Below, piece by piece: positions 1-64,000 of a stretch of 64,000 nucleotides of DNA. Below the pieces are notes generated by a model, which was given only the letters and a program-made list of their open reading frames with translations, made no database searches and was not told the DNA's origin. How positions within the stretch are numbered: position 1 is the stretch's first letter; the number at the start of each line of letters is the position of its first letter. Position numbers and translations under genes: made by a program. This DNA comes from a virus (lineage: Duplodnaviria > Caudoviricetes): the IMG/VR virus record IMGVR_UViG_2974511964_000001, positions 1-64,000 of that record, one strand, 5' to 3'.

Positions 1-1
1 C

Positions 2-50
2 AAATAAGCACTTACCACAGCCTTAATTGCCATGGTAGGTGCTTATTTTT
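2..50. terminator. Probable bidirectional intrinsic terminator
   Basis: Inverted repeat AAATAAGCACTTACCA / TGGTAGGTGCTTATTT with a T-run, just past the stop of the minus-strand ORF 70..480. Confidence 0.7.
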
Positions 51-69
51 ATACATAATAGTAATAAAA

Positions 70-480
70 TTACATCTTTGAGAATACCCAACCAACAAAA
101 GCTGATAACAATAATACTAACAATTGCTTAATCCAATCAGAACTATTGTTTCTGATAGCCTTAATATCGTCATCTTGAGCTTGTATTTGGTTATCAAGTT
201 TATCGCTTACCTTCTCAATTTTAGCCTCTAGTTTCTCAATGCTAGCTTTAACTTCTTGTTCGAGGCTGATTGATTGCTTTTGTAAGTCATCTATCTGTCT
301 CTTAATCAAATCAATTTCACGGCTGTTGGCTTGACTGTAATATTTACGGTCAACCGTGATAGCATTAATTTGGTCTTTAAGAGAGGTTAGACCCTCAGAA
401 AAGGCTTGTAGTTGTTCGCTGATTGATTTAATATCCTCAAACTCAGTTCCCCTAGCCATCCTTGCACCATCTGCTTTCAT
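70..480 (-). CDS. Hypothetical coiled-coil protein with C-terminal transmembrane helix (XhlA/holin-like architecture)
   Basis: Heptad-rich body and a hydrophobic C-terminus (WIKQLLVLLLSAFVGWVF); preceded by the CTATATTA motif at 557-564 (-). Confidence 0.6.
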   Translation of the reverse strand: MKADGARMARGTEFEDIKSISEQLQAFSEGLTSLKDQINAITVDRKYYSQANSREIDLIKRQIDDLQKQSISLEQEVKASIEKLEAKIEKVSDKLDNQIQAQDDDIKAIRNNSSDWIKQLLVLLLSAFVGWVFSKM

Positions 481-632
481 ATATTATTTTGTATGGGCGT
501 GGTACTAATAACGTATTAATCAATTAGTCAATACAGTAAGTAGTTGCCTCAATTAATAATATAGATTACGCTACACGTTTATAACCTCAATATTCATAAA
601 TGTTATAATAGGCTCTATAAGGTGGTGATACA

Positions 633-923
633 TTGGAACACAAAGAAATTTTGGAAAGACGCCGAATAATTCTTAGCAATAACCCGGGGTATCATTTAAT
701 TAAGAAGGGAAATCGAGCTGTGGGTTACCTTAGGCATTGCTGTATTTGTGGGCGCCCTCTAACTGCCTATATTATAAACGAGAACAGATATGTGACTATT
801 TGTAGACATTATCAAATCACAACTGTAGCTTCCTTAAAGCTGAGTATGTGTGCCGATATTCGTTCTTGTGACAGATATGAGAAGAAGAAAGGAGAAAAGG
901 TTAATGAGCTCAATCATAGATAA
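633..923 (+). CDS. Small Cys-rich hypothetical protein (possible zinc-binding)
   Basis: TTG start after AAGGTGGT RBS; CCICG plus three further Cys; TGTTATAAT extended -10 at 601-609. Confidence 0.6.
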   Translation: MEHKEILERRRIILSNNPGYHLIKKGNRAVGYLRHCCICGRPLTAYIINENRYVTICRHYQITTVASLKLSMCADIRSCDRYEKKKGEKVNELNHR

Positions 924-1320
924 CTTAAAGGCTGGTTTGAATGACACTGATAAAAATGGTGAAGATTTAGATAGTCAAACTAAGACTAACCTATTTAAAT
1001 CAGTATCAAAACTATCAGAAGGATTCCTAGATGCCGTAAACGCTGGTAAAATTGAAGTTAGGGACATTAAAGACATGAAGGATGTTGCTTCTATCTACAA
1101 TATGATTGTTCAGGCTGGTGGTATTGAAGGCTCAGAAAAGGCACCAGAGTTGAGTAAAGGTATTCGTAATTATTGGGTTATCAATAATAATACCCCTGTT
1201 GACAACGTTGAAGGCGCCGATGTAGTAGACCAATTGGAAGGAATGAGTAAAGAAGATATTAATAAAATGCTAAATGAACAGGAAAAGATTAAGAATAATG
1301 AGAATGCGGGTGATATTTAA
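904..1320 (+). CDS. Putative terminase small subunit
   Basis: ATG 904 follows AAAGGAG RBS (the track start at 850 is likely too early); its stop overlaps the terL start (TAATG); position directly before terL. Confidence 0.6.
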   Translation: MSSIIDNLKAGLNDTDKNGEDLDSQTKTNLFKSVSKLSEGFLDAVNAGKIEVRDIKDMKDVASIYNMIVQAGGIEGSEKAPELSKGIRNYWVINNNTPVDNVEGADVVDQLEGMSKEDINKMLNEQEKIKNNENAGDI

Positions 1321-4300
1321 TGGTTAAACTTGAAGAAGCCGATATTAACTTCTCAGGAGCCGATATTGTTAAAGTTGCTAAGGATATGTTTAAGACTGAT
1401 AAGCCCACTGTTGAACAAATACAGTATGTCATACCTATGCTAAGGCCAACCAACTATCTGCTGGAGCATCATACTGTTAAGGGACATCCCGTAACTTATT
1501 CGATACCTAACTATGGTAATCATGATTTCCAGAAATACTTTGGTCACCGTCCATGGCAACGAGCAGTATTAAATGACCAAGCAAAGTCAAAAGTCATAAT
1601 TAAATCCCGACAGCTAGGGTTAACAATCTAGCCCCCTTATAGGGTAACCTATATTGAATCACTCCGTTATAACGGGCAAGGCAAAATATATTTTTAATAA
1701 AGTTATGACAACTAGGTTGTTTTGTGTTATAATATTATTAACTTAACTAGCCGGTAAGAAAGCCTACGTCCATAACAATAAATGGATAGTGGTAATCCCG
1801 TGTCGAAACTAGCATTAGCTAGAAGATGTAACGACTAAGTTTAGACATAGCTATTCAAATGGGAATAGTGAGAAGTCTATAAGAAAGTTAATACTATATC
1901 AGGAGATAGTTGCAATGCGTAGAAAAACACCAGAAGAATTTTCAGAAGAAGTAGTCAATTTAACCGGTACAGAGTATGACTTATACACTGATTATTATAG
2001 GTCAAATGTGCATGTGTATATTAAGCACTCCACTTGTGGGAGAATATTCAAGATAACCCCAAATGCATTTTTAAAAGGTAATCGTTGTCCTTTTTGCAAC
2101 GGTAACAACTTCAAAAGAAAAGATACTGACCAGTTCAAGAAGGAAGTTTACCGCCTTGTTGGGAATGAATATTCTGTTATTGGGGAGTATATTAACAGAA
2201 GCACAAATATAACAATTAAGCATAATACTTGTGGACGAGTTTATAAGGTACAACCGGGTAATTTCTTACAAGGTTCCAGATGCATAGAGTGTTATTATCA
2301 AAGCAAAAGGCTCACTCAGAGCGATGCTATTGATAGAATCGAAGAACACCTAGGCTCTGAGTATAAGCTAATGTCTAAATATACCGGAGTATTTGACCCA
2401 CTACAAGTCCTACATGTTCATTGTGGTCGCACATTTAGTGTAAAGTTATCAGATGTTGTGTGGAAAAATTCTGGATGTCCGTATTGTAAAGAACCAAAAG
2501 GTGAAAAGAATATTTTAAGGTTCTTAGACAGTCATCATATTAAGTATGAATGCCAAAAGAGGTTTCCTAATTTAAAAGATAAGAAACCATTATCTTATGA
2601 TTTCTATCTCCCAGATAAAAATGTTTTAATTGAATTTCAAGGAACCCAGCACTTTGTTCCTAAGACATTTGGTGGAATCAGCAAAAGCAAAGCTATTGAA
2701 AATTTCAACTTACAGCAGAAGCATGATAAGCTCAAAAAGGATTTTGCTGATAAGAATGGGTTCATACTTTTAACACCAAGTTATAAGATTGAATCAATTG
2801 AGGGAATGGCCGAGTTTTTGGAAGATAAACTGCTATAGTATTAAAAGTAAGGCGGAGTTACCTGTGCCAAAATTCAGGTAAAAAAGATAGTCTAGCCCGA
2901 CTGTTAAATCAGTGTTAAAGTATGACGAAAGTCACGGTGTAATCGTTAGTGAAGTCGGTGTTAGTGAAGCCCTGTGGTTTGCTGACACACATTCTTATGA
3001 CTCACCTTCATTGCTTTATACATTCCCTAAAAAGTGTGGGGCGCTATAGGGCAACTTATAGTGTAAAACTCTGTTAAACGGGCAGGGGTAATAAGTCTGA
3101 TAAGACGAAGCGCTCCGGTAAGGAAGGCTAAGTCCACGTTAAATGGATAATGCTAATCCCGTACCAAGCTAGCAATTAGCTAGAAGGCGTAACGACTAAA
3201 CTTAGAGGTAGCTATTAAAATGGTAATAGCAAGAACTCTATAAGAAATCCCTATTAAAGGGGAGTAATGCAGAGGCTCATTATCCTAAACTAATGAGCAT
3301 GATTTAGTCTAATCCCTATATAAATACTACGAAAGTAGGGGTAGGTATATGGTAACATACACAACAAAATGACCAATAAACAGATGAAGGACTTTGTTAA
3401 ATCTCGTATTAATCCTGAGTTTCAAAATGGTTACTATGCAGGATTAATAGATAAGTATAATGATTCATTAGACCAGAAGTCAATTAGAAGTTCTAGGTTA
3501 TACTTCCGTAGTTCTAGTAAGGGTAGTAGCATGGAAGGTATTGACCTAGATTACCTTAGCTTGGATGAATACGACCGCCTAAACCCTACTGCTGAAATAT
3601 CAGCGCTAGAATCACTATCATCTTCTAAGTATGGTATGATAAGAAGATGGTCAACCCCAACCATCCCAGATTGGGGCGTACACAAGCTTTATAAGGAATC
3701 AGACCAACGTAAGTGGGTTTATAGATGCCCTCACTGTGGCCTAGTACAGCAGATAGACTATGAAAAGAACATCAAATTAGTTAATCCAGATGGTATTGAC
3801 CTAATTGGTAGAATCGTACAGGATGGCACTTATGAGTATGTATGTCAGAAGTGTGGTAAACCTTTAGACCGCTGGTATAGTGGTTTCTGGGACATAACCG
3901 CACCCCAAGCTGGCCGTGCTCACGGGTACTCAATATCACAAATGGATGCCGTATGGCTAAGTGCATCAAATCTGAAACAGAAAGAGTTACAGGCTCCTAA
4001 CAAGCAATTCTTCTATAACTATACGTTAGGAATGCCATATGAAGATTCAACAAATAGATTCTATCAAAATGATGTGTTAGACCATCGTGATGACAGACCT
4101 AGAGTAGAAACACGAGGAGATTACCGACTTATATCAGCAGGAATTGATTGGGGTGAACATTACCACCACGTAGTTGTATTAGGAATGACAACAAGTGGAC
4201 GGGTAGATTTGCTTACTCTAAAGCGGTTTGAACGTTCACAAGGTGTTGAGCACCTAGAAGAAGACTTGCAAAAGATTATTCTAGAGCTTGATAAATTCAG

Positions 4301-5165
4301 ACCTAATATTATAGTTCCAGATATCGGCTTTAACGGAAACTACGTGGATAAGTTGACACAGCACTTTGGTAAGCAAGTTGTATATGGCTGTATTGTTAAA
4401 AGCACTAAAAGTAATGGCGACCCTATTGCACATTTTAACGAAACAAGTTCTAGGGTAACTATTGATAAATTAACTCAAAACGTTATGATGATGGCTGACA
4501 TGAAACGGGGAGACATTCATTTCTATAAGAATGTTGACCAAGACTTGAAACTATTCATCTCTCATTGGATGAATGTTGTTATTCGTACAGATGAAGATGA
4601 GGATACCCAAGAATTAGTTAAAGTTATTAAACGTAAAGGTGACGATTAACATAATGGTTGTCACCTAAGCTTACGGGCTTAAATTTAAACTCTGTTAAAC
4701 GGGGAACCTGAAATAAGGAGCTATAGCTCACGAATAAGGTCATAAGAGAAGCTGGCTCCATAAACTATGGATAAGCGCTGACCGCCGTACTAAATCAATC
4801 ATTATGATTGTACAGGTCTAGAGACTAAGATTAGGCATAGCTATTCAAATGGGAATAGTGAGAAGCCTATAATAAAATCCTATTAAGGAAAGTAAAGCAG
4901 AGGCTTATCAACCAAAACTGGTAAGCAAGAGATAGTCCAATCCCTATATAAATACTACGAAAGTAGGGGTACTTATACAGTAATGTATAAATAAAAGCAT
5001 TATGCCCAATCAAGCGTCTATGCCAAAGTTGGTATGAACAAGTTGATTGATGTATTACGTGAGGAACGTGAGACGCCATCAATAGTGACAGCACTAGATT
5101 CAGATGTCGGGGCTGTATTAAACCAAGAACCTACTGACTTAGCTAGTGAGTTTGATATAATGTAG
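1320..5165 (+). CDS. terL: Terminase large subunit, spliced: join(1320..1620,2946..3028,3372..4646,4998..5165), 608 aa
   Basis: Joining at the intron-terminal Gs restores one open frame of 1827 nt with KSRQLGFSE (Walker A), YTFPTNKQM, LSLDEYD (Walker B), STPT and KGDDHYAQS (nuclease). Exons 2 and 4 are missing from the ORF track. Confidence 0.93.
1705..1733 (+). promoter_or_regulatory. Sigma-A-type promoter inside intron 1, likely for the endonuclease
   Basis: ATGACA-17 nt-TATAAT with a TG extended -10; no counterpart in introns 2 and 3. Confidence 0.55.
1915..2838 (+). CDS. Intron-encoded homing endonuclease (three H-x2-CG...C-x2-C zinc-ribbon repeats plus a Vsr-like/EDxHD-type PD-(D/E)XK nuclease)
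   Basis: Repeats HSTCG..CPFC, HNTCG..CIEC, HVHCG..CPYC; C-terminal LSYDFYLP..LIEFQGTQH; AGGAG RBS; looped out by the TAATACTATA/TATAGTATTA stem. Confidence 0.85.
   Translation: MRRKTPEEFSEEVVNLTGTEYDLYTDYYRSNVHVYIKHSTCGRIFKITPNAFLKGNRCPFCNGNNFKRKDTDQFKKEVYRLVGNEYSVIGEYINRSTNITIKHNTCGRVYKVQPGNFLQGSRCIECYYQSKRLTQSDAIDRIEEHLGSEYKLMSKYTGVFDPLQVLHVHCGRTFSVKLSDVVWKNSGCPYCKEPKGEKNILRFLDSHHIKYECQKRFPNLKDKKPLSYDFYLPDKNVLIEFQGTQHFVPKTFGGISKSKAIENFNLQQKHDKLKKDFADKNGFILLTPSYKIESIEGMAEFLEDKLL
3029..3371 (+). mobile_element. Group I intron 2 of terL (ORF-less, 343 nt)
   Basis: Exon ends in T3028, intron ends in G3371; P3 ACTCTGT/GCAGAGG; P7 GACTA 3194-3198 / TAGTC 3305-3309; removal restores YTFP|TNKQM. 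Confidence 0.9.
4647..4997 (+). mobile_element. Group I intron 3 of terL (ORF-less, 351 nt)
   Basis: P1 GGTGACGAT/GTTGTCACC with a U.G pair at the splice site; P10 ATAATG pairs with exon-4 CATTAT; P7 GACTA 4823-4827 / TAGTC 4933-4937; terminal G4997; removal restores GDD|HYAQS. Confidence 0.93.
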
Positions 5166-5170
5166 TCTAC

Positions 5171-5201
5171 AAGAGAGTATCAATAACGATACTCTCTTTT
5201 T
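5171..5201 (+). terminator. Intrinsic terminator after terL
   Basis: AAGAGAGTATC/GATACTCTCTT hairpin plus T-run. Confidence 0.8.
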
Positions 5202-5283
5202 ATGTCTATTATCTTCCTAATTTATTTTATAAAATGGCATAATGCTATACTATAAATAGGCCACTTCTCTGTATGATATTTCA

Positions 5284-5291
5284 TTATATTA
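5284..5291 (+). promoter_or_regulatory. Putative late-promoter motif TTATATTA (portal)
   Basis: The same YTATATTA motif recurs in intergenic DNA before many structural genes. Confidence 0.6.
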
Positions 5292-5326
5292 GTAGTGTAA
5301 GTAAAGCGAAAGGAGGCTTTTATTCA

Positions 5327-6901
5327 TTGGGAATTAGAGATTTATTCCAACGTGATACGCTCAACGTACAAGATTACGTAGACGTTGACGAATATGCCAA
5401 GGAAGACTTACAGAAGTCATTTAGAACTGGTAAGTCTAACAATCGTGGTAAAGTTGATGCTCTTGATATTAATCAAAGCAACAACTATGGTGGTCCTTTT
5501 AGTGCTGTTAATAAGAATGATGTTTTGCAGAAGAAGAAAATACTTAACCAGTATGCCTCTAATGTTATTGTGCAAGCAATCATTCGTACTAGGACTAATC
5601 AGGTAACACCTTATTGTATTCCAGCTAGATTATCACGTGATGGGATTGGCTATGAAGTTGTCCCCAAAGAAATTAAGGGTGACAAGGTAACTAATAAGCA
5701 GAAAGAACGCTCTAAAGAATTAGAAGACTTTATATATCATACTGGTAAAGATGATAACAAAGAGTGGCGAGATACATTACCAGCATTTGTTACCAAGATT
5801 ATTAATGATATCTTGGTTCAAGACCAAGTTAATATTGAAAGGGTATATGAATCTCCTAATTCAGCACAGCTTAACCACTTTAATGCTGTTGATGCAAGTA
5901 CAATTGTTATATCTAAGCTTCCAGCAAGTCTAGACCAACCTCGTTCATTTGAACAAATTATTGACACCAAGAAGATAGCCAGTTTCAATGAAAAAGAAAT
6001 GGTATTTGAAACCTATTGGCCTACAACTACAGTTAACAATCGTGGCTATGGCTATGGGCCACTTGAAGTGGTATTACCTCAATTAAGCTATGAAACAAAC
6101 ACTGAACAATTCAATGCTAGGTTTTTTAGTCAAGGTGGTACAACTCGTGGTATATTAGTTCTAAATCCTAACGGTGATGCTCAGCAACAGCAAATGGCAA
6201 TTGCAGGTATTCGTAGACAGTGGAACAGTCAAGGTGCTGGTATGAATGGCGCTTGGAAGGTTCCAATGATTTCAGGTCAAGATGCTAAGTTTGTTAACAT
6301 GACACAGACTAGTAAGGATATGGAATTTGAAAAGTTTTTGAACTACCTAATTTATGTTATTGCTGCCGTTTACCAAATTCAGCCAGAAGAAATTAACTTT
6401 CCTAATCGTGGGGGAGCTACTGGGCGTGGCGGAGGAAACTCTGTTAATGAAGGTAACACAATGCAGAGCAAGATTAGTAGTAGTCAGAGTAAGGGACTAC
6501 AGCCATTGTTGTTCTTCATCGAACGTCTGATAAATGAAAAGATTTTGTCTAAGGTTGATAGCGACTATCAGTTTAAGTTTACCCTAGGTGGTACTCAGTC
6601 AGAGTTAGAGAAGCAACAAGTTATTGAAAAAGAACTATCTAATGGTATGTTGCTAAATGAGGCTCGGGCTAAAAACGGATTATCCAAACTTGATGGTTTG
6701 GATATTCCAGGGAACGTTGCTCAGGCAGTTCAGTGGAAGCAGTCAGAAATGAAACAAAGTGACTTACAACATTCTAAGGATTACAATAAGGCACCAACTG
6801 ACCCAAAGTCACCACTTCCAGTTGGGGATAATCAGCCTAATAATCAAGAAGATAGTCAATCTGACCAAGATAATCAACCAAATAACAATAAGCCCACATA
6901 A
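5327..6901 (+). CDS. Portal protein
   Basis: TTG 5327 after AAGGAGG; motifs GYGYGPLE, FNARFFSQGGTTRG, KDMEFEKFL are typical of Twort-like portals. Confidence 0.93.
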   Translation: MGIRDLFQRDTLNVQDYVDVDEYAKEDLQKSFRTGKSNNRGKVDALDINQSNNYGGPFSAVNKNDVLQKKKILNQYASNVIVQAIIRTRTNQVTPYCIPARLSRDGIGYEVVPKEIKGDKVTNKQKERSKELEDFIYHTGKDDNKEWRDTLPAFVTKIINDILVQDQVNIERVYESPNSAQLNHFNAVDASTIVISKLPASLDQPRSFEQIIDTKKIASFNEKEMVFETYWPTTTVNNRGYGYGPLEVVLPQLSYETNTEQFNARFFSQGGTTRGILVLNPNGDAQQQQMAIAGIRRQWNSQGAGMNGAWKVPMISGQDAKFVNMTQTSKDMEFEKFLNYLIYVIAAVYQIQPEEINFPNRGGATGRGGGNSVNEGNTMQSKISSSQSKGLQPLLFFIERLINEKILSKVDSDYQFKFTLGGTQSELEKQQVIEKELSNGMLLNEARAKNGLSKLDGLDIPGNVAQAVQWKQSEMKQSDLQHSKDYNKAPTDPKSPLPVGDNQPNNQEDSQSDQDNQPNNNKPT

Positions 6902-6904
6902 TAG

Positions 6905-6912
6905 TTATATTA
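6905..6912 (+). promoter_or_regulatory. Putative late-promoter motif (protease)
   Basis: GTTATATTA in the intergenic gap. Confidence 0.6.
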
Positions 6913-6946
6913 TTATTGAATGAAGATGACTTAAGGTGGTGTTAAA

Positions 6947-7759
6947 GTGTTAAAAGACGATTTCGACATTTTCTTACCCTTTGACAGAGTTGAAAAAAGT
7001 GATTCTGGTAAGAAAGGTAAGAATGTGTTTGTTGCTGGTTGGGCTTCTACTCCAGCATTGGACTTTCAAGGTGAACGACTAGATTCATTTGGTCTAGACC
7101 CTAGTTATCTATTTAATAATGGGTTTGTTGATTATGAACATGACCAAGATAAAGTAATTGGTTATCCAACTGATAAATCATTTGTAGACCCTGAGAGAGG
7201 CTTGTATGTAGAAGCAGAATTGTTTGGTGATATGCCAGAAGTTCAAAACATTGTTAAATTAAATAATAATTTAAAGAAGGCACAAGCCAAGCGTAAGTTA
7301 GGATTCTCAATTGAGGGTAAAGTTCTTAAGCGTGACCCCGTTGACAAGAATGTTGTTAGAGAGGTTATGGTTACAGGAGTAGCCGTTACAAAGAACCCTG
7401 CTAACCCAGAAGCTACATGGGAACAGGTACAGAAATCAAACAGTGCTTTGATGGCTGGTACCGGATACTCTCCTAGTACCCAGCATGGTGGGGGTGCCTT
7501 ACGTCCAGAATCAATGGCCGCTGAATTGGTAAACTTAGCAGCCCGCATTCGAGAGATGGAAACTAGCGTTCCCGACCTTGATGTATTTGCTAAGGATACC
7601 GCTAATGCTATTGAAGACCGTGGTGTTGATGATGTATTAGTATACCAGTTGTTCTTACAGTTATTTTCAGGTAAAAGTGCTGATGATGTTATTCATGCCT
7701 TGCCTAAGAACATGGTTACTCATAGTGAAGAAGATACTGGTAACATGGATGATGATTAA
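6947..7759 (+). CDS. Prohead protease
   Basis: GWASTPALDFQGE, YEH, GFSIEG, VAVTKNPANPEA motifs; lies between portal and capsid. Confidence 0.92.
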   Translation: MLKDDFDIFLPFDRVEKSDSGKKGKNVFVAGWASTPALDFQGERLDSFGLDPSYLFNNGFVDYEHDQDKVIGYPTDKSFVDPERGLYVEAELFGDMPEVQNIVKLNNNLKKAQAKRKLGFSIEGKVLKRDPVDKNVVREVMVTGVAVTKNPANPEATWEQVQKSNSALMAGTGYSPSTQHGGGALRPESMAAELVNLAARIREMETSVPDLDVFAKDTANAIEDRGVDDVLVYQLFLQLFSGKSADDVIHALPKNMVTHSEEDTGNMDDD

Positions 7760-7781
7760 ACCAAGAAAGTAGGGAGAAAAT

Positions 7782-8702
7782 TTGAAATTACAAGAAACAT
7801 TGGAAGCTCTAGAAAAGTCTACTAAAGACCTAACTAAGAGCGTTGAAGATGCAAAACCTGTTGAAGATGCAAAGCCAGAAGCTCCAGCAGAAGCTCCAGT
7901 AGAAGCACCTAAGGAAGACGAACAAGAAGCACCTAAGGAAGCAGAACCAGAAGCTCCAGTAGAAACGCCTAAAGAAGACGAACAAGAAGCACCTAAGGAA
8001 GCAGAACCAGAAGCTCCAGTAGAAACGCCTAAAGAAGACGAACAAGAAGCTCCGGCAGAAGCTCCAGAAGAAAAAACTGAAAAGTCAGTTAATATCGACC
8101 GGGACTTAGTAATGAAGTCATTAGACACGCTAAATTTAGCACTAGATGTTATTAAGTCGATGTCTAAGCCAGAGGCTCGCCAAGACAATATGTCTAAGAG
8201 CGTGGTTGAAGCTCCTGATGCTAAGCATAAGGAAGATGCTAATGGTGGTAAACAATCCTCTGCTGTTGTCAAGGGTGCTGATTGTGATGACCCTGATATG
8301 AAAGATGATAAGAAGAAGGATAAAGTTTCCAAGGATGATGACGAAGTAGAAGAATCTGCTAAAAAATCAGCTGATAAAGATGATAGCGATAAAATGTCAG
8401 ATGATAAAAAGAAAGACAAAGAAGAAGATAATGCTACTAAGTCTGTAACTGGTAAGGCTGTACAATCAGATGATGCAGAAGATGATGTTGAAAAGTCAGA
8501 AAAGGCTGACAAACCATCTAAAGAAGAAATCATTAAGTCGTTTAGAAATCAAGTTAGCGAAGCCTTAGAAGAATCAGATTCAGATGTAATGGCTGGTCCT
8601 AATAGTGCTCGTTCTAATAGACTACGTGAAGTATTGTCAGAAGCTAACAAATCAACTGAATTATCTGATACTTTGAAGAAGTCATTCTTGGATATCAATT
8701 AA
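7782..8702 (+). CDS. Acidic low-complexity scaffold-like protein
   Basis: E/D/K/P-rich, with repeated KS motifs; lies between protease and major capsid. Confidence 0.7.
   Translation: MKLQETLEALEKSTKDLTKSVEDAKPVEDAKPEAPAEAPVEAPKEDEQEAPKEAEPEAPVETPKEDEQEAPKEAEPEAPVETPKEDEQEAPAEAPEEKTEKSVNIDRDLVMKSLDTLNLALDVIKSMSKPEARQDNMSKSVVEAPDAKHKEDANGGKQSSAVVKGADCDDPDMKDDKKKDKVSKDDDEVEESAKKSADKDDSDKMSDDKKKDKEEDNATKSVTGKAVQSDDAEDDVEKSEKADKPSKEEIIKSFRNQVSEALEESDSDVMAGPNSARSNRLREVLSEANKSTELSDTLKKSFLDIN
7889..8050 (+). repeat. 60-bp tandem coding repeat (PEAPVETPKEDEQEAPKEAE, ~2.7 copies)
   Basis: 7921-7980 and 7981-8040 are identical. Confidence 0.9.
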
Positions 8703-8735
8703 TTTGTACTAATTTGTTACTAAATCATAAACTCG

Positions 8736-8743
8736 TTATATTA
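8736..8743 (+). promoter_or_regulatory. Putative late-promoter motif (major capsid)
   Basis: GTTATATTA upstream of the capsid gene. Confidence 0.65.
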
Positions 8744-8805
8744 TAGTTGTAAGCAAAATGACTTTTAATCATTTAATCACATAAAATGAGAAGGGACGAA
8801 TTAAT

Positions 8806-10281
8806 TTGTCAGATAATAAAGAAAAAACCTTGTTCGGCAAGAGCTTGGAATTAAAGAATGATGTTGCCGACAACATTAGTAAGGCTTTCGTTGCTGGTAC
8901 TGGTATTACACCACAAACACAACCAGACGGTGCTGCTTTACGTCTTGAATCAATGGATAACAACTTAAAGAACACTACTTGGGGCCCAGAAGACTTCACT
9001 ATTTATAATGATATTTTCAAGCAACCAGTAGACCAAACTGTTCGTAAGTATGTACAATTCTATAAGCATGGGCGTGTTGGTCATGCCTTGTTCCAACCAG
9101 AAATTGGTATTGGTGCTGTTAACAGTCCACGGTTAGACCAAAAGACTATCTCAATGAAATTCATTGTTGATACTAAGCAAAGCTCATTGGCTATGCAATT
9201 GGCTAACACCATTACTGACCCTGTTCAAGTTTTGGAAATGGACGGCGTGGAAAACGTTGTCAAAACTATTGAATGGGCTATCTTCTATGGTGACTCTGAC
9301 TTAACTGCTGGTGAAAAGGGCGATGGTCTGGAATTTGATGGCTTGCAAAAGCTTATTGATGCTCATAACCACATTGACCTTGAAGGTGGAGAATTAACGC
9401 CACAAGTGCTTAACAAAGCCGCTGTTAAGATTGGTGAAGGTTTCGGTGTTGCAACTGATGCTTATATGCCTATTGGTGTTAAGGCTGACTTTATCAACCA
9501 ACACTTAGGTGCACAACGTATTATGCTTCCCGGTCAAACTGGTGGTATGGAAACCGGTTTAGACATTGACCGTTTCTTATCAGCACGTGGTAACATTAAG
9601 TTGCATGGTTCGACTATTATGGACTTGGATAACAAGTTAGACTTAGTTAACCCAGATGTTAACTCAAATGCACCATTAGCTCCTTCATTGACGGCATCAG
9701 CAGTTACGGACCAAGCTGGTAAATTCCATGATAAAGATGTTACGGACAAGCAAGGTAACGTATTACTTCCTAAAGAAGTTGGCGCTAACTTGGTATACCG
9801 TGCTACGACTTCAAGCCGTAACGGTGACTCATTAGCATCAGACCCAGTAACGGTTAAGGTAGCTAATGCAACCGATGGTGTTAAGTTAACAGTTACGAAC
9901 CAAGCATTACAAAACGAACGCCCAGACTTTGTTACAATCTATCGTCAATCATTGATTGATGGTGATGACAACTTCTACTTGGTTGCTCGTGTTGCTACTC
10001 GTGATATCCAAGATGACGGTACTATCGTATTTACCGATACGAACTTACGTATCCCGGGTACTGGTGATGTCTTCGTTGGTGAAATGAACCCATTACGGAT
10101 TTCATTGTTAACCTTCGCTCCATTATCAAAGCTTGACTTGGCCCAAGTAACTACGGCTTCACAATTTGCCATCTTATGGTATGGTAGTTTAGCCTTGTAT
10201 TACCCACGCCGTTTTGTTCAAATCCATAACGTTCTCTATAGCTCAGCTAAGGGTAACTTAGGATTTAACAACAACATTTAA
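8806..10281 (+). CDS. Major capsid protein
   Basis: GTGITPQTQPDGAALRLES, KTIEWAIFYGD, GLEFDGL motifs typical of SPO1/Twort-like MCP; strong codon bias. Confidence 0.95.
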   Translation: MSDNKEKTLFGKSLELKNDVADNISKAFVAGTGITPQTQPDGAALRLESMDNNLKNTTWGPEDFTIYNDIFKQPVDQTVRKYVQFYKHGRVGHALFQPEIGIGAVNSPRLDQKTISMKFIVDTKQSSLAMQLANTITDPVQVLEMDGVENVVKTIEWAIFYGDSDLTAGEKGDGLEFDGLQKLIDAHNHIDLEGGELTPQVLNKAAVKIGEGFGVATDAYMPIGVKADFINQHLGAQRIMLPGQTGGMETGLDIDRFLSARGNIKLHGSTIMDLDNKLDLVNPDVNSNAPLAPSLTASAVTDQAGKFHDKDVTDKQGNVLLPKEVGANLVYRATTSSRNGDSLASDPVTVKVANATDGVKLTVTNQALQNERPDFVTIYRQSLIDGDDNFYLVARVATRDIQDDGTIVFTDTNLRIPGTGDVFVGEMNPLRISLLTFAPLSKLDLAQVTTASQFAILWYGSLALYYPRRFVQIHNVLYSSAKGNLGFNNNI

Positions 10282-10297
10282 TTAGACATAATAGACT

Positions 10298-10324
10298 AGA
10301 GAAGCCACTGTGCTTCTCTTTTTT
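10298..10324 (+). terminator. Intrinsic terminator after capsid gene
   Basis: AGAGAAGC/GCTTCTCT hairpin plus T-run. Confidence 0.85.
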
Positions 10325-10423
10325 ATTGCCATCAGGTATTAATGTTATAATTGATACAGATATGTATATAAATCGAGATGGCTAAATGCCTATATTATAC
10401 TATGTAAGAAAGGAGATTTTATA

Positions 10424-11347
10424 ATGAGCACAGAGAATGCCATGAATTATTTCAAGACACCAGATAACTCTAATGACCCCTTAGCTAAAAACTATTATGG
10501 TAACCCAGATAACTCTGATGGAGTTGACTATACTAAGATTACATTAGAAGATTTAGGGTTTACTGTAGATGCAGTTAAAAATCAGTTAACAGGTATGGAA
10601 GAAGATTTAACAGACCCAGTAACTGGAGAACCATACCAAGATTCTTACTATCAAGCATTTATGGAACAAGCGGTTGCCATGGCTGAGAAGGAATTTGATA
10701 TTGTTATTCGTCCTAGGCTTGATTATGACCGGCTTGATTTTTATCGAGGCGACTTCGATTCTTTTATGTATGTTAGAACTTATGAGCGTCCTATTTTGCA
10801 TGTTAAGCAGGTTAAAATGTATTTGAATGACCAAACTATTCTCGACTATCCAGATAGGTGGATAAAAGTAACTAATCGTTTGGGGCAGATTGAGTTACAG
10901 CCCAGTTTATTAGCTGGTGGTTTTAATGCAAGTATGCAAGTGCCTTATTTATCAATATCAGGATATCCATTTGGTGTACCACCAGTATCACAGGACCAAT
11001 TTTCCCCACAAATGTTAGGTGTTAGTTATATTGCTGGTATGATTCCACAACCAGAAGACCAACACGGAATAAACAGGGACTATTATCCTCATCCAGACTT
11101 GATTGCTTATTGTGCAAAGTATGCCGCAATTGAAGTTCTTGAACGCTGGGGTCGTACCGTTATTGGGGCCGGTATTGCTGGTTTCGATGTAAGTATAGAC
11201 GGAATTAGCACAAATGTCAATAGTACCCAATCTGCTGAAAATACAGCTTCGACCGCCGATATTAAGCTAATGCAAGCAGACATGAAGCACATGAAGGATA
11301 CTTTAATGGAATATTATGGTGGTAGAAATATAGGATTTATTGCCTAA
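10424..11347 (+). CDS. Virion neck/head-completion protein
   Basis: GRTVIGAGIAG..SIDGIS..STQSA motif; position after MCP; CTATATTA at 10390-10397. Confidence 0.75.
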   Translation: MSTENAMNYFKTPDNSNDPLAKNYYGNPDNSDGVDYTKITLEDLGFTVDAVKNQLTGMEEDLTDPVTGEPYQDSYYQAFMEQAVAMAEKEFDIVIRPRLDYDRLDFYRGDFDSFMYVRTYERPILHVKQVKMYLNDQTILDYPDRWIKVTNRLGQIELQPSLLAGGFNASMQVPYLSISGYPFGVPPVSQDQFSPQMLGVSYIAGMIPQPEDQHGINRDYYPHPDLIAYCAKYAAIEVLERWGRTVIGAGIAGFDVSIDGISTNVNSTQSAENTASTADIKLMQADMKHMKDTLMEYYGGRNIGFIA

Positions 11348-11399
11348 TATCATTATACAATAGTGTATCTTAAAATTAAAGTAGAAAGGGGGAGTTAAT

Positions 11400-12317
11400 T
11401 TGGCAGATAAACCAGTAACTAATATTGACCCTTTAAAACGCCGTAATAAGATGCCAGAACTAAGAGTAGACTTAGTATTACAGGAAATTGAAAGGCTCGG
11501 TAGAGAGGTATATTGGGAGAAGTCATTCCAATGTCCTTGTATCGACCCTAAGACACATGCTCCTAAGCCAAACTGTAAAGTTTGTCATGGCCAAGGAATT
11601 GTGTTCAAAGACCCATATCAACTAAGAATGCTAATGCAATCTGATGATAAGGGAGTATACAACGGGCACTATGGCTCGCAAGAAATTCGTAGTGCTATTG
11701 CAACGCCACAATTAACTGAAAACGGTATTGAAAACGGTATTTCGGCTAGAGATAGAATTACAATCAAAGACATGAAGATTACTCAGACATATACCTTTAA
11801 TGCTACACCACTTAGAATGTCCAAGGGCATGTTTATTCCATATTCAGTAGATAGTGTTGACGAAGCATATACTTTAGATAGTAAAGGGTTATTACTAAAA
11901 ATTGACCCTAAGACCTTAGTATACAACAAAGATAGCTCTACTCTAGCTATTACTGATAATACCTTAGCAGGTAAGAACATATCATTGGTACTTTCAGTGG
12001 ATGCTCGCTACTATGTGGCCGACATAACTAAGGAAACCAGATATGCCTATGTATCAAATGCTAAAGGTAAACTTGCTATGGTTGGTAATTATAACACAAA
12101 CCTTAAGTATCAAGACCTTTATGGTGCAGATTTTAGTGGTTTAAAAGGTAACGCTGTCACTCCAGTTAGACTACCTAAGAAGTTGATTATTCGTAGAGAG
12201 GACTTGTTTGTACCAGACTCAAACATTGTTATTAACGATAATGACAACTTATCTCAGATAACTGACCCTAAGGTATCAGCAGATATGTCAGATTTCTTTG
12301 GTGATACTAATGGCTGA
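11400..12317 (+). CDS. Virion neck/head-tail adaptor protein
   Basis: WEKSFQCPC...CKVCHGQG motif; synteny. Confidence 0.7.
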   Translation: MADKPVTNIDPLKRRNKMPELRVDLVLQEIERLGREVYWEKSFQCPCIDPKTHAPKPNCKVCHGQGIVFKDPYQLRMLMQSDDKGVYNGHYGSQEIRSAIATPQLTENGIENGISARDRITIKDMKITQTYTFNATPLRMSKGMFIPYSVDSVDEAYTLDSKGLLLKIDPKTLVYNKDSSTLAITDNTLAGKNISLVLSVDARYYVADITKETRYAYVSNAKGKLAMVGNYNTNLKYQDLYGADFSGLKGNAVTPVRLPKKLIIRREDLFVPDSNIVINDNDNLSQITDPKVSADMSDFFGDTNG

Positions 12318-12984
12318 CTTAACTAATCAATTTAAAGACCTATTTACTAGGACAATTAATCAAAACGTTATTGAACGAAGTATGCGTGATGACTTAAGCA
12401 AATGGATTAAGTCTAAGGATAGTTCTATTAATACATCTAATGTTGGTGATAATATTCTATCATTATCCTACACATTGATAGAAGATGAAGCCAAAAAGCA
12501 AGGTGCACAGTTTATTGACTTGAAGCCGTATTTTGCCCGTTCGTCAAAGGCTAAGCATACCAAAGATGGCGGCTGGTACATGGTTATACCAATCCAGAGG
12601 GGTGCTCCCGAGTTGCGTTCTGCTTATGGCAGAAGCTTATGGGATACTATTAGTCATACAAACTATGGTGAAACTTCTAGTCAAGGAGACGTTTCTAGAC
12701 TACAAGAAAAACTAGGTGTTAGCCCAAGCGCAACTATTCCAGAATTGGCCTATAAATGGAAATCTAATAATGTTACCCGTGTAAAATGGGGCTCTTCTGG
12801 TAAACGTGGACGCTATGTTCAGTTTAGAACAGTTTCAAATAAGTCTGACCCCAACTCATGGATAGTTGGAAGGCAAACTTTAAATGAAGAAACTCCCGGA
12901 ATTGAACAACTAGCCCCATATATTTCAACCATCATGAAGAACCATGTTGATGAGTACCTAAGTCAGACTAACAATATTCTATAG
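12310..12984 (+). CDS. Virion neck protein
   Basis: GGWYMVIPI, YVQFRTVSNKSDPNSWI motifs; synteny. Confidence 0.65.
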   Translation: MADLTNQFKDLFTRTINQNVIERSMRDDLSKWIKSKDSSINTSNVGDNILSLSYTLIEDEAKKQGAQFIDLKPYFARSSKAKHTKDGGWYMVIPIQRGAPELRSAYGRSLWDTISHTNYGETSSQGDVSRLQEKLGVSPSATIPELAYKWKSNNVTRVKWGSSGKRGRYVQFRTVSNKSDPNSWIVGRQTLNEETPGIEQLAPYISTIMKNHVDEYLSQTNNIL

Positions 12985-12999
12985 AGAGGGGGCAATTGA

Positions 13000-13884
13000 A
13001 TGGCAATAAACTCCGGTGAAATTTACTTACAAGACAAAATACAGTCAATTATGAATGGTTTTCTATCCAGTCGTTATATTACTAGTGAAGATATATTAAG
13101 TGAGCTTCCTGATGACATTAAAAATCCATTTATGAATACTTATGGATTATATGCTGGTGCAGAAGGTAAGGAGATTCCAGTAACCTTTACATTTCCAGAT
13201 GTTAAGCAACAAGAAGCATTTATATTAATTCAGTTTAAAGGCGCCGATGAAGACGTAGACAACTCATCTATCGGTAACGTGCAAGCCAATATTGCTAGCT
13301 ATCAAGAAGGCAATGAATTAAAAGAACGCTTGCCAGTGTCGGTAGATGAAGTTAATGGTACTAAATCATACTATGTTGAAACATCTAAACCAATATTCTC
13401 ACTATCTAACATTCCAGAAATATCTGGGTCGTCAGAGTTTAAGTTTTCAGGAAACAGAATTGAACTGCCCCCTTTACCTTTCCTAAATACTAAATTTATC
13501 ATTACTGTATATTATTCAGCAATGAGGACAGATAGTAATGGAAACATAATGAAAGATAAGGATGTTATTCGTTATGGGGTTAACCTGATTGAAGGGTATA
13601 CAATTGATTTCTGCTCAACAAATCAAGATACTCTAAAATGTTTAACGGTACTTTTATTGGCAACTATGGTATATCTTAGAAAAACATTGGAGGACAATGA
13701 TGATTTCTATTTACCTACCATTACACTTAATGGTTCTGACCTAATCGAAGAAGTAAACAGCGCTACAAACGCTTCTTACAGTCAGCAACTGTTCTACCGT
13801 AGAGCGGAGATAACCTATAAGACTACACAATCCATCATGTCAGACGCCGGTGATAGGTTAAATGGCATTAATATCGAAGATTAA
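13000..13884 (+). CDS. Putative tail completion/terminator protein
   Basis: Position before the sheath; GAGGGGG RBS. Confidence 0.55.
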   Translation: MAINSGEIYLQDKIQSIMNGFLSSRYITSEDILSELPDDIKNPFMNTYGLYAGAEGKEIPVTFTFPDVKQQEAFILIQFKGADEDVDNSSIGNVQANIASYQEGNELKERLPVSVDEVNGTKSYYVETSKPIFSLSNIPEISGSSEFKFSGNRIELPPLPFLNTKFIITVYYSAMRTDSNGNIMKDKDVIRYGVNLIEGYTIDFCSTNQDTLKCLTVLLLATMVYLRKTLEDNDDFYLPTITLNGSDLIEEVNSATNASYSQQLFYRRAEITYKTTQSIMSDAGDRLNGINIED

Positions 13885-13903
13885 ATCAAAGGGGGCTATA
13901 ATA

Positions 13904-14107
13904 ATGGTATCAAATATTAAAAAGGCTAAACATAAGCGTTTGTACTCAGTGGATGATTTCATTAAGTCGGCGCTAGAGTCTAAGAAGTTTGCAAAGCTTA
14001 ACCGTATTAGTGCTAGTGGTTTCAGAGCTCAAATGGTTAAGGAAGACAAGGTTCTTGTTGAAGATGAACATATCTTCTTAGATAAATTGAAGAAATATTT
14101 AGCATAA
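13904..14107 (+). CDS. Small conserved-position hypothetical protein before the sheath
   Basis: ATG 13904 after AAAGGGGG RBS. Confidence 0.6.
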   Translation: MVSNIKKAKHKRLYSVDDFIKSALESKKFAKLNRISASGFRAQMVKEDKVLVEDEHIFLDKLKKYLA

Positions 14108-14129
14108 TAAGAAAGGCAGTGTAAATTAA

Positions 14130-15977
14130 ATGGCAAAAACAGTTTCTGTTTCAGAAAACATGAAGCGCATCTATCCTAAGTTTAATGATAGTCGTCCTCA
14201 CGTTGAAACTAACTATGATGACAGCGCATTATCAAATTCGGCATCAGATTCGCAAAAGAACATCTTTATGATTGGCTCGGCATCTGATGGCGACCCTACT
14301 AAAGTATACACACTTAATACTTTATCACAGGCTAAGGGTACCTTTGGTTCAGGTGACCTTGTAAACGCTATGGAACTAGCATGGGACCCATCAAATGATT
14401 CATTAACTAGTGGGGGTACTATCTACGCTATGCGTGCTGAGGATGCAACCCAAGCATCTTTAACAAAGGGCGCATTATCTTTTGTCTCTAAGGTATTTGG
14501 TGACAATGCTAACAGAGTTGGTATTGCACTTGACAACGATGTAATTACTGGAGCTCCCCGTATTACTGTTACGTATGACCCTAAGAATTACAGTAGGGTA
14601 TACACAAACATTGGCTCAATGTTTACTCTGAGTTACAAAGGTACTGCTGCGGCTGCTGGCTATTCAGTTGAAAAGGGTGCTGATGGGTATGCTTCTAAGT
14701 TCACGTTAGCTACCGGTCAATCAATTGATGCTTTAGAAGAAGTTAAATCATTTGACTTGCATTCACACTCCTATCAAACAATGGCAGACTTATTACAAGG
14801 CATTTCCGCTGTGTCTGGTTTTAGTGCTGGTGTTGTTGGTTCTACGGTTGTTGAAACAAAGTATCTTGATGTTGTTGACCCTGCCGTAGATTGCAAGACT
14901 GCTCCAGTTACGGTTACCGCTAAAGTTGGTGATGCTGTTCATGCTTTACGTTATGACAGCTATGTAACACTGTCAGTTGCTTCACCAGTTGCCCCCTCAG
15001 GTGTTGAAGTAGGAACAACAACAACTACTACTACTACGGTAACTGCTGGTTCATCAACTCAGGAGTTTCCAGAACCGTTTGAAAAGACGTTCTTGACTGG
15101 TGGCTCAACTGGTCAAGTTCCAGTTAGCTGGGCTGACAAGTTTAAGAATGTTGTTGGTAATGACGCCTACTATATTGTAGCACTTACTGACCAAGAAAAC
15201 ATTCATGCCGAACTAAAAGCATTCTTAGATGAAGAATCCGATTTAGGTTATAACTACCGTGGTTTTGTTGGTGGTGGTTTTAATGAAGAACCCGAAGAAA
15301 TGATTTCTCGCCAGATTTCATTAAAAGACGAACGTATTAATTTGGTTGGTCAATCAGGGTATTATGCAAACTTGTCTGGTGCTAACGTGCATATTCCAGC
15401 CTACTTAATGGCTGCTTATGCCGCCGGAGTCGCTTCTAGCTTGCAAATTGGTGGTGCATTAACCAACAAGTATATCTCATTAGTTAGTCTTGACCAAGAA
15501 CTTACTGGTGACCAATTAGATACTCTTAACTCCAATGGTGTTATCTCTATCGAGAAGGTTGTAAACCGTAACGCTACTGGTGGTTACAGATTTGTTCAGG
15601 ATGTTACTACTTACAATTCATCTAACGAACCAGTTAAGTCCCGCTTAAGCTTAGGAGAACTTACTGACTTCTTGTTTGACGATTTGAAGCTATACTTGGA
15701 ACAAAACTTTATTGGTACCAATATCAGGACTACAACTGCCGATGATATCAAGGCTGGGGTTTCTAGCTTCTTATTCAATGAAGCTAGTTCGGATAATGGT
15801 TTAATTACCAGTTACAAAGAATCAGATATCACAGTTTCAATTAGTGGTGACGTTGCCTACGTTGTATTCTCAGCAGCACCTAGTCAAACAATGGATAACA
15901 TTGTTGTCTATGGTACCTACACCAACTACACGGCAGCAAGCACAACTGAAACAGACGATACTGGAACTGTACAATAA
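14130..15977 (+). CDS. Tail sheath protein (contractile tail)
   Basis: SRPHVET, FGSGDLVNAMELAW, FVQDVTTYN, LGELTDFL motifs; 615 aa. Confidence 0.93.
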   Translation: MAKTVSVSENMKRIYPKFNDSRPHVETNYDDSALSNSASDSQKNIFMIGSASDGDPTKVYTLNTLSQAKGTFGSGDLVNAMELAWDPSNDSLTSGGTIYAMRAEDATQASLTKGALSFVSKVFGDNANRVGIALDNDVITGAPRITVTYDPKNYSRVYTNIGSMFTLSYKGTAAAAGYSVEKGADGYASKFTLATGQSIDALEEVKSFDLHSHSYQTMADLLQGISAVSGFSAGVVGSTVVETKYLDVVDPAVDCKTAPVTVTAKVGDAVHALRYDSYVTLSVASPVAPSGVEVGTTTTTTTTVTAGSSTQEFPEPFEKTFLTGGSTGQVPVSWADKFKNVVGNDAYYIVALTDQENIHAELKAFLDEESDLGYNYRGFVGGGFNEEPEEMISRQISLKDERINLVGQSGYYANLSGANVHIPAYLMAAYAAGVASSLQIGGALTNKYISLVSLDQELTGDQLDTLNSNGVISIEKVVNRNATGGYRFVQDVTTYNSSNEPVKSRLSLGELTDFLFDDLKLYLEQNFIGTNIRTTTADDIKAGVSSFLFNEASSDNGLITSYKESDITVSISGDVAYVVFSAAPSQTMDNIVVYGTYTNYTAASTTETDDTGTVQ

Positions 15978-15992
15978 GGAGGCTAGGACTAT

Positions 15993-16463
15993 ATGGCAAC
16001 ACTTGCAAAGCAAACGGTTGAAACTGGTAACCGTATTTATATTATGATTAAGAATGAAGTTATTGGCCGTGCTCAATCATTAACTGGTGACCGTTCATTT
16101 GGTACCGAAGGTGTGTACGAACTTGGTTCAATCATGCCACATGAACACGTATTCTTAAAGTATACGGGTACTGTATCAGTTGAACGTTATCGGTTACGTA
16201 CTGGTAATATGTCTGATAAGAAGATTACCGCTCTAGGTGAAGATGTTTTGAAGATTGATATCTTAGATATTAATGTTAAGGATAACCAAACGGGTGCCTT
16301 AATCATCTGCTACCGTGGATGCTCAATTAACACTTACTCAGAAACTTATCGGGCTAACGATATTACTGGTGAATCCGCACAATTCTACTACTTGACTTCA
16401 AGTAACTTACAGAATGGCGGATACTCAGCTTCTCAATTCAATACCGCTTCTGGTATTTCTTAA
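15993..16463 (+). CDS. Tail tube protein
   Basis: QTVETGN..IGRAQS..SFGTEGVYELGSIMP.EH motif; follows the sheath. Confidence 0.92.
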   Translation: MATLAKQTVETGNRIYIMIKNEVIGRAQSLTGDRSFGTEGVYELGSIMPHEHVFLKYTGTVSVERYRLRTGNMSDKKITALGEDVLKIDILDINVKDNQTGALIICYRGCSINTYSETYRANDITGESAQFYYLTSSNLQNGGYSASQFNTASGIS

Positions 16464-16479
16464 TAGCGACATAATCAAG

Positions 16480-16507
16480 AAGAGCTACTTAGTTGTAGCT
16501 CTTTTTT
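16480..16507 (+). terminator. Intrinsic terminator after tail tube
   Basis: AAGAGCTAC/GTAGCTCTT plus T-run. Confidence 0.85.
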
Positions 16508-16595
16508 ATTGACAGTTTCTTTTATATTAATGTTTGAGAGCATTGCTCTGTTAAAATAGAGATATAAACTTAAATAAGAAAGAGGTAATTATAAT

Positions 16596-17189
16596 ATGGC
16601 ATTATCACACGAAGAAATTATTAAGAAAATGAAGGCCGAAGAAGCTGAAAAGGAAACCAAGAAAGGTAACAGCAAAGTTACTGACTTGGGAAGTATGGAA
16701 GAAAGTCCCGAAGTACTGGAGCTAAAGAAACAACTAGCTGAATCAAAGGCACAATTAGACAAAACCGAATTAGAGCGTCAAAAGCTTCAAAATCAAGTTC
16801 AAGACAATTTTGATACTCAGTCGTTCAATGAAAATCAGAATGCTGTTAACACTATCTTAAATGGTGATTTAAAGCAGTATTTCAAGAAGCATTACTCATA
16901 TGATGTTGGGGGCAAAAAGCTAGAATTTGATGTAAGGATGCATTTACAGTCCATTCAAGAGCTTACTAAGATTGAAGTTTTAGCACAACAGATGACTGAG
17001 GGAATGCTTGATAACTTACAGGATGGGTTAGCTTACACCTATAGAGCATTGGCAACATTTAAGATTGTAGGTGATAGTGTTCCAGACTGGCTAACCGATG
17101 ACAGTGGTTACCGTTTAGACATTGTTCAAAATGTGTATGGTGATTACCTGGAATGGTCGGAAACGTTTCGCCAACAACAAGTACGCTAA
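16596..17189 (+). CDS. Tail assembly chaperone (G-like)
   Basis: Between tube and tape measure; ends ..ETFR..; TTATATTA at 16522-16529. Confidence 0.75.
   Translation: MALSHEEIIKKMKAEEAEKETKKGNSKVTDLGSMEESPEVLELKKQLAESKAQLDKTELERQKLQNQVQDNFDTQSFNENQNAVNTILNGDLKQYFKKHYSYDVGGKKLEFDVRMHLQSIQELTKIEVLAQQMTEGMLDNLQDGLAYTYRALATFKIVGDSVPDWLTDDSGYRLDIVQNVYGDYLEWSETFRQQQVR
17166..17171 (+). other. Predicted +1 programmed frameshift site TTT-CGC
   Basis: In-frame TTT followed by C allows Phe-tRNA to re-pair on TTC in the +1 frame, which is the frame of ORF 17122..17712. Confidence 0.65.
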
Positions 17190-17712
17190 TTCTGGTGGTC
17201 ATAAGAATCCTTACTATCCAGAACAGGTAAATGAAGCCGGTGGGATGCGAAAAGTTGCTCGTAGCAATATCGGACGTAATATGTTTATTATCATGGATAG
17301 GTTTCACGTTCTACCAAATGACCCACTCATTCAAACACTAACGGTAGCCCAAAGAGACTTCTTATTTGAAAGCATCCAATATGATAATGATTTGAAGCGG
17401 GCACAAGCTGAGGGTCGAGAGATTGACAGTTCATTTGAAGATGAATCCGAAGATTACCTTAATGATATTTATAACAGCAACGAACATGTTGATTTGGTAT
17501 CAGAGGGCGATAACATGGATGACCTCTATAACCAAGTTAAGGAAGCAACTAATGACCCAGCATATGAAGCTAAGATTGACAGTGCCATTGATATGGAATT
17601 ACACGACAAAAAACTTCATGATGCTAGAGTTGATGAAGAGATTAAACAGAACTTTAAAGATGCTTACAAACGAGCAGAAGAACTTATGGACAATGATGAA
17701 GAGGATGAATAA
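17167..17712 (+). CDS. Tail assembly chaperone C-terminal extension (T-like), probably expressed via +1 frameshift
   Basis: Overlaps the upstream chaperone in the +1 frame with no convincing RBS; GGMRKVARS..FHVLPNDP motif. Confidence 0.7.
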   Translation, partial: FANNKYANSGGHKNPYYPEQVNEAGGMRKVARSNIGRNMFIIMDRFHVLPNDPLIQTLTVAQRDFLFESIQYDNDLKRAQAEGREIDSSFEDESEDYLNDIYNSNEHVDLVSEGDNMDDLYNQVKEATNDPAYEAKIDSAIDMELHDKKLHDARVDEEIKQNFKDAYKRAEELMDNDEEDE

Positions 17713-17754
17713 TCCTCTTTGTGTTACATAGCTAAAATACGGGGTGAAGAAAAT

Positions 17755-20700
17755 TTGGCTAATAAAAAAGAAGAAGTAGACGTAAATTTTAAGTCCAACC
17801 TTAAATCTGTACAGTCTGAAATTAATGGTTTAATGGGTGATATAGCTAAGCTAGATAAGATGACTGACAGACTATTTAATAAGGGTAAAAATAACAACTT
17901 CACCCTTACTGATAGAGATGCAACTAATCTAAGAGGTCAGGCTGGTTCCGTTCAGAGTCGGAACAATGAGTTACAAGATAAGCTTTCAAATAGCATTAAG
18001 CAGTATAACGATATCAGAGTTGGTAATAAATCAGTATCAAATCAAGATATTACTGCCCTTGAACAAACAATATCAGCACTAACATCAGCTCTATCAAGGA
18101 GCTATCAAGCCGTTGGTGCTAACAGTATCAATGGTCGCCTTAATCCACAAGGCGAACTTGGAGAAAAATTTAGGGAAACCTTGAACATGCGTACCAAGGC
18201 CACAACTAACTTTTCTCGTCCATATTCTGAGAGTGCTAGTAGAGAATATGATAACTTTAATTCTGGAATAAAAGACCAATTAAAAGATTTTCGTTCAACT
18301 GTAAGTAATCTAAGCCATCAGTATAAACGGACTGATAACCGTGTCGATGACACAATATCCGGTGGTCGAGTATCTTATGAAAGGTTCAAACAGTATAAGA
18401 CAACATTTAGAACTGGTACGGATAAGGTCGGCCAAACAAATGATGACATTAACGGTTACAAATCTAGACTACAACAGCAATTAGCTGATAAGCAAAGTCA
18501 GTATAGTTCAATTGAGGCCAAAGAGAAAAGAGGCCAATTTAGCCCAAACGAGCGTGATGGGATTAACTCACAGAAGAACGTTCTTAATTCTGAAATTAGT
18601 ACCCTTAAGTCTTCGATTGACAAGTTAAACGAATTTAACAAGGCACTTGACAAAACTCAATCAACTATTGACTCTAGCAATTCTAAATTAAAACAAGCCA
18701 CCACTAAAGACGAGCGTACTGGTAGAACTCCTCTAAGCGTGGATGCTTCCAAGGATAGTATAGCTGGCATATTACGGTCAAGAGCTACTGCTATTATCGG
18801 CGCTGGTGTATCAGCAGCCGGCGGACAGATGACATCAAGATTAGCTAGTGGTAAGAACGTTAGATTGGCCTCACAAGAAAATATCGCTCCAATTATGAAC
18901 GCTGAGGCTAACACCAATGGCGCTTCTAAGAGAATGGATAATACCATATTAAACCGTTTACAAAAAGCAGGTAACGGTGCAGGCTATACTGGTAGTCAAA
19001 TGTCACAATTTGCAAGCACATACACAGGCACTACTGGTAATACTAACTATGTCACAGGAGCCAATGCAACAGCAAATCTAGCACGTTATGCTGGAATGGG
19101 TACAGATACCGCTAATGGCCTTGTAAACTCCTTAGGAATCGCCGGAGGTGCCAATACAGGCATCACCAAAACATCCAATGTTATTGCTGGTTCCATAGCA
19201 AACTCAGGTATGTCAGCTCAGGCACAAGTACAAGGAGATGGGCTAAAGTCCATATACTCTAACATAAGTAACCAAGGATTATCTATGAGCTCAGGTCAAG
19301 CCCGTTCTATTGCATCATTACAGGGAATTATGGCTAAATCCGGTGGTTCAGAAATGAAAGGTAATCTGGGAGCCAAAGCATATAATCAAGTGTCAAATGG
19401 GATTGCTAACGGCTTCAATGACCCAGTTATAAGAGCATTGGCAGGTGGAAATGACCCCAAATACTCCGGTGTAGAGGGCTCAGCTAGATTTGAAGAAAAA
19501 TTATCAAATGCGCCCAAGGACCCGGAGATGCTTAACAATATTACTAAAAACTTAAACAATACAGGTAATAGTGAAGAAGTAAATGCTCAGACAATGCATG
19601 AGAAATTTGGAATAACATTCAAACAAGCAAAAGATTATCTTAGAGCACAAAAACAGGGTAAGCTAACCAAGTCCTATATTGAGAAAGAAAATAAGAAAAA
19701 TGCAAAGACCGGAAACAAGAACGGTAAAAAGGCATATGACAAATCTGGTGCTAGAACACTAAATCAACAAGATACTTACACTGAGCAGACAAATACTGCT
19801 GGTAGTGAAGCTGGAGATGGCCCTCGTGGTGCTGGTAATACTATTGCTGGTGGCACCAATCCTTTAGTTAGGTTTGGTGGAGATATTATTGGTGGGGCTG
19901 CTATTGGAATGGGCTTTAGTGGTCTAAAAACTGTCCTCGGTGGTATGGCTAGGCGTGGTGGTGTTAGGGGTCTTGTTCGTGGAACAATTCGTGGTGCAGG
20001 TAAATTCACAAGAGGAACCTCTAGCGCAATTAGAGGTACCTATAGAACAATTAGAGGACTAAAGACTAATGGCGTTAGGGGTACCGCTAAGAATCTATGG
20101 GAAGCTACCAAAAACTCTAAGGCTGCTAGCAAGGTATCTAGTGGTTGGTCAACAGCTAAAGACTTATTTAAAGGGACAGAAGGCGCTTCCGATGCAGCTA
20201 AAGGTGCTTCCGATGCTGCCAAGGCTGCTAAGGCTACAAAAACTGTATCTGGAGTAGCAGAAGCTGCGGGTGATGTTTCTAAGTTATCCAAGTTTGGAAA
20301 ATTTGGAAAGATGGCTGGATTAGCTCTTGGTGCTATTGACCTAGGAAAAGGAGCTATTAAAGGTTCTGGAATAGTTGGCAGGGCAACAAAGGCTGGTTCT
20401 AGAATTATTAGTAGAGGAACAGGAGCTGTTAAAGGAGCAGCAAAAGGTTCTGGAATAGTTGGTAAGGCAACAAAGGCTGGTTCTAAAATTATTAGTAAAG
20501 GCAAAGGAGCTATTAAAGGCATTAAGGGTGGTTCTAAAGCATTAGGCGTTGCTGAGGGTGCCGCAAAAGTTGGTGGCAAGTTTGGTTCTAAGATTATACC
20601 AGGTGTAGGTATAGTTGCTAGTGGCATTTCTATGTCTGACCACGTTAATAAGCATAATTGGGTTGGTGCTGCTGGTGACGCCGTATCTATGGCTGGTGAT

Positions 20701-21867
20701 GGTCTTAGTGCTACTGGTGTCGGTAGTGTTGCTGGTGTTCCACTTAGTCTTGCAGGTGCAGGTGTTTCTGCTGTTTCAGATTGGTTCAGTGGTGGTAGCA
20801 AGAAATCTTCTAAGAAGTCTTCTAAGAAGTCTTCTAAGAAGAGAGGCTCTGTAAAGGGCGAAGACAGTACTACTAGTAGTTTATCTAAGTCTGCTAAGGG
20901 GAAACACGAAAAGAACAAAAACAGCTTAGCATCTCTATTAAAGGGATTTAATGACATGCTTGACAAAGCTGAAAAGGTTATTGCTGATGCTAAGTCAATC
21001 AAGGGCGGTAGTAGTAGTAAAAAGTCCTCTGGCTCCGGTTCTGTTGGTAAGGTTTCTGGTAAAGGCGTTGCCGCTATCAGGAGCATGGCTAAAAAGGTAG
21101 GTAAAGCTACTGGTATTGACCCGAGCTATTTATACGCTCAAATGATGACCGAATCTGCTCAGGGCTCCTCGCATGAAGCTAAGGTCGATAACAACTATGG
21201 TGGTATTACTTGGTCAGACTCAATGAAGGGAACCAAAGGTCTTTCTAAAGGTGATGCTAGACCATCAGCAGAAGGTGGGCACTATGTCCATTTTAACAGT
21301 GTTCAAGACTACGCTAATTACTATGCTAAGATGCTTAATGGAAGTAACTATAAGAACTTGAAGGGTTCTAAGAGTTTATCTGACTTTAATCATAATTTAA
21401 AAACAGACCACTACTACACTGCTTCTGAGTCTTCATACTTACCTCTTCTACAAGCTCAAATAAAGAGTTATAAAGCTACTGGTGGTATTTACTCTCTTAA
21501 CCATAATACTAAATTACATGCTACTGGTGGTATTTATGACACCCCTACAACTACAGACGGTACTAATGTCTATGGCGAAGCAGGGGCCGAAGCTGCTATT
21601 CCTGTAAACTCAGCTCACAAGTTTTCCGGTGAAGCTGCTTTGAAAAATCTAGCGGGTGTATTTGGCAAGCAGGTTATAGATGCTGGTTCAAGAGGTAACA
21701 CTTCTAGCAACTTCCATCTTAACCCAAGTTATCAAGTTAATATTAAAGCATCAGATGGAATGAATGAGAAAGAGTTGGCCCAACAAGTTAACTCACAATT
21801 GCAATCAAATCAAGATGACTTCATGAAGAAGCTAAATAGTTTTTATGCTAAAGCCGTTGCTCAGTAG
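17755..21867 (+). CDS. Tape measure protein with C-terminal GH73 glucosaminidase-like domain
   Basis: TTG 17755 after GGGGTG; long helical and G/A/K-rich body; AQMMTESAQG, NNYGGI, YYTA motifs. Confidence 0.88.
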   Translation: MANKKEEVDVNFKSNLKSVQSEINGLMGDIAKLDKMTDRLFNKGKNNNFTLTDRDATNLRGQAGSVQSRNNELQDKLSNSIKQYNDIRVGNKSVSNQDITALEQTISALTSALSRSYQAVGANSINGRLNPQGELGEKFRETLNMRTKATTNFSRPYSESASREYDNFNSGIKDQLKDFRSTVSNLSHQYKRTDNRVDDTISGGRVSYERFKQYKTTFRTGTDKVGQTNDDINGYKSRLQQQLADKQSQYSSIEAKEKRGQFSPNERDGINSQKNVLNSEISTLKSSIDKLNEFNKALDKTQSTIDSSNSKLKQATTKDERTGRTPLSVDASKDSIAGILRSRATAIIGAGVSAAGGQMTSRLASGKNVRLASQENIAPIMNAEANTNGASKRMDNTILNRLQKAGNGAGYTGSQMSQFASTYTGTTGNTNYVTGANATANLARYAGMGTDTANGLVNSLGIAGGANTGITKTSNVIAGSIANSGMSAQAQVQGDGLKSIYSNISNQGLSMSSGQARSIASLQGIMAKSGGSEMKGNLGAKAYNQVSNGIANGFNDPVIRALAGGNDPKYSGVEGSARFEEKLSNAPKDPEMLNNITKNLNNTGNSEEVNAQTMHEKFGITFKQAKDYLRAQKQGKLTKSYIEKENKKNAKTGNKNGKKAYDKSGARTLNQQDTYTEQTNTAGSEAGDGPRGAGNTIAGGTNPLVRFGGDIIGGAAIGMGFSGLKTVLGGMARRGGVRGLVRGTIRGAGKFTRGTSSAIRGTYRTIRGLKTNGVRGTAKNLWEATKNSKAASKVSSGWSTAKDLFKGTEGASDAAKGASDAAKAAKATKTVSGVAEAAGDVSKLSKFGKFGKMAGLALGAIDLGKGAIKGSGIVGRATKAGSRIISRGTGAVKGAAKGSGIVGKATKAGSKIISKGKGAIKGIKGGSKALGVAEGAAKVGGKFGSKIIPGVGIVASGISMSDHVNKHNWVGAAGDAVSMAGDGLSATGVGSVAGVPLSLAGAGVSAVSDWFSGGSKKSSKKSSKKSSKKRGSVKGEDSTTSSLSKSAKGKHEKNKNSLASLLKGFNDMLDKAEKVIADAKSIKGGSSSKKSSGSGSVGKVSGKGVAAIRSMAKKVGKATGIDPSYLYAQMMTESAQGSSHEAKVDNNYGGITWSDSMKGTKGLSKGDARPSAEGGHYVHFNSVQDYANYYAKMLNGSNYKNLKGSKSLSDFNHNLKTDHYYTASESSYLPLLQAQIKSYKATGGIYSLNHNTKLHATGGIYDTPTTTDGTNVYGEAGAEAAIPVNSAHKFSGEAALKNLAGVFGKQVIDAGSRGNTSSNFHLNPSYQVNIKASDGMNEKELAQQVNSQLQSNQDDFMKKLNSFYAKAVAQ

Positions 21868-21887
21868 GAAAGGATGGTGATTTAGAA

Positions 21888-24800
21888 GTGTATGCAGATA
21901 TGCCTAGAATGTCAGCAAAAGTTACTGTAACGTTCTATACAATTAAAGGTACTTATCCAGTTGTAGCTCGTACTACCAGTGGTTCAGTACCCCGTAATTC
22001 AACGTCACAGTTTAATAATGGGCTACTGGCATTTGAAACACAGAATGATAGCTCACAAGATATGCCGTCATTTACGATTCAGTTAACAGATGATTATGAT
22101 TGGTCTACACTTTTAGTTCCTAATGACTATGTTAGGATTGATGTCAGTTACTATAGCAATATATTTAGTACCGAAGCTAAGAAAGTAGTTAAGACTACTT
22201 TAGCCTGTGGACTAATATCAAATATTAACCGTGGTATTGACTCACAATCTAATAGTCGTATTTATACTGTTACGTGCCAAGGCGTTGCCAAGATTATATA
22301 TAACATGAATCTAACCACATTTTCAGAGCTGACCTCAACACTTCCTGCGTATGTACTATTACCAGATGACGCTAAGAAAGGTATTAGATTTGGCAATCGT
22401 TCTTCTGGCGATATTATTGAACAAGTGTTTAATCGTTTCATTACAGGTAACAATGGATTTACAGATTACGCTTTTAATAACTCTAATTTGTCAGTCCCAA
22501 TGAGTAATATTCTTAAGCTATCAATAATTAAGAACTCAGATGAAGCCATGCAAACAATGGCCTATAATAGATTTTCTAATTATAACGGAACAATTCTTCA
22601 AATGATTGGTGATATTGCTGCTAAGCCTTTTAACGAAATTTATTGGACGCATGAGGATGGCGTAGCCACTTTCAACTATCGACCAACTCCATTTGACCAA
22701 GAACGTTGGGAAGCTCTAGAAAGAATTAGTCTATCTCCATCTGATATTATATCAGAGCAGGTAAGTATTACAGATACTGACCAATACTCTATTTTTAAAC
22801 TTTTGGCCTACTCTGGATTAGGTTCTGAGACTTATTCTGGTGGTTGGTCTGGTCATTTGGCTCCTTTAACCAATACACAGTTGATAAGACGTTATGGGTA
22901 TAAGATGCTTGAAGTACAAGTGGATTATTTTAATGGTGACACTAAGAACCAAGATGATGATTCAACGGGTGAAGCAAACCAAAATTTGTCATCATGGGCT
23001 AAAAAATATTCTAGTAAAGCAAAAAGTATTTGTAGTAAATTAAATGCCTCTGATATGTATCCCTATCTAATGACAATTGTTCAATTGGAACATGGTAGTA
23101 ATTCAGACCCCATTAATGCTGCTAGCCATGGTGGAACTAACATTAACGGGGAGACTGCTAGCTTAACATTTGGTGCGAAATTTTTAAAGAGTATGAACGG
23201 TAAGGCATCAGATGAGTCACACAAGGTTACGGACAAACTTGCCTTAGTACAAGCATATAACTTTGGAAAAGGGTATATTGATTACTTATCTGATAAGAAC
23301 TCTAGCTCGATGTCACTATCATTAAATATGGGCTACTCTGCTAAGATAGCTAAGCAAAAGGGTAACTCTTCACTAGCTAGGATTCCATATAGCACTGCTG
23401 TATCAAAGAAATACGGAAAGAATTATTTATACAGAAATGGTGCTAACTTCTACTATGGTTACGAAGCAAAGACCTACCTAGGTGGGTCTAATGACAGTTC
23501 TAGTTTTATAATACAGAACTCAACTTCCCCCTCTACGGAGGGAACTACTGAATCAGAGGCAAGGAAGCATTATCCTCTATATGATAACCTTGAAGACATG
23601 TTAGCATATGCAATGGGAAATAAAACTAGTAGTACCGCCACAATTGCTAGACAGTATGGTGGGGAAGCAGAGTACCAGAAAGTATTATCTATTCTTAGAG
23701 GAAAGCCTTCTCGTTCTAGTTTTTATAATCAAGTAAAGTCCTTGTCTTTCCCAATCAGTAAGGTTAAGGCTGATGCAATATATACAAACTATAAGGAAGG
23801 TAAAGGTTCTGTTGGAACACGGGTAAGAAGAGAAGCTTATTTAAGCATTGTTGCACCAACTCAGAGAATAACAAATTCAAAAATATCTGAGAGCTATACG
23901 TATTTAAAAACACTTAAGAGTATGAAAGCACACCCAAAGAAGGCTGCCTTACAGTTGATGGAAGTGTCTAATTATTCTATAGGTAGCAAACAAGCATATG
24001 AGATTATCAAAAAATTCATTGCCAACAAAGGTAGCATATCTTCTGCTGAATATAGTGCTATACTTAAGAAGTATGCTTTCAATGATACAGAATCTGGAGT
24101 TAACCCTCTTACTGGTAATGGCTCTATCAATTCAGTTCCTTATCTATTTGTAAAATATAGTGAGAAACTGTATAACTGGTTTGCTGATAATAGCAAGTTT
24201 CACTCAGGGACGATAACCATTAATGGTACTTCTGGCATTGAAGTTGGCAAGAGATTATTAGTAAAAGATGACAAAGATGGTGTTTATTGGGAATACTATA
24301 TTGAGTCAGTGTCCCATAACTGGTCTTTTCAATCTGGTTGGACGACTGCTATTGGTGTTACCAGAGGGCTACCATTGTCTTCTGAAAGTGATGATAGACG
24401 TTTCACATATCCCAAGAGTTTCTGGGGCTCTTATGAAGAATTTAAAGGTGGATACTTTGGGGAATATGATTTAGCAACCGCAGAATCTTTGTATGCCAAC
24501 AGCGACAAAGATGACGATTCTGATGGAGGAAGCGGAAGTGGAACTGCTGAGAAAGCTTTAAATTATGCTTTAGACCTAGAAAAGAAGAAAGGTAGCAGTT
24601 CTGTTTATGACCAAGGATACCATGGCTCTAATCCATTTAACATGGGTACTGTTCGTGGCGACTGTTCACAATTGGTTTACTTCGCCTTTAAAAAGGCAGG
24701 TGTAGACATCTCAAGTGGTGGTAGCTGGACTACTTGGAACATTGCAAAAAGTAGTAAGTTGAAAACAGTAAGTAAAGAGGGCGGAAATAAATCAAGTGCC

Positions 24801-24992
24801 TATAAGAAATTAAAGAAGGGCGATATTGTCTTCTTTAATACAGAAGGCTCTGATAGCCACATGGCTATCTATGCTGGCGATGATACCCTTGTAGGTTTCC
24901 AAAGTGCCCCAAACATGTTATCAACATTCAAATTACAGTCTAACAGTTATTGGTCGTCTGCGTTTAGAGGTCATATTTGTAGACTTAAATAA
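21888..24992 (+). CDS. Baseplate hub / tail lysin with lysozyme-like and C-terminal NlpC/P60 domains
   Basis: RPTPFD, YYIESVSH..TTAIGVTRG (hub); QAYNFGKGYIDY (lysozyme-like); GDCSQLV..GDIVFF..HMAIY (NlpC/P60). Confidence 0.85.
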   Translation: MYADMPRMSAKVTVTFYTIKGTYPVVARTTSGSVPRNSTSQFNNGLLAFETQNDSSQDMPSFTIQLTDDYDWSTLLVPNDYVRIDVSYYSNIFSTEAKKVVKTTLACGLISNINRGIDSQSNSRIYTVTCQGVAKIIYNMNLTTFSELTSTLPAYVLLPDDAKKGIRFGNRSSGDIIEQVFNRFITGNNGFTDYAFNNSNLSVPMSNILKLSIIKNSDEAMQTMAYNRFSNYNGTILQMIGDIAAKPFNEIYWTHEDGVATFNYRPTPFDQERWEALERISLSPSDIISEQVSITDTDQYSIFKLLAYSGLGSETYSGGWSGHLAPLTNTQLIRRYGYKMLEVQVDYFNGDTKNQDDDSTGEANQNLSSWAKKYSSKAKSICSKLNASDMYPYLMTIVQLEHGSNSDPINAASHGGTNINGETASLTFGAKFLKSMNGKASDESHKVTDKLALVQAYNFGKGYIDYLSDKNSSSMSLSLNMGYSAKIAKQKGNSSLARIPYSTAVSKKYGKNYLYRNGANFYYGYEAKTYLGGSNDSSSFIIQNSTSPSTEGTTESEARKHYPLYDNLEDMLAYAMGNKTSSTATIARQYGGEAEYQKVLSILRGKPSRSSFYNQVKSLSFPISKVKADAIYTNYKEGKGSVGTRVRREAYLSIVAPTQRITNSKISESYTYLKTLKSMKAHPKKAALQLMEVSNYSIGSKQAYEIIKKFIANKGSISSAEYSAILKKYAFNDTESGVNPLTGNGSINSVPYLFVKYSEKLYNWFADNSKFHSGTITINGTSGIEVGKRLLVKDDKDGVYWEYYIESVSHNWSFQSGWTTAIGVTRGLPLSSESDDRRFTYPKSFWGSYEEFKGGYFGEYDLATAESLYANSDKDDDSDGGSGSGTAEKALNYALDLEKKKGSSSVYDQGYHGSNPFNMGTVRGDCSQLVYFAFKKAGVDISSGGSWTTWNIAKSSKLKTVSKEGGNKSSAYKKLKKGDIVFFNTEGSDSHMAIYAGDDTLVGFQSAPNMLSTFKLQSNSYWSSAFRGHICRLK

Positions 24993-24998
24993 TCACAG

Positions 24999-25030
24999 AA
25001 AAGAGTAGACTTTAATCAGTCTGCTCTTTT
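24999..25030 (+). terminator. Intrinsic terminator
   Basis: AAAAGAGTAGACT/AGTCTGCTCTTTT. Confidence 0.75.
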
Positions 25031-25096
25031 AGTATCTATATTAAAGTTTGAGAACAAACAATTAATGGTAAAATGTAATTATAGAGAGGTGAGAAA

Positions 25097-27664
25097 ATGG
25101 CTGATATTAGTATTCCAGAAGGTGACAACCCTGTACGCTATCAAGCATCATTAGGTGGTAACCAAAAATACCGTAATATGGGGAATGTTTCTGGTCAAGC
25201 ATACCTTGTCAGAGGACAAGTAACTAATGTTTATTATCAAAAAGGTACTCTAGACTTTAATACGTATGGGTCTAGTGTCACTAGTGGTGTTACTGATGGT
25301 TCTGGTAGTGCACCTATTCCAGTTGATTTCTGGGGTAAAAATACAGATGGAAAAGTATTTGGATGTTATCGACCGGTGCAGAAAGGTTCTCAAATACTGG
25401 TAGCCTATATTGGTGGTGACACTTCTCGGCCAATTGTAATCGGTGTTTACCCTGATAATGAAGCTTCATACGAGTTAATTTCACCAGTGCATTATAATAC
25501 GGGTGACGATAGCACAGACGATGTTCAAAATGATGCTTTAGGCGAGAGGAAAATATACCCTAACCAGCAAATGATGTATGAGTCTGGTAAGGGAGACATC
25601 CTCAGAAGTATGGGTGGCAAGTCTTTCTTATATATATCTGAAAACGGTAGTGGCTACCTAGATGATATAAACTATGCTTATGATGAAATTAGCGATTTCT
25701 ATGATGCTGATGCAAACGAAATCGAGCCAACAATGACTAAGGCTCAATCTTGGCTGTTAGTTCATGAAGACAATGAAAGTGATGAAGCATCAGACGGTCA
25801 CAGAACAAGATTCTATGTTAATCGTTCTGGTGAACTAATGGTTACCTTTGCTAATAAAGAAGACCCCAATAACATTGTTGTTTTAGAAGCTAGCAAAGAT
25901 TCTGGATTTAAGCTAACAAAGAGATTCGATAATAGCAATATTAAAGAAGACTCAGAAGACTATGTTCAGTTTGGAATAGGGAATGGCAATAATGTTAGTA
26001 TTAAGAGTGTTGACAGTGGAGATGCTACTTCTTTTTATTTAGATAACGGTAATATTAAGTTTAGCACTCCAAATAAAGGTTCAATAACCTTTGATGGCAT
26101 ATCAGTAAATGACCTATTGGGTAAGGTATCAGATGCAGAAACTGCTGCTAATGATGCTGGTACTAAGGCAGATATTGCAGCTAGTGCAGGTGCAATAGCC
26201 CAGTCAGCTGCTAGCAATGCAGCAAGTCAAGCACTAGCAGCAAGCCAGGCAGGGGAAGATGCCAAGAGTGCTGCTGTTAACGCACAAGCCGCTGGAGAAG
26301 ACGCTAAAACTCAGGCTGAAGATACCCGAAACAGAATAATATATTATTCTTCAATTTCAAACGAAAAAGACGTTGCTATCCCCGGTAAATATATTATAGT
26401 TAACACTGACACCTATATTAAAAACGGTACAATTAAAACTGCGCATATAGGTGATGGTGCAATTACTAATGCTAAAATAGCTAACCTAGCTGTTGGTACG
26501 GCTCAACTAGAAGACGCCGCTATCACTCGTGCTAAGATTGGTAATCTTGCCGTTGGTACTGCTCAAATTGAAGATGCCGCCATTACTGATGCCAAAGTAG
26601 GTGACCTTAGTGCTGACCATTTAAATGCAGGTACTATAGACTTTAGTGTCATTAGTGGTATTCATATTAATGCTAGTGAAATAGATGTTGGAAAAATTGT
26701 TGCTGACCAAATTTTCGTTAATGGACTAGGTGACATTTCTAAAAACCTGGGGACAGTTACTAGTGGTAAAATAACTGGTACAAACGTAAATGATGATATT
26801 AACACTGTACAATCTGGTGTTAATGATTTAAATAATCCAAACTTAATGAGTGTCATTGAAAAGCAGACAGCGGCCAAACAGTTTGCTGGGTTAACCAGCC
26901 AGTACAATGTGATTTTAGCCCGTGCTAAAGATGACAGTATCAGTACAACTGATTTAACCACGGCCTATACTAATCTGGACAACTTTATAACGCCTCTACT
27001 AAAAGATACTACTAAGGCTAGTAAAATTGACCGGTACACTTATAATAGTCTCACATACGCTTACAATACGGCTCTAAGCAATGTACAGGCCGCCTTAAAG
27101 GACGCCTATAACACAGATATTAGTAACATGTATACTAGTGTTGAAGTAGCTAGTCAAGCTGCTTCTAGTGCCGCTATAGTCGCTTCACAGGCAGCCACAA
27201 CTGGGGATAATGCTAGTCATGCTGCAGAACAGGCCCGTATAGCAGCTAGCCAAGCTCAAAGTGCTGGTAATAATGCCACTAGTGTTGCTAATAATGCTAG
27301 CCAAGCGGCTTCTGGTGCTGTCATAGCTGGTAGTCAAGCAGCATCAAATGCAGACAAAGCAATTACAGCTGCTAGCCAAGCTAAAAGTGCTGGTGATAAT
27401 GCCACTAGTGTTGCTAATAATGCTAGCCAAGCGGCTTCTGGTGCTGTCATAGCTGGTAGTCAAGCAGCAGTTATTGCCAACAAAGCAAGTACAGTTGCTA
27501 ACGAAGCTAAAAGTGCTGGTGATAATGCCACAAGTGTTGCCAATACTGCCACTAGTGTCGCTAATAGTGCTAAGTCGACTGCTGATAGCACCTACGCTTA
27601 TGCTAACTCTGAAATAGCCGTACAGTCTAATCTCATCCAGTGGTCAATTAATATTATCTGGTAA
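25097..27664 (+). CDS. Tail spike/fibre protein, N-terminal part (frameshift-truncated)
   Basis: Spike-like N-terminus (RYQASLG..GQVTNVYYQ..RPIVIGVYP); AITNAKIANLAVGTAQ repeats; A/S/Q-rich coiled coil; ends in an atypical out-of-frame tail. Confidence 0.75.
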   Translation: MADISIPEGDNPVRYQASLGGNQKYRNMGNVSGQAYLVRGQVTNVYYQKGTLDFNTYGSSVTSGVTDGSGSAPIPVDFWGKNTDGKVFGCYRPVQKGSQILVAYIGGDTSRPIVIGVYPDNEASYELISPVHYNTGDDSTDDVQNDALGERKIYPNQQMMYESGKGDILRSMGGKSFLYISENGSGYLDDINYAYDEISDFYDADANEIEPTMTKAQSWLLVHEDNESDEASDGHRTRFYVNRSGELMVTFANKEDPNNIVVLEASKDSGFKLTKRFDNSNIKEDSEDYVQFGIGNGNNVSIKSVDSGDATSFYLDNGNIKFSTPNKGSITFDGISVNDLLGKVSDAETAANDAGTKADIAASAGAIAQSAASNAASQALAASQAGEDAKSAAVNAQAAGEDAKTQAEDTRNRIIYYSSISNEKDVAIPGKYIIVNTDTYIKNGTIKTAHIGDGAITNAKIANLAVGTAQLEDAAITRAKIGNLAVGTAQIEDAAITDAKVGDLSADHLNAGTIDFSVISGIHINASEIDVGKIVADQIFVNGLGDISKNLGTVTSGKITGTNVNDDINTVQSGVNDLNNPNLMSVIEKQTAAKQFAGLTSQYNVILARAKDDSISTTDLTTAYTNLDNFITPLLKDTTKASKIDRYTYNSLTYAYNTALSNVQAALKDAYNTDISNMYTSVEVASQAASSAAIVASQAATTGDNASHAAEQARIAASQAQSAGNNATSVANNASQAASGAVIAGSQAASNADKAITAASQAKSAGDNATSVANNASQAASGAVIAGSQAAVIANKASTVANEAKSAGDNATSVANTATSVANSAKSTADSTYAYANSEIAVQSNLIQWSINIIW
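27245..27470 (+). repeat. 126-bp near-identical tandem duplication in the fibre coiled coil
   Basis: GCTAGCCAAGCT..GGTAGTCAAGCAGCA starts at 27245 and at 27371. Confidence 0.85.
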
Positions 27665-27698
27665 GAGTGTTGTTCTTGATAGTGTTGACCCCGTTGTC

Positions 27699-29981
27699 AT
27701 GAAAAGTGCAAACATTGGTAATATGGCTGTAGGTACGGCACAGATAGCCAATGGTGCAATTACCAATGCTCAAATCGGTTCATTAGCTGTTGACACTGCC
27801 AATATTAAAGACGCCGCTATTAATAGTGCTAAGATTGCTAACCTAGCCGTAGGCACCGCCCAAATAGGTGACGGTGCTATCACTAATGCCAAGATAGGTA
27901 AATTAGCTGTAGGCACTGCTCAAATAGCCAATGGTGCTATCACAGATGCTCAGATTGGTTCATTAGCTGTAGGAACAGCTCAGATTAAAGATGAAGCTGT
28001 CAATAGTGCTAAAATTGCTAAGCTAGCTGTAGGAACGGCACAAATAGGCGATGGTGCTATCACTAATGCTAAGATTGGTAATCTTGCTGTAGGCACAGCC
28101 CAGATAGCCAATGCAGCTATCACTGACGCTCAAATTGGTGATGTTAGCGCCAATAAATTAACAGCTGGCACGATTGACTTTCATACGATTACTGGTAAAA
28201 ATATTAACGCATCAAACATTACAACAGGAAAACTCAGCACTGAACGGTTAAATGTCGACAAACTATCAGCTGTAAGTGCCAATTTAGGTGACGTTACAAC
28301 CGGCTCACTTAAAGGTGTTGACATTGTTGCTAAAACGTTTAGTACGCCTAATGGCTCATTTACAACCGATGAAAACGGTAGCGTGGTTGCTAGCAATTTA
28401 ACAATTAGGGGCGTTACAAATTTAGTTTATAATGCGGCATTGCTAGGTGGAGTTGGTGGTAGCAACTCTAGTATCCCCGGTTGGACAATGGGTACAATGG
28501 GATACTTCTCAAACTTTACGTTGCATGACGGTGTCCCTTCAATTGGATTTAATGGCAATACAGGTGCTTCCACTTGGCAACAACTTGCACAGTCTAAGCT
28601 TTATCCTTTAAACGGACTAACAGGTCAGCCTTATAGTGCCTCGGTATGGTTTATTGACGCTGGTAGTGATACTACGATGACATATAATTTTACCCTAGCG
28701 TTCTTTGATTCAAGTGGCAATAGGTTACCATCTGGGAATTATACCGGCGTTTCAGTATCTGGAACAGGAAGTGCTCAACCATGGAAACAATTGACTATTA
28801 ATGGGTTTAATTCACCAAGCACAGCTGTCTATGTTGGCCTACAATATTGGGCATACAATGGCACTGGTCATGCTCTGTTTAGCTCACCTATGCTAACACA
28901 AACTGCTCAAGCAACTGGTTACCAGCCAGATGTAGGTAATATTATTAATGCCGGAGAAATTAATGGTACCATTATTAATGGTTCAACATTCCATGGTGGT
29001 AGCATTATTAGCAATTCCAATAACACCGCTCACTATTACCCAATGACTATTACGCCAGACGGAATGTATAACTCGACATACTTTGATAATGCGGTTGGAA
29101 TGCAATCAAGCGTTGAGTCTGGGGGAATTAGCTATAAATATCGCTCAATGATTGCCGATGGTAGTGGGCAATATTTATCTTATGATTCAGTAGTTAACGG
29201 TCAAGGATTTCAGTCACAATCAGGTTATACGTCAGCTAAAGATACAACTTTTTCAAACTCTGAAACAATCTCGGGATATGTTAACGTAACGCCATCCTCA
29301 GGAATCTATCTATATGGGCCAACGCAACAAATAAACTTTGCTGGTAGGCGTGATAATATTGGTAGTAACGGGATTACTATGGATGCTTATGGCAACGTAT
29401 ATTCACAAGATAATTCAGCTTGGTGGCGGATTGGTTTAAATAATGGTTCAAAAATTGTAGACTTTGGGATTGACAAGGCTGGCCAAAATCAAATTTATTT
29501 TTACCGTGATATAAATATGGGTAATATTAGTATTAATAGGGCTCATTCTATTACCACGAAAGATGGTCAAGCGCTATATATCAACTCAGGTAGCGGTGGA
29601 AGAGCCGACTTAAATGTGGCTAGTCTAACCTACACTGGGTCCGTGTCTAAATCACTATTATCTGAGAAGAAGGACGTTAAAAAGGTTGATACTTCCTATT
29701 GGGCACAGCTAGTTAATTCAATCGACCTAGCAACCTACCAGTATAAAGATGATGATAATATCAGCAACCTTAGACTATCAGGGATTGTTGATGATGTTAA
29801 CGAGGACAAACAATGGAATCTACCAGACATCTTTGTTGCTCGTGACGAGGATGGAAAACTAGCCGGTATTGAGAATATTGTACTTCAAAATGCCATGTTA
29901 GCAACTATACAGGAACAACAAAAGGAAATTGATAAGCTAAACGGACATTTATTAGAATTGGAGGCAAAATTAAATGGATAA
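27699..29981 (+). CDS. Tail fibre/receptor-binding protein, C-terminal part with intramolecular chaperone (peptidase S74-like)
   Basis: Frame open from 27618, no RBS before ATG 27699; ~20-aa IGxLAVGTAQIxxGAITxAx repeats; carbohydrate-binding-like domain; SLLSEKKDV..ATYQYK..coiled-coil C-terminus. Confidence 0.78.
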   Translation: MKSANIGNMAVGTAQIANGAITNAQIGSLAVDTANIKDAAINSAKIANLAVGTAQIGDGAITNAKIGKLAVGTAQIANGAITDAQIGSLAVGTAQIKDEAVNSAKIAKLAVGTAQIGDGAITNAKIGNLAVGTAQIANAAITDAQIGDVSANKLTAGTIDFHTITGKNINASNITTGKLSTERLNVDKLSAVSANLGDVTTGSLKGVDIVAKTFSTPNGSFTTDENGSVVASNLTIRGVTNLVYNAALLGGVGGSNSSIPGWTMGTMGYFSNFTLHDGVPSIGFNGNTGASTWQQLAQSKLYPLNGLTGQPYSASVWFIDAGSDTTMTYNFTLAFFDSSGNRLPSGNYTGVSVSGTGSAQPWKQLTINGFNSPSTAVYVGLQYWAYNGTGHALFSSPMLTQTAQATGYQPDVGNIINAGEINGTIINGSTFHGGSIISNSNNTAHYYPMTITPDGMYNSTYFDNAVGMQSSVESGGISYKYRSMIADGSGQYLSYDSVVNGQGFQSQSGYTSAKDTTFSNSETISGYVNVTPSSGIYLYGPTQQINFAGRRDNIGSNGITMDAYGNVYSQDNSAWWRIGLNNGSKIVDFGIDKAGQNQIYFYRDINMGNISINRAHSITTKDGQALYINSGSGGRADLNVASLTYTGSVSKSLLSEKKDVKKVDTSYWAQLVNSIDLATYQYKDDDNISNLRLSGIVDDVNEDKQWNLPDIFVARDEDGKLAGIENIVLQNAMLATIQEQQKEIDKLNGHLLELEAKLNG

Positions 29982-30285
29982 TATCTTAATTACGAACTAT
30001 AAACCAGATTACACGAACAACATTATGACAATCAGCATTCAAATTAATAGTCTAGGTATCAGTTCACAGGTCAGCATTACTATGGATGAATTTAACAAAG
30101 CCATTTCAGGTAATGCTGGAGGTGTAGATAGGGTTAAGGTAAAGGTGTTAAACACGCTGATTGATGGTCTGAAGGCTTTAAGGCCAGACAGTACAACCAC
30201 CACAACAGAATTATCCAAAGGGACTCTTTCTATAGATTCTGTTAAAACTACAGACAATAGTGTTACAATTAATGCTGAAGCATAA
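29974..30285 (+). CDS. Small tail-fibre-associated hypothetical protein
   Basis: GGAGG RBS, overlaps the fibre stop. Confidence 0.65.
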   Translation: MDNILITNYKPDYTNNIMTISIQINSLGISSQVSITMDEFNKAISGNAGGVDRVKVKVLNTLIDGLKALRPDSTTTTTELSKGTLSIDSVKTTDNSVTINAEA

Positions 30286-30304
30286 ACTAGAGGAGTGTAA
30301 ATAT

Positions 30305-30730
30305 ATGAAATTTAAGATTAGAAATAAATATTTAAAAGAATCAATCCAATTGTTAAATGATGCGCCACTATCAGGAATGCAATCTATTGCTCGTACACGA
30401 ATGATTAAGGTATTAGAGAAGCCACTAAAAGATTATTCAGAGGCTACTAATGAGCTTGTTGAGTCTGTTGTTGAACGTGATAGTGATGGTAAACCTGTCA
30501 ATAGTGGTCAAGGGCTAAAGATTCAGCAAGGTAAAGAAAAAGAATACCTCGACACAACCAAAGAATTAGATGAACAATATGCAGAGATTGATGAAGCCAC
30601 CTATAGTGGTCATGAAAGCGATGTAAAGAATATTCTTAAGAATTACTCTACGCAACTGTCTGGAAATCGTGCTGATGCTTATATGGCTCTGTGTGAGGCA
30701 TTAAATGTATTTGATATTAAAGAAGAATAG
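30305..30730 (+). CDS. DUF1617-like protein
   Basis: ATG 30305 after AGGAG; LSGMQSIARTR and LSGNRADAY motifs recalled for this family. Confidence 0.6.
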   Translation: MKFKIRNKYLKESIQLLNDAPLSGMQSIARTRMIKVLEKPLKDYSEATNELVESVVERDSDGKPVNSGQGLKIQQGKEKEYLDTTKELDEQYAEIDEATYSGHESDVKNILKNYSTQLSGNRADAYMALCEALNVFDIKEE

Positions 30731-30742
30731 TGAGGTGATTAA

Positions 30743-31393
30743 ATGGCAATGTCAGACGGCTCTAACAACCTAACTAGAGTTGCTTTTGAGATTAAGAATA
30801 CCGCTGGTGGTGGTACTAATGAGTATCTAAAATTTGCCATTAATCCCCAGAGTATTCAAAAGAACATTACCTCTCGTACCTTTCTACAGAATACTAGAAC
30901 AGCGAACACAGTCCAGAATTTTGGTGAAGGTGTGGTAACCTACACCATCTCTGGAACAACCGGATGGGGCCGTGGAGCTGGCTTTAAAAGAATGAAGGCT
31001 TTAGAAAAGTTCTTTGACAAGTATATGAGTCTTAACTCTGATAATATTGGTAATGATTACCAATTAATATTTCACGATTTTACATCTGAATACCACTATC
31101 AGGTAGAGTTTCAACCAAATGGGCTATCAATTAACCAAGATGTATCACAACCTTTGCTTTATAACTATAGCTTAGCGTTCTATGTTGTTAATGATGCTAC
31201 TAAGGCGACATCAAGTGAAATATCAGAATTGACACTAGGTAACAAGAAGCCTTCTGGCTCATCTGGTACCGTTTCTGGTAATGGTAGTTCAACAAAGAAT
31301 GCAAGTTATGTAAACCCCAAGACATCTTCTAGTGCTTCTAGAGTAAGTTCGTCTGAGTTAAACAAGCTGTATGGTAAGCCCATTAGTAGCTAG
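30743..31393 (+). CDS. Baseplate/tail-tube initiator-like structural protein
   Basis: KFAINPQS, TISGTTG, FHDFT, PLLYNYSL motifs; synteny. Confidence 0.75.
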   Translation: MAMSDGSNNLTRVAFEIKNTAGGGTNEYLKFAINPQSIQKNITSRTFLQNTRTANTVQNFGEGVVTYTISGTTGWGRGAGFKRMKALEKFFDKYMSLNSDNIGNDYQLIFHDFTSEYHYQVEFQPNGLSINQDVSQPLLYNYSLAFYVVNDATKATSSEISELTLGNKKPSGSSGTVSGNGSSTKNASYVNPKTSSSASRVSSSELNKLYGKPISS

Positions 31394-31402
31394 GAAGGGG
31401 GA

Positions 31403-31936
31403 GTGAAAATGAATGTAAGCATTGTTGTTTACATGTTTATAGGCTCAATTAAAATTGGGAGTAGTCACAAGATAAACATTAGTGATGAAGAGATTAAGAA
31501 AGATTTTTCTAGCAGCCCTCCTATCTACACAGTATCAATAGGTGCTGTAAACTTTCAAAAACTTGTTGCAACTAATGCCGATGTTAACTTTAATTTTGAC
31601 TATGACACTAGCCCACTGATATATGATATTGTCATGAATACAGATTTAGAGTCAAATCATAAAGCTGTGTATAAGGCACTAGAGATGACTTGTCTAGAAT
31701 CAATGACTATTCAATATGCTTTAAACAGTGATGAGACTTATCTAAAGGATATTTATATAGATGACCTTAATCGTGTTCGTAGAAACTTAAGAATATTAGC
31801 TGACTGGTTAGGCGGCTATGATAGCTACCAATTCTTAGTTGAGTTTTTGAGAGACAATGAAATTGCTCTAGGGTATGCTCAGAACAAGATTGATATCCAA
31901 TTAAATGGAATAACATTAAGAGAAGACACTAAATAG
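31403..31936 (+). CDS. Baseplate-region structural protein
   Basis: Synteny; strong RBS. Confidence 0.6.
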   Translation: MKMNVSIVVYMFIGSIKIGSSHKINISDEEIKKDFSSSPPIYTVSIGAVNFQKLVATNADVNFNFDYDTSPLIYDIVMNTDLESNHKAVYKALEMTCLESMTIQYALNSDETYLKDIYIDDLNRVRRNLRILADWLGGYDSYQFLVEFLRDNEIALGYAQNKIDIQLNGITLREDTK

Positions 31937-31946
31937 TGTCTTTTTT
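31923..31946 (+). terminator. Intrinsic terminator
   Basis: AAGACACTA/TAGTGTCTT plus T-run, followed by TTATATTA at 31962-31969. Confidence 0.7.
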
Positions 31947-32000
31947 AATAGCCTTATATCTTTATATTAAGTGATGAGGAAGAATGGTGGTGTTTAAATA

Positions 32001-32696
32001 ATGGCAACATTTTATAAACAATATGTAATTAAGAAAGATGATACGGTTCAAAGTATTGCATTCTCACAGTTGGGTAGCACAGACTATTGGACTGATTTAG
32101 TTGAACAGAACAATCTAGTATATCCCTATATTGTTGCTACAAATGCTGATAGAATGAAAGACCCTGAACATTTACTAAGCTATGGTGACAGAATGTTCTT
32201 ACCAGTATCGAATAGTTTAGCAGACCTTAATCTATCAAGTGTTAATACTTATAATCAAAACCAGATTTATGATGTGGCTATGGGTATGGACTTGGGTTTA
32301 GATATTGATGCTACCAATGGTTATGATGAATCAATTGCCAAGCTAACAAGTGATGGTCAAGACTTAACAGTAGTTTCTGGGGTTAACAATTTAAAGCAAT
32401 CAATTGCACTAAGGCTTCTAACTAGACGTGGAACATTGCTTAACCACCCAAACTATGGTACTGATTTAATGAATTATATTGGTGAAAACATTACAAATGA
32501 AACATTACAGTTATTAAAAGTAGAAATAAAGAGAACTGTATCAACAGATGAACGTGTCAGTTCTGTAGATATCAACAAAGCTTATTTAGATGGTCCAAAA
32601 GCACTTATTGTAGTTGAAATTACCCCAATAAGCGGTGGGGAAGCCTTTAAATTATTTGTTGAGCGGTCTGAAAATGGTACAGTTAAGATTAGATAG
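32001..32696 (+). CDS. Baseplate wedge protein (LysM-like + gp25/GPW)
   Basis: YVIKKDDTVQSIA; NLKQSIALRLLTRRGTLLNHPNYG; DERV. Confidence 0.88.
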   Translation: MATFYKQYVIKKDDTVQSIAFSQLGSTDYWTDLVEQNNLVYPYIVATNADRMKDPEHLLSYGDRMFLPVSNSLADLNLSSVNTYNQNQIYDVAMGMDLGLDIDATNGYDESIAKLTSDGQDLTVVSGVNNLKQSIALRLLTRRGTLLNHPNYGTDLMNYIGENITNETLQLLKVEIKRTVSTDERVSSVDINKAYLDGPKALIVVEITPISGGEAFKLFVERSENGTVKIR

Positions 32697-32710
32697 AAGG
32701 AAGTGATTAT

Positions 32711-34096
32711 TTGGCTGATTCACTCAGATACAAAAAGGCATCAGAAGTGTTATCAACGATGACTGATTATGTATTAACACACACAAACAAGGTAAACGAC
32801 TTTACAGAGGGTAGTGCTATTGAGACCCTACTTGAAGCTAGTTCACTTGAAACAGAAATGCTATATTATTTAACTTTACAAAACATTAAGGCTGGTATCC
32901 AAGACGGTACTATGCAGGCGTTTGGATTCACTAGAAAACAAGCTACCTATGCATATGGCACAGTAAGGCTTACCTTTACTTCTGAGCTTACTACAAGTTT
33001 GTATATACCCAAAGGAACCCAATTCACCTGTAGTGATAACAATTACTCACAAGTATATCAAACACTAGATGAATATCAAATACCATCAGGTACTAATTAT
33101 GTAGATATTCCTGTATATTGCACTACTATGGGCGCATATGGCAATGTTCCGGCTAATACCATAGACACCACAACTGACATAACCTACTTAGACACAGTTA
33201 CAAATATAGAAGCATTCCAGACTGGAACAGACGAAGAAACCGTTCCCGATATGATTGTCAGATTTAGACAGATGATTCAGGCGCTACAAAGAGGAACTGT
33301 TCAAGCTCTTCAATATGGTGCAAAGAGTGTCGAAGGAATTGCTGGTGCCTATATATTTGAAAGTACCTATGGCTCTGTAGTTGTATACTGTCATGATGCT
33401 AATGGTGATTTGTCAAATGATTTGCAAACCGCAGTAACCAATGAATTGTATTACTGGAAAGCTGCCGGAATTAGAGTATCCGTGCAACCTGTTCATAAAA
33501 CAACTGTTGATTTAACTATCGGAATTAATGTTCCTGATACTACTCTACACACAGATGATTTTCTATCTGCTGTAAAGTTGAGAATGGAAAATTACTTAAA
33601 TTCATATACTGTTGGTCAACCAGTATATACCAGTGACCTAATTCAAAATGTAATGGATATTTCTGATTGGGGCATTGTTGATACTGAGATAGAAGCACAG
33701 GCAAACATTGATGATACCCTTAGTGGTAAAACAGCTGTTGATGAAGATTCGTACATTAACATAAATGGTATGGATGTTAAGTCACAAGACTTACAGCCTA
33801 TTGACATATCTAAGGACAACACCTATGGCATTATCACACTTAATAAAAACACTAAGACAAATAATAACAATTCAGTATCATATGCTGATGCTGTTACTGA
33901 TACTGATGCGGATACTGGTGAACAAACGGTAGAACCAATTCAGATTGAATCTAAATACAATACGGCTGGCAATGAATTAGTCAAAGCCGGAACTATAACT
34001 GTTTACTTTGTAGACAACGAAGATGCTTCAAATGTTGATTTTGGTAATGACGAAACATCTACCGGGGACACCTTCTTAGACATATTTAATAACTAG
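32711..34096 (+). CDS. Baseplate J-like protein
   Basis: DFTEGS, FGFTRK, GNVPANTI, GTDEET, RGT, AAGI motifs. Confidence 0.9.
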   Translation: MADSLRYKKASEVLSTMTDYVLTHTNKVNDFTEGSAIETLLEASSLETEMLYYLTLQNIKAGIQDGTMQAFGFTRKQATYAYGTVRLTFTSELTTSLYIPKGTQFTCSDNNYSQVYQTLDEYQIPSGTNYVDIPVYCTTMGAYGNVPANTIDTTTDITYLDTVTNIEAFQTGTDEETVPDMIVRFRQMIQALQRGTVQALQYGAKSVEGIAGAYIFESTYGSVVVYCHDANGDLSNDLQTAVTNELYYWKAAGIRVSVQPVHKTTVDLTIGINVPDTTLHTDDFLSAVKLRMENYLNSYTVGQPVYTSDLIQNVMDISDWGIVDTEIEAQANIDDTLSGKTAVDEDSYININGMDVKSQDLQPIDISKDNTYGIITLNKNTKTNNNNSVSYADAVTDTDADTGEQTVEPIQIESKYNTAGNELVKAGTITVYFVDNEDASNVDFGNDETSTGDTFLDIFNN

Positions 34097-34112
34097 AAAG
34101 GGGAGAAGCTAA

Positions 34113-36821
34113 GTGTCACTGTTATCATTTTTACACCCGCTATGGAAACGTAGCCTAAATGAATACGATGATAGCGTTAATAGCGCTGTTATTGGTGCAT
34201 TAAACCAATCCCTTTCTAAGTCGGAAGAAGACATGGTGCAATCTAAAGTTGAGAGTTATCTCTCTACGGCTGATGCTAAGTGGTTGGACTACTGGGGGTA
34301 TTGGTTTGGTGAGCGCCGTAAATCTGGTTGGTCTGACGATTATTATCGTAGTCGTATTGTCAATCATGTTGAACATGCTAGAGGAACCGTTGATGCTCTA
34401 AGAGATGCCATTGCAGATTTTATAAATACTAATAAAGACAATATTTATATATACGAGCCTTATCGTGACATGTTCATATGGAACAGCTCAAAATACAATA
34501 CAAACAAATACTTTTCTAGCACTTATTACCGGTATGCTGTTATTGATATTCAGATAAGTGCAAGCTACCCTAAAGAGATTGTATCAATAATCAATTTATT
34601 TAGGCCAGCTGGGGTATTATGGGTTTTGACAGAAACTGTCAATAGTCGTAATTCTGATGCGCCTATAATTGATATTAAGAATCCTAAAGATGCATTTGTA
34701 CCGAAAATTGAAAATGACTTTATGTTTGGTTTAAGGAAACGCACAAGGCTAATTATTAATCCATCAAATGATAAATATGAGTCGGTTACTAATCCGTTTA
34801 CTTATAATAAGAAAGACTCCCTGTTTAACAACCGAAATTCATTATTCATGGGAGCGACTCAGACAAGCAAAAGATATTCTTTTGTCGGACAGCCTCTATT
34901 TGACTATACCCCAACTGCTAATGATACCTTAGAAAGTTCAAGCTATAAGGTTGAACAACTAAGTAACCCTGATATTACTAGTATATCTACTAAGAATGGC
35001 CGAGGGAAAACGTTTGATTTTAACCCAGTTAAAGACAACCTAATTAGTAATGCTAGTGACTATATCAATGGTGTTAAATTAAATAGTAATACAGGTAATC
35101 CTAACCTAGCACTAGGAACTGCTACGCCGTTCACAATGACTGGTAATGGTTCTGAAAATAATGCAGATTACATGTATCACCTATCGAGAAAAATAGCAAA
35201 GGGGACTACTGTTACTGTAGCCTTTGATATTACGACACAAAATCCAACAGGTAAATACACTTTTCAATTTGCAGGAGGTTTATGGCAGGGAGTCTATCCC
35301 GCGTTACCACTGGTGTCTGGAACACACCATCAATCATATACTATTGTGACAGACAATGACTATTCAGATGGTGTTCGACTGCGACTATATAACTCAACGG
35401 AAACAGTGACTGTTTCTAACTTCATTATCTCTGAGTCTCCAACAGAGGTAGCTTGGATTCCTGCTCCGTCAGAGCAAACTACTAGTCAAAGTGGTAGCTT
35501 AGTAATACCTATTGCGAATGTAAATCCAGATGGTGTATATAGTTTTTCTACTGTTTCAATGTCAGATAAGGACTCGTCAAATGCTAGCCTTAATTTAGTA
35601 TTAAAGGATAAATTAGGAAATGATATAACTAGTAATATAACTACTAGCATTTCAAGTGGGAAGAATATATTACGTATCAATCCAAAAACTAGCACTAATT
35701 TTTCTAGCAACGGATATGCTGTCATAAGTTTCAGTGGAATTAGCAATACAGATAACATATCAATAAGTCTACTGTGCTTAAAGTTTTCTAAATCACTGGA
35801 TGTTACTAATCGAAACTTGCTAACCGGTACTGGTTCTCGTACTGTTACAGGTACAGGATTATGGGTATCAGGTTACCTTTCAAATGAAACTACTAATGAT
35901 TTTATATCTCTATTTCATGGATTAGAAGGGGAAACGGTAACGATATCAGTTGACTATGCATATCAAGGGTTTGTTAAAGGAAGCAGTCAAAACAAGATAG
36001 GTTGGGAAGTAGGCATAGTTACAGATAGCACAACCACCTATCAGGGTTGTTGGTATTATGCTGATTCTTCTACTAATAGTTCAGGTTCCGGTAGAATGTC
36101 ACACACATTTGTAGTACCAGAAAATGTAACAAGCATTAGTGGAAGTGCTAAGGGCTGGGTTGAATTTTCTGGTTCTGGGACTGGAACTTTAAGTCATCTT
36201 AAATTGGAAAAAGGAAGTGTAGCTACCCCATGGAGTCCTGCACCAGAAGATAGCATAGAGGGTAATACGGATAACACTAACCCTATAAGTTGGGCACAAT
36301 CTGCTGATGAAGAAACAAATACACCAACAAAATTAGCTGATGTAATTGACTTAAAAGGTTTTATAAATGATAATTATAAAACTTTAGGAACAACCATAAC
36401 AAATAAAGAGCTTAATGACTTATTTGATACTAAGAAACTTCATCTGGTTATTAGGACTGTTAACGCTACATCTGATTCACTGACAATTAGATTCTTTAAT
36501 TTTAATACTAATCTATGGGTAACATATGGTAAATTTGACATTGCCGGTAGTTATACAGATATATTTGTTAAGTTAGACGATATTACACCGTTGATGAATG
36601 CAAAGTCTTTGATGTATGCATCAATAGAATTTTCTAACGATAGAAGCATATCCGTTAACCTAGACTATATTGGTTTATCGTTATCTAATAGTGAAGATGG
36701 ATACAGTGTTAAAATGTTTTCAGACCAGTCTCCATATGGTATTGAATCACAGAGTGTAATGGGGCCATTTACAATTTCTAAATCTTCTGTTTCGAGAGCA
36801 TATATTAGCCCATCAGAATAG
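34113..36821 (+). CDS. Baseplate wedge protein (gpI-like N-terminus) with two inserted carbohydrate-binding-like modules
   Basis: WLDYWGYWFG..RGT..IYEPY..FRPAGV; inserts NLALGT..WIPAP (~35097-35475) and RNLLTGT..KLEKGSVATPWSPAPED (~35811-36251). Confidence 0.8.
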   Translation: MSLLSFLHPLWKRSLNEYDDSVNSAVIGALNQSLSKSEEDMVQSKVESYLSTADAKWLDYWGYWFGERRKSGWSDDYYRSRIVNHVEHARGTVDALRDAIADFINTNKDNIYIYEPYRDMFIWNSSKYNTNKYFSSTYYRYAVIDIQISASYPKEIVSIINLFRPAGVLWVLTETVNSRNSDAPIIDIKNPKDAFVPKIENDFMFGLRKRTRLIINPSNDKYESVTNPFTYNKKDSLFNNRNSLFMGATQTSKRYSFVGQPLFDYTPTANDTLESSSYKVEQLSNPDITSISTKNGRGKTFDFNPVKDNLISNASDYINGVKLNSNTGNPNLALGTATPFTMTGNGSENNADYMYHLSRKIAKGTTVTVAFDITTQNPTGKYTFQFAGGLWQGVYPALPLVSGTHHQSYTIVTDNDYSDGVRLRLYNSTETVTVSNFIISESPTEVAWIPAPSEQTTSQSGSLVIPIANVNPDGVYSFSTVSMSDKDSSNASLNLVLKDKLGNDITSNITTSISSGKNILRINPKTSTNFSSNGYAVISFSGISNTDNISISLLCLKFSKSLDVTNRNLLTGTGSRTVTGTGLWVSGYLSNETTNDFISLFHGLEGETVTISVDYAYQGFVKGSSQNKIGWEVGIVTDSTTTYQGCWYYADSSTNSSGSGRMSHTFVVPENVTSISGSAKGWVEFSGSGTGTLSHLKLEKGSVATPWSPAPEDSIEGNTDNTNPISWAQSADEETNTPTKLADVIDLKGFINDNYKTLGTTITNKELNDLFDTKKLHLVIRTVNATSDSLTIRFFNFNTNLWVTYGKFDIAGSYTDIFVKLDDITPLMNAKSLMYASIEFSNDRSISVNLDYIGLSLSNSEDGYSVKMFSDQSPYGIESQSVMGPFTISKSSVSRAYISPSE

Positions 36822-36916
36822 ACCCTGAGCACGGTAAGATTGAGCACTACCCATTAGCTTAATTTGAAGCTAATTAGATTTATTATATGTTAAAATTATA
36901 TAAGAGGTGATAATTA

Positions 36917-37441
36917 ATGGCAATTGCCACTGAAACGGCTCATATTAGCCAAGCTATTGCATTTTCCAAAAGAACAGATTTATGGCTTGAACTAGCTAAG
37001 AGCTCTAAATGGACTGATGAAACAGAACCAGACGCTGAATCAACTTCAACGACAGCACTAACTGAACCTTTAGTTTATGCTAAAGTAAACCAGATTAATT
37101 TAATTCACAAGAAACCATCTGATGACACAAGCGCTGACCCTTCTGATATTATCATATATGGCGGTCAAAAATGGCTACCAGTAAGTGAATCAGATGCATA
37201 TAAGAATGATGCTAGATTTGTGTTGTTTACTGTAAGCATTGATGTAGGAGCAGTTCCTACCTTCTCATGGCGTCAATCCGGCATTGTGGATGGCGTTGTA
37301 CTAGCAAACGGTACTACTGGATTAATCGCTACTGCTGACAAGGTTACTAGTGTAGGAAACTTATACATGTATGATAACCACGTAGTAAACAATTATACTG
37401 ATGATATGAAGCTAGTAATTAGCTACGTAGCAGAATTTTAA
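36917..37441 (+). CDS. Baseplate structural protein
   Basis: MAIAT..W..E..P motif; synteny. Confidence 0.75.
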   Translation: MAIATETAHISQAIAFSKRTDLWLELAKSSKWTDETEPDAESTSTTALTEPLVYAKVNQINLIHKKPSDDTSADPSDIIIYGGQKWLPVSESDAYKNDARFVLFTVSIDVGAVPTFSWRQSGIVDGVVLANGTTGLIATADKVTSVGNLYMYDNHVVNNYTDDMKLVISYVAEF

Positions 37442-37463
37442 AAATAGGATGGTGAAATAATTA

Positions 37464-40400
37464 ATGCCAAAGTATGATGACAGTCAAAGCCCTTATAATA
37501 ATGGGTTTGACGCAAACAAAAGATTTTCAAAAGTATTGTTTCATCCGGGTCGTCCTGCGTTTTCACAGGAAATTCTCGAAATGGAATCAATGCAAAACTA
37601 TAACACAACCATGCTAGGTGACACCCTTTTCCAAGAAGGCGCAATCATATCTGGTATGAACGTTATTCCAAAGACATTTACAAATAATGGTGGAACAACT
37701 GTTAAGTACCCAAACAACTTCTCTGTAAAAACGGCCACAGCTATTAACAGTGCTCTGACAACAACAACTTATACCAGTGATGGCGTTATTGGTGTTAACT
37801 CTGTAGGTGCTGTTAAGACGGATTACCCCGGTATGTCGTTTGAAACTATGATTACAAAGGGTTTATATTCCACTCTTCACTTTAAGATAACAAAAACAAG
37901 TGGTACTCTTAGCAAGATTAGCTTTGACTATGATACTACAAAGATGACGCCCATATCATATAACATTGATAATAAAGCAGTAGCTACTGCTCTTAATGAC
38001 ATGACAGGTACTCCATTAGTTGATGCTAGTGGTAACCCAATTGCGCTTGACACAAACACGGACCATGATGTTGTTATTGTATTTCAAACTCTGGATTCTG
38101 CAAATACAAGCTTAAGCTTGATGCTTAATTCTGGGTACAATGCATTAACCACAGGTGTAAATGTTAATATTACAAACCTTATGTCAGAAGATGGCAAGGT
38201 TGCTCATGATTGGTCAATTAACTCTAATGATGGTAATGCTACCAGTTCAATTAACCGTACTAAGGTATATGGTATTTCTAGTGGGCGTATCTGGTTAGAG
38301 GGTGCTGTTAGGAGTTTTGATGGCGATGAAATATCAATTAAAGGTATTGGAACTGAAACAATTGGTGCAGTTCTAAATGAAACTGTTGTTACTTCTACTG
38401 ATGACTCAGATTTGCTTGACCATACTTCTGGTTCAGACACCTATGGTCTTGCCGGAGCCGATAGGACTAAGTATCAAGTAACCTTGACCTACAACGACCC
38501 AACGGCTACACCGATATTTGTATTTGTTGACAACCACCTTAACTCGAATGAGTTAAAACCAGACTATGGTTCATTAGGTCAAATACTTGCAAAGCGTATG
38601 TATGACCAGTCAGGTAGTTTCCGTGTTTCTGGGTTTGATGTATCTGTCAAAGATTATAGCCTAGACTCAAGTAAATTACAATTGGTTGTTGATGCTGGAC
38701 AAGCATATGTTCGTGGTTACTCAATTAATACCACTGAAAACACTAACCTTTTGATTGACAAGGCTGAACAAACTGAGGAAACCCCTAATGAGCAGTACAT
38801 TTATAATGCCGAAAACGGTGTTTATACTTTTGTTCAACAGCCTGTACAAACTGTTGCTAGTGTAACTGCTTCTGTTCAAGGTTCAAATGCCAGTGTTCCT
38901 CGCAGTTCTACTAGCATTACTGACCAATTTTCAACAGAGGCTGTGTATAGGATTGAGTCTGTTACACAGGGTTCAACAGCATATATTGAAGGTACTGACT
39001 TTGTTCGTATCAGTACAAACTCTATACGCTGGGGTCAAGATGCTAACGGTAATGTTTTAACTGGGGCTAAGATACCTAAGGCTGGTTCAACTTACCGAGT
39101 TGTATATGATTATACAAAAGTATTAACAGAAGACAAAGATTACAAGGTTATTGTTAATGGTGGTACAACTAAGCTTGATATTGCTAACCAGAATGGCCTT
39201 AAGCCTATTGCGGGTTCAATTGTCAATGTAGACTACGTATACTTCTTAGCTCGTATTGACATGATTCTAATCACTTCTGATATTAATAACCCATTTAAGA
39301 TTATAAAAGGTACACCGATGACGTTCTCAACGGTAACTCCACCGATTGTTAATGACCCTTATACTCTTGAATTGGGTTATGTACTAGTATACCCAGGAAC
39401 TGGAGAAAACTTAGCAAATAAAGCGTTGTTCACAATGCAAACAGTTACTAATATTCCATTCTCAGGTCTTCAAAAGTGGAGCACAAGACTAGATAACTTG
39501 GAATACAACTTGGCTGTACAGCAACTATCTGCTAAAGCAAAAGAGGACGAAGACCCAACAACTGTAAAGGACGCTTTCTCAGACAGTTTCAACAGTGTAA
39601 ACACTGCTGATACTTTTCATGATGGTTTTGCCGTTGACTATGCACCTGAGGAAGGCGAACTAAGAATGCCTACTCAGTATACGTATACTGCCATTCCAAC
39701 GGTAGCTGAGGATTACAGCACAAGTGCTAGAATTTGGCATACTTCTGATATTTCGTCTCAGGCGCTCGCAACTTCTGGGCTATCTAGTTCCAGTGGTGTG
39801 ATTGACCAACAGCAACTTTTATCAACAGGTATTATAAATGTTAATGAGTATCAAGTTTTCAATGTTAATGGGGTACTTAAGTTAATACCCGATACAGATA
39901 ACTGGATTGATACAACTAGCACAACTGTGATAGATACTAGTTCTAGAGTTAAGAAATTACGGCTTAATCAGTTCTGGAAGAGTGACCCAAAGAATTACAG
40001 CCGTTATTACAAAGGGGATACTCTTAATTATTTCAACAAGATAACTTTAGATAATGGTCAAAAGTGGACTACGACAAGGACTAATTCAACCTATTCTGGA
40101 TATATTATTTCAAGCGGTGGTACCAAAACTGTTAGTTCTGCTATTGAATATATGAGACAGCGTAAGGTTCAGTTTGTTGCTAGGAACTTTGAACCATATA
40201 CTGATAATGTTCAAGCAACCATTACTTCAATACCAGTTGAACAAGTTGGTTGGGGCCCAGATATGAACGTTGATGGCGGTGGTGGCCCATACAGGGGTTC
40301 AGCCCATAACTCATGGAAGGCTGATAGTAACGGAATGATTTATGGTAGCTTTATGATTCCTGCTGGCTTAAAGTGTGGTACTAGAACAGTTAGTCTGTTT

Positions 40401-41729
40401 AACTCAACTAACCAAGCAACAGCAACCTATACTGCACATGGTACGTTAAAGAACGTTGAGAATATCATCAATAAACAAAGGTATGCCGTTACTCTGTATG
40501 ACCCATTGGCTCAAAGTTTCACCTTTACAGAAAACAGACATCTACAAGGTGTTGACTTATTCTTCCAGAGTAAAGCTACAACCAATATATCTGGTCATAC
40601 CTCAGATGTTGTTATCCAAGTTCGTGAATTGAGTGATGATGGTTATCCAAATAAGACAATCAGGGCTGAAATAGATTTGTCACCTAGTCAAGTTAACACT
40701 AGCAAAGATGGTTCGGTAGCAACTCATATTGATTTTGAACGTCCTATCCAGTTAACTGGTACAAATGGATACTGTATAATCATTATTACCGATAGCAACC
40801 AGTATAATGTTTTTAAGGCTACTCGTGGAGAACGACGTCTTGATAACAATAATGTCATGCAATCACGTCCTAGTGACAACGGTAACTTATTTACTAGTTC
40901 TAACGCCCAAACTTGGGTTGCAGACCCTAATTCATCATTGAAGTACAAGCTTTATACCACTAGGTATAATACCCGTTCTACAATTACGTGGAATCCTGTT
41001 TCACTTAATTCTGTATACTTTGATAATTCTAATAGGGTTCCTGTATCTACTATGGATAGGTTCACAGTATTGACATCTTATTTAACTCCAGACTCAACAG
41101 CTATTAACTTCTACTACAGGTTATTACCGGACTCATCAGCTTCTAATGCTAATATCTCTAATATTCCTTGGAACCCACTAGTAGTTGTTAATGATAATAC
41201 TTCTTCTTCGACCAACAGTACCGGCAAAAATGCTGATGATATCACTGGTGAATACGCAATGTCATCTAATACTCGTCAAATTCAGATAAAGGCTGATATT
41301 GTGTCAACTTCTACCAATTCTCCATTGCTAGAATTGGACGATTTAACAATTGCATTCATGAAAGCAAACACAGTGGGTAACTACTATAGTGTTAACGTTG
41401 ATGAATCTGGCAGTGCTGAGTTTAACACAGTTAAGATGCAGTATGATGCATATATTCCTACGGGTACCTCTGTAACACCAACGTATAGTGTTGATGGTGG
41501 TAACACTTGGTATACACTAACAAGTACAGGTACAGGAACTGCCACGCCTGAATCTTCTGAGCAGATTAGCCCATTGTTCAAGCGGTATATCTATAATGGC
41601 AAAGTTCCTACTGCTACAGATATAAACCACTTGGCAAATCAAATTATGTTTAATCTTAACATGAAGACTAATAGCAACTTTATTAAGCCTCGTGTACGTA
41701 AGTTGATGACGACAATGAGTAACAAATAA
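37464..41729 (+). CDS. Large adsorption-associated tail protein (DUF4815-like)
   Basis: SPYNNGFD..VLFHPGR, GADR, RMYDQSGSF, GQAYVRGY, DPLAQSF motifs. Confidence 0.88.
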   Translation: MPKYDDSQSPYNNGFDANKRFSKVLFHPGRPAFSQEILEMESMQNYNTTMLGDTLFQEGAIISGMNVIPKTFTNNGGTTVKYPNNFSVKTATAINSALTTTTYTSDGVIGVNSVGAVKTDYPGMSFETMITKGLYSTLHFKITKTSGTLSKISFDYDTTKMTPISYNIDNKAVATALNDMTGTPLVDASGNPIALDTNTDHDVVIVFQTLDSANTSLSLMLNSGYNALTTGVNVNITNLMSEDGKVAHDWSINSNDGNATSSINRTKVYGISSGRIWLEGAVRSFDGDEISIKGIGTETIGAVLNETVVTSTDDSDLLDHTSGSDTYGLAGADRTKYQVTLTYNDPTATPIFVFVDNHLNSNELKPDYGSLGQILAKRMYDQSGSFRVSGFDVSVKDYSLDSSKLQLVVDAGQAYVRGYSINTTENTNLLIDKAEQTEETPNEQYIYNAENGVYTFVQQPVQTVASVTASVQGSNASVPRSSTSITDQFSTEAVYRIESVTQGSTAYIEGTDFVRISTNSIRWGQDANGNVLTGAKIPKAGSTYRVVYDYTKVLTEDKDYKVIVNGGTTKLDIANQNGLKPIAGSIVNVDYVYFLARIDMILITSDINNPFKIIKGTPMTFSTVTPPIVNDPYTLELGYVLVYPGTGENLANKALFTMQTVTNIPFSGLQKWSTRLDNLEYNLAVQQLSAKAKEDEDPTTVKDAFSDSFNSVNTADTFHDGFAVDYAPEEGELRMPTQYTYTAIPTVAEDYSTSARIWHTSDISSQALATSGLSSSSGVIDQQQLLSTGIINVNEYQVFNVNGVLKLIPDTDNWIDTTSTTVIDTSSRVKKLRLNQFWKSDPKNYSRYYKGDTLNYFNKITLDNGQKWTTTRTNSTYSGYIISSGGTKTVSSAIEYMRQRKVQFVARNFEPYTDNVQATITSIPVEQVGWGPDMNVDGGGGPYRGSAHNSWKADSNGMIYGSFMIPAGLKCGTRTVSLFNSTNQATATYTAHGTLKNVENIINKQRYAVTLYDPLAQSFTFTENRHLQGVDLFFQSKATTNISGHTSDVVIQVRELSDDGYPNKTIRAEIDLSPSQVNTSKDGSVATHIDFERPIQLTGTNGYCIIIITDSNQYNVFKATRGERRLDNNNVMQSRPSDNGNLFTSSNAQTWVADPNSSLKYKLYTTRYNTRSTITWNPVSLNSVYFDNSNRVPVSTMDRFTVLTSYLTPDSTAINFYYRLLPDSSASNANISNIPWNPLVVVNDNTSSSTNSTGKNADDITGEYAMSSNTRQIQIKADIVSTSTNSPLLELDDLTIAFMKANTVGNYYSVNVDESGSAEFNTVKMQYDAYIPTGTSVTPTYSVDGGNTWYTLTSTGTGTATPESSEQISPLFKRYIYNGKVPTATDINHLANQIMFNLNMKTNSNFIKPRVRKLMTTMSNK

Positions 41730-41817
41730 CAAATATATTGGGGAGATTTCATTCTCCTCTTTATATTACATATATGAGAGGGAAACCTCTAAATAAAATA
41801 CAAAGGAGTATTAATAT

Positions 41818-42258
41818 ATGGAATTTCTAAAGAAAGAATTATCTTCAATTAAGGCAGGATTCAAGGAAAATATCCACAAGAAACAATATTGGGTATATGC
41901 TTTGTCTATCTTAATACCGATAATTGTTGCTGTTTATAGTGAATTAGGCCGTTCAGTTGACACTAACACTTTAGTTGTATTAGGTAATATATTACTTGGT
42001 ATTTTGGGTATTAGTGGATTATTCTCCGCAAGTAGTAGTGTCCCAGATGAAAAACTAAATCCAGAAGAAATTGCTTCTAAAGCCAAAGAATTAACTGATG
42101 CTTTAGAACCATTGACAAGCGCTTTAAAAGATGCCGGTACAACAGTATCAACAACCACTGCTAGTCTACAAAAGACAAAAGCAATCGTTGATTCAATTGA
42201 TACTACTGATTCTAAGGCAACCATGGATGTATCAGAAAATAAGGAGGCTGGCAAGTAA
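41818..42258 (+). CDS. Putative holin
   Basis: Two transmembrane segments; stop overlaps the endolysin start; TTATATTA at 41761-41768. Confidence 0.7.
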   Translation: MEFLKKELSSIKAGFKENIHKKQYWVYALSILIPIIVAVYSELGRSVDTNTLVVLGNILLGILGISGLFSASSSVPDEKLNPEEIASKAKELTDALEPLTSALKDAGTTVSTTTASLQKTKAIVDSIDTTDSKATMDVSENKEAGK

Positions 42259-43658
42259 TGAAATTTAGCCTTAAGAAGGCCATAGCGGGCGTTTCGGTGT
42301 TATTTGGTGTATTAACCCTAGGAGTGTCTGTAAAGCCAACACAGGCTTCTGCTGTTTCTACTAGTAAGGGTGCTGTCGTTAAACCAGTTATAGATATTTC
42401 AGAATGGCAAGGCTCAGTTTCCCTAGCACAAGCCAAATCTATGAAATATGAAAACTCTTTCGTGATAGTTAGAGTTCAATATGGCTCAAACTATCAGGAC
42501 GTTCAGTACAAGAATACAATATCTAACTTAGAAAAGGCTGGCACGCCATATGGTGTCTATTCATATTCTAGATATGTAAACGCTAGCGATGCAAAGCAAG
42601 AAGCTAAAGACTTACACAACCGAGCAAAGAATGCAAAATTCTATGCTAATGATGCCGAAGAGCTCACTACTACTAGTGGAACTTATTCTAGTGCTGTAAC
42701 AGCTTGGGGTAAGGAAATGCAGAGCCTAACAAATAAACCTGTTATCCTTTATTCAGGTAGCTGGTTCTATTCAAGATATATTGGAACTATGTCATATTAT
42801 GATGCTTTCTGGGAAGCTAACTACAACAACACGTACTATGGAGACACATCATTATGGCAGTATACCGATTCAGGATATTCATCTGCTCTTAAACGAGGAG
42901 TTGATACTAGTAAGGTAATCACCTCTAAGCATCCAGTTAGTTGGTGGATTGGCTCTAGCGCTGCTGGCAAACAACAAGTAAATAAGTATAACGTTGGTGG
43001 CTATAAAGTAGGAGATAAAGTTAAGATTAATTCTGGTGTTGCTAAATGGGATGATGGTGCTACTACCACTCCAATTAACAAATCAGTTTTGAGTAAGACT
43101 TACACTGTATCTCAAATTAAGACGGTTACTAAAGGTAAATCAAACCAATTGGTATTATTGAGTAGTAACGGAAAGACAGTTGGCTGGGTATTAGCTGAAC
43201 ATATTTCTAAGCAAGGCTCAACTGCTAAGCCAAATACCTCTACAAGCTCATATAAGGCTTCTAGCCAGACGTATAACCAGAATGGCACCTTCTACCCTAA
43301 TACAACTTTAAACGTTCGTACAGGAGCAGGAACGGGCTATTCTAAGGTAGCTACTTATTTCAGTGGTGAAAGTGTTCAGTATAACCAAGTAATTATTAAG
43401 TCTGATTATGTTTGGGCTAGATATTTACGTTCTAATGGATATTATGGATATATTGCTTTAGGTGTAAATGGCGGTGAAAGCTATGGTAAGCGAGTAGTTA
43501 ACACAGCACCTTCTAAAGTTTACTACACTGTAAAATCCGGTGATAGCTTCTGGAAGATTGCAAATGACCACGGAACAACTATTAGTAATTTAACTAGTTT
43601 AAATGGCCTGTCTATGTACAGCACGATTTATCCGGGACAATCATTAAGAATCAAATAG
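42258..43658 (+). CDS. Endolysin: signal peptide + GH25 muramidase + SH3-like domains + LysM
   Basis: MKFSLKK-hydrophobic-ASA signal; DISEWQG, DAEE, LWQYTD; LNVRTGAG (SH3); YTVKSGDSFWKIA (LysM). Confidence 0.92.
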   Translation: MKFSLKKAIAGVSVLFGVLTLGVSVKPTQASAVSTSKGAVVKPVIDISEWQGSVSLAQAKSMKYENSFVIVRVQYGSNYQDVQYKNTISNLEKAGTPYGVYSYSRYVNASDAKQEAKDLHNRAKNAKFYANDAEELTTTSGTYSSAVTAWGKEMQSLTNKPVILYSGSWFYSRYIGTMSYYDAFWEANYNNTYYGDTSLWQYTDSGYSSALKRGVDTSKVITSKHPVSWWIGSSAAGKQQVNKYNVGGYKVGDKVKINSGVAKWDDGATTTPINKSVLSKTYTVSQIKTVTKGKSNQLVLLSSNGKTVGWVLAEHISKQGSTAKPNTSTSSYKASSQTYNQNGTFYPNTTLNVRTGAGTGYSKVATYFSGESVQYNQVIIKSDYVWARYLRSNGYYGYIALGVNGGESYGKRVVNTAPSKVYYTVKSGDSFWKIANDHGTTISNLTSLNGLSMYSTIYPGQSLRIK

Positions 43659-43661
43659 CAT

Positions 43662-43698
43662 AAAAAAAGACCTTACAGAATTAACTGTAGGGTCTTTT
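43662..43698. terminator. Bidirectional terminator between the lysin and the convergent NAD operon
   Basis: AAAAAAAGACCTTACAG/CTGTAGGGTCTTTT. Confidence 0.85.
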
Positions 43699-43711
43699 AG
43701 TTTGTACTAGA

Positions 43712-44248
43712 TTACTTATTACTAATATTTCTAAACTCTTTAATTGCTAGGTTAGCAGCCGCCGAGTGTACTTGGTTCTCAGCAGAATTTAGTGACACCC
43801 ACTTCCAGTCTCCGATGTATTCATCATCATCAAAGTCTGTACTTACCATCTTGTAGTTATCACTAGTTAGTCTAACGATGAAAACATGAGAACGTTCATC
43901 TGTGAAACCCTCTGATAGAGTATAAATTCCAACTCGTTTAAACGCTTTAGGGTCAACTAGCAATCCTGTTTCCTCTTGCAATTCTCTACGAGCGGTAACA
44001 TAGGGGTCTTCATCTTTCTTAATCAACCCTGCTGGAAAGCCAGCAACCGTTTTGTAAAGTGGGCTACGGTATTCATATTCAATTAATACTTTGTTATCTT
44101 TATTAACGACTAGCATTGTGATTGAATCCGACTTTTTAATTATTTCTCGATTAGCTACAACGCCGTTGGCTAACTTAATAGACAAACGATATAAATCAAA
44201 TATAGCACCTTTAAACAGCTTCTCAGAGCTAATTACTTTTGGATTCAT
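43712..44248 (-). CDS. Nudix hydrolase, ADP-ribose pyrophosphatase (NudF-like)
   Basis: Nudix box GLIKKDEDPYVTARRELQEETG; ADPRase-type N-terminus, SEGFTDE and DDDEYI. Confidence 0.88.
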   Translation of the reverse strand: MNPKVISSEKLFKGAIFDLYRLSIKLANGVVANREIIKKSDSITMLVVNKDNKVLIEYEYRSPLYKTVAGFPAGLIKKDEDPYVTARRELQEETGLLVDPKAFKRVGIYTLSEGFTDERSHVFIVRLTSDNYKMVSTDFDDDEYIGDWKWVSLNSAENQVHSAAANLAIKEFRNISNK

Positions 44249-44250
44249 AA

Positions 44251-45357
44251 TTACTTACCTCCATTTTTAATTAGCTCTAAGGCTCTCTCATAGCGTGCTA
44301 GGAACCCTTGTGGGTCAGAGCTGTCACCCTTATCGTCTAAAATAACTACTTTGTCAGAAAACCCCTGATTTGAAATCTCTTCCATTAGGTTGTCGTGAAA
44401 GGCATCCCTAGTGCTTTCCCAATCCATATTTCTAAACCCATCATCAACATATTTAGTTACAGGTGGGATAACGATAATTAAATCCCACTCTTCTTTTTTA
44501 ACCGTATTGGCATAAATCTGAGTAAGGTTTTCATAATCCTCTTTAGGAAGATACATCTTAGCATAGACATTAGTAACCATAGCATCAGTGTCACAAATTA
44601 CAATTCCTTGATTAGCTGGGCTATGCATTTCAGCTTTGTTAGCATCATACTGTCCTTGAAAGAAGTGTGAGTAATCATCAACAGTTAGTTCATCATCAGT
44701 TAGATTATACTTTTCTTCATAGTAACGGGCATACTCGGTACTAAATGGAGCATTAACTGAACGAGCTACGTGTTTAATAAGTGTTGATTTACCAACAGAT
44801 GCTGAGCCAACAACCAATACCTTATAGGTAAAGTGACGCCGGAAAACACGATTGATATAGTTCCAATATTTATGTGGGTCATTGCGAATCATTGTTGCTG
44901 ATATTGGGATTACTTTTCTGTCTTCTAGTTTAGTATGCCATTCAGGTAACAGCTCATGGAATTTGTCATCATATTCTTGTTCGCCTGTGTATACTGTGAT
45001 TTCAGCATCCTTATTTGTAGTTGCTTTATCCACAATTTCTTCGAGTTTTAACAACCAAGGCTTCCAACCGTCAGGATAGCGTGGAATATTATCTTCGTTA
45101 AGCATAGCTACCACAATGTTAGGCTCATCAGCAAAGGCTTCTCTTAAATATCTAAACCGTTTATAAAGTGGTAGTCCGATTTTATCTCCTCGGTCACCTT
45201 TATAGCCGCTTACGACTAGTACAACACCATCGTTAACAGCTAGCGCTCTGTATAAATCTTGTTGATGACCCGAGTGGAATGGTGACCAAGTCCCAAAATA
45301 TACACCAATTTTATTACCTGAAAGTTTATTCTTTGTAATCAATTCTAAATTATTCAT
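44251..45357 (-). CDS. nadR: Bifunctional NMN adenylyltransferase / nicotinamide riboside kinase (no HTH)
   Basis: FGTWSPFHSGH (HxGH), ISATMIR, Walker A GSASVGKS, EYAR, CDTD, YVDDGFR; ATG 45357 after GGGGT, coupled to the pnuC stop. Confidence 0.93.
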   Translation of the reverse strand: MNNLELITKNKLSGNKIGVYFGTWSPFHSGHQQDLYRALAVNDGVVLVVSGYKGDRGDKIGLPLYKRFRYLREAFADEPNIVVAMLNEDNIPRYPDGWKPWLLKLEEIVDKATTNKDAEITVYTGEQEYDDKFHELLPEWHTKLEDRKVIPISATMIRNDPHKYWNYINRVFRRHFTYKVLVVGSASVGKSTLIKHVARSVNAPFSTEYARYYEEKYNLTDDELTVDDYSHFFQGQYDANKAEMHSPANQGIVICDTDAMVTNVYAKMYLPKEDYENLTQIYANTVKKEEWDLIIVIPPVTKYVDDGFRNMDWESTRDAFHDNLMEEISNQGFSDKVVILDDKGDSSDPQGFLARYERALELIKNGGK

Positions 45358-46120
45358 TATTAGATACCCCACTATTGTTTTCCTTTGTGTACCAAACGTA
45401 AGCTCCATAAATTGCATTAATCGTCATAATTATTTGTAGAATAAACATGCTTAATGCAGAAGCTCCACCACTAGTTAACTGAACATACCAAATGTAAATA
45501 TTTAACAAATCTAGTCCAATCCATACGACCCATTGTGAACGGTACCCATATGTCATTAGAATTTGACCAATAATACCAAGTGGCAATACAGCACTATCTC
45601 TTAGAACTTGATTACCATTAAATTTGAATCCAATATAAACATTTACGGCGTAAAGTGCTAGTAATCCTATTACAGTTAACGTAGCTAATAGTGGGGTAAT
45701 CTTTTTACTGATAACACTATCATCATTTGAGCTATTTAACGTTTTATACCAAACGTAGATACCAACGAACTGCATGATAGTATAAAATATTTGAGAAGAA
45801 ATATCCCCAATTAAACGGTTATGCAAAGAAGCAATTAGCCATGATAGGCTACCAATTGTTCCCCACATGAAATTGGTTAGCTTGCCCTTATCTACTAGTA
45901 TTAAACTCATAGCAGTAGCTACACTAGTAATTACTCCAGCATAACCTGAAAAAGAGAAGTCACCTTGAAACATGAAAGCAACAATTGAAGCACCAACCAT
46001 AAGGAACATTAGTAAATACTCCTTATAATTAAACTCTGTTAATTCCTTGATATTACGCTTAATTGAAAACGTATCTTTAATGCCAGTACCTAATAATTTA
46101 TAATCTATATTTTTAGTCAT
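45350..46120 (-). CDS. pnuC: Nicotinamide riboside transporter
   Basis: About seven TM helices; KGKLTNF, GQILM..YRSQWVVWIGLD, NAIYGAYVW; adjacent to nadR. Confidence 0.92.
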   Translation of the reverse strand: MTKNIDYKLLGTGIKDTFSIKRNIKELTEFNYKEYLLMFLMVGASIVAFMFQGDFSFSGYAGVITSVATAMSLILVDKGKLTNFMWGTIGSLSWLIASLHNRLIGDISSQIFYTIMQFVGIYVWYKTLNSSNDDSVISKKITPLLATLTVIGLLALYAVNVYIGFKFNGNQVLRDSAVLPLGIIGQILMTYGYRSQWVVWIGLDLLNIYIWYVQLTSGGASALSMFILQIIMTINAIYGAYVWYTKENNSGVSNNE

Positions 46121-46127
46121 AATTTTA

Positions 46128-46171
46128 TCTCCTATTGTTTTTACTGTGCCGTGGGCGGAAAGAAACGCACA
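46128..46171 (-). promoter_or_regulatory. Compact NAD+-II (pnuC-motif)-like riboswitch
   Basis: UGUGC-GUUUCUUUCCGCC-CACG-GCACA-GUAAAAACAAU-AGGAGA: P1 UGUGC/GCACA, CACG element, A-rich AAAAACAA linker, and loop UUUCC able to pair with the pnuC RBS GGAGA (H-type pseudoknot). Matches my recollection of the class consensus and its pnuC context. Confidence 0.75.
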
Positions 46172-46223
46172 TTTTTATTTAATTTTATTTTCCGTCTATA
46201 TGATATTTAATACTAATCATATC

Positions 46224-46253
46224 TTATGGCGGAGGTCTAAGAGTTATATCCAT
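46224..46253 (-). CDS. Leader peptide uORF MDITLRPPP
   Basis: AAGGGAG RBS (46265-46271) just after the promoter; ATG GAT ATA ACT CTT AGA CCT CCG CCA TAA. Confidence 0.6.
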   Translation of the reverse strand: MDITLRPPP

Positions 46254-46281
46254 ATAGTCTAATTCTCCCTTCTATATAAAA

Positions 46282-46310
46282 AGTATAGCACTAAATATAT
46301 CATTTGTCAA
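46282..46310 (-). promoter_or_regulatory. Sigma-A promoter of the NAD salvage operon
   Basis: TTGACA-17 nt-TATACT with a TG extended -10. Confidence 0.85.
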
Positions 46311-46379
46311 TATAATTATTACTAATATTTATAAATGTATGTTTATTCATATAACTATACTTTATTCATTCTATCAAGT

Positions 46380-47340
46380 ATTGTCCGAATGGTCCCGGCT
46401 TAGAACCCGGCCTAGGCTGAGACTATATAATATTAATAGTGTGTCTTCGTTAGTATTTAGTTCTCAACGTCTTGTGGTCTACGTCCCGCTAGTAGTTTAT
46501 AAGCGTTATTAGTCCAGCCCACCTGATTACCATAAATATGTAATCAAAAATCTTTAAGTTCAAGTTCAAATTCCTTATTATGTATTAATAAATCAATCCT
46601 AAACACATGCTATCATACTTAATCTGTAAAACGGTTTTGACCTTGACTCTCCTGCTGTTCAGAGAGAGGGAGTAAGTGAATGAGATACAGTTAGTCCATA
46701 GATGGATAGTTTAGCGTAAATCTATTACTAGAAATACAATACTAAGCTAAGCTCTATGGACAATAACTGCATAATAACTAATTAACTAATCCAACTGTTC
46801 GTCGGTCGGTCGGTCGGTCATTTCAACAGGAGTTGGTTATTCAAGTCACTACGTATTGCTATCCTAACATTGGTTACTACATTGAGTGTTAAGCGATTGT
46901 TTTCTTCATCATGAGGACTTATCGTCTAGCTTTATTATAATCTATTAGGATAGCTCAGCATCTATACTTGTAATACTAACCTAGCTACCAGCATTCCAGC
47001 CACTGGTAGGTTATTCGCATAAGCAGGTTAATATCTCCACCCGTTTTCAGGGCACTGGAAACCTCTTACAGCATTTATTTAACGACCTGCTACTCGGTCA
47101 AACCCACCACTGCAACTCCTAAACGGTGGGTTCCTAGTCACTTTTATAGAATCGGAGGGACTATTCAAATATGCTCCTGTCTCTTTTTGTTTGGTATCAG
47201 TGAATATTACCTTTAGGTGGTCTCGCCTATTGGGTATCCCTATTAAGTTTTAAAGTTATCTTATAGCTCTGCGCATTTCGGTAACTTCTTTTGTAACTAG
47301 GCTATTTAGTTATCCTCGGTTAGCCGTGTAACCTTATTTT
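46380..47340 (-). ncRNA. Candidate large structured ncRNA (~950 nt), class unknown
   Basis: No ORF of 60 aa or more in six frames; many nested stems; own leftward promoter. Boundaries and strand are approximate. Confidence 0.6.
46801..46819. repeat. (GTCG)4-GTC tetranucleotide repeat in a hairpin loop
   Basis: Directly visible; enclosed by CTGTT/AACAG. Confidence 0.85.
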
Positions 47341-47347
47341 TAATTCT

Positions 47348-47376
47348 AGTATACCATACTCTTTTCAAAAGTAAAC
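47348..47376 (-). promoter_or_regulatory. Leftward sigma-A promoter pointing into the ORF-free region
   Basis: TG-G-TATACT extended -10 with TTTACT/GTTTAC at -35. Confidence 0.6.
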
Positions 47377-47398
47377 CCAATTTATATAGAAAAATTTA

Positions 47399-47427
47399 TT
47401 GACTACTAAATTATATAATGTTACTAT
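47399..47427 (+). promoter_or_regulatory. Rightward sigma-A promoter of the replication module
   Basis: TTGACT-17 nt-TACTAT with a TG extension. Confidence 0.7.
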
Positions 47428-47478
47428 AGTCTATAGAATAAATACATTTCACGGGCATCAATAAGGAGGTGCTATATA

Positions 47479-48540
47479 ATGAATTTAAAAGACCCAAAAT
47501 TTAAAACAGACGATACACCTGTTAAGTTTGCTGATTTTGATGCTTATGTTATCAGCTTAATTTATGACAAATATGTGCAACTTTTTAGACAGAAAGATGC
47601 TGACAATAAGGGAATTGATGCTAGTGTTGAATTAGAAAGAACCGTTGACTCAATTGTTGATAGCAAATTACACTATGCACTGGTTAAAGCCTCCAAGTAT
47701 TTTAGGATTAACCACATTAATCCGGTATATTATTTGTCTGTCGTTTTTAGTAGACACTTATATAATGACAGAAACAAGAAGAGGATTATGAACGTTCCTT
47801 ATGAGGTGGGCCTTGTGTCTGAAACTTATCAGTCGTACTATCAAAACGGCTTAAAGTACGATAGAACTTATCATAAAAACATAAATGGAGTTCCTCATGA
47901 AACAGTAATGTTTCTAGATAATCCCTATATTTCATTTGTGTACCAATACTATGGATTGTTACAGAAGTGTAGATATGATAATGTAGAGATGTCTAAGGAG
48001 TTAAGAACATATCAGTACAATCACTCAATTAAGATTATGACACTGGATGAGAACAAGCTTGATGGCATGTATAGAGAGTACGTAGAGTATAGTCGTAGAT
48101 TAGTAAAGGCATTAAATGTTAGGCATCCAGAGATGTCATTATATGTAATGCAACTATGTAACTATCGCTACCTAGGTGCTATGAACACTCCTATTTTATT
48201 ATTTGGAACATCAAGATATTCTATGAGTGCTATTTCTGATATTAGGTCTGATGAGACAGACAATGAGTTGTACCTTCATTCTCTATTATATGGTTTAAAG
48301 AAGACTTATGACTCTGTGTATGCAGCAACTATTTCAGATGGTGATGAGCTTAAAATAATTAGGGACAACTTACAAACTGACAAAGTGTCAGAGTATTATG
48401 CTATTATCAATATCGGGCGTAAGATTATAGCTTACTTTAGCTCGGACTTGGTAATTAGAACGAAGGCTCGAAAGGTATTTCCTAAGGATTTAAGAGAACA
48501 ATTGTTGGACAGATATGATATGCCAATTATTAATATTTAG
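47479..48540 (+). CDS. Hypothetical Tyr-rich protein, first gene of the replication operon
   Basis: TAAGGAGGT RBS; no recognisable motif. Confidence 0.7.
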   Translation: MNLKDPKFKTDDTPVKFADFDAYVISLIYDKYVQLFRQKDADNKGIDASVELERTVDSIVDSKLHYALVKASKYFRINHINPVYYLSVVFSRHLYNDRNKKRIMNVPYEVGLVSETYQSYYQNGLKYDRTYHKNINGVPHETVMFLDNPYISFVYQYYGLLQKCRYDNVEMSKELRTYQYNHSIKIMTLDENKLDGMYREYVEYSRRLVKALNVRHPEMSLYVMQLCNYRYLGAMNTPILLFGTSRYSMSAISDIRSDETDNELYLHSLLYGLKKTYDSVYAATISDGDELKIIRDNLQTDKVSEYYAIINIGRKIIAYFSSDLVIRTKARKVFPKDLREQLLDRYDMPIINI

Positions 48541-48551
48541 GAGGAACAACC

Positions 48552-50057
48552 GTGACAGAAAGTACAAAAACATTACAAGAACAATTATTAGTGAGAGCAT
48601 TAAGCAGTTCATACATTACTAATGCAGTATTAGCTAGAAACACACCATCACTATTGACTAACCCGACTTATCAGGTTCTAGGTAATATATTAGTTAGATA
48701 CTATGCAACGGACACAAAGCCGATTTCAGAAGCAAGTATTAAGCTTGGAATTGATAGATACTTTAAAGATGAAAACAGACGTAGAAGCCATAAGCATGAA
48801 GACCCATTAACACAGCAAGAAGAGCTAGATATTACCCAGACTATTAATGATGTTATGGAAACTAAGCCAGATAGTTCTGATGAAATCGAAGAGTCACTAG
48901 ATAAATATGTTAAGAAGACTTTAGCTTCTGCTGCTATTCTAGAAGAAGCGCAGCGAGACTCAGATGACTTATCTAAGAGAGTTGAAGAAAAACTTGATGA
49001 TATCAACTCATTAGACATCAATGGTAGTGCGGACACTGTTGTTGATGTTTATCGTGATGTTCGTAAGAAGGCAGAAACATATATTAATGATTTGGGCCAA
49101 GCAAAGATACCATCTGGATTAAAAACATTTGACTATGTGATGAGTGGTGGGCTACAAAAAGGCCAAATTGCAATGATTGGTGGTAAATCTGGATTTGGTA
49201 AAACAGTATTTCTATCTAATCTATCCTACTACTACAGTATGGTATCTGGTCATAACGTTCTACAGGTTAGTTTGGAAGAACTGATGGCAGATTCATATAT
49301 GCGTTTTGATAGAATGCACTATCGAGTGACACCGAGTGACATGTTAACTGGAGATGGTAAAATTGACCCCAATTTCATTAAGAATGTTTTAGCTAAGCCT
49401 CATAAGCCAGATAAAGGAACCCTGTTGTTCAAACGATATACGCCTAATACTTTAACTGTTGATGGTTTACGACAGTGTATTGACACATCAGAACGCCAAA
49501 AAGGATTAAAACTCGATGTGGTTGTACTTGACTATGCAGACTTAATGCGTACAGCTAAGAAATCAGATAACGAAGCTGTTCAGGGTGAAGAGCTATTCCA
49601 AAATCTGTCGAAACTAGCGCAGGAAGAAAATGTTATTCTAATTACGGGTACTCAATTGAACCGTTCTGCCGGTAGCCAAGAAGTTATGACGTTAGAGTCA
49701 ATCGAAGGTTCCTACCGTAAGATTAACACTACTGCATTCGCTGGAACTTTAAACGGGACTAAAGAAGAACGTGATGGCGGTTTCATGCGTATTTATTTAG
49801 ATAAGATTCGTAATCGGTTTGTATCTGATGATTATATGCTATTTAAATTTGATAAGGGAACAATGCTTTTAACCGATGAAACTGATGCCGAAAAGGTAGA
49901 ACACATGTCGCTTATCAACCAAGACGCATCAAATATGAAAGCTCAACGTAGAGCAGAGTATGCCAAAGGCAATGGCAATGACACTAGTAATAGCGAAATG
50001 CAAGATAAAGCAAATGAAATTATGTCTAGTTTAATAGGCGGAAATAAGAAGGCTTAA
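48552..50057 (+). CDS. dnaB: Replicative helicase, DnaB-like
   Basis: GGKSGFGKT, VSLEE, VVLDYADL, TQLNR, DKIRNR. Confidence 0.93.
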   Translation: MTESTKTLQEQLLVRALSSSYITNAVLARNTPSLLTNPTYQVLGNILVRYYATDTKPISEASIKLGIDRYFKDENRRRSHKHEDPLTQQEELDITQTINDVMETKPDSSDEIEESLDKYVKKTLASAAILEEAQRDSDDLSKRVEEKLDDINSLDINGSADTVVDVYRDVRKKAETYINDLGQAKIPSGLKTFDYVMSGGLQKGQIAMIGGKSGFGKTVFLSNLSYYYSMVSGHNVLQVSLEELMADSYMRFDRMHYRVTPSDMLTGDGKIDPNFIKNVLAKPHKPDKGTLLFKRYTPNTLTVDGLRQCIDTSERQKGLKLDVVVLDYADLMRTAKKSDNEAVQGEELFQNLSKLAQEENVILITGTQLNRSAGSQEVMTLESIEGSYRKINTTAFAGTLNGTKEERDGGFMRIYLDKIRNRFVSDDYMLFKFDKGTMLLTDETDAEKVEHMSLINQDASNMKAQRRAEYAKGNGNDTSNSEMQDKANEIMSSLIGGNKKA

Positions 50058-50060
50058 TAT

Positions 50061-51131
50061 ATGAATAAAGATACCTATGTAGTATGCTCTGACGTCCACG
50101 CCAGTGACTATACAGCGTTTTCTAAACCAGTTGAGGGTAAACCATACGGGTCACGTTTAAAAACGATTCTCGAAGCCCTCAATGCCATGTATGAGGAAGC
50201 GTTGTCTAAGGATGCTTCAAGAATGATTATTATTGGTGACTTGTATAATGAGAGGACCTCTATATCGCCAATTGTAATTAAGGCGGTTACAGAGAATATC
50301 TTAAAGGGTATTCATCGACAACCAAAAGGGTTTAAGCTTGATATTGTAGTTGGTAATCATGACCAGCAAGATAATAGTCCAGTTCCACCAAACTCTGTAT
50401 CCATCTTAGAAACTTACTCGACTAGTGATTATCCAATTGTAGTTCATGACCATGTTGATGTGGATGATAATTTAATATTTGTACCATATACCGAGGATTC
50501 TTTATCTTTCAAGAAAGCAATTTCAGAAATTAAGCTTGACAAAGATAAACATTATGTAATGTTTGCTCATATTGGTATGTCAGGTGCTAAGTCTGGTAAG
50601 TGGACTCATAAACTTGGTGGTAACTATACTCTTGAAGATGTCCGATATAACGAGATGGATTTAGTCATGATGGGTCATTATCATTGGCGACAAAAGTTAG
50701 CAGATAACGTTATGTATACTGGTGATTTAGTACCTTTAAACTTTAATGATGAGGGGCAAGATAAAGGGTTCTATTTGATTACAAAAGGTAATAAGTATGA
50801 AGAAACCTTTATCCCTGTAAATTCACCAAAGTTTAAAACTATTGATTTGAGCCATTATGAAGATAAAGGTACTCTTGATGAAGAGCTAAAAAATAACTAT
50901 ATTAGAATTGTAACCCATAACTCAGAGGATACCGAAGCCATGCGTAAGCTAATCAAAGAGGCTGAGGTACCTGTAGCATTACAAACTAAGCAGGAGCTTA
51001 AGCATGATTCGAGACTAGATATATCTTCTGATAGTTCTGATGCTGATATTGTTAGGGCATACTGTAAGAAGTATTATCCAGATGTAGAAAAACAGGCAGA
51101 AAAGTATTTAATTCAGGCACAGGAAGGTTGA
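50061..51131 (+). CDS. sbcD: Mre11/SbcD-like recombination nuclease
   Basis: SDVH, GDLY, GNHD, GHYH metallophosphoesterase motifs; close to the SbcC-like gene. Confidence 0.88.
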   Translation: MNKDTYVVCSDVHASDYTAFSKPVEGKPYGSRLKTILEALNAMYEEALSKDASRMIIIGDLYNERTSISPIVIKAVTENILKGIHRQPKGFKLDIVVGNHDQQDNSPVPPNSVSILETYSTSDYPIVVHDHVDVDDNLIFVPYTEDSLSFKKAISEIKLDKDKHYVMFAHIGMSGAKSGKWTHKLGGNYTLEDVRYNEMDLVMMGHYHWRQKLADNVMYTGDLVPLNFNDEGQDKGFYLITKGNKYEETFIPVNSPKFKTIDLSHYEDKGTLDEELKNNYIRIVTHNSEDTEAMRKLIKEAEVPVALQTKQELKHDSRLDISSDSSDADIVRAYCKKYYPDVEKQAEKYLIQAQEG

Positions 51132-51137
51132 TAGATT

Positions 51138-51395
51138 TTGAACGTAAAGGTATATTCTAAAGTAAATTGTTTTCCATGTAAGTTAACTAAAAGGTGGTTA
51201 TCTGAACATAACATTAATTATGACTATGAAGAGTTCGACCCCAAAGAAGAAGCTGATTATGCTGTAGTGCGTGAACGACTGATGGAATATGGGTTCATGA
51301 GTTTCCCAGTAGTTACTATTACAGATGATGAAAACAATGTAATTAACAAGTGGTCTGGCTTTGCTCCTAATAAGTTAAAGTCCCTAATTAAATAA
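51138..51395 (+). CDS. nrdH: NrdH-like glutaredoxin
   Basis: VYSKVNCFPC, GFMSFPVV, WSGFAP. Confidence 0.88.
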   Translation: MNVKVYSKVNCFPCKLTKRWLSEHNINYDYEEFDPKEEADYAVVRERLMEYGFMSFPVVTITDDENNVINKWSGFAPNKLKSLIK

Positions 51396-51397
51396 AC

Positions 51398-51445
51398 TTG
51401 ACAAAATAGTCTTACTGGGTTATACTTAATCTAGTAAGACTATTT
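51398..51445 (+). promoter_or_regulatory. Sigma-A promoter overlapped by a 13-bp inverted repeat
   Basis: TTGACA-17 nt-TATACT; AAATAGTCTTACT (51404-51416) / AGTAAGACTATTT (51433-51445). Confidence 0.7.
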
Positions 51446-51461
51446 GTTTGAGGTGAATTAA

Positions 51462-53363
51462 ATGAAATTAGAATCTGTAGATATTCAGAATTTTAGGTCA
51501 ATTGGAAAAGTTAAATTGTCACTAGACAACCAAGGTCTTATTCTAATCCAAGGTGTTAACATGGATAAGGATGATGGTTCTTCTAATGGGGCAGCAAAAT
51601 CCAGTTTGTATTACGCTATTATCTATGCGCTATATGGTAAAACTCCAAAAGGTACTGCTGGAGATGATATCGTTAACAACAAAATAGGTAAAAATACTCA
51701 CTGTATTGTAGAGTTTTCTCATCGGGGTATTAAATATACAGTTGCACGCTATCGAAAGGATAAGGATAATAAGAATAAAGTATTGCTATACCGTGATGGC
51801 GAAGAGATTACTAAAGCTTCTAATAAGCTAACTGATGAGTATATAGTTGATATTATTGGTATGAATATAACTACTATGCTTAATTCCTTAGTATTTGGTG
51901 AGTCAAGTGTTAACCGGTTCTCAGAAGCAACTGATAAAGAGCGTAAAGAAATTCTAGAAGATATTACTAATATTGCTATTTATAAGCGAGCGCTAGATAT
52001 TGTTAAAGAAGACGCAGCCACTAATAAGCTAAATATTGATAAGGCTAACAATGAGCTATCTAGTGCTGTTAACCACAAAGACAGTATGATGCAGTATATT
52101 GATAGATTTAAGCAAGAACAAAAAGATTATGCTAATCAGCTAGCTAAGGCGGAAGCAACAGTTACCAAGTGCAAGGAAGCTGTTGATAACATTGGGTATA
52201 CTGATGAAGATTTAGATAAGGAAGAAGAAAACTATCAGAATGATTTGACTGTTTTGCAACATAAATTTGATAAAGCGAATACAGTTAAGAGTAGTACAGA
52301 AGTAAACGCCAAGCTGTCTGCACTTGCATCTAAAGCGGGACAAATTGCTAATCAGCAAAGGATTAGCAAAGACAACCTTAATAAAGCTAAGCAGGCATAT
52401 ACGGAGCTAGCTAATGCGAGTGTACCTCGTTGTCCTCATTGTGGTCATAAGCTAGACGAGGAGCATCGTAAGCAGGAATTAGAACGAATTACTAATGATG
52501 GTAAGCAAGCTAGAGAGAGCTATGACGAATCAACTAGGATGTTATTAACTGCTAAGAAGGCTAGTGACCTTCTAAATACTAAGTTGAGTGAAATTGAAAA
52601 GTTTAATAGTAGTATTAAGCCAAAATTGGAATTAATTAATAAGGATATTAATTCTGTTAGAAACAGCATTACCAAAGTTATTAACAGGCGCAATAAGCTA
52701 GATAGTTCTAAGCACGATGTTGTTCAAGCTAAACAATGGTTAGAAGAACTAAAGCAGAGAGCACCAAAGAACAATGGCGATTTTGAAAGTGAAAAAGATT
52801 TAAATAAGCATATCAAGGAATCTACTGACAAGGTCTCTAAGTTAGAAGCTAAAGAAAAACAATTTAATGACTTAAAAGTAGTATTCTCCGATAAGGGGGT
52901 TAAATCACATGTGCTAGATTTGGTTACTCCATACTTAAATTCACAAGCTAATTACTACTTATCAATATTGACAAATGGTACTATTTCTGTTAATATTAGT
53001 ACACAGTCAGAGTCAAAGTCAGGAAATTTATCTGATAAGATGTCAGTTGAAGTTTCATCAGTTGATGGTGGTTCAGCTTATAATGAATTATCAACTGGTG
53101 AGCAGAAGCGGGTAAACTTAGCTATTTCCTTATCACTACAGGATTATGTATTATCTAAAAACCCAGAGATTAACCTGAATGTTTTTGATGAAATATTTGA
53201 TGGGTTGGATGAAGACGGAATTATGCAAGTTATGAAATTATTAAAAGAACGGAATAAGAATATTGGAACTATCCTAGTTATTTCTCACAATCAGGCTTTA
53301 CGGGATATGTTCACAAATTCAATAACAATTAAGAAAAAGGATGGAATTAGCTATGTTGACTAA
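51462..53363 (+). CDS. sbcC: Rad50/SbcC-like ATPase
   Basis: NFRS, SNGAAKSS, CPHCG zinc hook, LSTGEQKR, FDE, ISH. Confidence 0.92.
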   Translation: MKLESVDIQNFRSIGKVKLSLDNQGLILIQGVNMDKDDGSSNGAAKSSLYYAIIYALYGKTPKGTAGDDIVNNKIGKNTHCIVEFSHRGIKYTVARYRKDKDNKNKVLLYRDGEEITKASNKLTDEYIVDIIGMNITTMLNSLVFGESSVNRFSEATDKERKEILEDITNIAIYKRALDIVKEDAATNKLNIDKANNELSSAVNHKDSMMQYIDRFKQEQKDYANQLAKAEATVTKCKEAVDNIGYTDEDLDKEEENYQNDLTVLQHKFDKANTVKSSTEVNAKLSALASKAGQIANQQRISKDNLNKAKQAYTELANASVPRCPHCGHKLDEEHRKQELERITNDGKQARESYDESTRMLLTAKKASDLLNTKLSEIEKFNSSIKPKLELINKDINSVRNSITKVINRRNKLDSSKHDVVQAKQWLEELKQRAPKNNGDFESEKDLNKHIKESTDKVSKLEAKEKQFNDLKVVFSDKGVKSHVLDLVTPYLNSQANYYLSILTNGTISVNISTQSESKSGNLSDKMSVEVSSVDGGSAYNELSTGEQKRVNLAISLSLQDYVLSKNPEINLNVFDEIFDGLDEDGIMQVMKLLKERNKNIGTILVISHNQALRDMFTNSITIKKKDGISYVD

Positions 53364-54048
53364 TACAAGTCGCTTAGTTCTTGGTAAGAACGAGTGCATA
53401 GAAAATGGTTTAAAAACTAAGATGTTTGTTGAAGATGGGAGAGTGATGGTTAGACTAAGTTCTGAAACTATGAATCATCATAAGAAAGAATACTTTGCTC
53501 CAGCAGAGGATGCAAATGTGTTTTACCCACTATACTTTTATTATGATTTTCACTATGAAGACCCATATAAGGATATTATTCTTAAATTATATCATAACGC
53601 TCCAAAGAAGCTTGTTAAGTATATTCATGATAACTTTCCACATGATAATGTGTACTTAAAGCGTCTATACGACTTTAAAGAACAAAAGCCAATTAATACA
53701 GAAACAAATTTTATACTTAATAGTAATGAAGCTGCCGAATACAAGTTACAGAAATTAGGTTTAAAGACGTGGGGAGAGCATTATAACCGTAATGACGTTG
53801 AGCTAAACTTTAACAAGATAAATAAATTATTGAACGAATTAGAGTCCTATCTATTAGCTAAGGCACAAGATTTGGGAATTGTAGACAAAAATAATGTTGA
53901 CAAGAACAGTGAATTAATTGAGAAGAAAATCCTATCTCAGGCTACAGATGAAGACTTAAGACTATATATTGAACTTGGCGTGGCCTATAGGATGAATGTA
54001 TTTATGTCTAAAGTAGTTAGGGCACAAGAGAAGTTTTTAAGGGGATGA
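53341..54048 (+). CDS. Hypothetical protein
   Basis: ORF between sbcC and primase; start may be 53353. Confidence 0.6.
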   Translation: MELAMLTNTSRLVLGKNECIENGLKTKMFVEDGRVMVRLSSETMNHHKKEYFAPAEDANVFYPLYFYYDFHYEDPYKDIILKLYHNAPKKLVKYIHDNFPHDNVYLKRLYDFKEQKPINTETNFILNSNEAAEYKLQKLGLKTWGEHYNRNDVELNFNKINKLLNELESYLLAKAQDLGIVDKNNVDKNSELIEKKILSQATDEDLRLYIELGVAYRMNVFMSKVVRAQEKFLRG

Positions 54049-54052
54049 CAGG

Positions 54053-55102
54053 ATGTCAGCTACACAAAGTGTAATTGAATCATTAAGCGATGGCGAAATT
54101 TTGTACGATGGTGAAGACATCAGATTTAACTGTCCCTTGTGTGGTGAGACTAAGAATAAGTTATATGTTAGTGAAAAGGGAGTATGGCATTGTTTCCATT
54201 GCTCAGAGTCTGGGTTTGGTGCAGTCTCATTTATTATGCAACTTTACCATATATCATTCAAAGAAGCTAAAGAGATTGCAAAAGAGTATGGGTATGTTCA
54301 AGAATCAAAACCAAATGCAATTATTAGTCAATCTGATTCATTAGCAGAAAAATTGATGCTTATAATGTATGATAGTAAAGAAAACGAAAGCTTAGTAATG
54401 CCCTCTCTACCAACGAATACTAAGTTATTATCCAGCAATTGGAGCAATCCAGTTGCTTTTCCATATTTTAATTATCTTCACAGTCGTGGGGTAACAAAAT
54501 CTGATATTGAAAATTATAATATTGGGTTTTGTGTAAATGGAACTGCTAGAACCAGAAGGGGAACCTTAAGCATTAGGAACAGTATTGTGTTCATTACTAA
54601 GATGAATGATGAGCCTGTATACTGGAATACACGCTCAATTGACCCCAACCCGTTTATTAAGTCATTTAATGCCTATGCCGAGTTAGGTAAAGAGTATGCT
54701 CGTTCTCAATCTTTATTTAATTATGACAGCATAAAAAGAAACAATAATGTGGTAATTTGTGAGGGTGTTTTTAATGCAATTACTGTTAGCCACATAGATG
54801 GTTACTGTGGGTTGGCGACTTTTGGTAAGGAAGTAACTGATGCTCAATTGAATTTGATTGTTAAAGAACTGGGTCATAGAAATTTGTATTTGTTTTTAGA
54901 TAACGATGCCAACTATAAGATTGTACAATTAGGAAAACGATTTCTAGAGGCTGGGGTTAACAGAGAACAAATATGGCTAGTTAATAATCCATATGAAAGA
55001 CAAGATGCTAATGATTTAGGTGAGTCTATTAGCGAAGAGCTATTGGAGTCATCAACTAACCCTAGCCTAAGTTCCTTCTTAGGTTTAGGGGTTACTGAAT
55101 AA
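54053..55102 (+). CDS. dnaG: DNA primase (zinc finger + TOPRIM)
   Basis: CPLC..CFHC, ICEGVFNA, FLDND, QDAND. Confidence 0.92.
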   Translation: MSATQSVIESLSDGEILYDGEDIRFNCPLCGETKNKLYVSEKGVWHCFHCSESGFGAVSFIMQLYHISFKEAKEIAKEYGYVQESKPNAIISQSDSLAEKLMLIMYDSKENESLVMPSLPTNTKLLSSNWSNPVAFPYFNYLHSRGVTKSDIENYNIGFCVNGTARTRRGTLSIRNSIVFITKMNDEPVYWNTRSIDPNPFIKSFNAYAELGKEYARSQSLFNYDSIKRNNNVVICEGVFNAITVSHIDGYCGLATFGKEVTDAQLNLIVKELGHRNLYLFLDNDANYKIVQLGKRFLEAGVNREQIWLVNNPYERQDANDLGESISEELLESSTNPSLSSFLGLGVTE

Positions 55103-55151
55103 TGTATGTGCTATAATAATAGTAATTAAATAGTGAAAGACAGGTAATTAT

Positions 55152-55889
55152 ATGATTTATGTTAATGCTCCAATTGGTATGGGGAAATCAGCTCTAACAG
55201 AACTTCTATCAAAAGATTTAAATACTAAAGCCTTCTATGAAAAAGTAGATGATATGGCAATGCTCCATAAGTTCTATGCAGCTGGTGAAGATAGTCGATT
55301 ATCATTAGCGTTCCCGCTACAAGTTGCTTTCCTAAATTATCGTTATCAGCAATTAAGAGAAGGTCTGCATTTAGCAGAAACTGAGGGCATGAAGAATACT
55401 GTATACGATTCTAGTCTGTTATCTGATGGGTTAATGGCGTTTAACTTGTATAAACGTGGGGAATTTCCAAAGGAAGAATTTAGGCTGTATCAGGAACTAT
55501 CACAGAACATGCAAGCCAATGTTTCAGGACATCCCTTTAGAGGATTTCCTGATGTAATTATTTATCTAAAGGGTAGTTTTGAGCTCATGCTAGAACATAT
55601 TGAATCTCGTGGGCGTGACATGGAAACGATAGATGATGATAAAAAAGATTATTATCATAGTGTGTGGGAGACATATGATAACTGGTATCAGTCATATGCG
55701 CAGTCCCCAGTTATTACCATTGACATGGATAAGTATGACTATGTTAATAATTCTGAAGACCGCAGAAATGTGATTGAATATATTGAATCTAAGCTAAACG
55801 ACTTTGGGTTACTTAGCGATAACGAATTGGCTGGTCTGTATATGGCACATGACATTAAGGATACCCCAGCTGAAATAGATATTAAGTAG
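55152..55889 (+). CDS. Deoxynucleoside kinase
   Basis: APIGMGKS, LQVAFLNYR, PDVIIYL, RGRDME. Confidence 0.9.
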   Translation: MIYVNAPIGMGKSALTELLSKDLNTKAFYEKVDDMAMLHKFYAAGEDSRLSLAFPLQVAFLNYRYQQLREGLHLAETEGMKNTVYDSSLLSDGLMAFNLYKRGEFPKEEFRLYQELSQNMQANVSGHPFRGFPDVIIYLKGSFELMLEHIESRGRDMETIDDDKKDYYHSVWETYDNWYQSYAQSPVITIDMDKYDYVNNSEDRRNVIEYIESKLNDFGLLSDNELAGLYMAHDIKDTPAEIDIK

Positions 55890-55899
55890 GTGATATAAT

Positions 55900-56241
55900 A
55901 TGTCATTAGAAGCAAAGGATTTATCTAAAGTTGGTTTTCAAGATTATTTCAGGTTACGTAGACAACTACAAGCAACTGGAGATATTCCAAATTCTCAGAT
56001 ACAGCAGCATGATAATGACCCAATTACGTTTGATGAAGCCTATGACACGCTTAACTTGATTATAGATGACTTGCTAGGGGTTTCAGACATGTATGCTCGC
56101 TTATCTGTTGATTCATTAGGGGTACTAATTAGTATGCTAGTGACAAAAGGAGTATTAACTCAGAAGGACTATGAAGTAATATTAAAGGAATCACAAAAAC
56201 TAATGAAATTAGACAAGGGTGAAGAAAATGGCACAAAATAA
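55900..56241 (+). CDS. Hypothetical protein
   Basis: AGGTGA RBS, operon context. Confidence 0.65.
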   Translation: MSLEAKDLSKVGFQDYFRLRRQLQATGDIPNSQIQQHDNDPITFDEAYDTLNLIIDDLLGVSDMYARLSVDSLGVLISMLVTKGVLTQKDYEVILKESQKLMKLDKGEENGTK

Positions 56242-56602
56242 ATCAATTACTAGAGAACAAGTATTAAACGCATTAGCTAAGCATAATGGATTAACTACCT
56301 ATAACAACCAAGCTGGTAGTCACCCTCGGACTCCAGAAGAGGACCGACAACTAGAAACTTTATTAACAAAGCGGGTAACTCTAGCAGAAGCCTTTGATGC
56401 AATTGATATCTTAACTTTTCCATATAATAAAAATACTAATGATTTAACTAAGCAAATCGAAGTTATTGGAGTATTGCTTAATAAGGTTGGTATTACAGAA
56501 AAGGATTGGACGGACGCCGAAAATAAGGTTGAATCCAAGCGTAAAGAACAGCAAGATAAGATTATGAAAGAAATAGAATCACAGCTAAAGGGGGTCGAAT
56601 AA
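56228..56602 (+). CDS. Hypothetical protein
   Basis: ATG 56228 after AAGGGTG. Confidence 0.65.
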   Translation: MAQNKSITREQVLNALAKHNGLTTYNNQAGSHPRTPEEDRQLETLLTKRVTLAEAFDAIDILTFPYNKNTNDLTKQIEVIGVLLNKVGITEKDWTDAENKVESKRKEQQDKIMKEIESQLKGVE

Positions 56603-57315
56603 TGGATTTGTCTAATAATCTGCCTAAGCTAGCTAAGGCTGTTAAGTCTGGTAGTAACCAAGTACAGTCAGTTGATACCGTATTAACTAAATATAGTTTG
56701 ACAGAATTAACGGGAACAAACAAAGAAGACTTTTTAGATGATGCTGAACTAGTTAAGGAAGCCATTGTAAGCAATATAATCCCTAATTATGATGATAAAC
56801 CAGCCGTTGTAACTTATGGGGGCGGGGCTAATAGCGAATTAATAGCTTCTAATCTGATTGAGCTAGCTAAGAAACATAGTAACTACAAACACGCTAACTC
56901 AATTCTTGATAGCATGGTAGACTTTGATGCTTATCTTGCTAAGCTATACGAATTAGGGGTATTGAAACAGTGGGTTATTAAAGGTAACGATGACACCCAA
57001 ACAATATTCTACTTATATGATGGCGAACTATTAACTAAGGATGACTTAGAAGTATTAGATATGTTTGTACATGCTAAGGAAGATACGGTTTTATCTAAAG
57101 AGCAGCTAGAACTATTGAACGACAAGTCCTTAGTTGCTCGCATTCACCATGATGCTTTGTCATATAAAAACAATCACACGTTGGATAATTTAAAGACCAT
57201 GCTTAGTTCACAATATAATAAGTATTTATCCAAACAATTAAACAAAGTTGTGCTAGTAGCATCAGCAGATTTAATGTATGCCTCATCAGGACTAAATAAC
57301 CAAATGTTTGCTTAG
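56602..57315 (+). CDS. Hypothetical protein
   Basis: Translationally coupled (TAATG), AAGGGGG RBS. Confidence 0.65.
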   Translation: MDLSNNLPKLAKAVKSGSNQVQSVDTVLTKYSLTELTGTNKEDFLDDAELVKEAIVSNIIPNYDDKPAVVTYGGGANSELIASNLIELAKKHSNYKHANSILDSMVDFDAYLAKLYELGVLKQWVIKGNDDTQTIFYLYDGELLTKDDLEVLDMFVHAKEDTVLSKEQLELLNDKSLVARIHHDALSYKNNHTLDNLKTMLSSQYNKYLSKQLNKVVLVASADLMYASSGLNNQMFA

Positions 57316-57334
57316 CATTAAGAAATGTTACAAT

Positions 57335-57358
57335 AAAGAGGGATTATTTCCCTCTTTT
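57335..57358 (+). terminator. Intrinsic terminator
   Basis: AAAGAGGGA/TCCCTCTTT. Confidence 0.75.
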
Positions 57359-57360
57359 AC

Positions 57361-57389
57361 TTTACATAAATTAACTGATATGTTATTAT
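57361..57389 (+). promoter_or_regulatory. Sigma-A promoter
   Basis: TTTACA-17 nt-TATTAT with a TG extension. Confidence 0.6.
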
Positions 57390-57410
57390 TTATAATAGGA
57401 AGGTGATAGA

Positions 57411-58328
57411 ATGAGTAGGTTTTTAATTGTTCAAGCTGACAATTCCGTTAGCGCTGTTTGTGCAAAGATACTGTCTGAGAATGATACAGGCACAGATGTC
57501 ATTGTTTATAAGAACAAATTTTTTAACGATTTTGATACCGGTGTTATTGAGCAAGGCGACCAGATAATTGTCCTTGGCTATTCTTATACGGGCTCAGATG
57601 TTCAAAATAAAAAGATTGATGAAATTACTAATAGCAAGTGTGACGATTTTATGTTCTTAGCACTTCATGGTAAACCCACAGATAATCCCAAGATTACTGT
57701 TATTGACAACTATGCTACTATAATAGGGATTTGCTTGACCTCTGTAGATTCTGAATTTAAAGATAAGGATACTCTGGCTGGCTTGCACAAACTATCTTGT
57801 AACGAGAAAGTGGATATTAATAAGTCTTTATCTAGTATTCTTGGTTGTTTGGAATATACGAAGATTACCGGAAATAACTACCGCATGATTCCACTAAGTA
57901 GGAATGCAGATGGATTATTCGAGGTAGGTGGGATTGACGACTACTTATTGTCGGATTGGTACTATGATACTAAGATAAAACCTAACCTGAATAAGCAGTT
58001 ATACGAGTTTGGTAAGTCTATTCCTAACATTGATAGCAAAGTATTTGTTCTCAATAGCGACATAGACTTAAGTGTATTTAAGATTGTTAAAATGCAAGAC
58101 TTAAAAGGCATATATGATATTATAATTCAGCCAAAAGGGTTTAATGTTAGCCGAGATAATGTTCTTGTCTTAGTAATCCCCTTAAATAAACAAGTAAGTG
58201 GTACTATAAAAGATGATAACAAGTTTGCAACTGATATTTTGAATGGACTGGGGTTTGTTAACTCAAAGGTCGGTCAATACACTGGATACACAATTATGCC
58301 AGTTAGTTTTACTGGACTATTTAGCTAA
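57411..58328 (+). CDS. Hypothetical protein, weakly DHH-fold-like N-terminus
   Basis: Pattern ADNSVSA..IIVLGYSY..LALHG resembles a degenerate DHH layout. Confidence 0.5.
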   Translation: MSRFLIVQADNSVSAVCAKILSENDTGTDVIVYKNKFFNDFDTGVIEQGDQIIVLGYSYTGSDVQNKKIDEITNSKCDDFMFLALHGKPTDNPKITVIDNYATIIGICLTSVDSEFKDKDTLAGLHKLSCNEKVDINKSLSSILGCLEYTKITGNNYRMIPLSRNADGLFEVGGIDDYLLSDWYYDTKIKPNLNKQLYEFGKSIPNIDSKVFVLNSDIDLSVFKIVKMQDLKGIYDIIIQPKGFNVSRDNVLVLVIPLNKQVSGTIKDDNKFATDILNGLGFVNSKVGQYTGYTIMPVSFTGLFS

Positions 58329-58347
58329 AGAAAGTAGGAATATAATT

Positions 58348-59607
58348 TTGGAAAAAGATATTAACAAAATTTATGGTGCGGTTCTTGGAGAAGCTTATCT
58401 TAACGGAGGGCAAAAGTTTACAATTTCCTCAATCAACCGGTATTTAAAGCAGTTAGGTCAAGAACGGCTAAAGCGAGAAGATATCGAAGGACTAGTAGAA
58501 GCATTAAAGGAACAACAACAACCTTTATATGATGCTTATGTAGCAGTTGGCTCTGGTAAAGAAACTCTAACAGACTATTTAGATGTTAGCAATCCAGATA
58601 GGGTATATGACCATGTAACACCAACAGTTGTTAATAAGGTAGCCCTACAAGAGAGTCAGAAAGAATTTAAGAACGACTTAAGAGTTGGGGCTTACTCTAA
58701 GATGTTAGCGGATAAAAATAGGGAAGCTATTATAGACATGCTAGCTAGCCTAGACTTATCAATGTTTACACAGCCAGCAGATGTAAAAGATAGTGACCAA
58801 GCCTTAGTATTAAATTTGAGTGACTTACACATTGGGGAACTAGATGATTTAAAGGTCGGTAGCTACCATAATGTTTATAATTTATCTGTTCTTAAAAAGC
58901 GTTTGCGAGCATATGTTGACACAGCTTTAAACTATGCTCGTGCCAATGGTATTACCAATATCGTAGTAATTAACATTGGGGATATTATTACTGGTGGCTA
59001 CATGCACCCTAACCAATTATTTAGTATTGAGTTTGATATTTCTCATCAAATTGCCGAAGCTATTCAAATTATGTTGTCCTTACTAAATGAACTAAACTCT
59101 GAGTTCAAAGTAACATTTGGCTCAATTGCAGGTAATCATGACCGAATTAATCAAAAGGATAAAGCCGGTAATATTCCCTCTGACTCTGCTGCTTACATTG
59201 TGATGGATACTATCAATACAATTAAGAAAACTACTGGTGCACTAGAAAATGTTACCTTGATTGACAACTTTGATGATATGCACGAAATTGATTTAACCAT
59301 TAATGATAAGCGGATTGTATGGACGCATGGTGAGAAGGTAAAGCGGGCTAAGAATGATAATGCCTATAAATTCCAAGCTGGTGGAAAGCATGTTGATTGT
59401 TTAATCTATGGTCATTTCCACACCTTCCAAATTAAGTCTGGAGATTTATGCCAAGAAGTTGGGCTACCAGCTTTAAAGGGCATGGATTCTTATGCTAAGT
59501 CATTACCAACTGAATTTAGTGCACCGGGACAATGTTTTACAATCGTTCCTAAAGATGGTAATATTTATACCATTCCAGTATTATTTAAGGGTGATGAATT
59601 TGAATAA
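58348..59607 (+). CDS. Calcineurin-like metallophosphoesterase
   Basis: SDLHIG, IGD, GNHD, THGE, GHFH; TTG 58348 after AGGA. Confidence 0.85.
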   Translation: MEKDINKIYGAVLGEAYLNGGQKFTISSINRYLKQLGQERLKREDIEGLVEALKEQQQPLYDAYVAVGSGKETLTDYLDVSNPDRVYDHVTPTVVNKVALQESQKEFKNDLRVGAYSKMLADKNREAIIDMLASLDLSMFTQPADVKDSDQALVLNLSDLHIGELDDLKVGSYHNVYNLSVLKKRLRAYVDTALNYARANGITNIVVINIGDIITGGYMHPNQLFSIEFDISHQIAEAIQIMLSLLNELNSEFKVTFGSIAGNHDRINQKDKAGNIPSDSAAYIVMDTINTIKKTTGALENVTLIDNFDDMHEIDLTINDKRIVWTHGEKVKRAKNDNAYKFQAGGKHVDCLIYGHFHTFQIKSGDLCQEVGLPALKGMDSYAKSLPTEFSAPGQCFTIVPKDGNIYTIPVLFKGDEFE

Positions 59608-60118
59608 ACGAATTAAGAATAAGACAGCTAAGCATCAAACTGGACTAACCAAGCCACAGTTAAAGCGTATTAGGTCTTTAATGAGCCAAAATAAGTACCA
59701 CGAGTTTACTAATAATTGGAATTGGTGGGACTTCGCCTATATTATGGATTTACTATACTATGTAGATGAGACTAAAGATAAAGCCTTTTTATCTAGACTA
59801 GAAGAACTAGAAGATAACTTTGATGGTATATTAATCTTTAATTCTTCAGAAGATAGATATACCTTACTAAACAGGCTATGGGAGGCGCAGGAGCCATATT
59901 TTGAGCTTGTAAGACATTTAAATGCTAGTCAGGCATATTTACACGGGGTAATCCTAGAATGCGTTGCTAGGGCTTACAATGCCCATGGTCATGCTGTAGA
60001 TAGCCACAAGGTTGCTAATGAAATGTATAAGGCTTCTAAGATGCTTAAAGATAATGCAGTGGACGCTTACACCGAATATGTAAGAGAGAACCAGCGTTTT
60101 CAAGGCTGGTGGGACTAA
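59600..60118 (+). CDS. Hypothetical protein
   Basis: TTG 59600 (or ATG 59594) after AAGGGTG. Confidence 0.6.
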   Translation: MNKRIKNKTAKHQTGLTKPQLKRIRSLMSQNKYHEFTNNWNWWDFAYIMDLLYYVDETKDKAFLSRLEELEDNFDGILIFNSSEDRYTLLNRLWEAQEPYFELVRHLNASQAYLHGVILECVARAYNAHGHAVDSHKVANEMYKASKMLKDNAVDAYTEYVRENQRFQGWWD

Positions 60119-60526
60119 ATGACTAAAAAAGAAGTCATCAAGTTGATTGTTAATATAGTGCTACTAATAGTTATCTACTGGTTAGTAGTTTTTGCTTTAT
60201 TAGTTCCAATTGCATTATTTACAACAGGACTAGTAACGATTGTATTGAGTAGCTTTACTGGTGGTATTGGTATCTATGTAACAACTCCCATATTGCTTAG
60301 GCTCAATAAGATTAAGTTTGTAAAGTTTGATGGAAAAGCACTATTCGCCAGTTTTCAGCTCTTTTTCATTGGTGGTGCTGTTAATGCCACTTGTGCAATA
60401 TTACCATGGATAGGAATAGCTACCAGTGGAATTTGGCTCACTGTGACGACCCTAATAGGTATGCTGGTATGTGCCCTATGTGCTTGGTTTATGACTGGAG
60501 ATATTTTAAGCATGTATGATATGTAA
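60119..60526 (+). CDS. Hypothetical membrane protein (about four TM helices)
   Basis: Highly hydrophobic translation. Confidence 0.65.
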   Translation: MTKKEVIKLIVNIVLLIVIYWLVVFALLVPIALFTTGLVTIVLSSFTGGIGIYVTTPILLRLNKIKFVKFDGKALFASFQLFFIGGAVNATCAILPWIGIATSGIWLTVTTLIGMLVCALCAWFMTGDILSMYDM

Positions 60527-60532
60527 GACATT

Positions 60533-60562
60533 GAGTCTATCTTAATTGATAGGCTCTTTTTT
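60533..60562 (+). terminator. Intrinsic terminator
   Basis: GAGTCTATC/GATAGGCTC plus T-run. Confidence 0.75.
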
Positions 60563-60639
60563 GATTCTATAAATTTCTTATATTAAAGGTGAAAAGTAGT
60601 ACAATTAAGTCATATAAATAAACGTTAGGATGTGATTAA

Positions 60640-61275
60640 ATGAACGGTTCTGGAGCGCATAAAAAGGGCTCAAATTTTGAAAGAGATGTGGCTAAAGCAT
60701 TTACTAAGTGGTCTGGAGTTAAGTTTAATAGAACGTTTGCTTCTGGTGCTCAGGGGGACAAGTTTTCTAGTGACGTGCGGGTTACAGGCGACTTATTTGC
60801 ACCAGTAGACTATAACTTTCCATTTAGTGTAGAATGCAAATTTCATGATGATTTCAATTTAAGGAATGTATTTATCAACGGCTCTGTTGTACAGCTATTT
60901 CTAAAACAGAATGTTAGTGATGCAAGACGTAGCAATCGAGCCCCTATGCTAGTAGCTAAGGTATCTAGGCAGGATACATATGTTGTTCTTCCTTATACTG
61001 AGAATTTAGAAAACCTACTAATAACCAAGCAGGCACCATACTTCTTTAGGCGCATGTACTATCAAGATGACATGACTAAAAGGGTTTATAAGTTTGACAT
61101 GATTATTACAAATTTAAACTCTTTATTACTAGCAACGCCTAGTGAACTATGGGAATGGTATAATGATTTAGACTGGAATTATCTTAATGAAGACACCAAT
61201 ATTAGAGAAACTAATACTGATGTTGACAAACTAATAGGTCAGGTCAAAGGAGACTTAATTGAACATGGAGAATAA
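60640..61275 (+). CDS. Holliday junction resolvase (Hjc-like PD-(D/E)XK)
   Basis: KKGSNFERDVA, SGA, GDL, SVECK. Confidence 0.88.
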   Translation: MNGSGAHKKGSNFERDVAKAFTKWSGVKFNRTFASGAQGDKFSSDVRVTGDLFAPVDYNFPFSVECKFHDDFNLRNVFINGSVVQLFLKQNVSDARRSNRAPMLVAKVSRQDTYVVLPYTENLENLLITKQAPYFFRRMYYQDDMTKRVYKFDMIITNLNSLLLATPSELWEWYNDLDWNYLNEDTNIRETNTDVDKLIGQVKGDLIEHGE

Positions 61276-61483
61276 ATTAAATGATAATGTAATTGAAGTA
61301 ACTAAGAACGGTAATACTTATTATGCTGAATCGGAAAGAATAAGTATTACACTAGAAGCAGAAGATGAAGGAATCTTTCAAGTAACTCAGGTAAGTATAA
61401 AAGATTATTTGTACCCGAGTGACATAAGTAAATCAGTCAAGCACGCAGTTAGATTAGCAACAAAACTGCAAAATACAGATTAA
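61259..61483 (+). CDS. Hypothetical protein
   Basis: AAAGGAG RBS. Confidence 0.6.
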   Translation: MNMENKLNDNVIEVTKNGNTYYAESERISITLEAEDEGIFQVTQVSIKDYLYPSDISKSVKHAVRLATKLQNTD

Positions 61484-61497
61484 GGGAATGTAAGAAT

Positions 61498-62124
61498 ATG
61501 AGACTAGTTGAAAATTTAAATATTAATAATACGTTTAGGGCCTTAAATTTAAATACCTATATAGACCCGCATGAAGAAAAAGTAGTTAGAGTAACACAAG
61601 AGAACGAAGATAAGATTAGGTCAATCCTAAATGAGAATAAAGGAGAAGGATATCTGTTTATCATAGACGCTTCCAGTTCTCAGCCGGAGGTTATAAATGA
61701 TGTATATCGTTCCAAAGCCTATATTAATATAATGGTAGAGCGTGTATTGCCGATTCCAATGTTATTTGCTCTAGGTAGTAATAGAAGAGCCCAAGTTATC
61801 TATAAGTACCATGAAGGGTACACTAGAGAAGAGTTAACTAATATGGATACGGTTTCGGAAGTAGTTAAAACTTGTGTGATGGTGACAGCTGATGGTGAAA
61901 GCATCCCAAATATTAGCAAAATGTTATTCAACATGAACGACCTTAGGTATATAATTGATAGAGTATACTTTAACCTTGAAGAAACCAGCGAGAAAAAGAA
62001 AATGAAACTGTTTAAAGGAACTCATGAAGTTTTAGCACGTTGGAAGATTCAGTTGTATATCAAATGTAAGTCAGAGGAGGAGCGCCAGTCAATTTTGGAA
62101 GAGGGTGTTCTAATTGGTAGCTAA
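61498..62124 (+). CDS. Hypothetical protein (position before the HU-like gene)
   Basis: ORF with RBS, operon context. Confidence 0.65.
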   Translation: MRLVENLNINNTFRALNLNTYIDPHEEKVVRVTQENEDKIRSILNENKGEGYLFIIDASSSQPEVINDVYRSKAYINIMVERVLPIPMLFALGSNRRAQVIYKYHEGYTREELTNMDTVSEVVKTCVMVTADGESIPNISKMLFNMNDLRYIIDRVYFNLEETSEKKKMKLFKGTHEVLARWKIQLYIKCKSEEERQSILEEGVLIGS

Positions 62125-62437
62125 AAAGACTATTAATCGGGACGACCTAGCCAGAGAATTGCACAACCGGTACCCCGAGTTTTTAATGAGGGATATAAAA
62201 TTACTGATTGAAGAGTTAGAAGTAATAGTGGCTGATGAGGTAGACTCTGGTAACAAAGTTAAGCTTGGCAAGCTGCTGGAACTAGAATCACAAACAAAAT
62301 CAAGTAGACGACACTATGATGGTATTGACAAGATTCATGGTGGCAAAGGTAAATATGTTGAGATTCCGGCTAGGAAAAGGGTAAAGTATACGCCCATGAA
62401 ATTATTGAAAGATATACAAAATAAACCAGTTAAGTAG
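62114..62437 (+). CDS. HU/IHF-like DNA-binding protein (TF1-like)
   Basis: NRDDLAREL, GNKVKLGKL, VEIPARKRVKYTP. Confidence 0.88.
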   Translation: MVAKKTINRDDLARELHNRYPEFLMRDIKLLIEELEVIVADEVDSGNKVKLGKLLELESQTKSSRRHYDGIDKIHGGKGKYVEIPARKRVKYTPMKLLKDIQNKPVK

Positions 62438-62447
62438 GTGATATAAT

Positions 62448-62957
62448 TTGGCAGATATAACGCATGGAACGTGGATTAAAGATGGTAAGGTGGTTGACGC
62501 TGTTTATCAAGGCGGTGTTAAGGTATATGGACGTAACCTGTTAACAGGTACTGGTAATCATACTGTTACAGGGACAAGTAACAATGGTTATGTTTCTAAT
62601 GAAGATGCTAATCCGACACAATTATTCCAAGGGTTAGAAGGACAAACTGTAACTGCATCATATGACTATGAATACTCAGGATTCATTGCCGGAAGTGGTA
62701 ATAACCGTATAGTGTGGGAGGCAAGAATAGCTGCGGACACCATAATATATTTTGATTTATGGTATTATCCTAATAATGATTCAGGTTCAGGAAGAGTATC
62801 AAGAACATTTGTGGTACCTAAAAATGTAAAAACTGCCGGAAGTATGGGATATATTCAATTTTCTGGTTCTGGAACTGGGACTTTAAGCCATTTTAAATTA
62901 GAAAAAGGTAGTGTTGCTACCCCTTGGACGCCAGCACCAGAAGACATATTAAATTAA
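62448..62957 (+). CDS. Stand-alone carbohydrate-binding-like module, paralogous to the baseplate insert at ~35811-36251
   Basis: RNLLTGTG..FSGSGTGTLSH.KLEKGSVATPW.PAPED shared with 34113..36821. Confidence 0.8.
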   Translation: MADITHGTWIKDGKVVDAVYQGGVKVYGRNLLTGTGNHTVTGTSNNGYVSNEDANPTQLFQGLEGQTVTASYDYEYSGFIAGSGNNRIVWEARIAADTIIYFDLWYYPNNDSGSGRVSRTFVVPKNVKTAGSMGYIQFSGSGTGTLSHFKLEKGSVATPWTPAPEDILN

Positions 62958-63026
62958 AATATGTCAAGTTGAATAAGGGTTCCTAGTAACCACAATAAAA
63001 TTTGAATTTTATTCTGTAAATAATTA

Positions 63027-63055
63027 TTGACAAAGCATATCAGAAATGGTATGCT
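63027..63055 (+). promoter_or_regulatory. Sigma-A promoter
   Basis: TTGACA-17 nt-TATGCT with a TG extension; a second TGTTATAAT at 63061. Confidence 0.65.
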
Positions 63056-63090
63056 TTTTATGTTATAATGAATGGAAGGAGGAAATAATA

Positions 63091-63390
63091 ATGACTAAAT
63101 CATCTAATTTAGATAAAATATTTAAGAACATGAATGATGACTGGTTCTTTATGGACTCACATGCTGAGGACTTTGTTACACTAATTCTGTATGATACAGA
63201 GAACTATATGATTGTTGGGCGCACTAATGATATTGTTGCTATGAAATATGCTGACAATGATTATGTAGAGGATTACCAAAACAAATTTGATGACCTTTAT
63301 GAAGAACAGACAGGTCATGAAAATTCACAATATCGGTTTGAGCTGGTACCGGTTGGTGTCACTTCAGTTGCTCTAAAATATAATTTATAA
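63091..63390 (+). CDS. Small acidic hypothetical protein
   Basis: ATG 63091 after AAGGAGG. Confidence 0.7.
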   Translation: MTKSSNLDKIFKNMNDDWFFMDSHAEDFVTLILYDTENYMIVGRTNDIVAMKYADNDYVEDYQNKFDDLYEEQTGHENSQYRFELVPVGVTSVALKYNL

Positions 63391-63452
63391 TAAATAAAAA
63401 CTATGTATCAAGCCGTTTAAATGGGCGGAAGATACAGAAAGTAGGTAATTTA

Positions 63453-64000
63453 ATGGTTAAAGTAATGGCAGTACTAGAGTTCCCTAGAGTATCATATTTC
63501 AAGAAGTCTACTAATGGAGAGTATGATTTTAATTTTATGTCTACTAGGGCTGGAAAGCTACTAAATAAGACATTGACAGCTCCTAGAGCAGGATTAGGAC
63601 TTGATTTAAAAGATGTTGATATAGAATTTGCGTATGATTCTATTCCAAAAGTATATAAAGACAATAGCTATGCACCTATCTCAATTAAATCTGGTAAGCC
63701 TTCCTTTGATAGATTAAAAGCTAAGATAGCAGAAACTAATCCAGATTTACTATTAGCGTTTGGTGGCACATCTTGTTTAGCATTGTTGGGTAAGAAGGGG
63801 GTTAATGACCTAAGAGGACGCCCTTATGATTTATCCTTAGAGAATAGAACTTACACTGTTTTCCCAATGCTTAACCCAGAAGATATTTTAACTTCACCTA
63901 ATAAAGAACTACTGTTAAAAGTTGATATTGGTCTAGTTAAACGATTTTTAAAGGGTGGCAAGGAAGCTTTAAAGCCTAACGTAGGTAAGTATGAACTGGT
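63453..64000 (+). CDS. DNA polymerase, N-terminal uracil-DNA-glycosylase-like domain (partial, runs off the window)
   Basis: Open frame from ATG 63453: MVKVMAVLEFPR..RAGKLL..NPDLLLAFGG..LRG..VFPMLNP; position after HU as in SPO1/Twort-like phages. Confidence 0.8.
   Translation, partial: MVKVMAVLEFPRVSYFKKSTNGEYDFNFMSTRAGKLLNKTLTAPRAGLGLDLKDVDIEFAYDSIPKVYKDNSYAPISIKSGKPSFDRLKAKIAETNPDLLLAFGGTSCLALLGKKGVNDLRGRPYDLSLENRTYTVFPMLNPEDILTSPNKELLLKVDIGLVKRFLKGGKEALKPNVGKYEL

Follow-up and report, generated by a model that had tools for sequence, protein, structure and literature searches.

A natural NAD+-II riboswitch variant without helix P1a likely heads a phage NAD+ salvage operon

The leader of a phage gene for nicotinamide riboside import raises the question of whether a virulent phage carries an RNA that senses the NAD+ pool of its host. 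Metabolite riboswitches on virulent phages are few. In the literature we searched, which did not cover all journals, there was no report of a natural NAD+-II riboswitch without helix P1a or of one borne by a phage. We consider it likely (probability roughly 0.82) that positions 46171 to 46128 of the minus strand are such a natural P1a-less NAD+-II variant, heading the phage NAD+ salvage operon, with ligand binding and regulation inferred.

The operon and its leader

The window, meaning the whole 64,000-nucleotide stretch that was analysed, is part of a 138-kb virus record whose nearest relatives are the Lactobacillus plantarum Herelleviridae phages Bacchae, Semele and Lpa804. Identity to these phages at this locus is 95–98%. 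The operon comprises the following features.

45350 to 46120, minus strand: pnuC, nicotinamide riboside transporter, 256 aa (Pfam PF04973, NMN_transporter, E 2e-27)
44251 to 45357, minus strand: NadR-like NMN adenylyltransferase and ribosylnicotinamide kinase without a helix-turn-helix (HTH) domain, 368 aa (Pfam CTP_transf_like and AAA_28)
43712 to 44248, minus strand: Nudix hydrolase (Pfam NUDIX, E 2e-15), annotated in relatives as ADP-ribose pyrophosphatase
43665 to 43698, no strand assigned: 14-bp hairpin with A and T runs on its flanks, likely a two-way terminator closing the operon (from sequence)

Against the PDB, the NadR-like protein matched 6gye, a lactococcal-type NadR (E 1.6e-137), and 9x6f, the enzyme of the NARP3 pathway (E 2.8e-44). 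The start of its gene sits inside the end of pnuC with an overlap of 8 nt, whereas a gap of 2 nt separates the nadR stop from the Nudix gene. The longest open reading frame for the NadR-like protein is 388 aa (44251-45417, minus strand) and starts 68 nt within pnuC. In relatives the annotated start is the ATG at 45357 (368 aa), and the resulting overlap, ATGAATAA, is typical of coupled genes. The annotation of phage LP65 splits the NadR-like gene into two ORFs (orf84 and orf85), for which a frameshift or a sequencing error may be responsible.

Three further features lie between the promoter and the proposed riboswitch or define the promoter itself.

46282 to 46310, minus strand: sigma-70-type promoter, TTGACA, 17-nt spacer with TG, TATACT (11 of 12 consensus matches)
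46224 to 46253, minus strand: leader mini-ORF MDITLRPPP plus stop, with its own GGGAGA Shine-Dalgarno (SD) sequence; the LRPPP core is kept in LP65, LpeD and the copies L183 and L185
46198 to 46222, minus strand: A-U-rich hairpin (AUAUGAU ... AUCAUAU) directly past the mini-ORF, from minimum free energy (MFE) folding

The promoter is the sole strong site upstream, and the same promoter is present in the metagenomic relative L188. It predicts a leader of about 155 nt, with the element about 110 nt downstream of the promoter. The mini-ORF between promoter and riboswitch is conserved (it was noted in L002, L003, L183, L185, L187, L199 and L201), and its peptide reads MIDRLRPPPYVIILS in LP65, MEENLRPPPNICTNV in LpeD and MLNSNSPP in L187. 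Its proline codons differ synonymously between phages, which suggests that the mini-ORF is translated. Host pnuC leaders are short and have no mini-ORF, making it a phage-specific addition. RxPP motifs with proline at x are reported to be ribosome-arrest sequences (PMC12992588), and it is possible that the mini-ORF, with its RPPP arrest-type peptide, provides a second regulatory input.

At the site of the A-U-rich hairpin, LP65, LpeD and L183 have differing sequences that, judged by eye, are also capable of forming a hairpin; RNAalifold did not call the hairpin at 46198 to 46222. A stretch after the hairpin, GACGGAAA, could pair with UUUCCG of J1 (−7.4 kcal/mol), but a role for it as an anti-sequestor is speculation only and the motif is absent from LP65. 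A long-range pairing proposed by RNAalifold between CUCC in the proline codons and GGAG of the SD was not adopted either, being only 4 bp, broken in 2 of 7 sequences and without covariation.

Some observations concern the surroundings of the leader. In Lpa804 an HNH endonuclease gene lies immediately upstream of it. In the metagenomic phage copy L200, only the riboswitch and three codons of pnuC precede a 290-aa ORF (L200:19-891, minus strand) that resembles an HNH/NUMOD-type homing endonuclease. The locus appears to be a target of mobile endonuclease genes. Upstream of the promoter, a stretch of about 110 nt (46377-46484, minus strand) has 85% identity to unannotated sequence in an unrelated Lactobacillus siphophage, ATCC 8014-B2; it contains a GC-rich hairpin (CCGGG...CCCGG-like).

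The element and its fit to the solved structures

Read 5' to 3' on the minus strand, 46171 to 46128 consists of UGUGC, GUUUCUUUCCG, CCC, ACG, GCACA, GU, AAAAACAAUA and GGAGA. Its parts, in the numbering of the crystallized RNA, are listed below.

46167 to 46171, minus strand: 5' strand of P1, UGUGC, pairing with 46145-46149 over 5 bp
46156 to 46166, minus strand: 5' strand of J1, GUUUCUUUCCG, mapped onto the crystal numbering
46153 to 46155, minus strand: CCC linker joining G15 to A39 where the class has helix P1a (from sequence)
46150 to 46152, minus strand: A39 C40 G41, unchanged in all 29 sequences; C40 is the partner of G6, and G41 is a contact for nicotinamide riboside
46145 to 46149, minus strand: 3' strand of P1, GCACA, pairing with UGUGC; the top pairs G4-C43 and C5-G42 are as in the class
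46133 to 46144, minus strand: J1K tail, consisting of a GU turn, A49-A53, C54 (46137), A55 A56, U57 and A58 (crystal numbering)
46128 to 46132, minus strand: SD sequence GGAGA, also the 3' strand of the pseudoknot; G59 G60 A61 pair with C14 C13 U12

Within GUUUCUUUCCG the order is G6 U7 U8, then U9 C10 U11 and an extra U, then the pseudoknot strand U12 C13 C14 (46159-46157) and G15. The tail at 46142-46133 reads AAAAACAA, followed by U and then A; A49-A53 correspond to the minor-groove triplex on P1, C54 to a ligand contact and position 57 to a flipped-out residue. The pnuC AUG is at 46120, 7 nt past the GGAGA. By way of two extra U residues the pseudoknot could extend to 5 bp, UUUCC with GGAGA, including one U-G wobble. 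Its duplex energy is −5.2 kcal/mol in the phage, compared with −4.6 for the host type and −3.9 for Streptococcus. The predicted secondary structures of the element and of the whole leader were no more stable than those of shuffled sequences (z of 0.83 and 0.48). This is expected for a small ligand-dependent pseudoknot aptamer; the result is uninformative and lends no support.

In the crystal RNA (Xu et al. 2023, PMC9841397), P1 joins A3 G4 C5 to G42 C43 U44, and J1 comprises G6 U7 U8 A9 C10 G11, the pseudoknot strand U12 C13 C14 and G15. The rest of that RNA is made up of A16-A18, P1a, A39 C40 G41, U47 U48, A49-A53, C54, A55-A58 and G59 G60 A61. The phage RNA is identical to it at G4, C5, G6, U7, U8, C10, U12-G15, A39-G41, G42 and C43, and likewise at A49-A56 (C54 included), A58 and G59-A61. 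Mutagenesis in the same study found G41, C54, the G6-C40 pair and the three pseudoknot pairs to be intolerant of change, and G11, A16-A18 and A57 to be tolerant (PMC9841397). Every core position that mutagenesis showed to be essential is kept in the phage copy.

The diagnostic features of the class are mostly met. The J1 residues G6, U7, U8, U12, C13, C14 and G15 are all identical in the phage, the location in the 5' leader of pnuC is as expected, and the 3-bp pseudoknot between U12-C14 and G59-A61, over the SD, is present by sequence, the pairing itself being inferred. Two features are not met. A purine at position 9 with a 3-nt middle of J1 is replaced in the phage by U9 and a 4-nt middle (UCUU); in bacteria position 9 is G in nearly all copies and A in a few Streptococcus, and the middle of J1 is always 3 nt. 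Helix P1a with its variable loop is also missing, with CCC in its place.

P1a is dispensable in vitro (PMC9841397, PMC10085692). Among the linkers tried between G15 and A39 in RNAs lacking P1a, C3 was the best, with a Kd for NMN of 18 µM (PMC9841397), and a split RNA that has no P1a could likewise be assembled with NMN (Peng et al. 2023, PMC10085692). The structural work distinguishes two ligand sites. Site 1 is critical and involves C5, G6, G33 and C46 in the numbering of Peng et al. (PMC10085692). Site 2, in the pseudoknot groove, is weaker and uses G9 and C10, and its mutants still fold with NMN at room temperature (PMC10085692). Position 9 is part of this second site and forms a base triple with the pseudoknot pair C13-G60. 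Site 1 is fully kept in the phage; site 2 differs, through U9 and one extra U before the pseudoknot strand. Because P1a is dispensable, position 57 flips out and position 11 is unconserved, the deviations of the phage copy are of a kind that can be tolerated.

Much of what the initial annotation proposed for this element was confirmed on the sequence, namely the minus-strand reading, a 5-bp P1, the ACG element, an A-rich linker and the complementarity of UUUCC to GGAGA. Its spacer of 8 nt to the AUG was slightly wrong, the distance being 7 nt. The absence of P1a also held, but the remark that this occurs in minimal variants is only partly right: the variants in the literature are engineered, and natural P1a-less forms were found in Lactobacillaceae in the present work. 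The annotation did not mention that the phage J1 differs from all bacterial copies (U9 and the extra U), a difference that touches the weaker second ligand site.

Searches, conservation and bacterial relatives

Rfam cmscan returned no match at the site, either at gathering thresholds or when stretches of 601 nt and 101 nt were scanned with E allowed up to 10. Authentic NAD+-II riboswitches of S. parasanguinis and S. sanguinis served as positive controls, under the gathering thresholds and, on 131 nt, with the same relaxed E limit, and were missed too; the family is not represented in Rfam 15 and the negative result at the phage site is therefore uninformative. RF03013, which was tried first, is the class I nadA motif and gave no match. 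That the Rfam run itself worked is clear because it detected a PreQ1 riboswitch (RF00522, 43 bits) at L045:3722-3767 on the minus strand. The distance from this PreQ1 riboswitch to the pnuC leader of Leuconostoc palmae is about 1.4 kb.

We searched instead with a pattern of core positions, restricted to those common to the crystal RNA and the phage, and with two covariance models from which the phage sequence was excluded. The pattern had 1 match in the 64-kb window and none in 100 shuffles. In bacterial contigs, taking one genome per species, it found at least 120 loci, mostly Streptococcus copies that bear P1a and agree in sequence with the S. parasanguinis RNA from the literature. Model R1 was built from 12 distinct Streptococcus sequences (P1 and P1a), and model R2 from five bacterial P1a-less sequences. 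With filters off, the element was the sole significant match in the window for each: R1 scored it at 26.6 bits (E 3e-4; next best 10.8 bits) and R2 at 42.2 bits (E 1.8e-8; next best 9.3 bits). The covariance models found a single copy in the whole 138-kb phage genome. These scores are somewhat favoured, since the training sequences were collected with a pattern fixed where phage and crystal RNA agree. This bias is mitigated by the fact that the Streptococcus training set is the published family.

In an alignment of 29 distinct homologues (A4), all 5 pairs of P1 have changed on both sides and 100% of cells still pair. The covariation score is 0.425, compared with 0.082 for shuffles; none of 500 shuffles reached it, and slid controls collapsed. 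The G6-C40 pair and the pseudoknot never vary (29 of 29), as in the published class. Covariation support is limited to P1 because the pseudoknot and most of the core are invariant.

Among phages, the 46-nt element is 100% identical in Bacchae, Semele and Lpa804 (Harbinvirus), LP65 (Salchichonvirus) and LpeD (Elpedvirus), and the leader upstream of it has strongly diverged across these three genera of the Herelleviridae. Metagenomic relatives were gathered through PnuC homologues. One of them, L187, whose PnuC is 72% identical, has CGUGC/GCACG in place of UGUGC/GCACA, a compensatory change from U-A to C-G in P1, together with UAC in place of CCC as linker and a UU rather than a GU turn. L188 deviates at the turn and at position 57 only, and across the J1K tails of the phage copies variation is confined to these two places. 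Both L187 and L188 retain the phage-type J1, with U9 and the extra U, and three more metagenome copies are identical and lie in phage contexts. The phage-type J1 was seen in phage contexts only and is strictly conserved there. Wherever the element is present, it directly precedes the PnuC gene. It is absent before the distant phage pnuC genes of Lbab1 and L189-L192, where pnuC abuts the upstream gene. In IMG/VR the element was found only in known L. plantarum phages; a broad pattern of the bacterial type gave 20 loci there, which we rejected as chance matches (no P1 or SD, R2 E >0.07).

The core pattern also revealed 37-nt copies without P1a before pnuC in Leuconostoc palmae, four Fructobacillus species and Lactobacillus sp. 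Sy-1. R2 matched in 26-28 of 151 sampled Lactobacillaceae genomes, the two weakest matches being doubtful. These copies precede PnuC-family genes of two subfamilies; their linkers are 2-4 nt long (AAC, AUG, AAU, UU and others), and a few keep a P1a hairpin. In the host genus, Lactiplantibacillus pentosus, L. carotarum and L. fabifermentans carry ACAGC, GUUGCUUCCG, AUC, ACG and GCUGU before their own pnuC. Because the host genus has the P1a-less form too, phage and host would place related sensors in the same cytoplasm.

Some Lactobacillaceae genomes have two P1a-less leaders (L132 and L133 in G001, L137 and L161 in G027, L135 and L162 in G050). In these genomes one copy precedes a phage-like PnuC and the other a second Pnu-family transporter, whose N-terminus reads ...AKSKxFDLxG...SGYLFE...VTHWG and which had no phmmer match with the phage PnuC.

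The identification as an NAD+-II-like riboswitch, already made in the initial annotation, is thus upheld by the position-by-position fit, the overlap with the SD and two covariance models. A search with NAD+-II and mini-NAD+-II covariance models had been suggested as a check; no mini-NAD+-II model exists, and the purpose-built R1 and R2 both match the site. A lack of P1 and CACG conservation in related phages had been named as grounds for refutation. What we found was conservation, with a compensatory P1 change in L187 and an invariant ACG.

Earlier accounts assign the motif to the genus Streptococcus, with covariation seen in P1a alone. In the literature searched, NAD+-II was known only from Streptococcus and only with P1a; it now extends, without P1a, to about one sixth of the sampled Lactobacillaceae genomes and to phages. 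A riboswitch class regarded as rare thereby becomes larger, the P1a-less set gives it real covariation support in P1, and an engineered minimal aptamer proves to be already present in nature.

Proposed mechanism, alternatives and known systems

The mechanism we propose is inferred from the published structures. When NMN, NR or NAD+ is plentiful, the nicotinamide riboside moiety would stack between the C5-G42-A53 triple and the G6-U7-C40-A55 tetrad and would form hydrogen bonds with G41 and C54. Binding would lock P1, the A-minor triplex of the A-tract and the pseudoknot between UCC (up to UUUCC) and GGA(GA), hiding the pnuC SD so that initiation is blocked. A drop in the pool of oxidised pyridine nucleotides would open the pseudoknot and allow pnuC to be translated. 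The nadR-like and Nudix genes would probably be co-translated with pnuC by coupling, as inferred from the 8-nt overlap of nadR-like with pnuC and the 2-nt gap before Nudix.

Several steps of this scheme rest on inference. Ligand binding has been inferred for the phage RNA from its kept core, as have the direction of control and the physiological trigger, and there are no binding or reporter data for any natural P1a-less form or any phage form. As a member of the class, the phage RNA would be expected to bind NMN, NR and NAD+ selectively and to leave NADH unbound. The literature on the class reports Kd values of 20-100 µM and cellular NAD+ in the millimolar range, from which we infer that the switch would be shut unless NAD+ collapses. 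It is likely that the phage expresses its import and NAD-synthesis genes only when the host NAD+ pool falls, but expression data are lacking. The initial annotation had drawn the same conclusion about translation, a reasonable inference for which there are no regulation data.

The alternative that deserves most attention keeps the fold and changes its tuning or specificity. With site 2 lost and a pseudoknot of up to 5 bp, the phage RNA might respond at another threshold, for example remaining shut until NAD+ is very low, or might have a changed preference among NR, NMN and NAD+. In its favour are the strict conservation of the phage-type J1, its restriction to phage contexts, the involvement of G9 and C10 in site 2 where the phage has U at position 9, and a pseudoknot energy lower than those of the host type and Streptococcus. 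Against it, nothing points to a different ligand, the critical site 1 is unaltered, RNAs mutated in site 2 can still fold with NMN at room temperature, and the pseudoknots differ little in energy. On balance we consider retuning less likely than not, without dismissing it.

We find it very unlikely that the leader is a relic, captured with pnuC from a lactic acid bacterium and now serving as a plain ribosome-binding region without sensing. The lack of functional data leaves room for this idea, and related phage pnuC genes (Lbab1 and L189-L192) manage without the element. A plain ribosome-binding site, however, would require neither 46 nt of complete identity over three phage genera while the nearby leader diverged, nor the compensatory P1 change in L187, nor the confinement of changes to structurally tolerant positions. 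The inverted repeat TGTGC-N17-GCACA, lying between a promoter and NAD salvage genes, could also suggest an operator in the DNA, bound by a dimeric NiaR- or NrtR-like regulator of NAD genes. Protein operators conserve sequence, not pairing. Here the arms covary freely with complementarity kept, and one of the pairs seen is G-U, which would not be complementary in DNA. The promoter lies about 110 nt upstream of the site, and outside the paired arms the sequence agrees with the aptamer core. These points make an operator very unlikely, and the P1a-less NAD+-II riboswitch remains our preferred reading.

Phage pathways that reconstitute NAD+ are a current topic in phage defence. In NARP3 (Yan et al. 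2026, PMC13464706), a phage PnuC and an HTH-less NadR rebuild NAD+ against Sir2-HerA; restoration of NAD+ and rescue of the phage from an NAD+-depleting defence have been shown for the coliphage system only (PMC13464706). The operon studied here resembles NARP3 in its Pfam and PDB matches and in placing a PnuC next to an HTH-less NadR-like enzyme, and a counter-defence role is inferred by analogy. A bolder reading, which we hold only tentatively and would not bet on, is that a tuned sensor of the host type acts as an alarm. It would be shut in ordinary infection and opened by an abortive-infection NADase (Sir2, TIR or SEFIR type), releasing a NARP3-like operon for import, synthesis and ADP-ribose clean-up, with the RPPP leader peptide perhaps as a second input. 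If true, a counter-defence would here be switched by an RNA that directly senses the effect of the defence itself. An RNA coupling such an operon to the NAD+ level would make phage sensing of NAD+ depletion directly testable with a 45-nt RNA, a reporter and NADase defence systems that are already known.

With the Streptococcus NAD+-II riboswitch (Panchapakesan et al. 2021, PMC7749635; structures in PMC9841397 and PMC10085692) the phage element shares a 5-bp P1 with G-C and C-G on top, G6 U7 U8, UCCG, ACG and the AAAAACAA tail, as well as the pseudoknot onto GGAG of the pnuC SD and the position before pnuC. It differs in having no P1a (CCC in place of AAA and a hairpin), U9 rather than G or A, an extra U in J1, U57 and a pseudoknot capable of 5 bp. 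The class copy is on the Streptococcus chromosome, whereas the phage copy, whose ligand binding is inferred, is on a virulent phage. The Lactobacillaceae leaders are like the phage in lacking P1a, in their 2-4 nt linker, in the shared core and in preceding pnuC; unlike the phage, they have a J1 of the form GUUGC[U/G/A]UCCG, and in the host genus the tail is 2 nt longer before GGAG.

Among the engineered C0-C3 aptamers without P1a (Xu et al. 2023, PMC9841397), the G15-CCC-A39 join of C3 is exactly that of the phage. Those RNAs and the split P1a-less RNAs (PMC9841397, PMC10085692) are laboratory constructs on a Streptococcus backbone, whereas the phage copy occurs in nature and differs from them in the middle of J1. 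The preQ1-like small riboswitches resemble it only in how they work, as a compact aptamer of <50 nt whose ligand-stabilised pseudoknot covers the SD; their fold and ligand are unrelated. At the level of the operon, NARP3 (PMC13464706) likewise combines PnuC with an HTH-less NadR-like enzyme in one phage operon. NARP3 was described in phages of Enterobacteriaceae, without a riboswitch and with no mention of Lactobacillus; the phage studied here adds a Nudix hydrolase and a putative RNA sensor.

Follow-up and report, generated by a model that had tools for sequence, protein, structure and literature searches.

The window, i.e. the whole 64,000-nt stretch of DNA analysed here, makes up the leftmost 64 kb of a virus record of 137,973 bp, which represents a phage ~95% identical to Bacchae, Semele and Lpa804 (Lactobacillus plantarum Herelleviridae, genus Harbinvirus). 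Long ORFs from position 1 to ~106 kb of the record are all on the plus strand, with the exception of the pnuC-nadR-Nudix operon (43712-46120), which runs leftward. The interval between this operon and the rightward replication module, 46121-47478, contains no ORF of at least 60 aa in any frame, as the sequence-only reading of this region had stated; the largest ones are 57 aa (46339-46512, plus strand) and 38 aa long, and those within 46600-47345 do not exceed 29 aa. This is the biggest ORF-free gap in the entire 137,973-bp record and, because all other long ORFs of the ~106-kb block point rightward, the site of the block's sole pair of divergent promoters. Its G+C content is 0.37-0.41 over 46600-47350, versus 0.27-0.31 in both flanks. 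Neither a tRNA or tmRNA gene (64-kb window) nor a second copy of the element (elsewhere in the 137,973-bp genome) could be detected. The features of the locus are listed below from left to right; phage LpeD and contig L081 are carriers of diverged copies of the element.

46282-46310, minus strand: promoter P2 (TTGACA-17-TG-n-TATACT), which serves the pnuC-nadR-Nudix operon and bounds the non-coding stretch on its downstream side
46377-46546, minus strand: variable 3' arm, frequently bordered by a gene for an HNH homing endonuclease
46547-46671, minus strand: A+T-rich linker with one short hairpin, missing in LpeD
46672-47262, minus strand: conserved structured core ("type A"), delimited by alignments and folds, with invariant unpaired blocks between hairpins
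46685-46772, minus strand: long hairpin of the core, predicted by folding
46801-46819, strand not assigned: tetranucleotide repeat (GGTC)x4-5, Harbinvirus lineage only
46842-46970, minus strand: long branched hairpin of the core, predicted by folding
46972-47035, minus strand: three-way junction of the core, predicted by folding
47036-47059, 47084-47099 and 47100-47133, minus strand: hairpins of the core, predicted by folding
47263-47341, minus strand: lineage-specific 5' segment with two small hairpins (47318-47333 and 47294-47312), absent or different in the LpeD and L081 alignments
47348-47375, minus strand: promoter P1 (extended -10, TTTACT-16 nt-TG-n-TATACT) from a promoter scan, predicted start near 47341
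47399-47427, plus strand: divergent promoter of the replication module, back to back with P1
47479-48540, plus strand: first gene of the replication module, encoding a 353-aa protein related to HTH DNA-binding proteins (its LpeD homologue gives weak matches to a DnaD-like loader and to HTH_36)
48552-50057, plus strand: gene of a DnaB-type helicase, next after the 353-aa HTH-type gene

A leftward extended -10 promoter had been proposed earlier at 47348-47376, back to back with a promoter of the replication genes; both were recovered, the former reading from 47375 to 47348 and the latter at 47399-47427. The P1 edge of the element is conserved among its carriers. In L081, a contig from the IMG/VR collection, the extended -10 motif is retained with the same hexamers as in the window, and the P1 block is conserved between the two though their flanks have diverged. 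The corresponding sequence is TG-c-TATAAT in the metagenome contig L097 and TTGACA-16-TG-c-TATTAT (11/12) at a different offset in LpeD, and an extended -10 promoter likewise occupies the same edge in LP65 and Lenus, two phages that carry an unrelated element, type B, in the same slot. Equivalents of P2 are present in LpeD, LP65, Lenus and L097. In Semele a deletion of the segment equivalent to 46250-46370 of the window has removed P2, leaving P1 as the sole good promoter upstream of pnuC, which suggests that P1 transcripts cross the region. No intrinsic terminators were found between P1 and P2 in any of the type A lineages, and likewise none in the type B locus of LP65.

The core (46672-47262) is present in three lineages at 66-74% identity, namely the Harbinvirus group, LpeD (genus Elpedvirus) and L081, the last being recognised among IMG/VR loci by a covariance model of the central domain (R1); the L081 core is 74% identical to that of the window and 68% to that of LpeD. 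Within the first lineage, Bacchae conserves the entire gap, and Lpa804 has an HNH homing endonuclease gene inserted at ~46337, between the element and P2. LpeD retains only the equivalent of ~46684-47260 inside a 978-nt gap. L097, recovered by a pattern scan of metagenomes, carries the arm and the core at 95% identity in the absence of the pnuC operon (gene order: lysin, 149-aa gene, HNH, arm, core, replication genes). Pattern scans of IMG/VR for type A returned only known isolates, a near-identical fragment (L046/L007) and L081, and a helicase-anchored search only Lpa804, Bacchae, LpeD and the short fragment L007. A search of 185,579 bacterial and archaeal species genomes gave no match to either type A or type B. 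By all these searches, type A occurs only in a handful of virulent L. plantarum Herelleviridae phages. The core carries no annotation in the public genome records examined, the region is not mentioned in the Harbinvirus genome paper, and our literature search found no description of it in these phages.

Comparison of the carriers defines the unit as the conserved core accompanied by lineage-specific 5' and linker segments and by an optional 3' arm (46377-46546). Blocks of 20-56 nt in the core are identical or nearly so across lineages that are only 66-74% identical overall, and a conserved heptamer, AGTCACT, is present twice (46844-46850 and 47136-47142). At the site of the (GGTC)x4-5 repeat, LpeD and L081 carry a different insert. 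The 3' arm, absent from LpeD and Lenus, is homologous to the arm that follows the type B element in most type B phages, and is common, in mosaic form, to LP65, ATCC 8014-B2, Satyr, Maenad, SA-C12 and Gut-P1; its consensus structure in MAFFT alignments is weak on both strands.

Single-sequence folding of the region beats shuffled controls on both strands (z of about -2.5), and the alignment of the window with LpeD does so against column-shuffled versions with z = -7.4. The consensus fold computed by RNAalifold for the minus strand from five rows (the window, Bacchae, L097, LpeD and L081) comprises 145 pairs, 32 of which have changed on both sides and are still paired, as compared to 9.3±2.2 with partners shuffled (0 of 500 shuffles reach 32) and only 3-8 with partners slid by 1-3 columns. 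A six-row alignment that omits L081 (the window, Bacchae, Semele, Lpa804, L097 and LpeD) yields 31 such pairs versus 5.3±2.1 shuffled, and in the fitted consensus 74 of 104 changed cells (71%) remain paired. As the consensus fold is fitted to the data, an independent test employed the fold of the window alone. The double changes in LpeD preserve pairing in 25 of 33 cases, where slid controls do so in 59 of 157 (p = 8e-5 by Fisher's test), and those of LpeD and L081 pooled in 32 of 50 versus 96 of 242 (p = 0.003).

When the window and LpeD are folded separately, their architectures match domain by domain, for hairpin 47100-47133 and the adjoining 47084-47099, for hairpin 47036-47059 and for the long hairpins 46842-46970 and 46685-46772. 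Within 46972-47035, both folds contain the outer helix and the CTACCAG hairpin, with differing sequences, and LpeD's own fold additionally has the small third hairpin that completes the three-way junction. Predicted long-range helices break in LpeD, and much of the centre of the core is uninformative for covariation because it is invariant. The five stems listed in the sequence-only reading, including GCTATCCTAA/TTAGGATAGC, were all found where it had placed them; four of them are the cores of covarying helices and the fifth (46524-46530/46540-46546) lies inside the arm. Overall, the locus very probably holds a real structured nucleic-acid element.

The strand is indicated by two kinds of evidence. 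Pair counts in type A, 142 G.U cells versus 107 A.C cells, discriminate the strands weakly, and the earlier remark that G.U pairs mostly, but not always, favour the minus strand is accurate. Consensus energies are -122.1 (minus) versus -121.1 (plus) for the six-row alignment and -103.1 versus -88.4 for the three lineages, the latter difference being ~15 kcal/mol in favour of the minus strand. Among individual sequences, LpeD (-143 minus, -112 plus) and L081 (-162 minus, -151 plus) fold better on the minus strand, and the window alone has a slightly better minimum free energy on the plus strand. These energies, together with the leftward promoter present in every lineage, which is the stronger argument, point to the minus strand as the probable one. 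Contigs assembled from four RNA libraries (Logan) span 46696-47217 at a depth close to that of the flanking genes; they are uninformative as to strand, ends and level, and come from runs picked by this very sequence. In one wastewater RNA run, also chosen by this sequence, coverage (depth of ~2) is nearly confined to the core.

The window was compared with the 4227 covariance models of Rfam 15, at the gathering score over its whole length and, with the filters set permissively, at E up to 10 over 46000-47600, which covers the families (ROOL, GOLLD, OLE, group I/II introns) that had been named as worth checking. The former scan gave no hit and the latter only two chance snoRNA matches (E 5-10). 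ROOL (RF03087) was rejected, its covariance model giving no match up to E = 10, and so was GOLLD (RF01998), which has no match either and for which no tRNA gene is found in the 64-kb window; OLE, HEARO, group I/II introns and the remaining Rfam families were rejected with no relevant match. The same models applied to LpeD, LP65, four siphophage loci and the locus of phage K detected no family except annotated tRNA genes. As known classes are excluded by Rfam, an RNA made from this locus would represent a new one. We consider it likely, from sequence comparisons and folding, that the element is a minus-strand RNA of a new, previously undescribed family. The proposal of the sequence-only reading, a large structured RNA of the phage belonging to either a known or a new class, is now supported by covariation, a conserved promoter and a conserved non-coding state, with the new class as the pertinent one. 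As an RNA family this one is small, at three lineages, which is a point against such an assignment. To our knowledge, few bacterial or phage RNA classes longer than 500 nt with a conserved fold have been described, and most of them lack a known function.

The slot between the leftward operon and the replication genes is occupied in other phages by a second element. LP65 (genus Salchichonvirus) has the same gene order and a different gap of 946 nt. Over 0.5-0.7 kb, this gap shows 69-82% identity to gaps of 0.7-1.2 kb, likewise unannotated, in Tybeckvirinae siphophages (ATCC 8014-B2, Lenus, Nyseid, SA-C12, P1, P2, Satyr and Maenad, about nine Tybeckvirinae in all). The consensus of this type B contains 116 pairs, 41 of them compensatory, as compared to 23.9±2.9 shuffled and 1-9 in slid controls. 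Its strand preference is clear (-92.4 versus -64.0, with 130 G.U versus 65 A.C cells and many invariant G.U pairs), and type B is a well-supported fold. Its layout is that of type A, with a leftward extended -10 promoter at its right edge, another leftward one at its left and no terminator in between, and both types adjoin replication genes; in the siphophages the leftward operon leads to a replication protein. Type B is thus common to a myophage (LP65) and to siphophages, and a pattern scan of IMG/VR for it recovered six of the isolates already known and nothing else. That the two types are homologous was rejected within the reach of the tools used: nhmmer, a comparison of shared 8-mers and an unfiltered search with a covariance model built on the type A central domain were all blank.

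Transcripts are known to prime replication at several origins, including ColE1 (RNA II), T4 oriF and oriG (R-loops) and the T7 primary origin, and RNA II of ColE1 requires a defined multi-hairpin fold. The locus shares with these systems a host-polymerase promoter beside replication genes and a proposed non-coding initiating transcript, and differs from them in that the gap shows neither an identifiable RNase H site nor a G-rich stretch that would form a hybrid, nor an unwinding element. A closer parallel is provided by lactococcal phage c2, whose GenBank record places the origin in a 611-bp region that is free of ORFs and separates the early from the late genes, with promoters EP1 and EP2 on one strand and a divergent late promoter, LP1. 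In the c2-like phages (Ceduovirus) the early promoter PE1/EP1 yields a non-coding transcript (PE1-T) that is thought to start replication via transcription, and the origins drive plasmid replication without phage proteins; they occur as three sequence-distinct types (c2, bIL67 and 923), chimeras of which are non-functional (PMC7150918). The locus studied here resembles that of c2 in having an ORF-free stretch between two same-direction promoters within a divergent intergenic region beside early or replication genes. The c2-like order in the window is P2, non-coding fold, P1 and divergent plus-strand promoter, and the same layout is found in LpeD, LP65, Lenus and L097. As in Ceduovirus, sequence-unrelated types share one slot, type A in the window phage, its Harbinvirus relatives, LpeD and L081, and type B in LP65 and the Tybeckvirinae. 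The differences are that the non-coding part is ~1 kb long (0.65 kb in LpeD) as opposed to ~330 nt between the annotated EP1 and EP2 of c2, and that the hosts and phage families are other ones; neither nhmmer nor covariance models revealed homology to the c2 origin locus.

On the model of c2, transcription would start leftward from P1 (47375 to 47348), a host-type extended -10 promoter, giving a transcript of ~1 kb with no ORF and no terminator. This transcript would fold into the multi-domain core (46672-47262), continue through the variable 3' arm and then enter P2 (46310 to 46282) and the downstream genes. Host RNA polymerase would in this way make a structured, untranslated early RNA beside the replication genes, and either this RNA (as an R-loop or primer) or the act of transcribing would start phage DNA replication. 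Such a c2-like origin-region transcript is the function that we favour by analogy, if only tentatively. A replication origin had originally been offered as the alternative to an RNA. The c2-like layout speaks for that part of the proposal, and against it stand the absence from the gap of iterons and DnaA-box-like repeats (direct repeats being weak two-copy matches only) and the GC skew, which is uninformative as an origin marker and merely tracks gene direction. The two readings may in fact coincide in an origin that acts via a structured non-coding transcript.

It is also possible, on a somewhat lesser footing, that the locus encodes a trans-acting "ornate" RNA akin to ROOL, GOLLD or the phage K long non-coding RNAs, which would adopt a tertiary fold or form an RNA-protein particle and have a role other than origin firing. 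Its size of 0.6-1 kb, its many domains and its G+C content above that of the flanks fit such an RNA, as do the invariant unpaired blocks between covarying helices and the repeated heptamer. With ROOL and GOLLD, both of which are found in Lactobacillales phages (PMC12286853), it shares a length of more than 500 nt, a multi-domain non-coding nature, phage carriage and Lactobacillales hosts. A precedent within the Herelleviridae is Staphylococcus phage K (Kayvirus), which has two lncRNAs, one of them an abundant intergenic RNA that is driven by an early promoter of its own and has the highest read count (PMC9241854, Finstrlova et al. 2022). One of the two annotated lncRNA regions of phage K is, like the gap studied here, ORF-free and intergenic, and spans ~1.15 kb. 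That region, on the other hand, lies directly upstream of three tRNA genes and beside lysis genes, resembles neither type A nor type B in sequence or by model, and belongs to no Rfam family. That no Rfam family, ROOL and GOLLD included, is matched by covariance model at the type A locus likewise counts against an ornate RNA, as does the lack of a terminator that would delimit a discrete molecule. GOLLD usually adjoins tRNA genes in phages and prophages, whereas the type A locus has no tRNA neighbours, and type A, unlike ROOL and GOLLD, is very narrowly distributed, being limited to a few virulent L. plantarum phages and found in no bacterial genome.

An element acting at the DNA level appears rather unlikely; it would be an origin of replication or a site of single-strand initiation, its hairpins would form once the DNA is unwound or single-stranded, and any RNA would be incidental. 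Compensatory changes in type A are nearly strand-symmetric, as such an element would predict, and its position next to the HTH/DnaD-like gene and the DnaB helicase, at the sole divergent promoter pair of a 106-kb same-direction block, would suit it. However, the analogous type B favours one strand and has invariant G.U pairs, the type A energies computed over three lineages are 15 kcal/mol better on the minus strand, the inward-reading promoter is conserved in all lineages and iterons are absent. A multi-domain structure of ~600 nt also far exceeds the needs of known single-strand origins.

We regard as improbable a long structured 5' leader that would regulate or stabilise the downstream leftward genes, whether by processing, by antitermination or by controlling how transcription reads through into pnuC or HNH. 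The absence of a terminator from P1 to the downstream genes, the apparent dependence of pnuC expression in Semele on the P1 transcript as its sole source, and the HNH gene of Lpa804 placed between the element and P2 are compatible with a leader. Yet the downstream genes vary by carrier (the pnuC operon; HNH and a 149-aa gene; siphophage early genes) and in almost every case a strong P2 of their own serves them; the element is therefore not bound to any single gene. A leader specific to the pnuC operon was rejected, as pnuC has its own promoter and L097 retains the element in the absence of pnuC. Finally, a non-functional remnant of decayed genes or recombination debris with chance stems, for which one could cite the ready loss of ORFs in A+T-rich genomes and the mosaic 3' arm with its little consensus structure, is very hard to reconcile with near-identical core blocks of 20-56 nt and the strong excess of compensatory changes.

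The c2-like origin-region transcript could be extended to a more general and more doubtful proposal, in which types A and B would be two unrelated folds of one portable module, a large structured RNA which the host polymerase produces and which fires or licenses replication without phage-specific initiators, swapped between the Herelleviridae and Tybeckvirinae of the same host, with the HNH homing endonucleases of the 3' arm driving the exchange. Modules of the c2 type depend on host RNA polymerase and are portable (PMC7150918), and the service of type B to both a myophage and siphophages would be explained by an origin that needs the host polymerase only.

The locus probably belongs among the large structured phage non-coding RNAs or the transcript-type origin regions, with a core previously unannotated in the records examined. 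It combines two independent folds in one genomic slot with a clear promoter, and the cultivable phages and genetically tractable host (L. plantarum) offer unusually good experimental access to what a transcript-dependent origin as in c2 makes a concrete hypothesis. A literature search found no replication origin for Lactobacillus Herelleviridae. If the portable module is real, these elements would be the first candidate origins for this group, as well as a new class of large functional RNA. In lactococci, an origin has been used as a decoy in the "per" phage-resistance strategy, and the one proposed here, if it is indeed an origin, could similarly protect starter and probiotic strains. A separate observation concerns the core itself, where the long invariant unpaired blocks and the repeated AGTCACT suggest tertiary or protein contacts beyond the needs of a primer, a feature at variance with a simple origin transcript.

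A second structured non-coding element, type B, occupies the same slot in LP65 and in about nine siphophages of the Tybeckvirinae, whose copies are 69–82% identical to that of LP65. Its core of ∼550 nt lies on the minus strand and is marked by compensatory pairs (n = 41), and its sequence is unrelated to that of type A; its loci carry no annotation and it corresponds to no Rfam family.

Type B loci (L005, LP65; L091–L096, siphophages)
L005:3585-4530, type B in LP65
L091:2934-3965, type B
L092:2941-3635, type B
L093:1114-2229, type B
L094:1112-2139, type B
L095:1107-2145, type B
L096:1034-2231, type B

Within the type A core, a tetranucleotide repeat, (GGTC)x4-5 (window 46801-46819), is confined to the Harbinvirus lineage, and at its position LpeD and the third lineage (L081) have a different insert that is common to both. 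Two copies of the heptamer AGTCACT, which reads AGUGACU on the minus strand, point the same way (window 46844-46850 and 47136-47142). Each is inside a block invariant in all three type A lineages, and the heptamer may represent a motif for protein binding or a tertiary contact.

The 3′ arm is adjoined by HNH homing endonuclease genes in Lpa804, the metagenome contig L097, P1, Nyseid and SA-C12, and the arm of Lpa804 is closer to that of Nyseid than to the arm of its own genus. This pattern resembles a homing co-conversion tract that carries sequence between myophages and siphophages.

HNH / 3′ arm sites
window 46337-46546
L002:3216-3836, Lpa804
L097:4349-4975, metagenome contig
L093:502-1113, siphophage
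L094:473-1111, siphophage
L095:468-1106, siphophage

The pnuC leader (window 46121-46310) contains a conserved hairpin and GGCGG/CCGCC elements, is itself kept even in LP65 and LpeD, and has no match in Rfam. In Semele a deletion of ∼120 bp (L004:1501-1640, equivalent to window 46250-46370) has removed the pnuC promoter P2 along with the upstream part of the leader, so that the operon appears to rely on transcripts reading through from the leftward promoter P1, ∼1.1 kb upstream.

Beyond the window, ∼750 nt without ORFs (G000:C1:132390-133148 of the whole record) are found immediately upstream of a cluster of nine minus-strand tRNA genes (129.9–132.4 kb of the same genome). One of the two annotated lncRNA regions of Staphylococcus phage K has the same position relative to the tRNA genes of that phage, and the ORF-free stretch is possibly a second large non-coding RNA.
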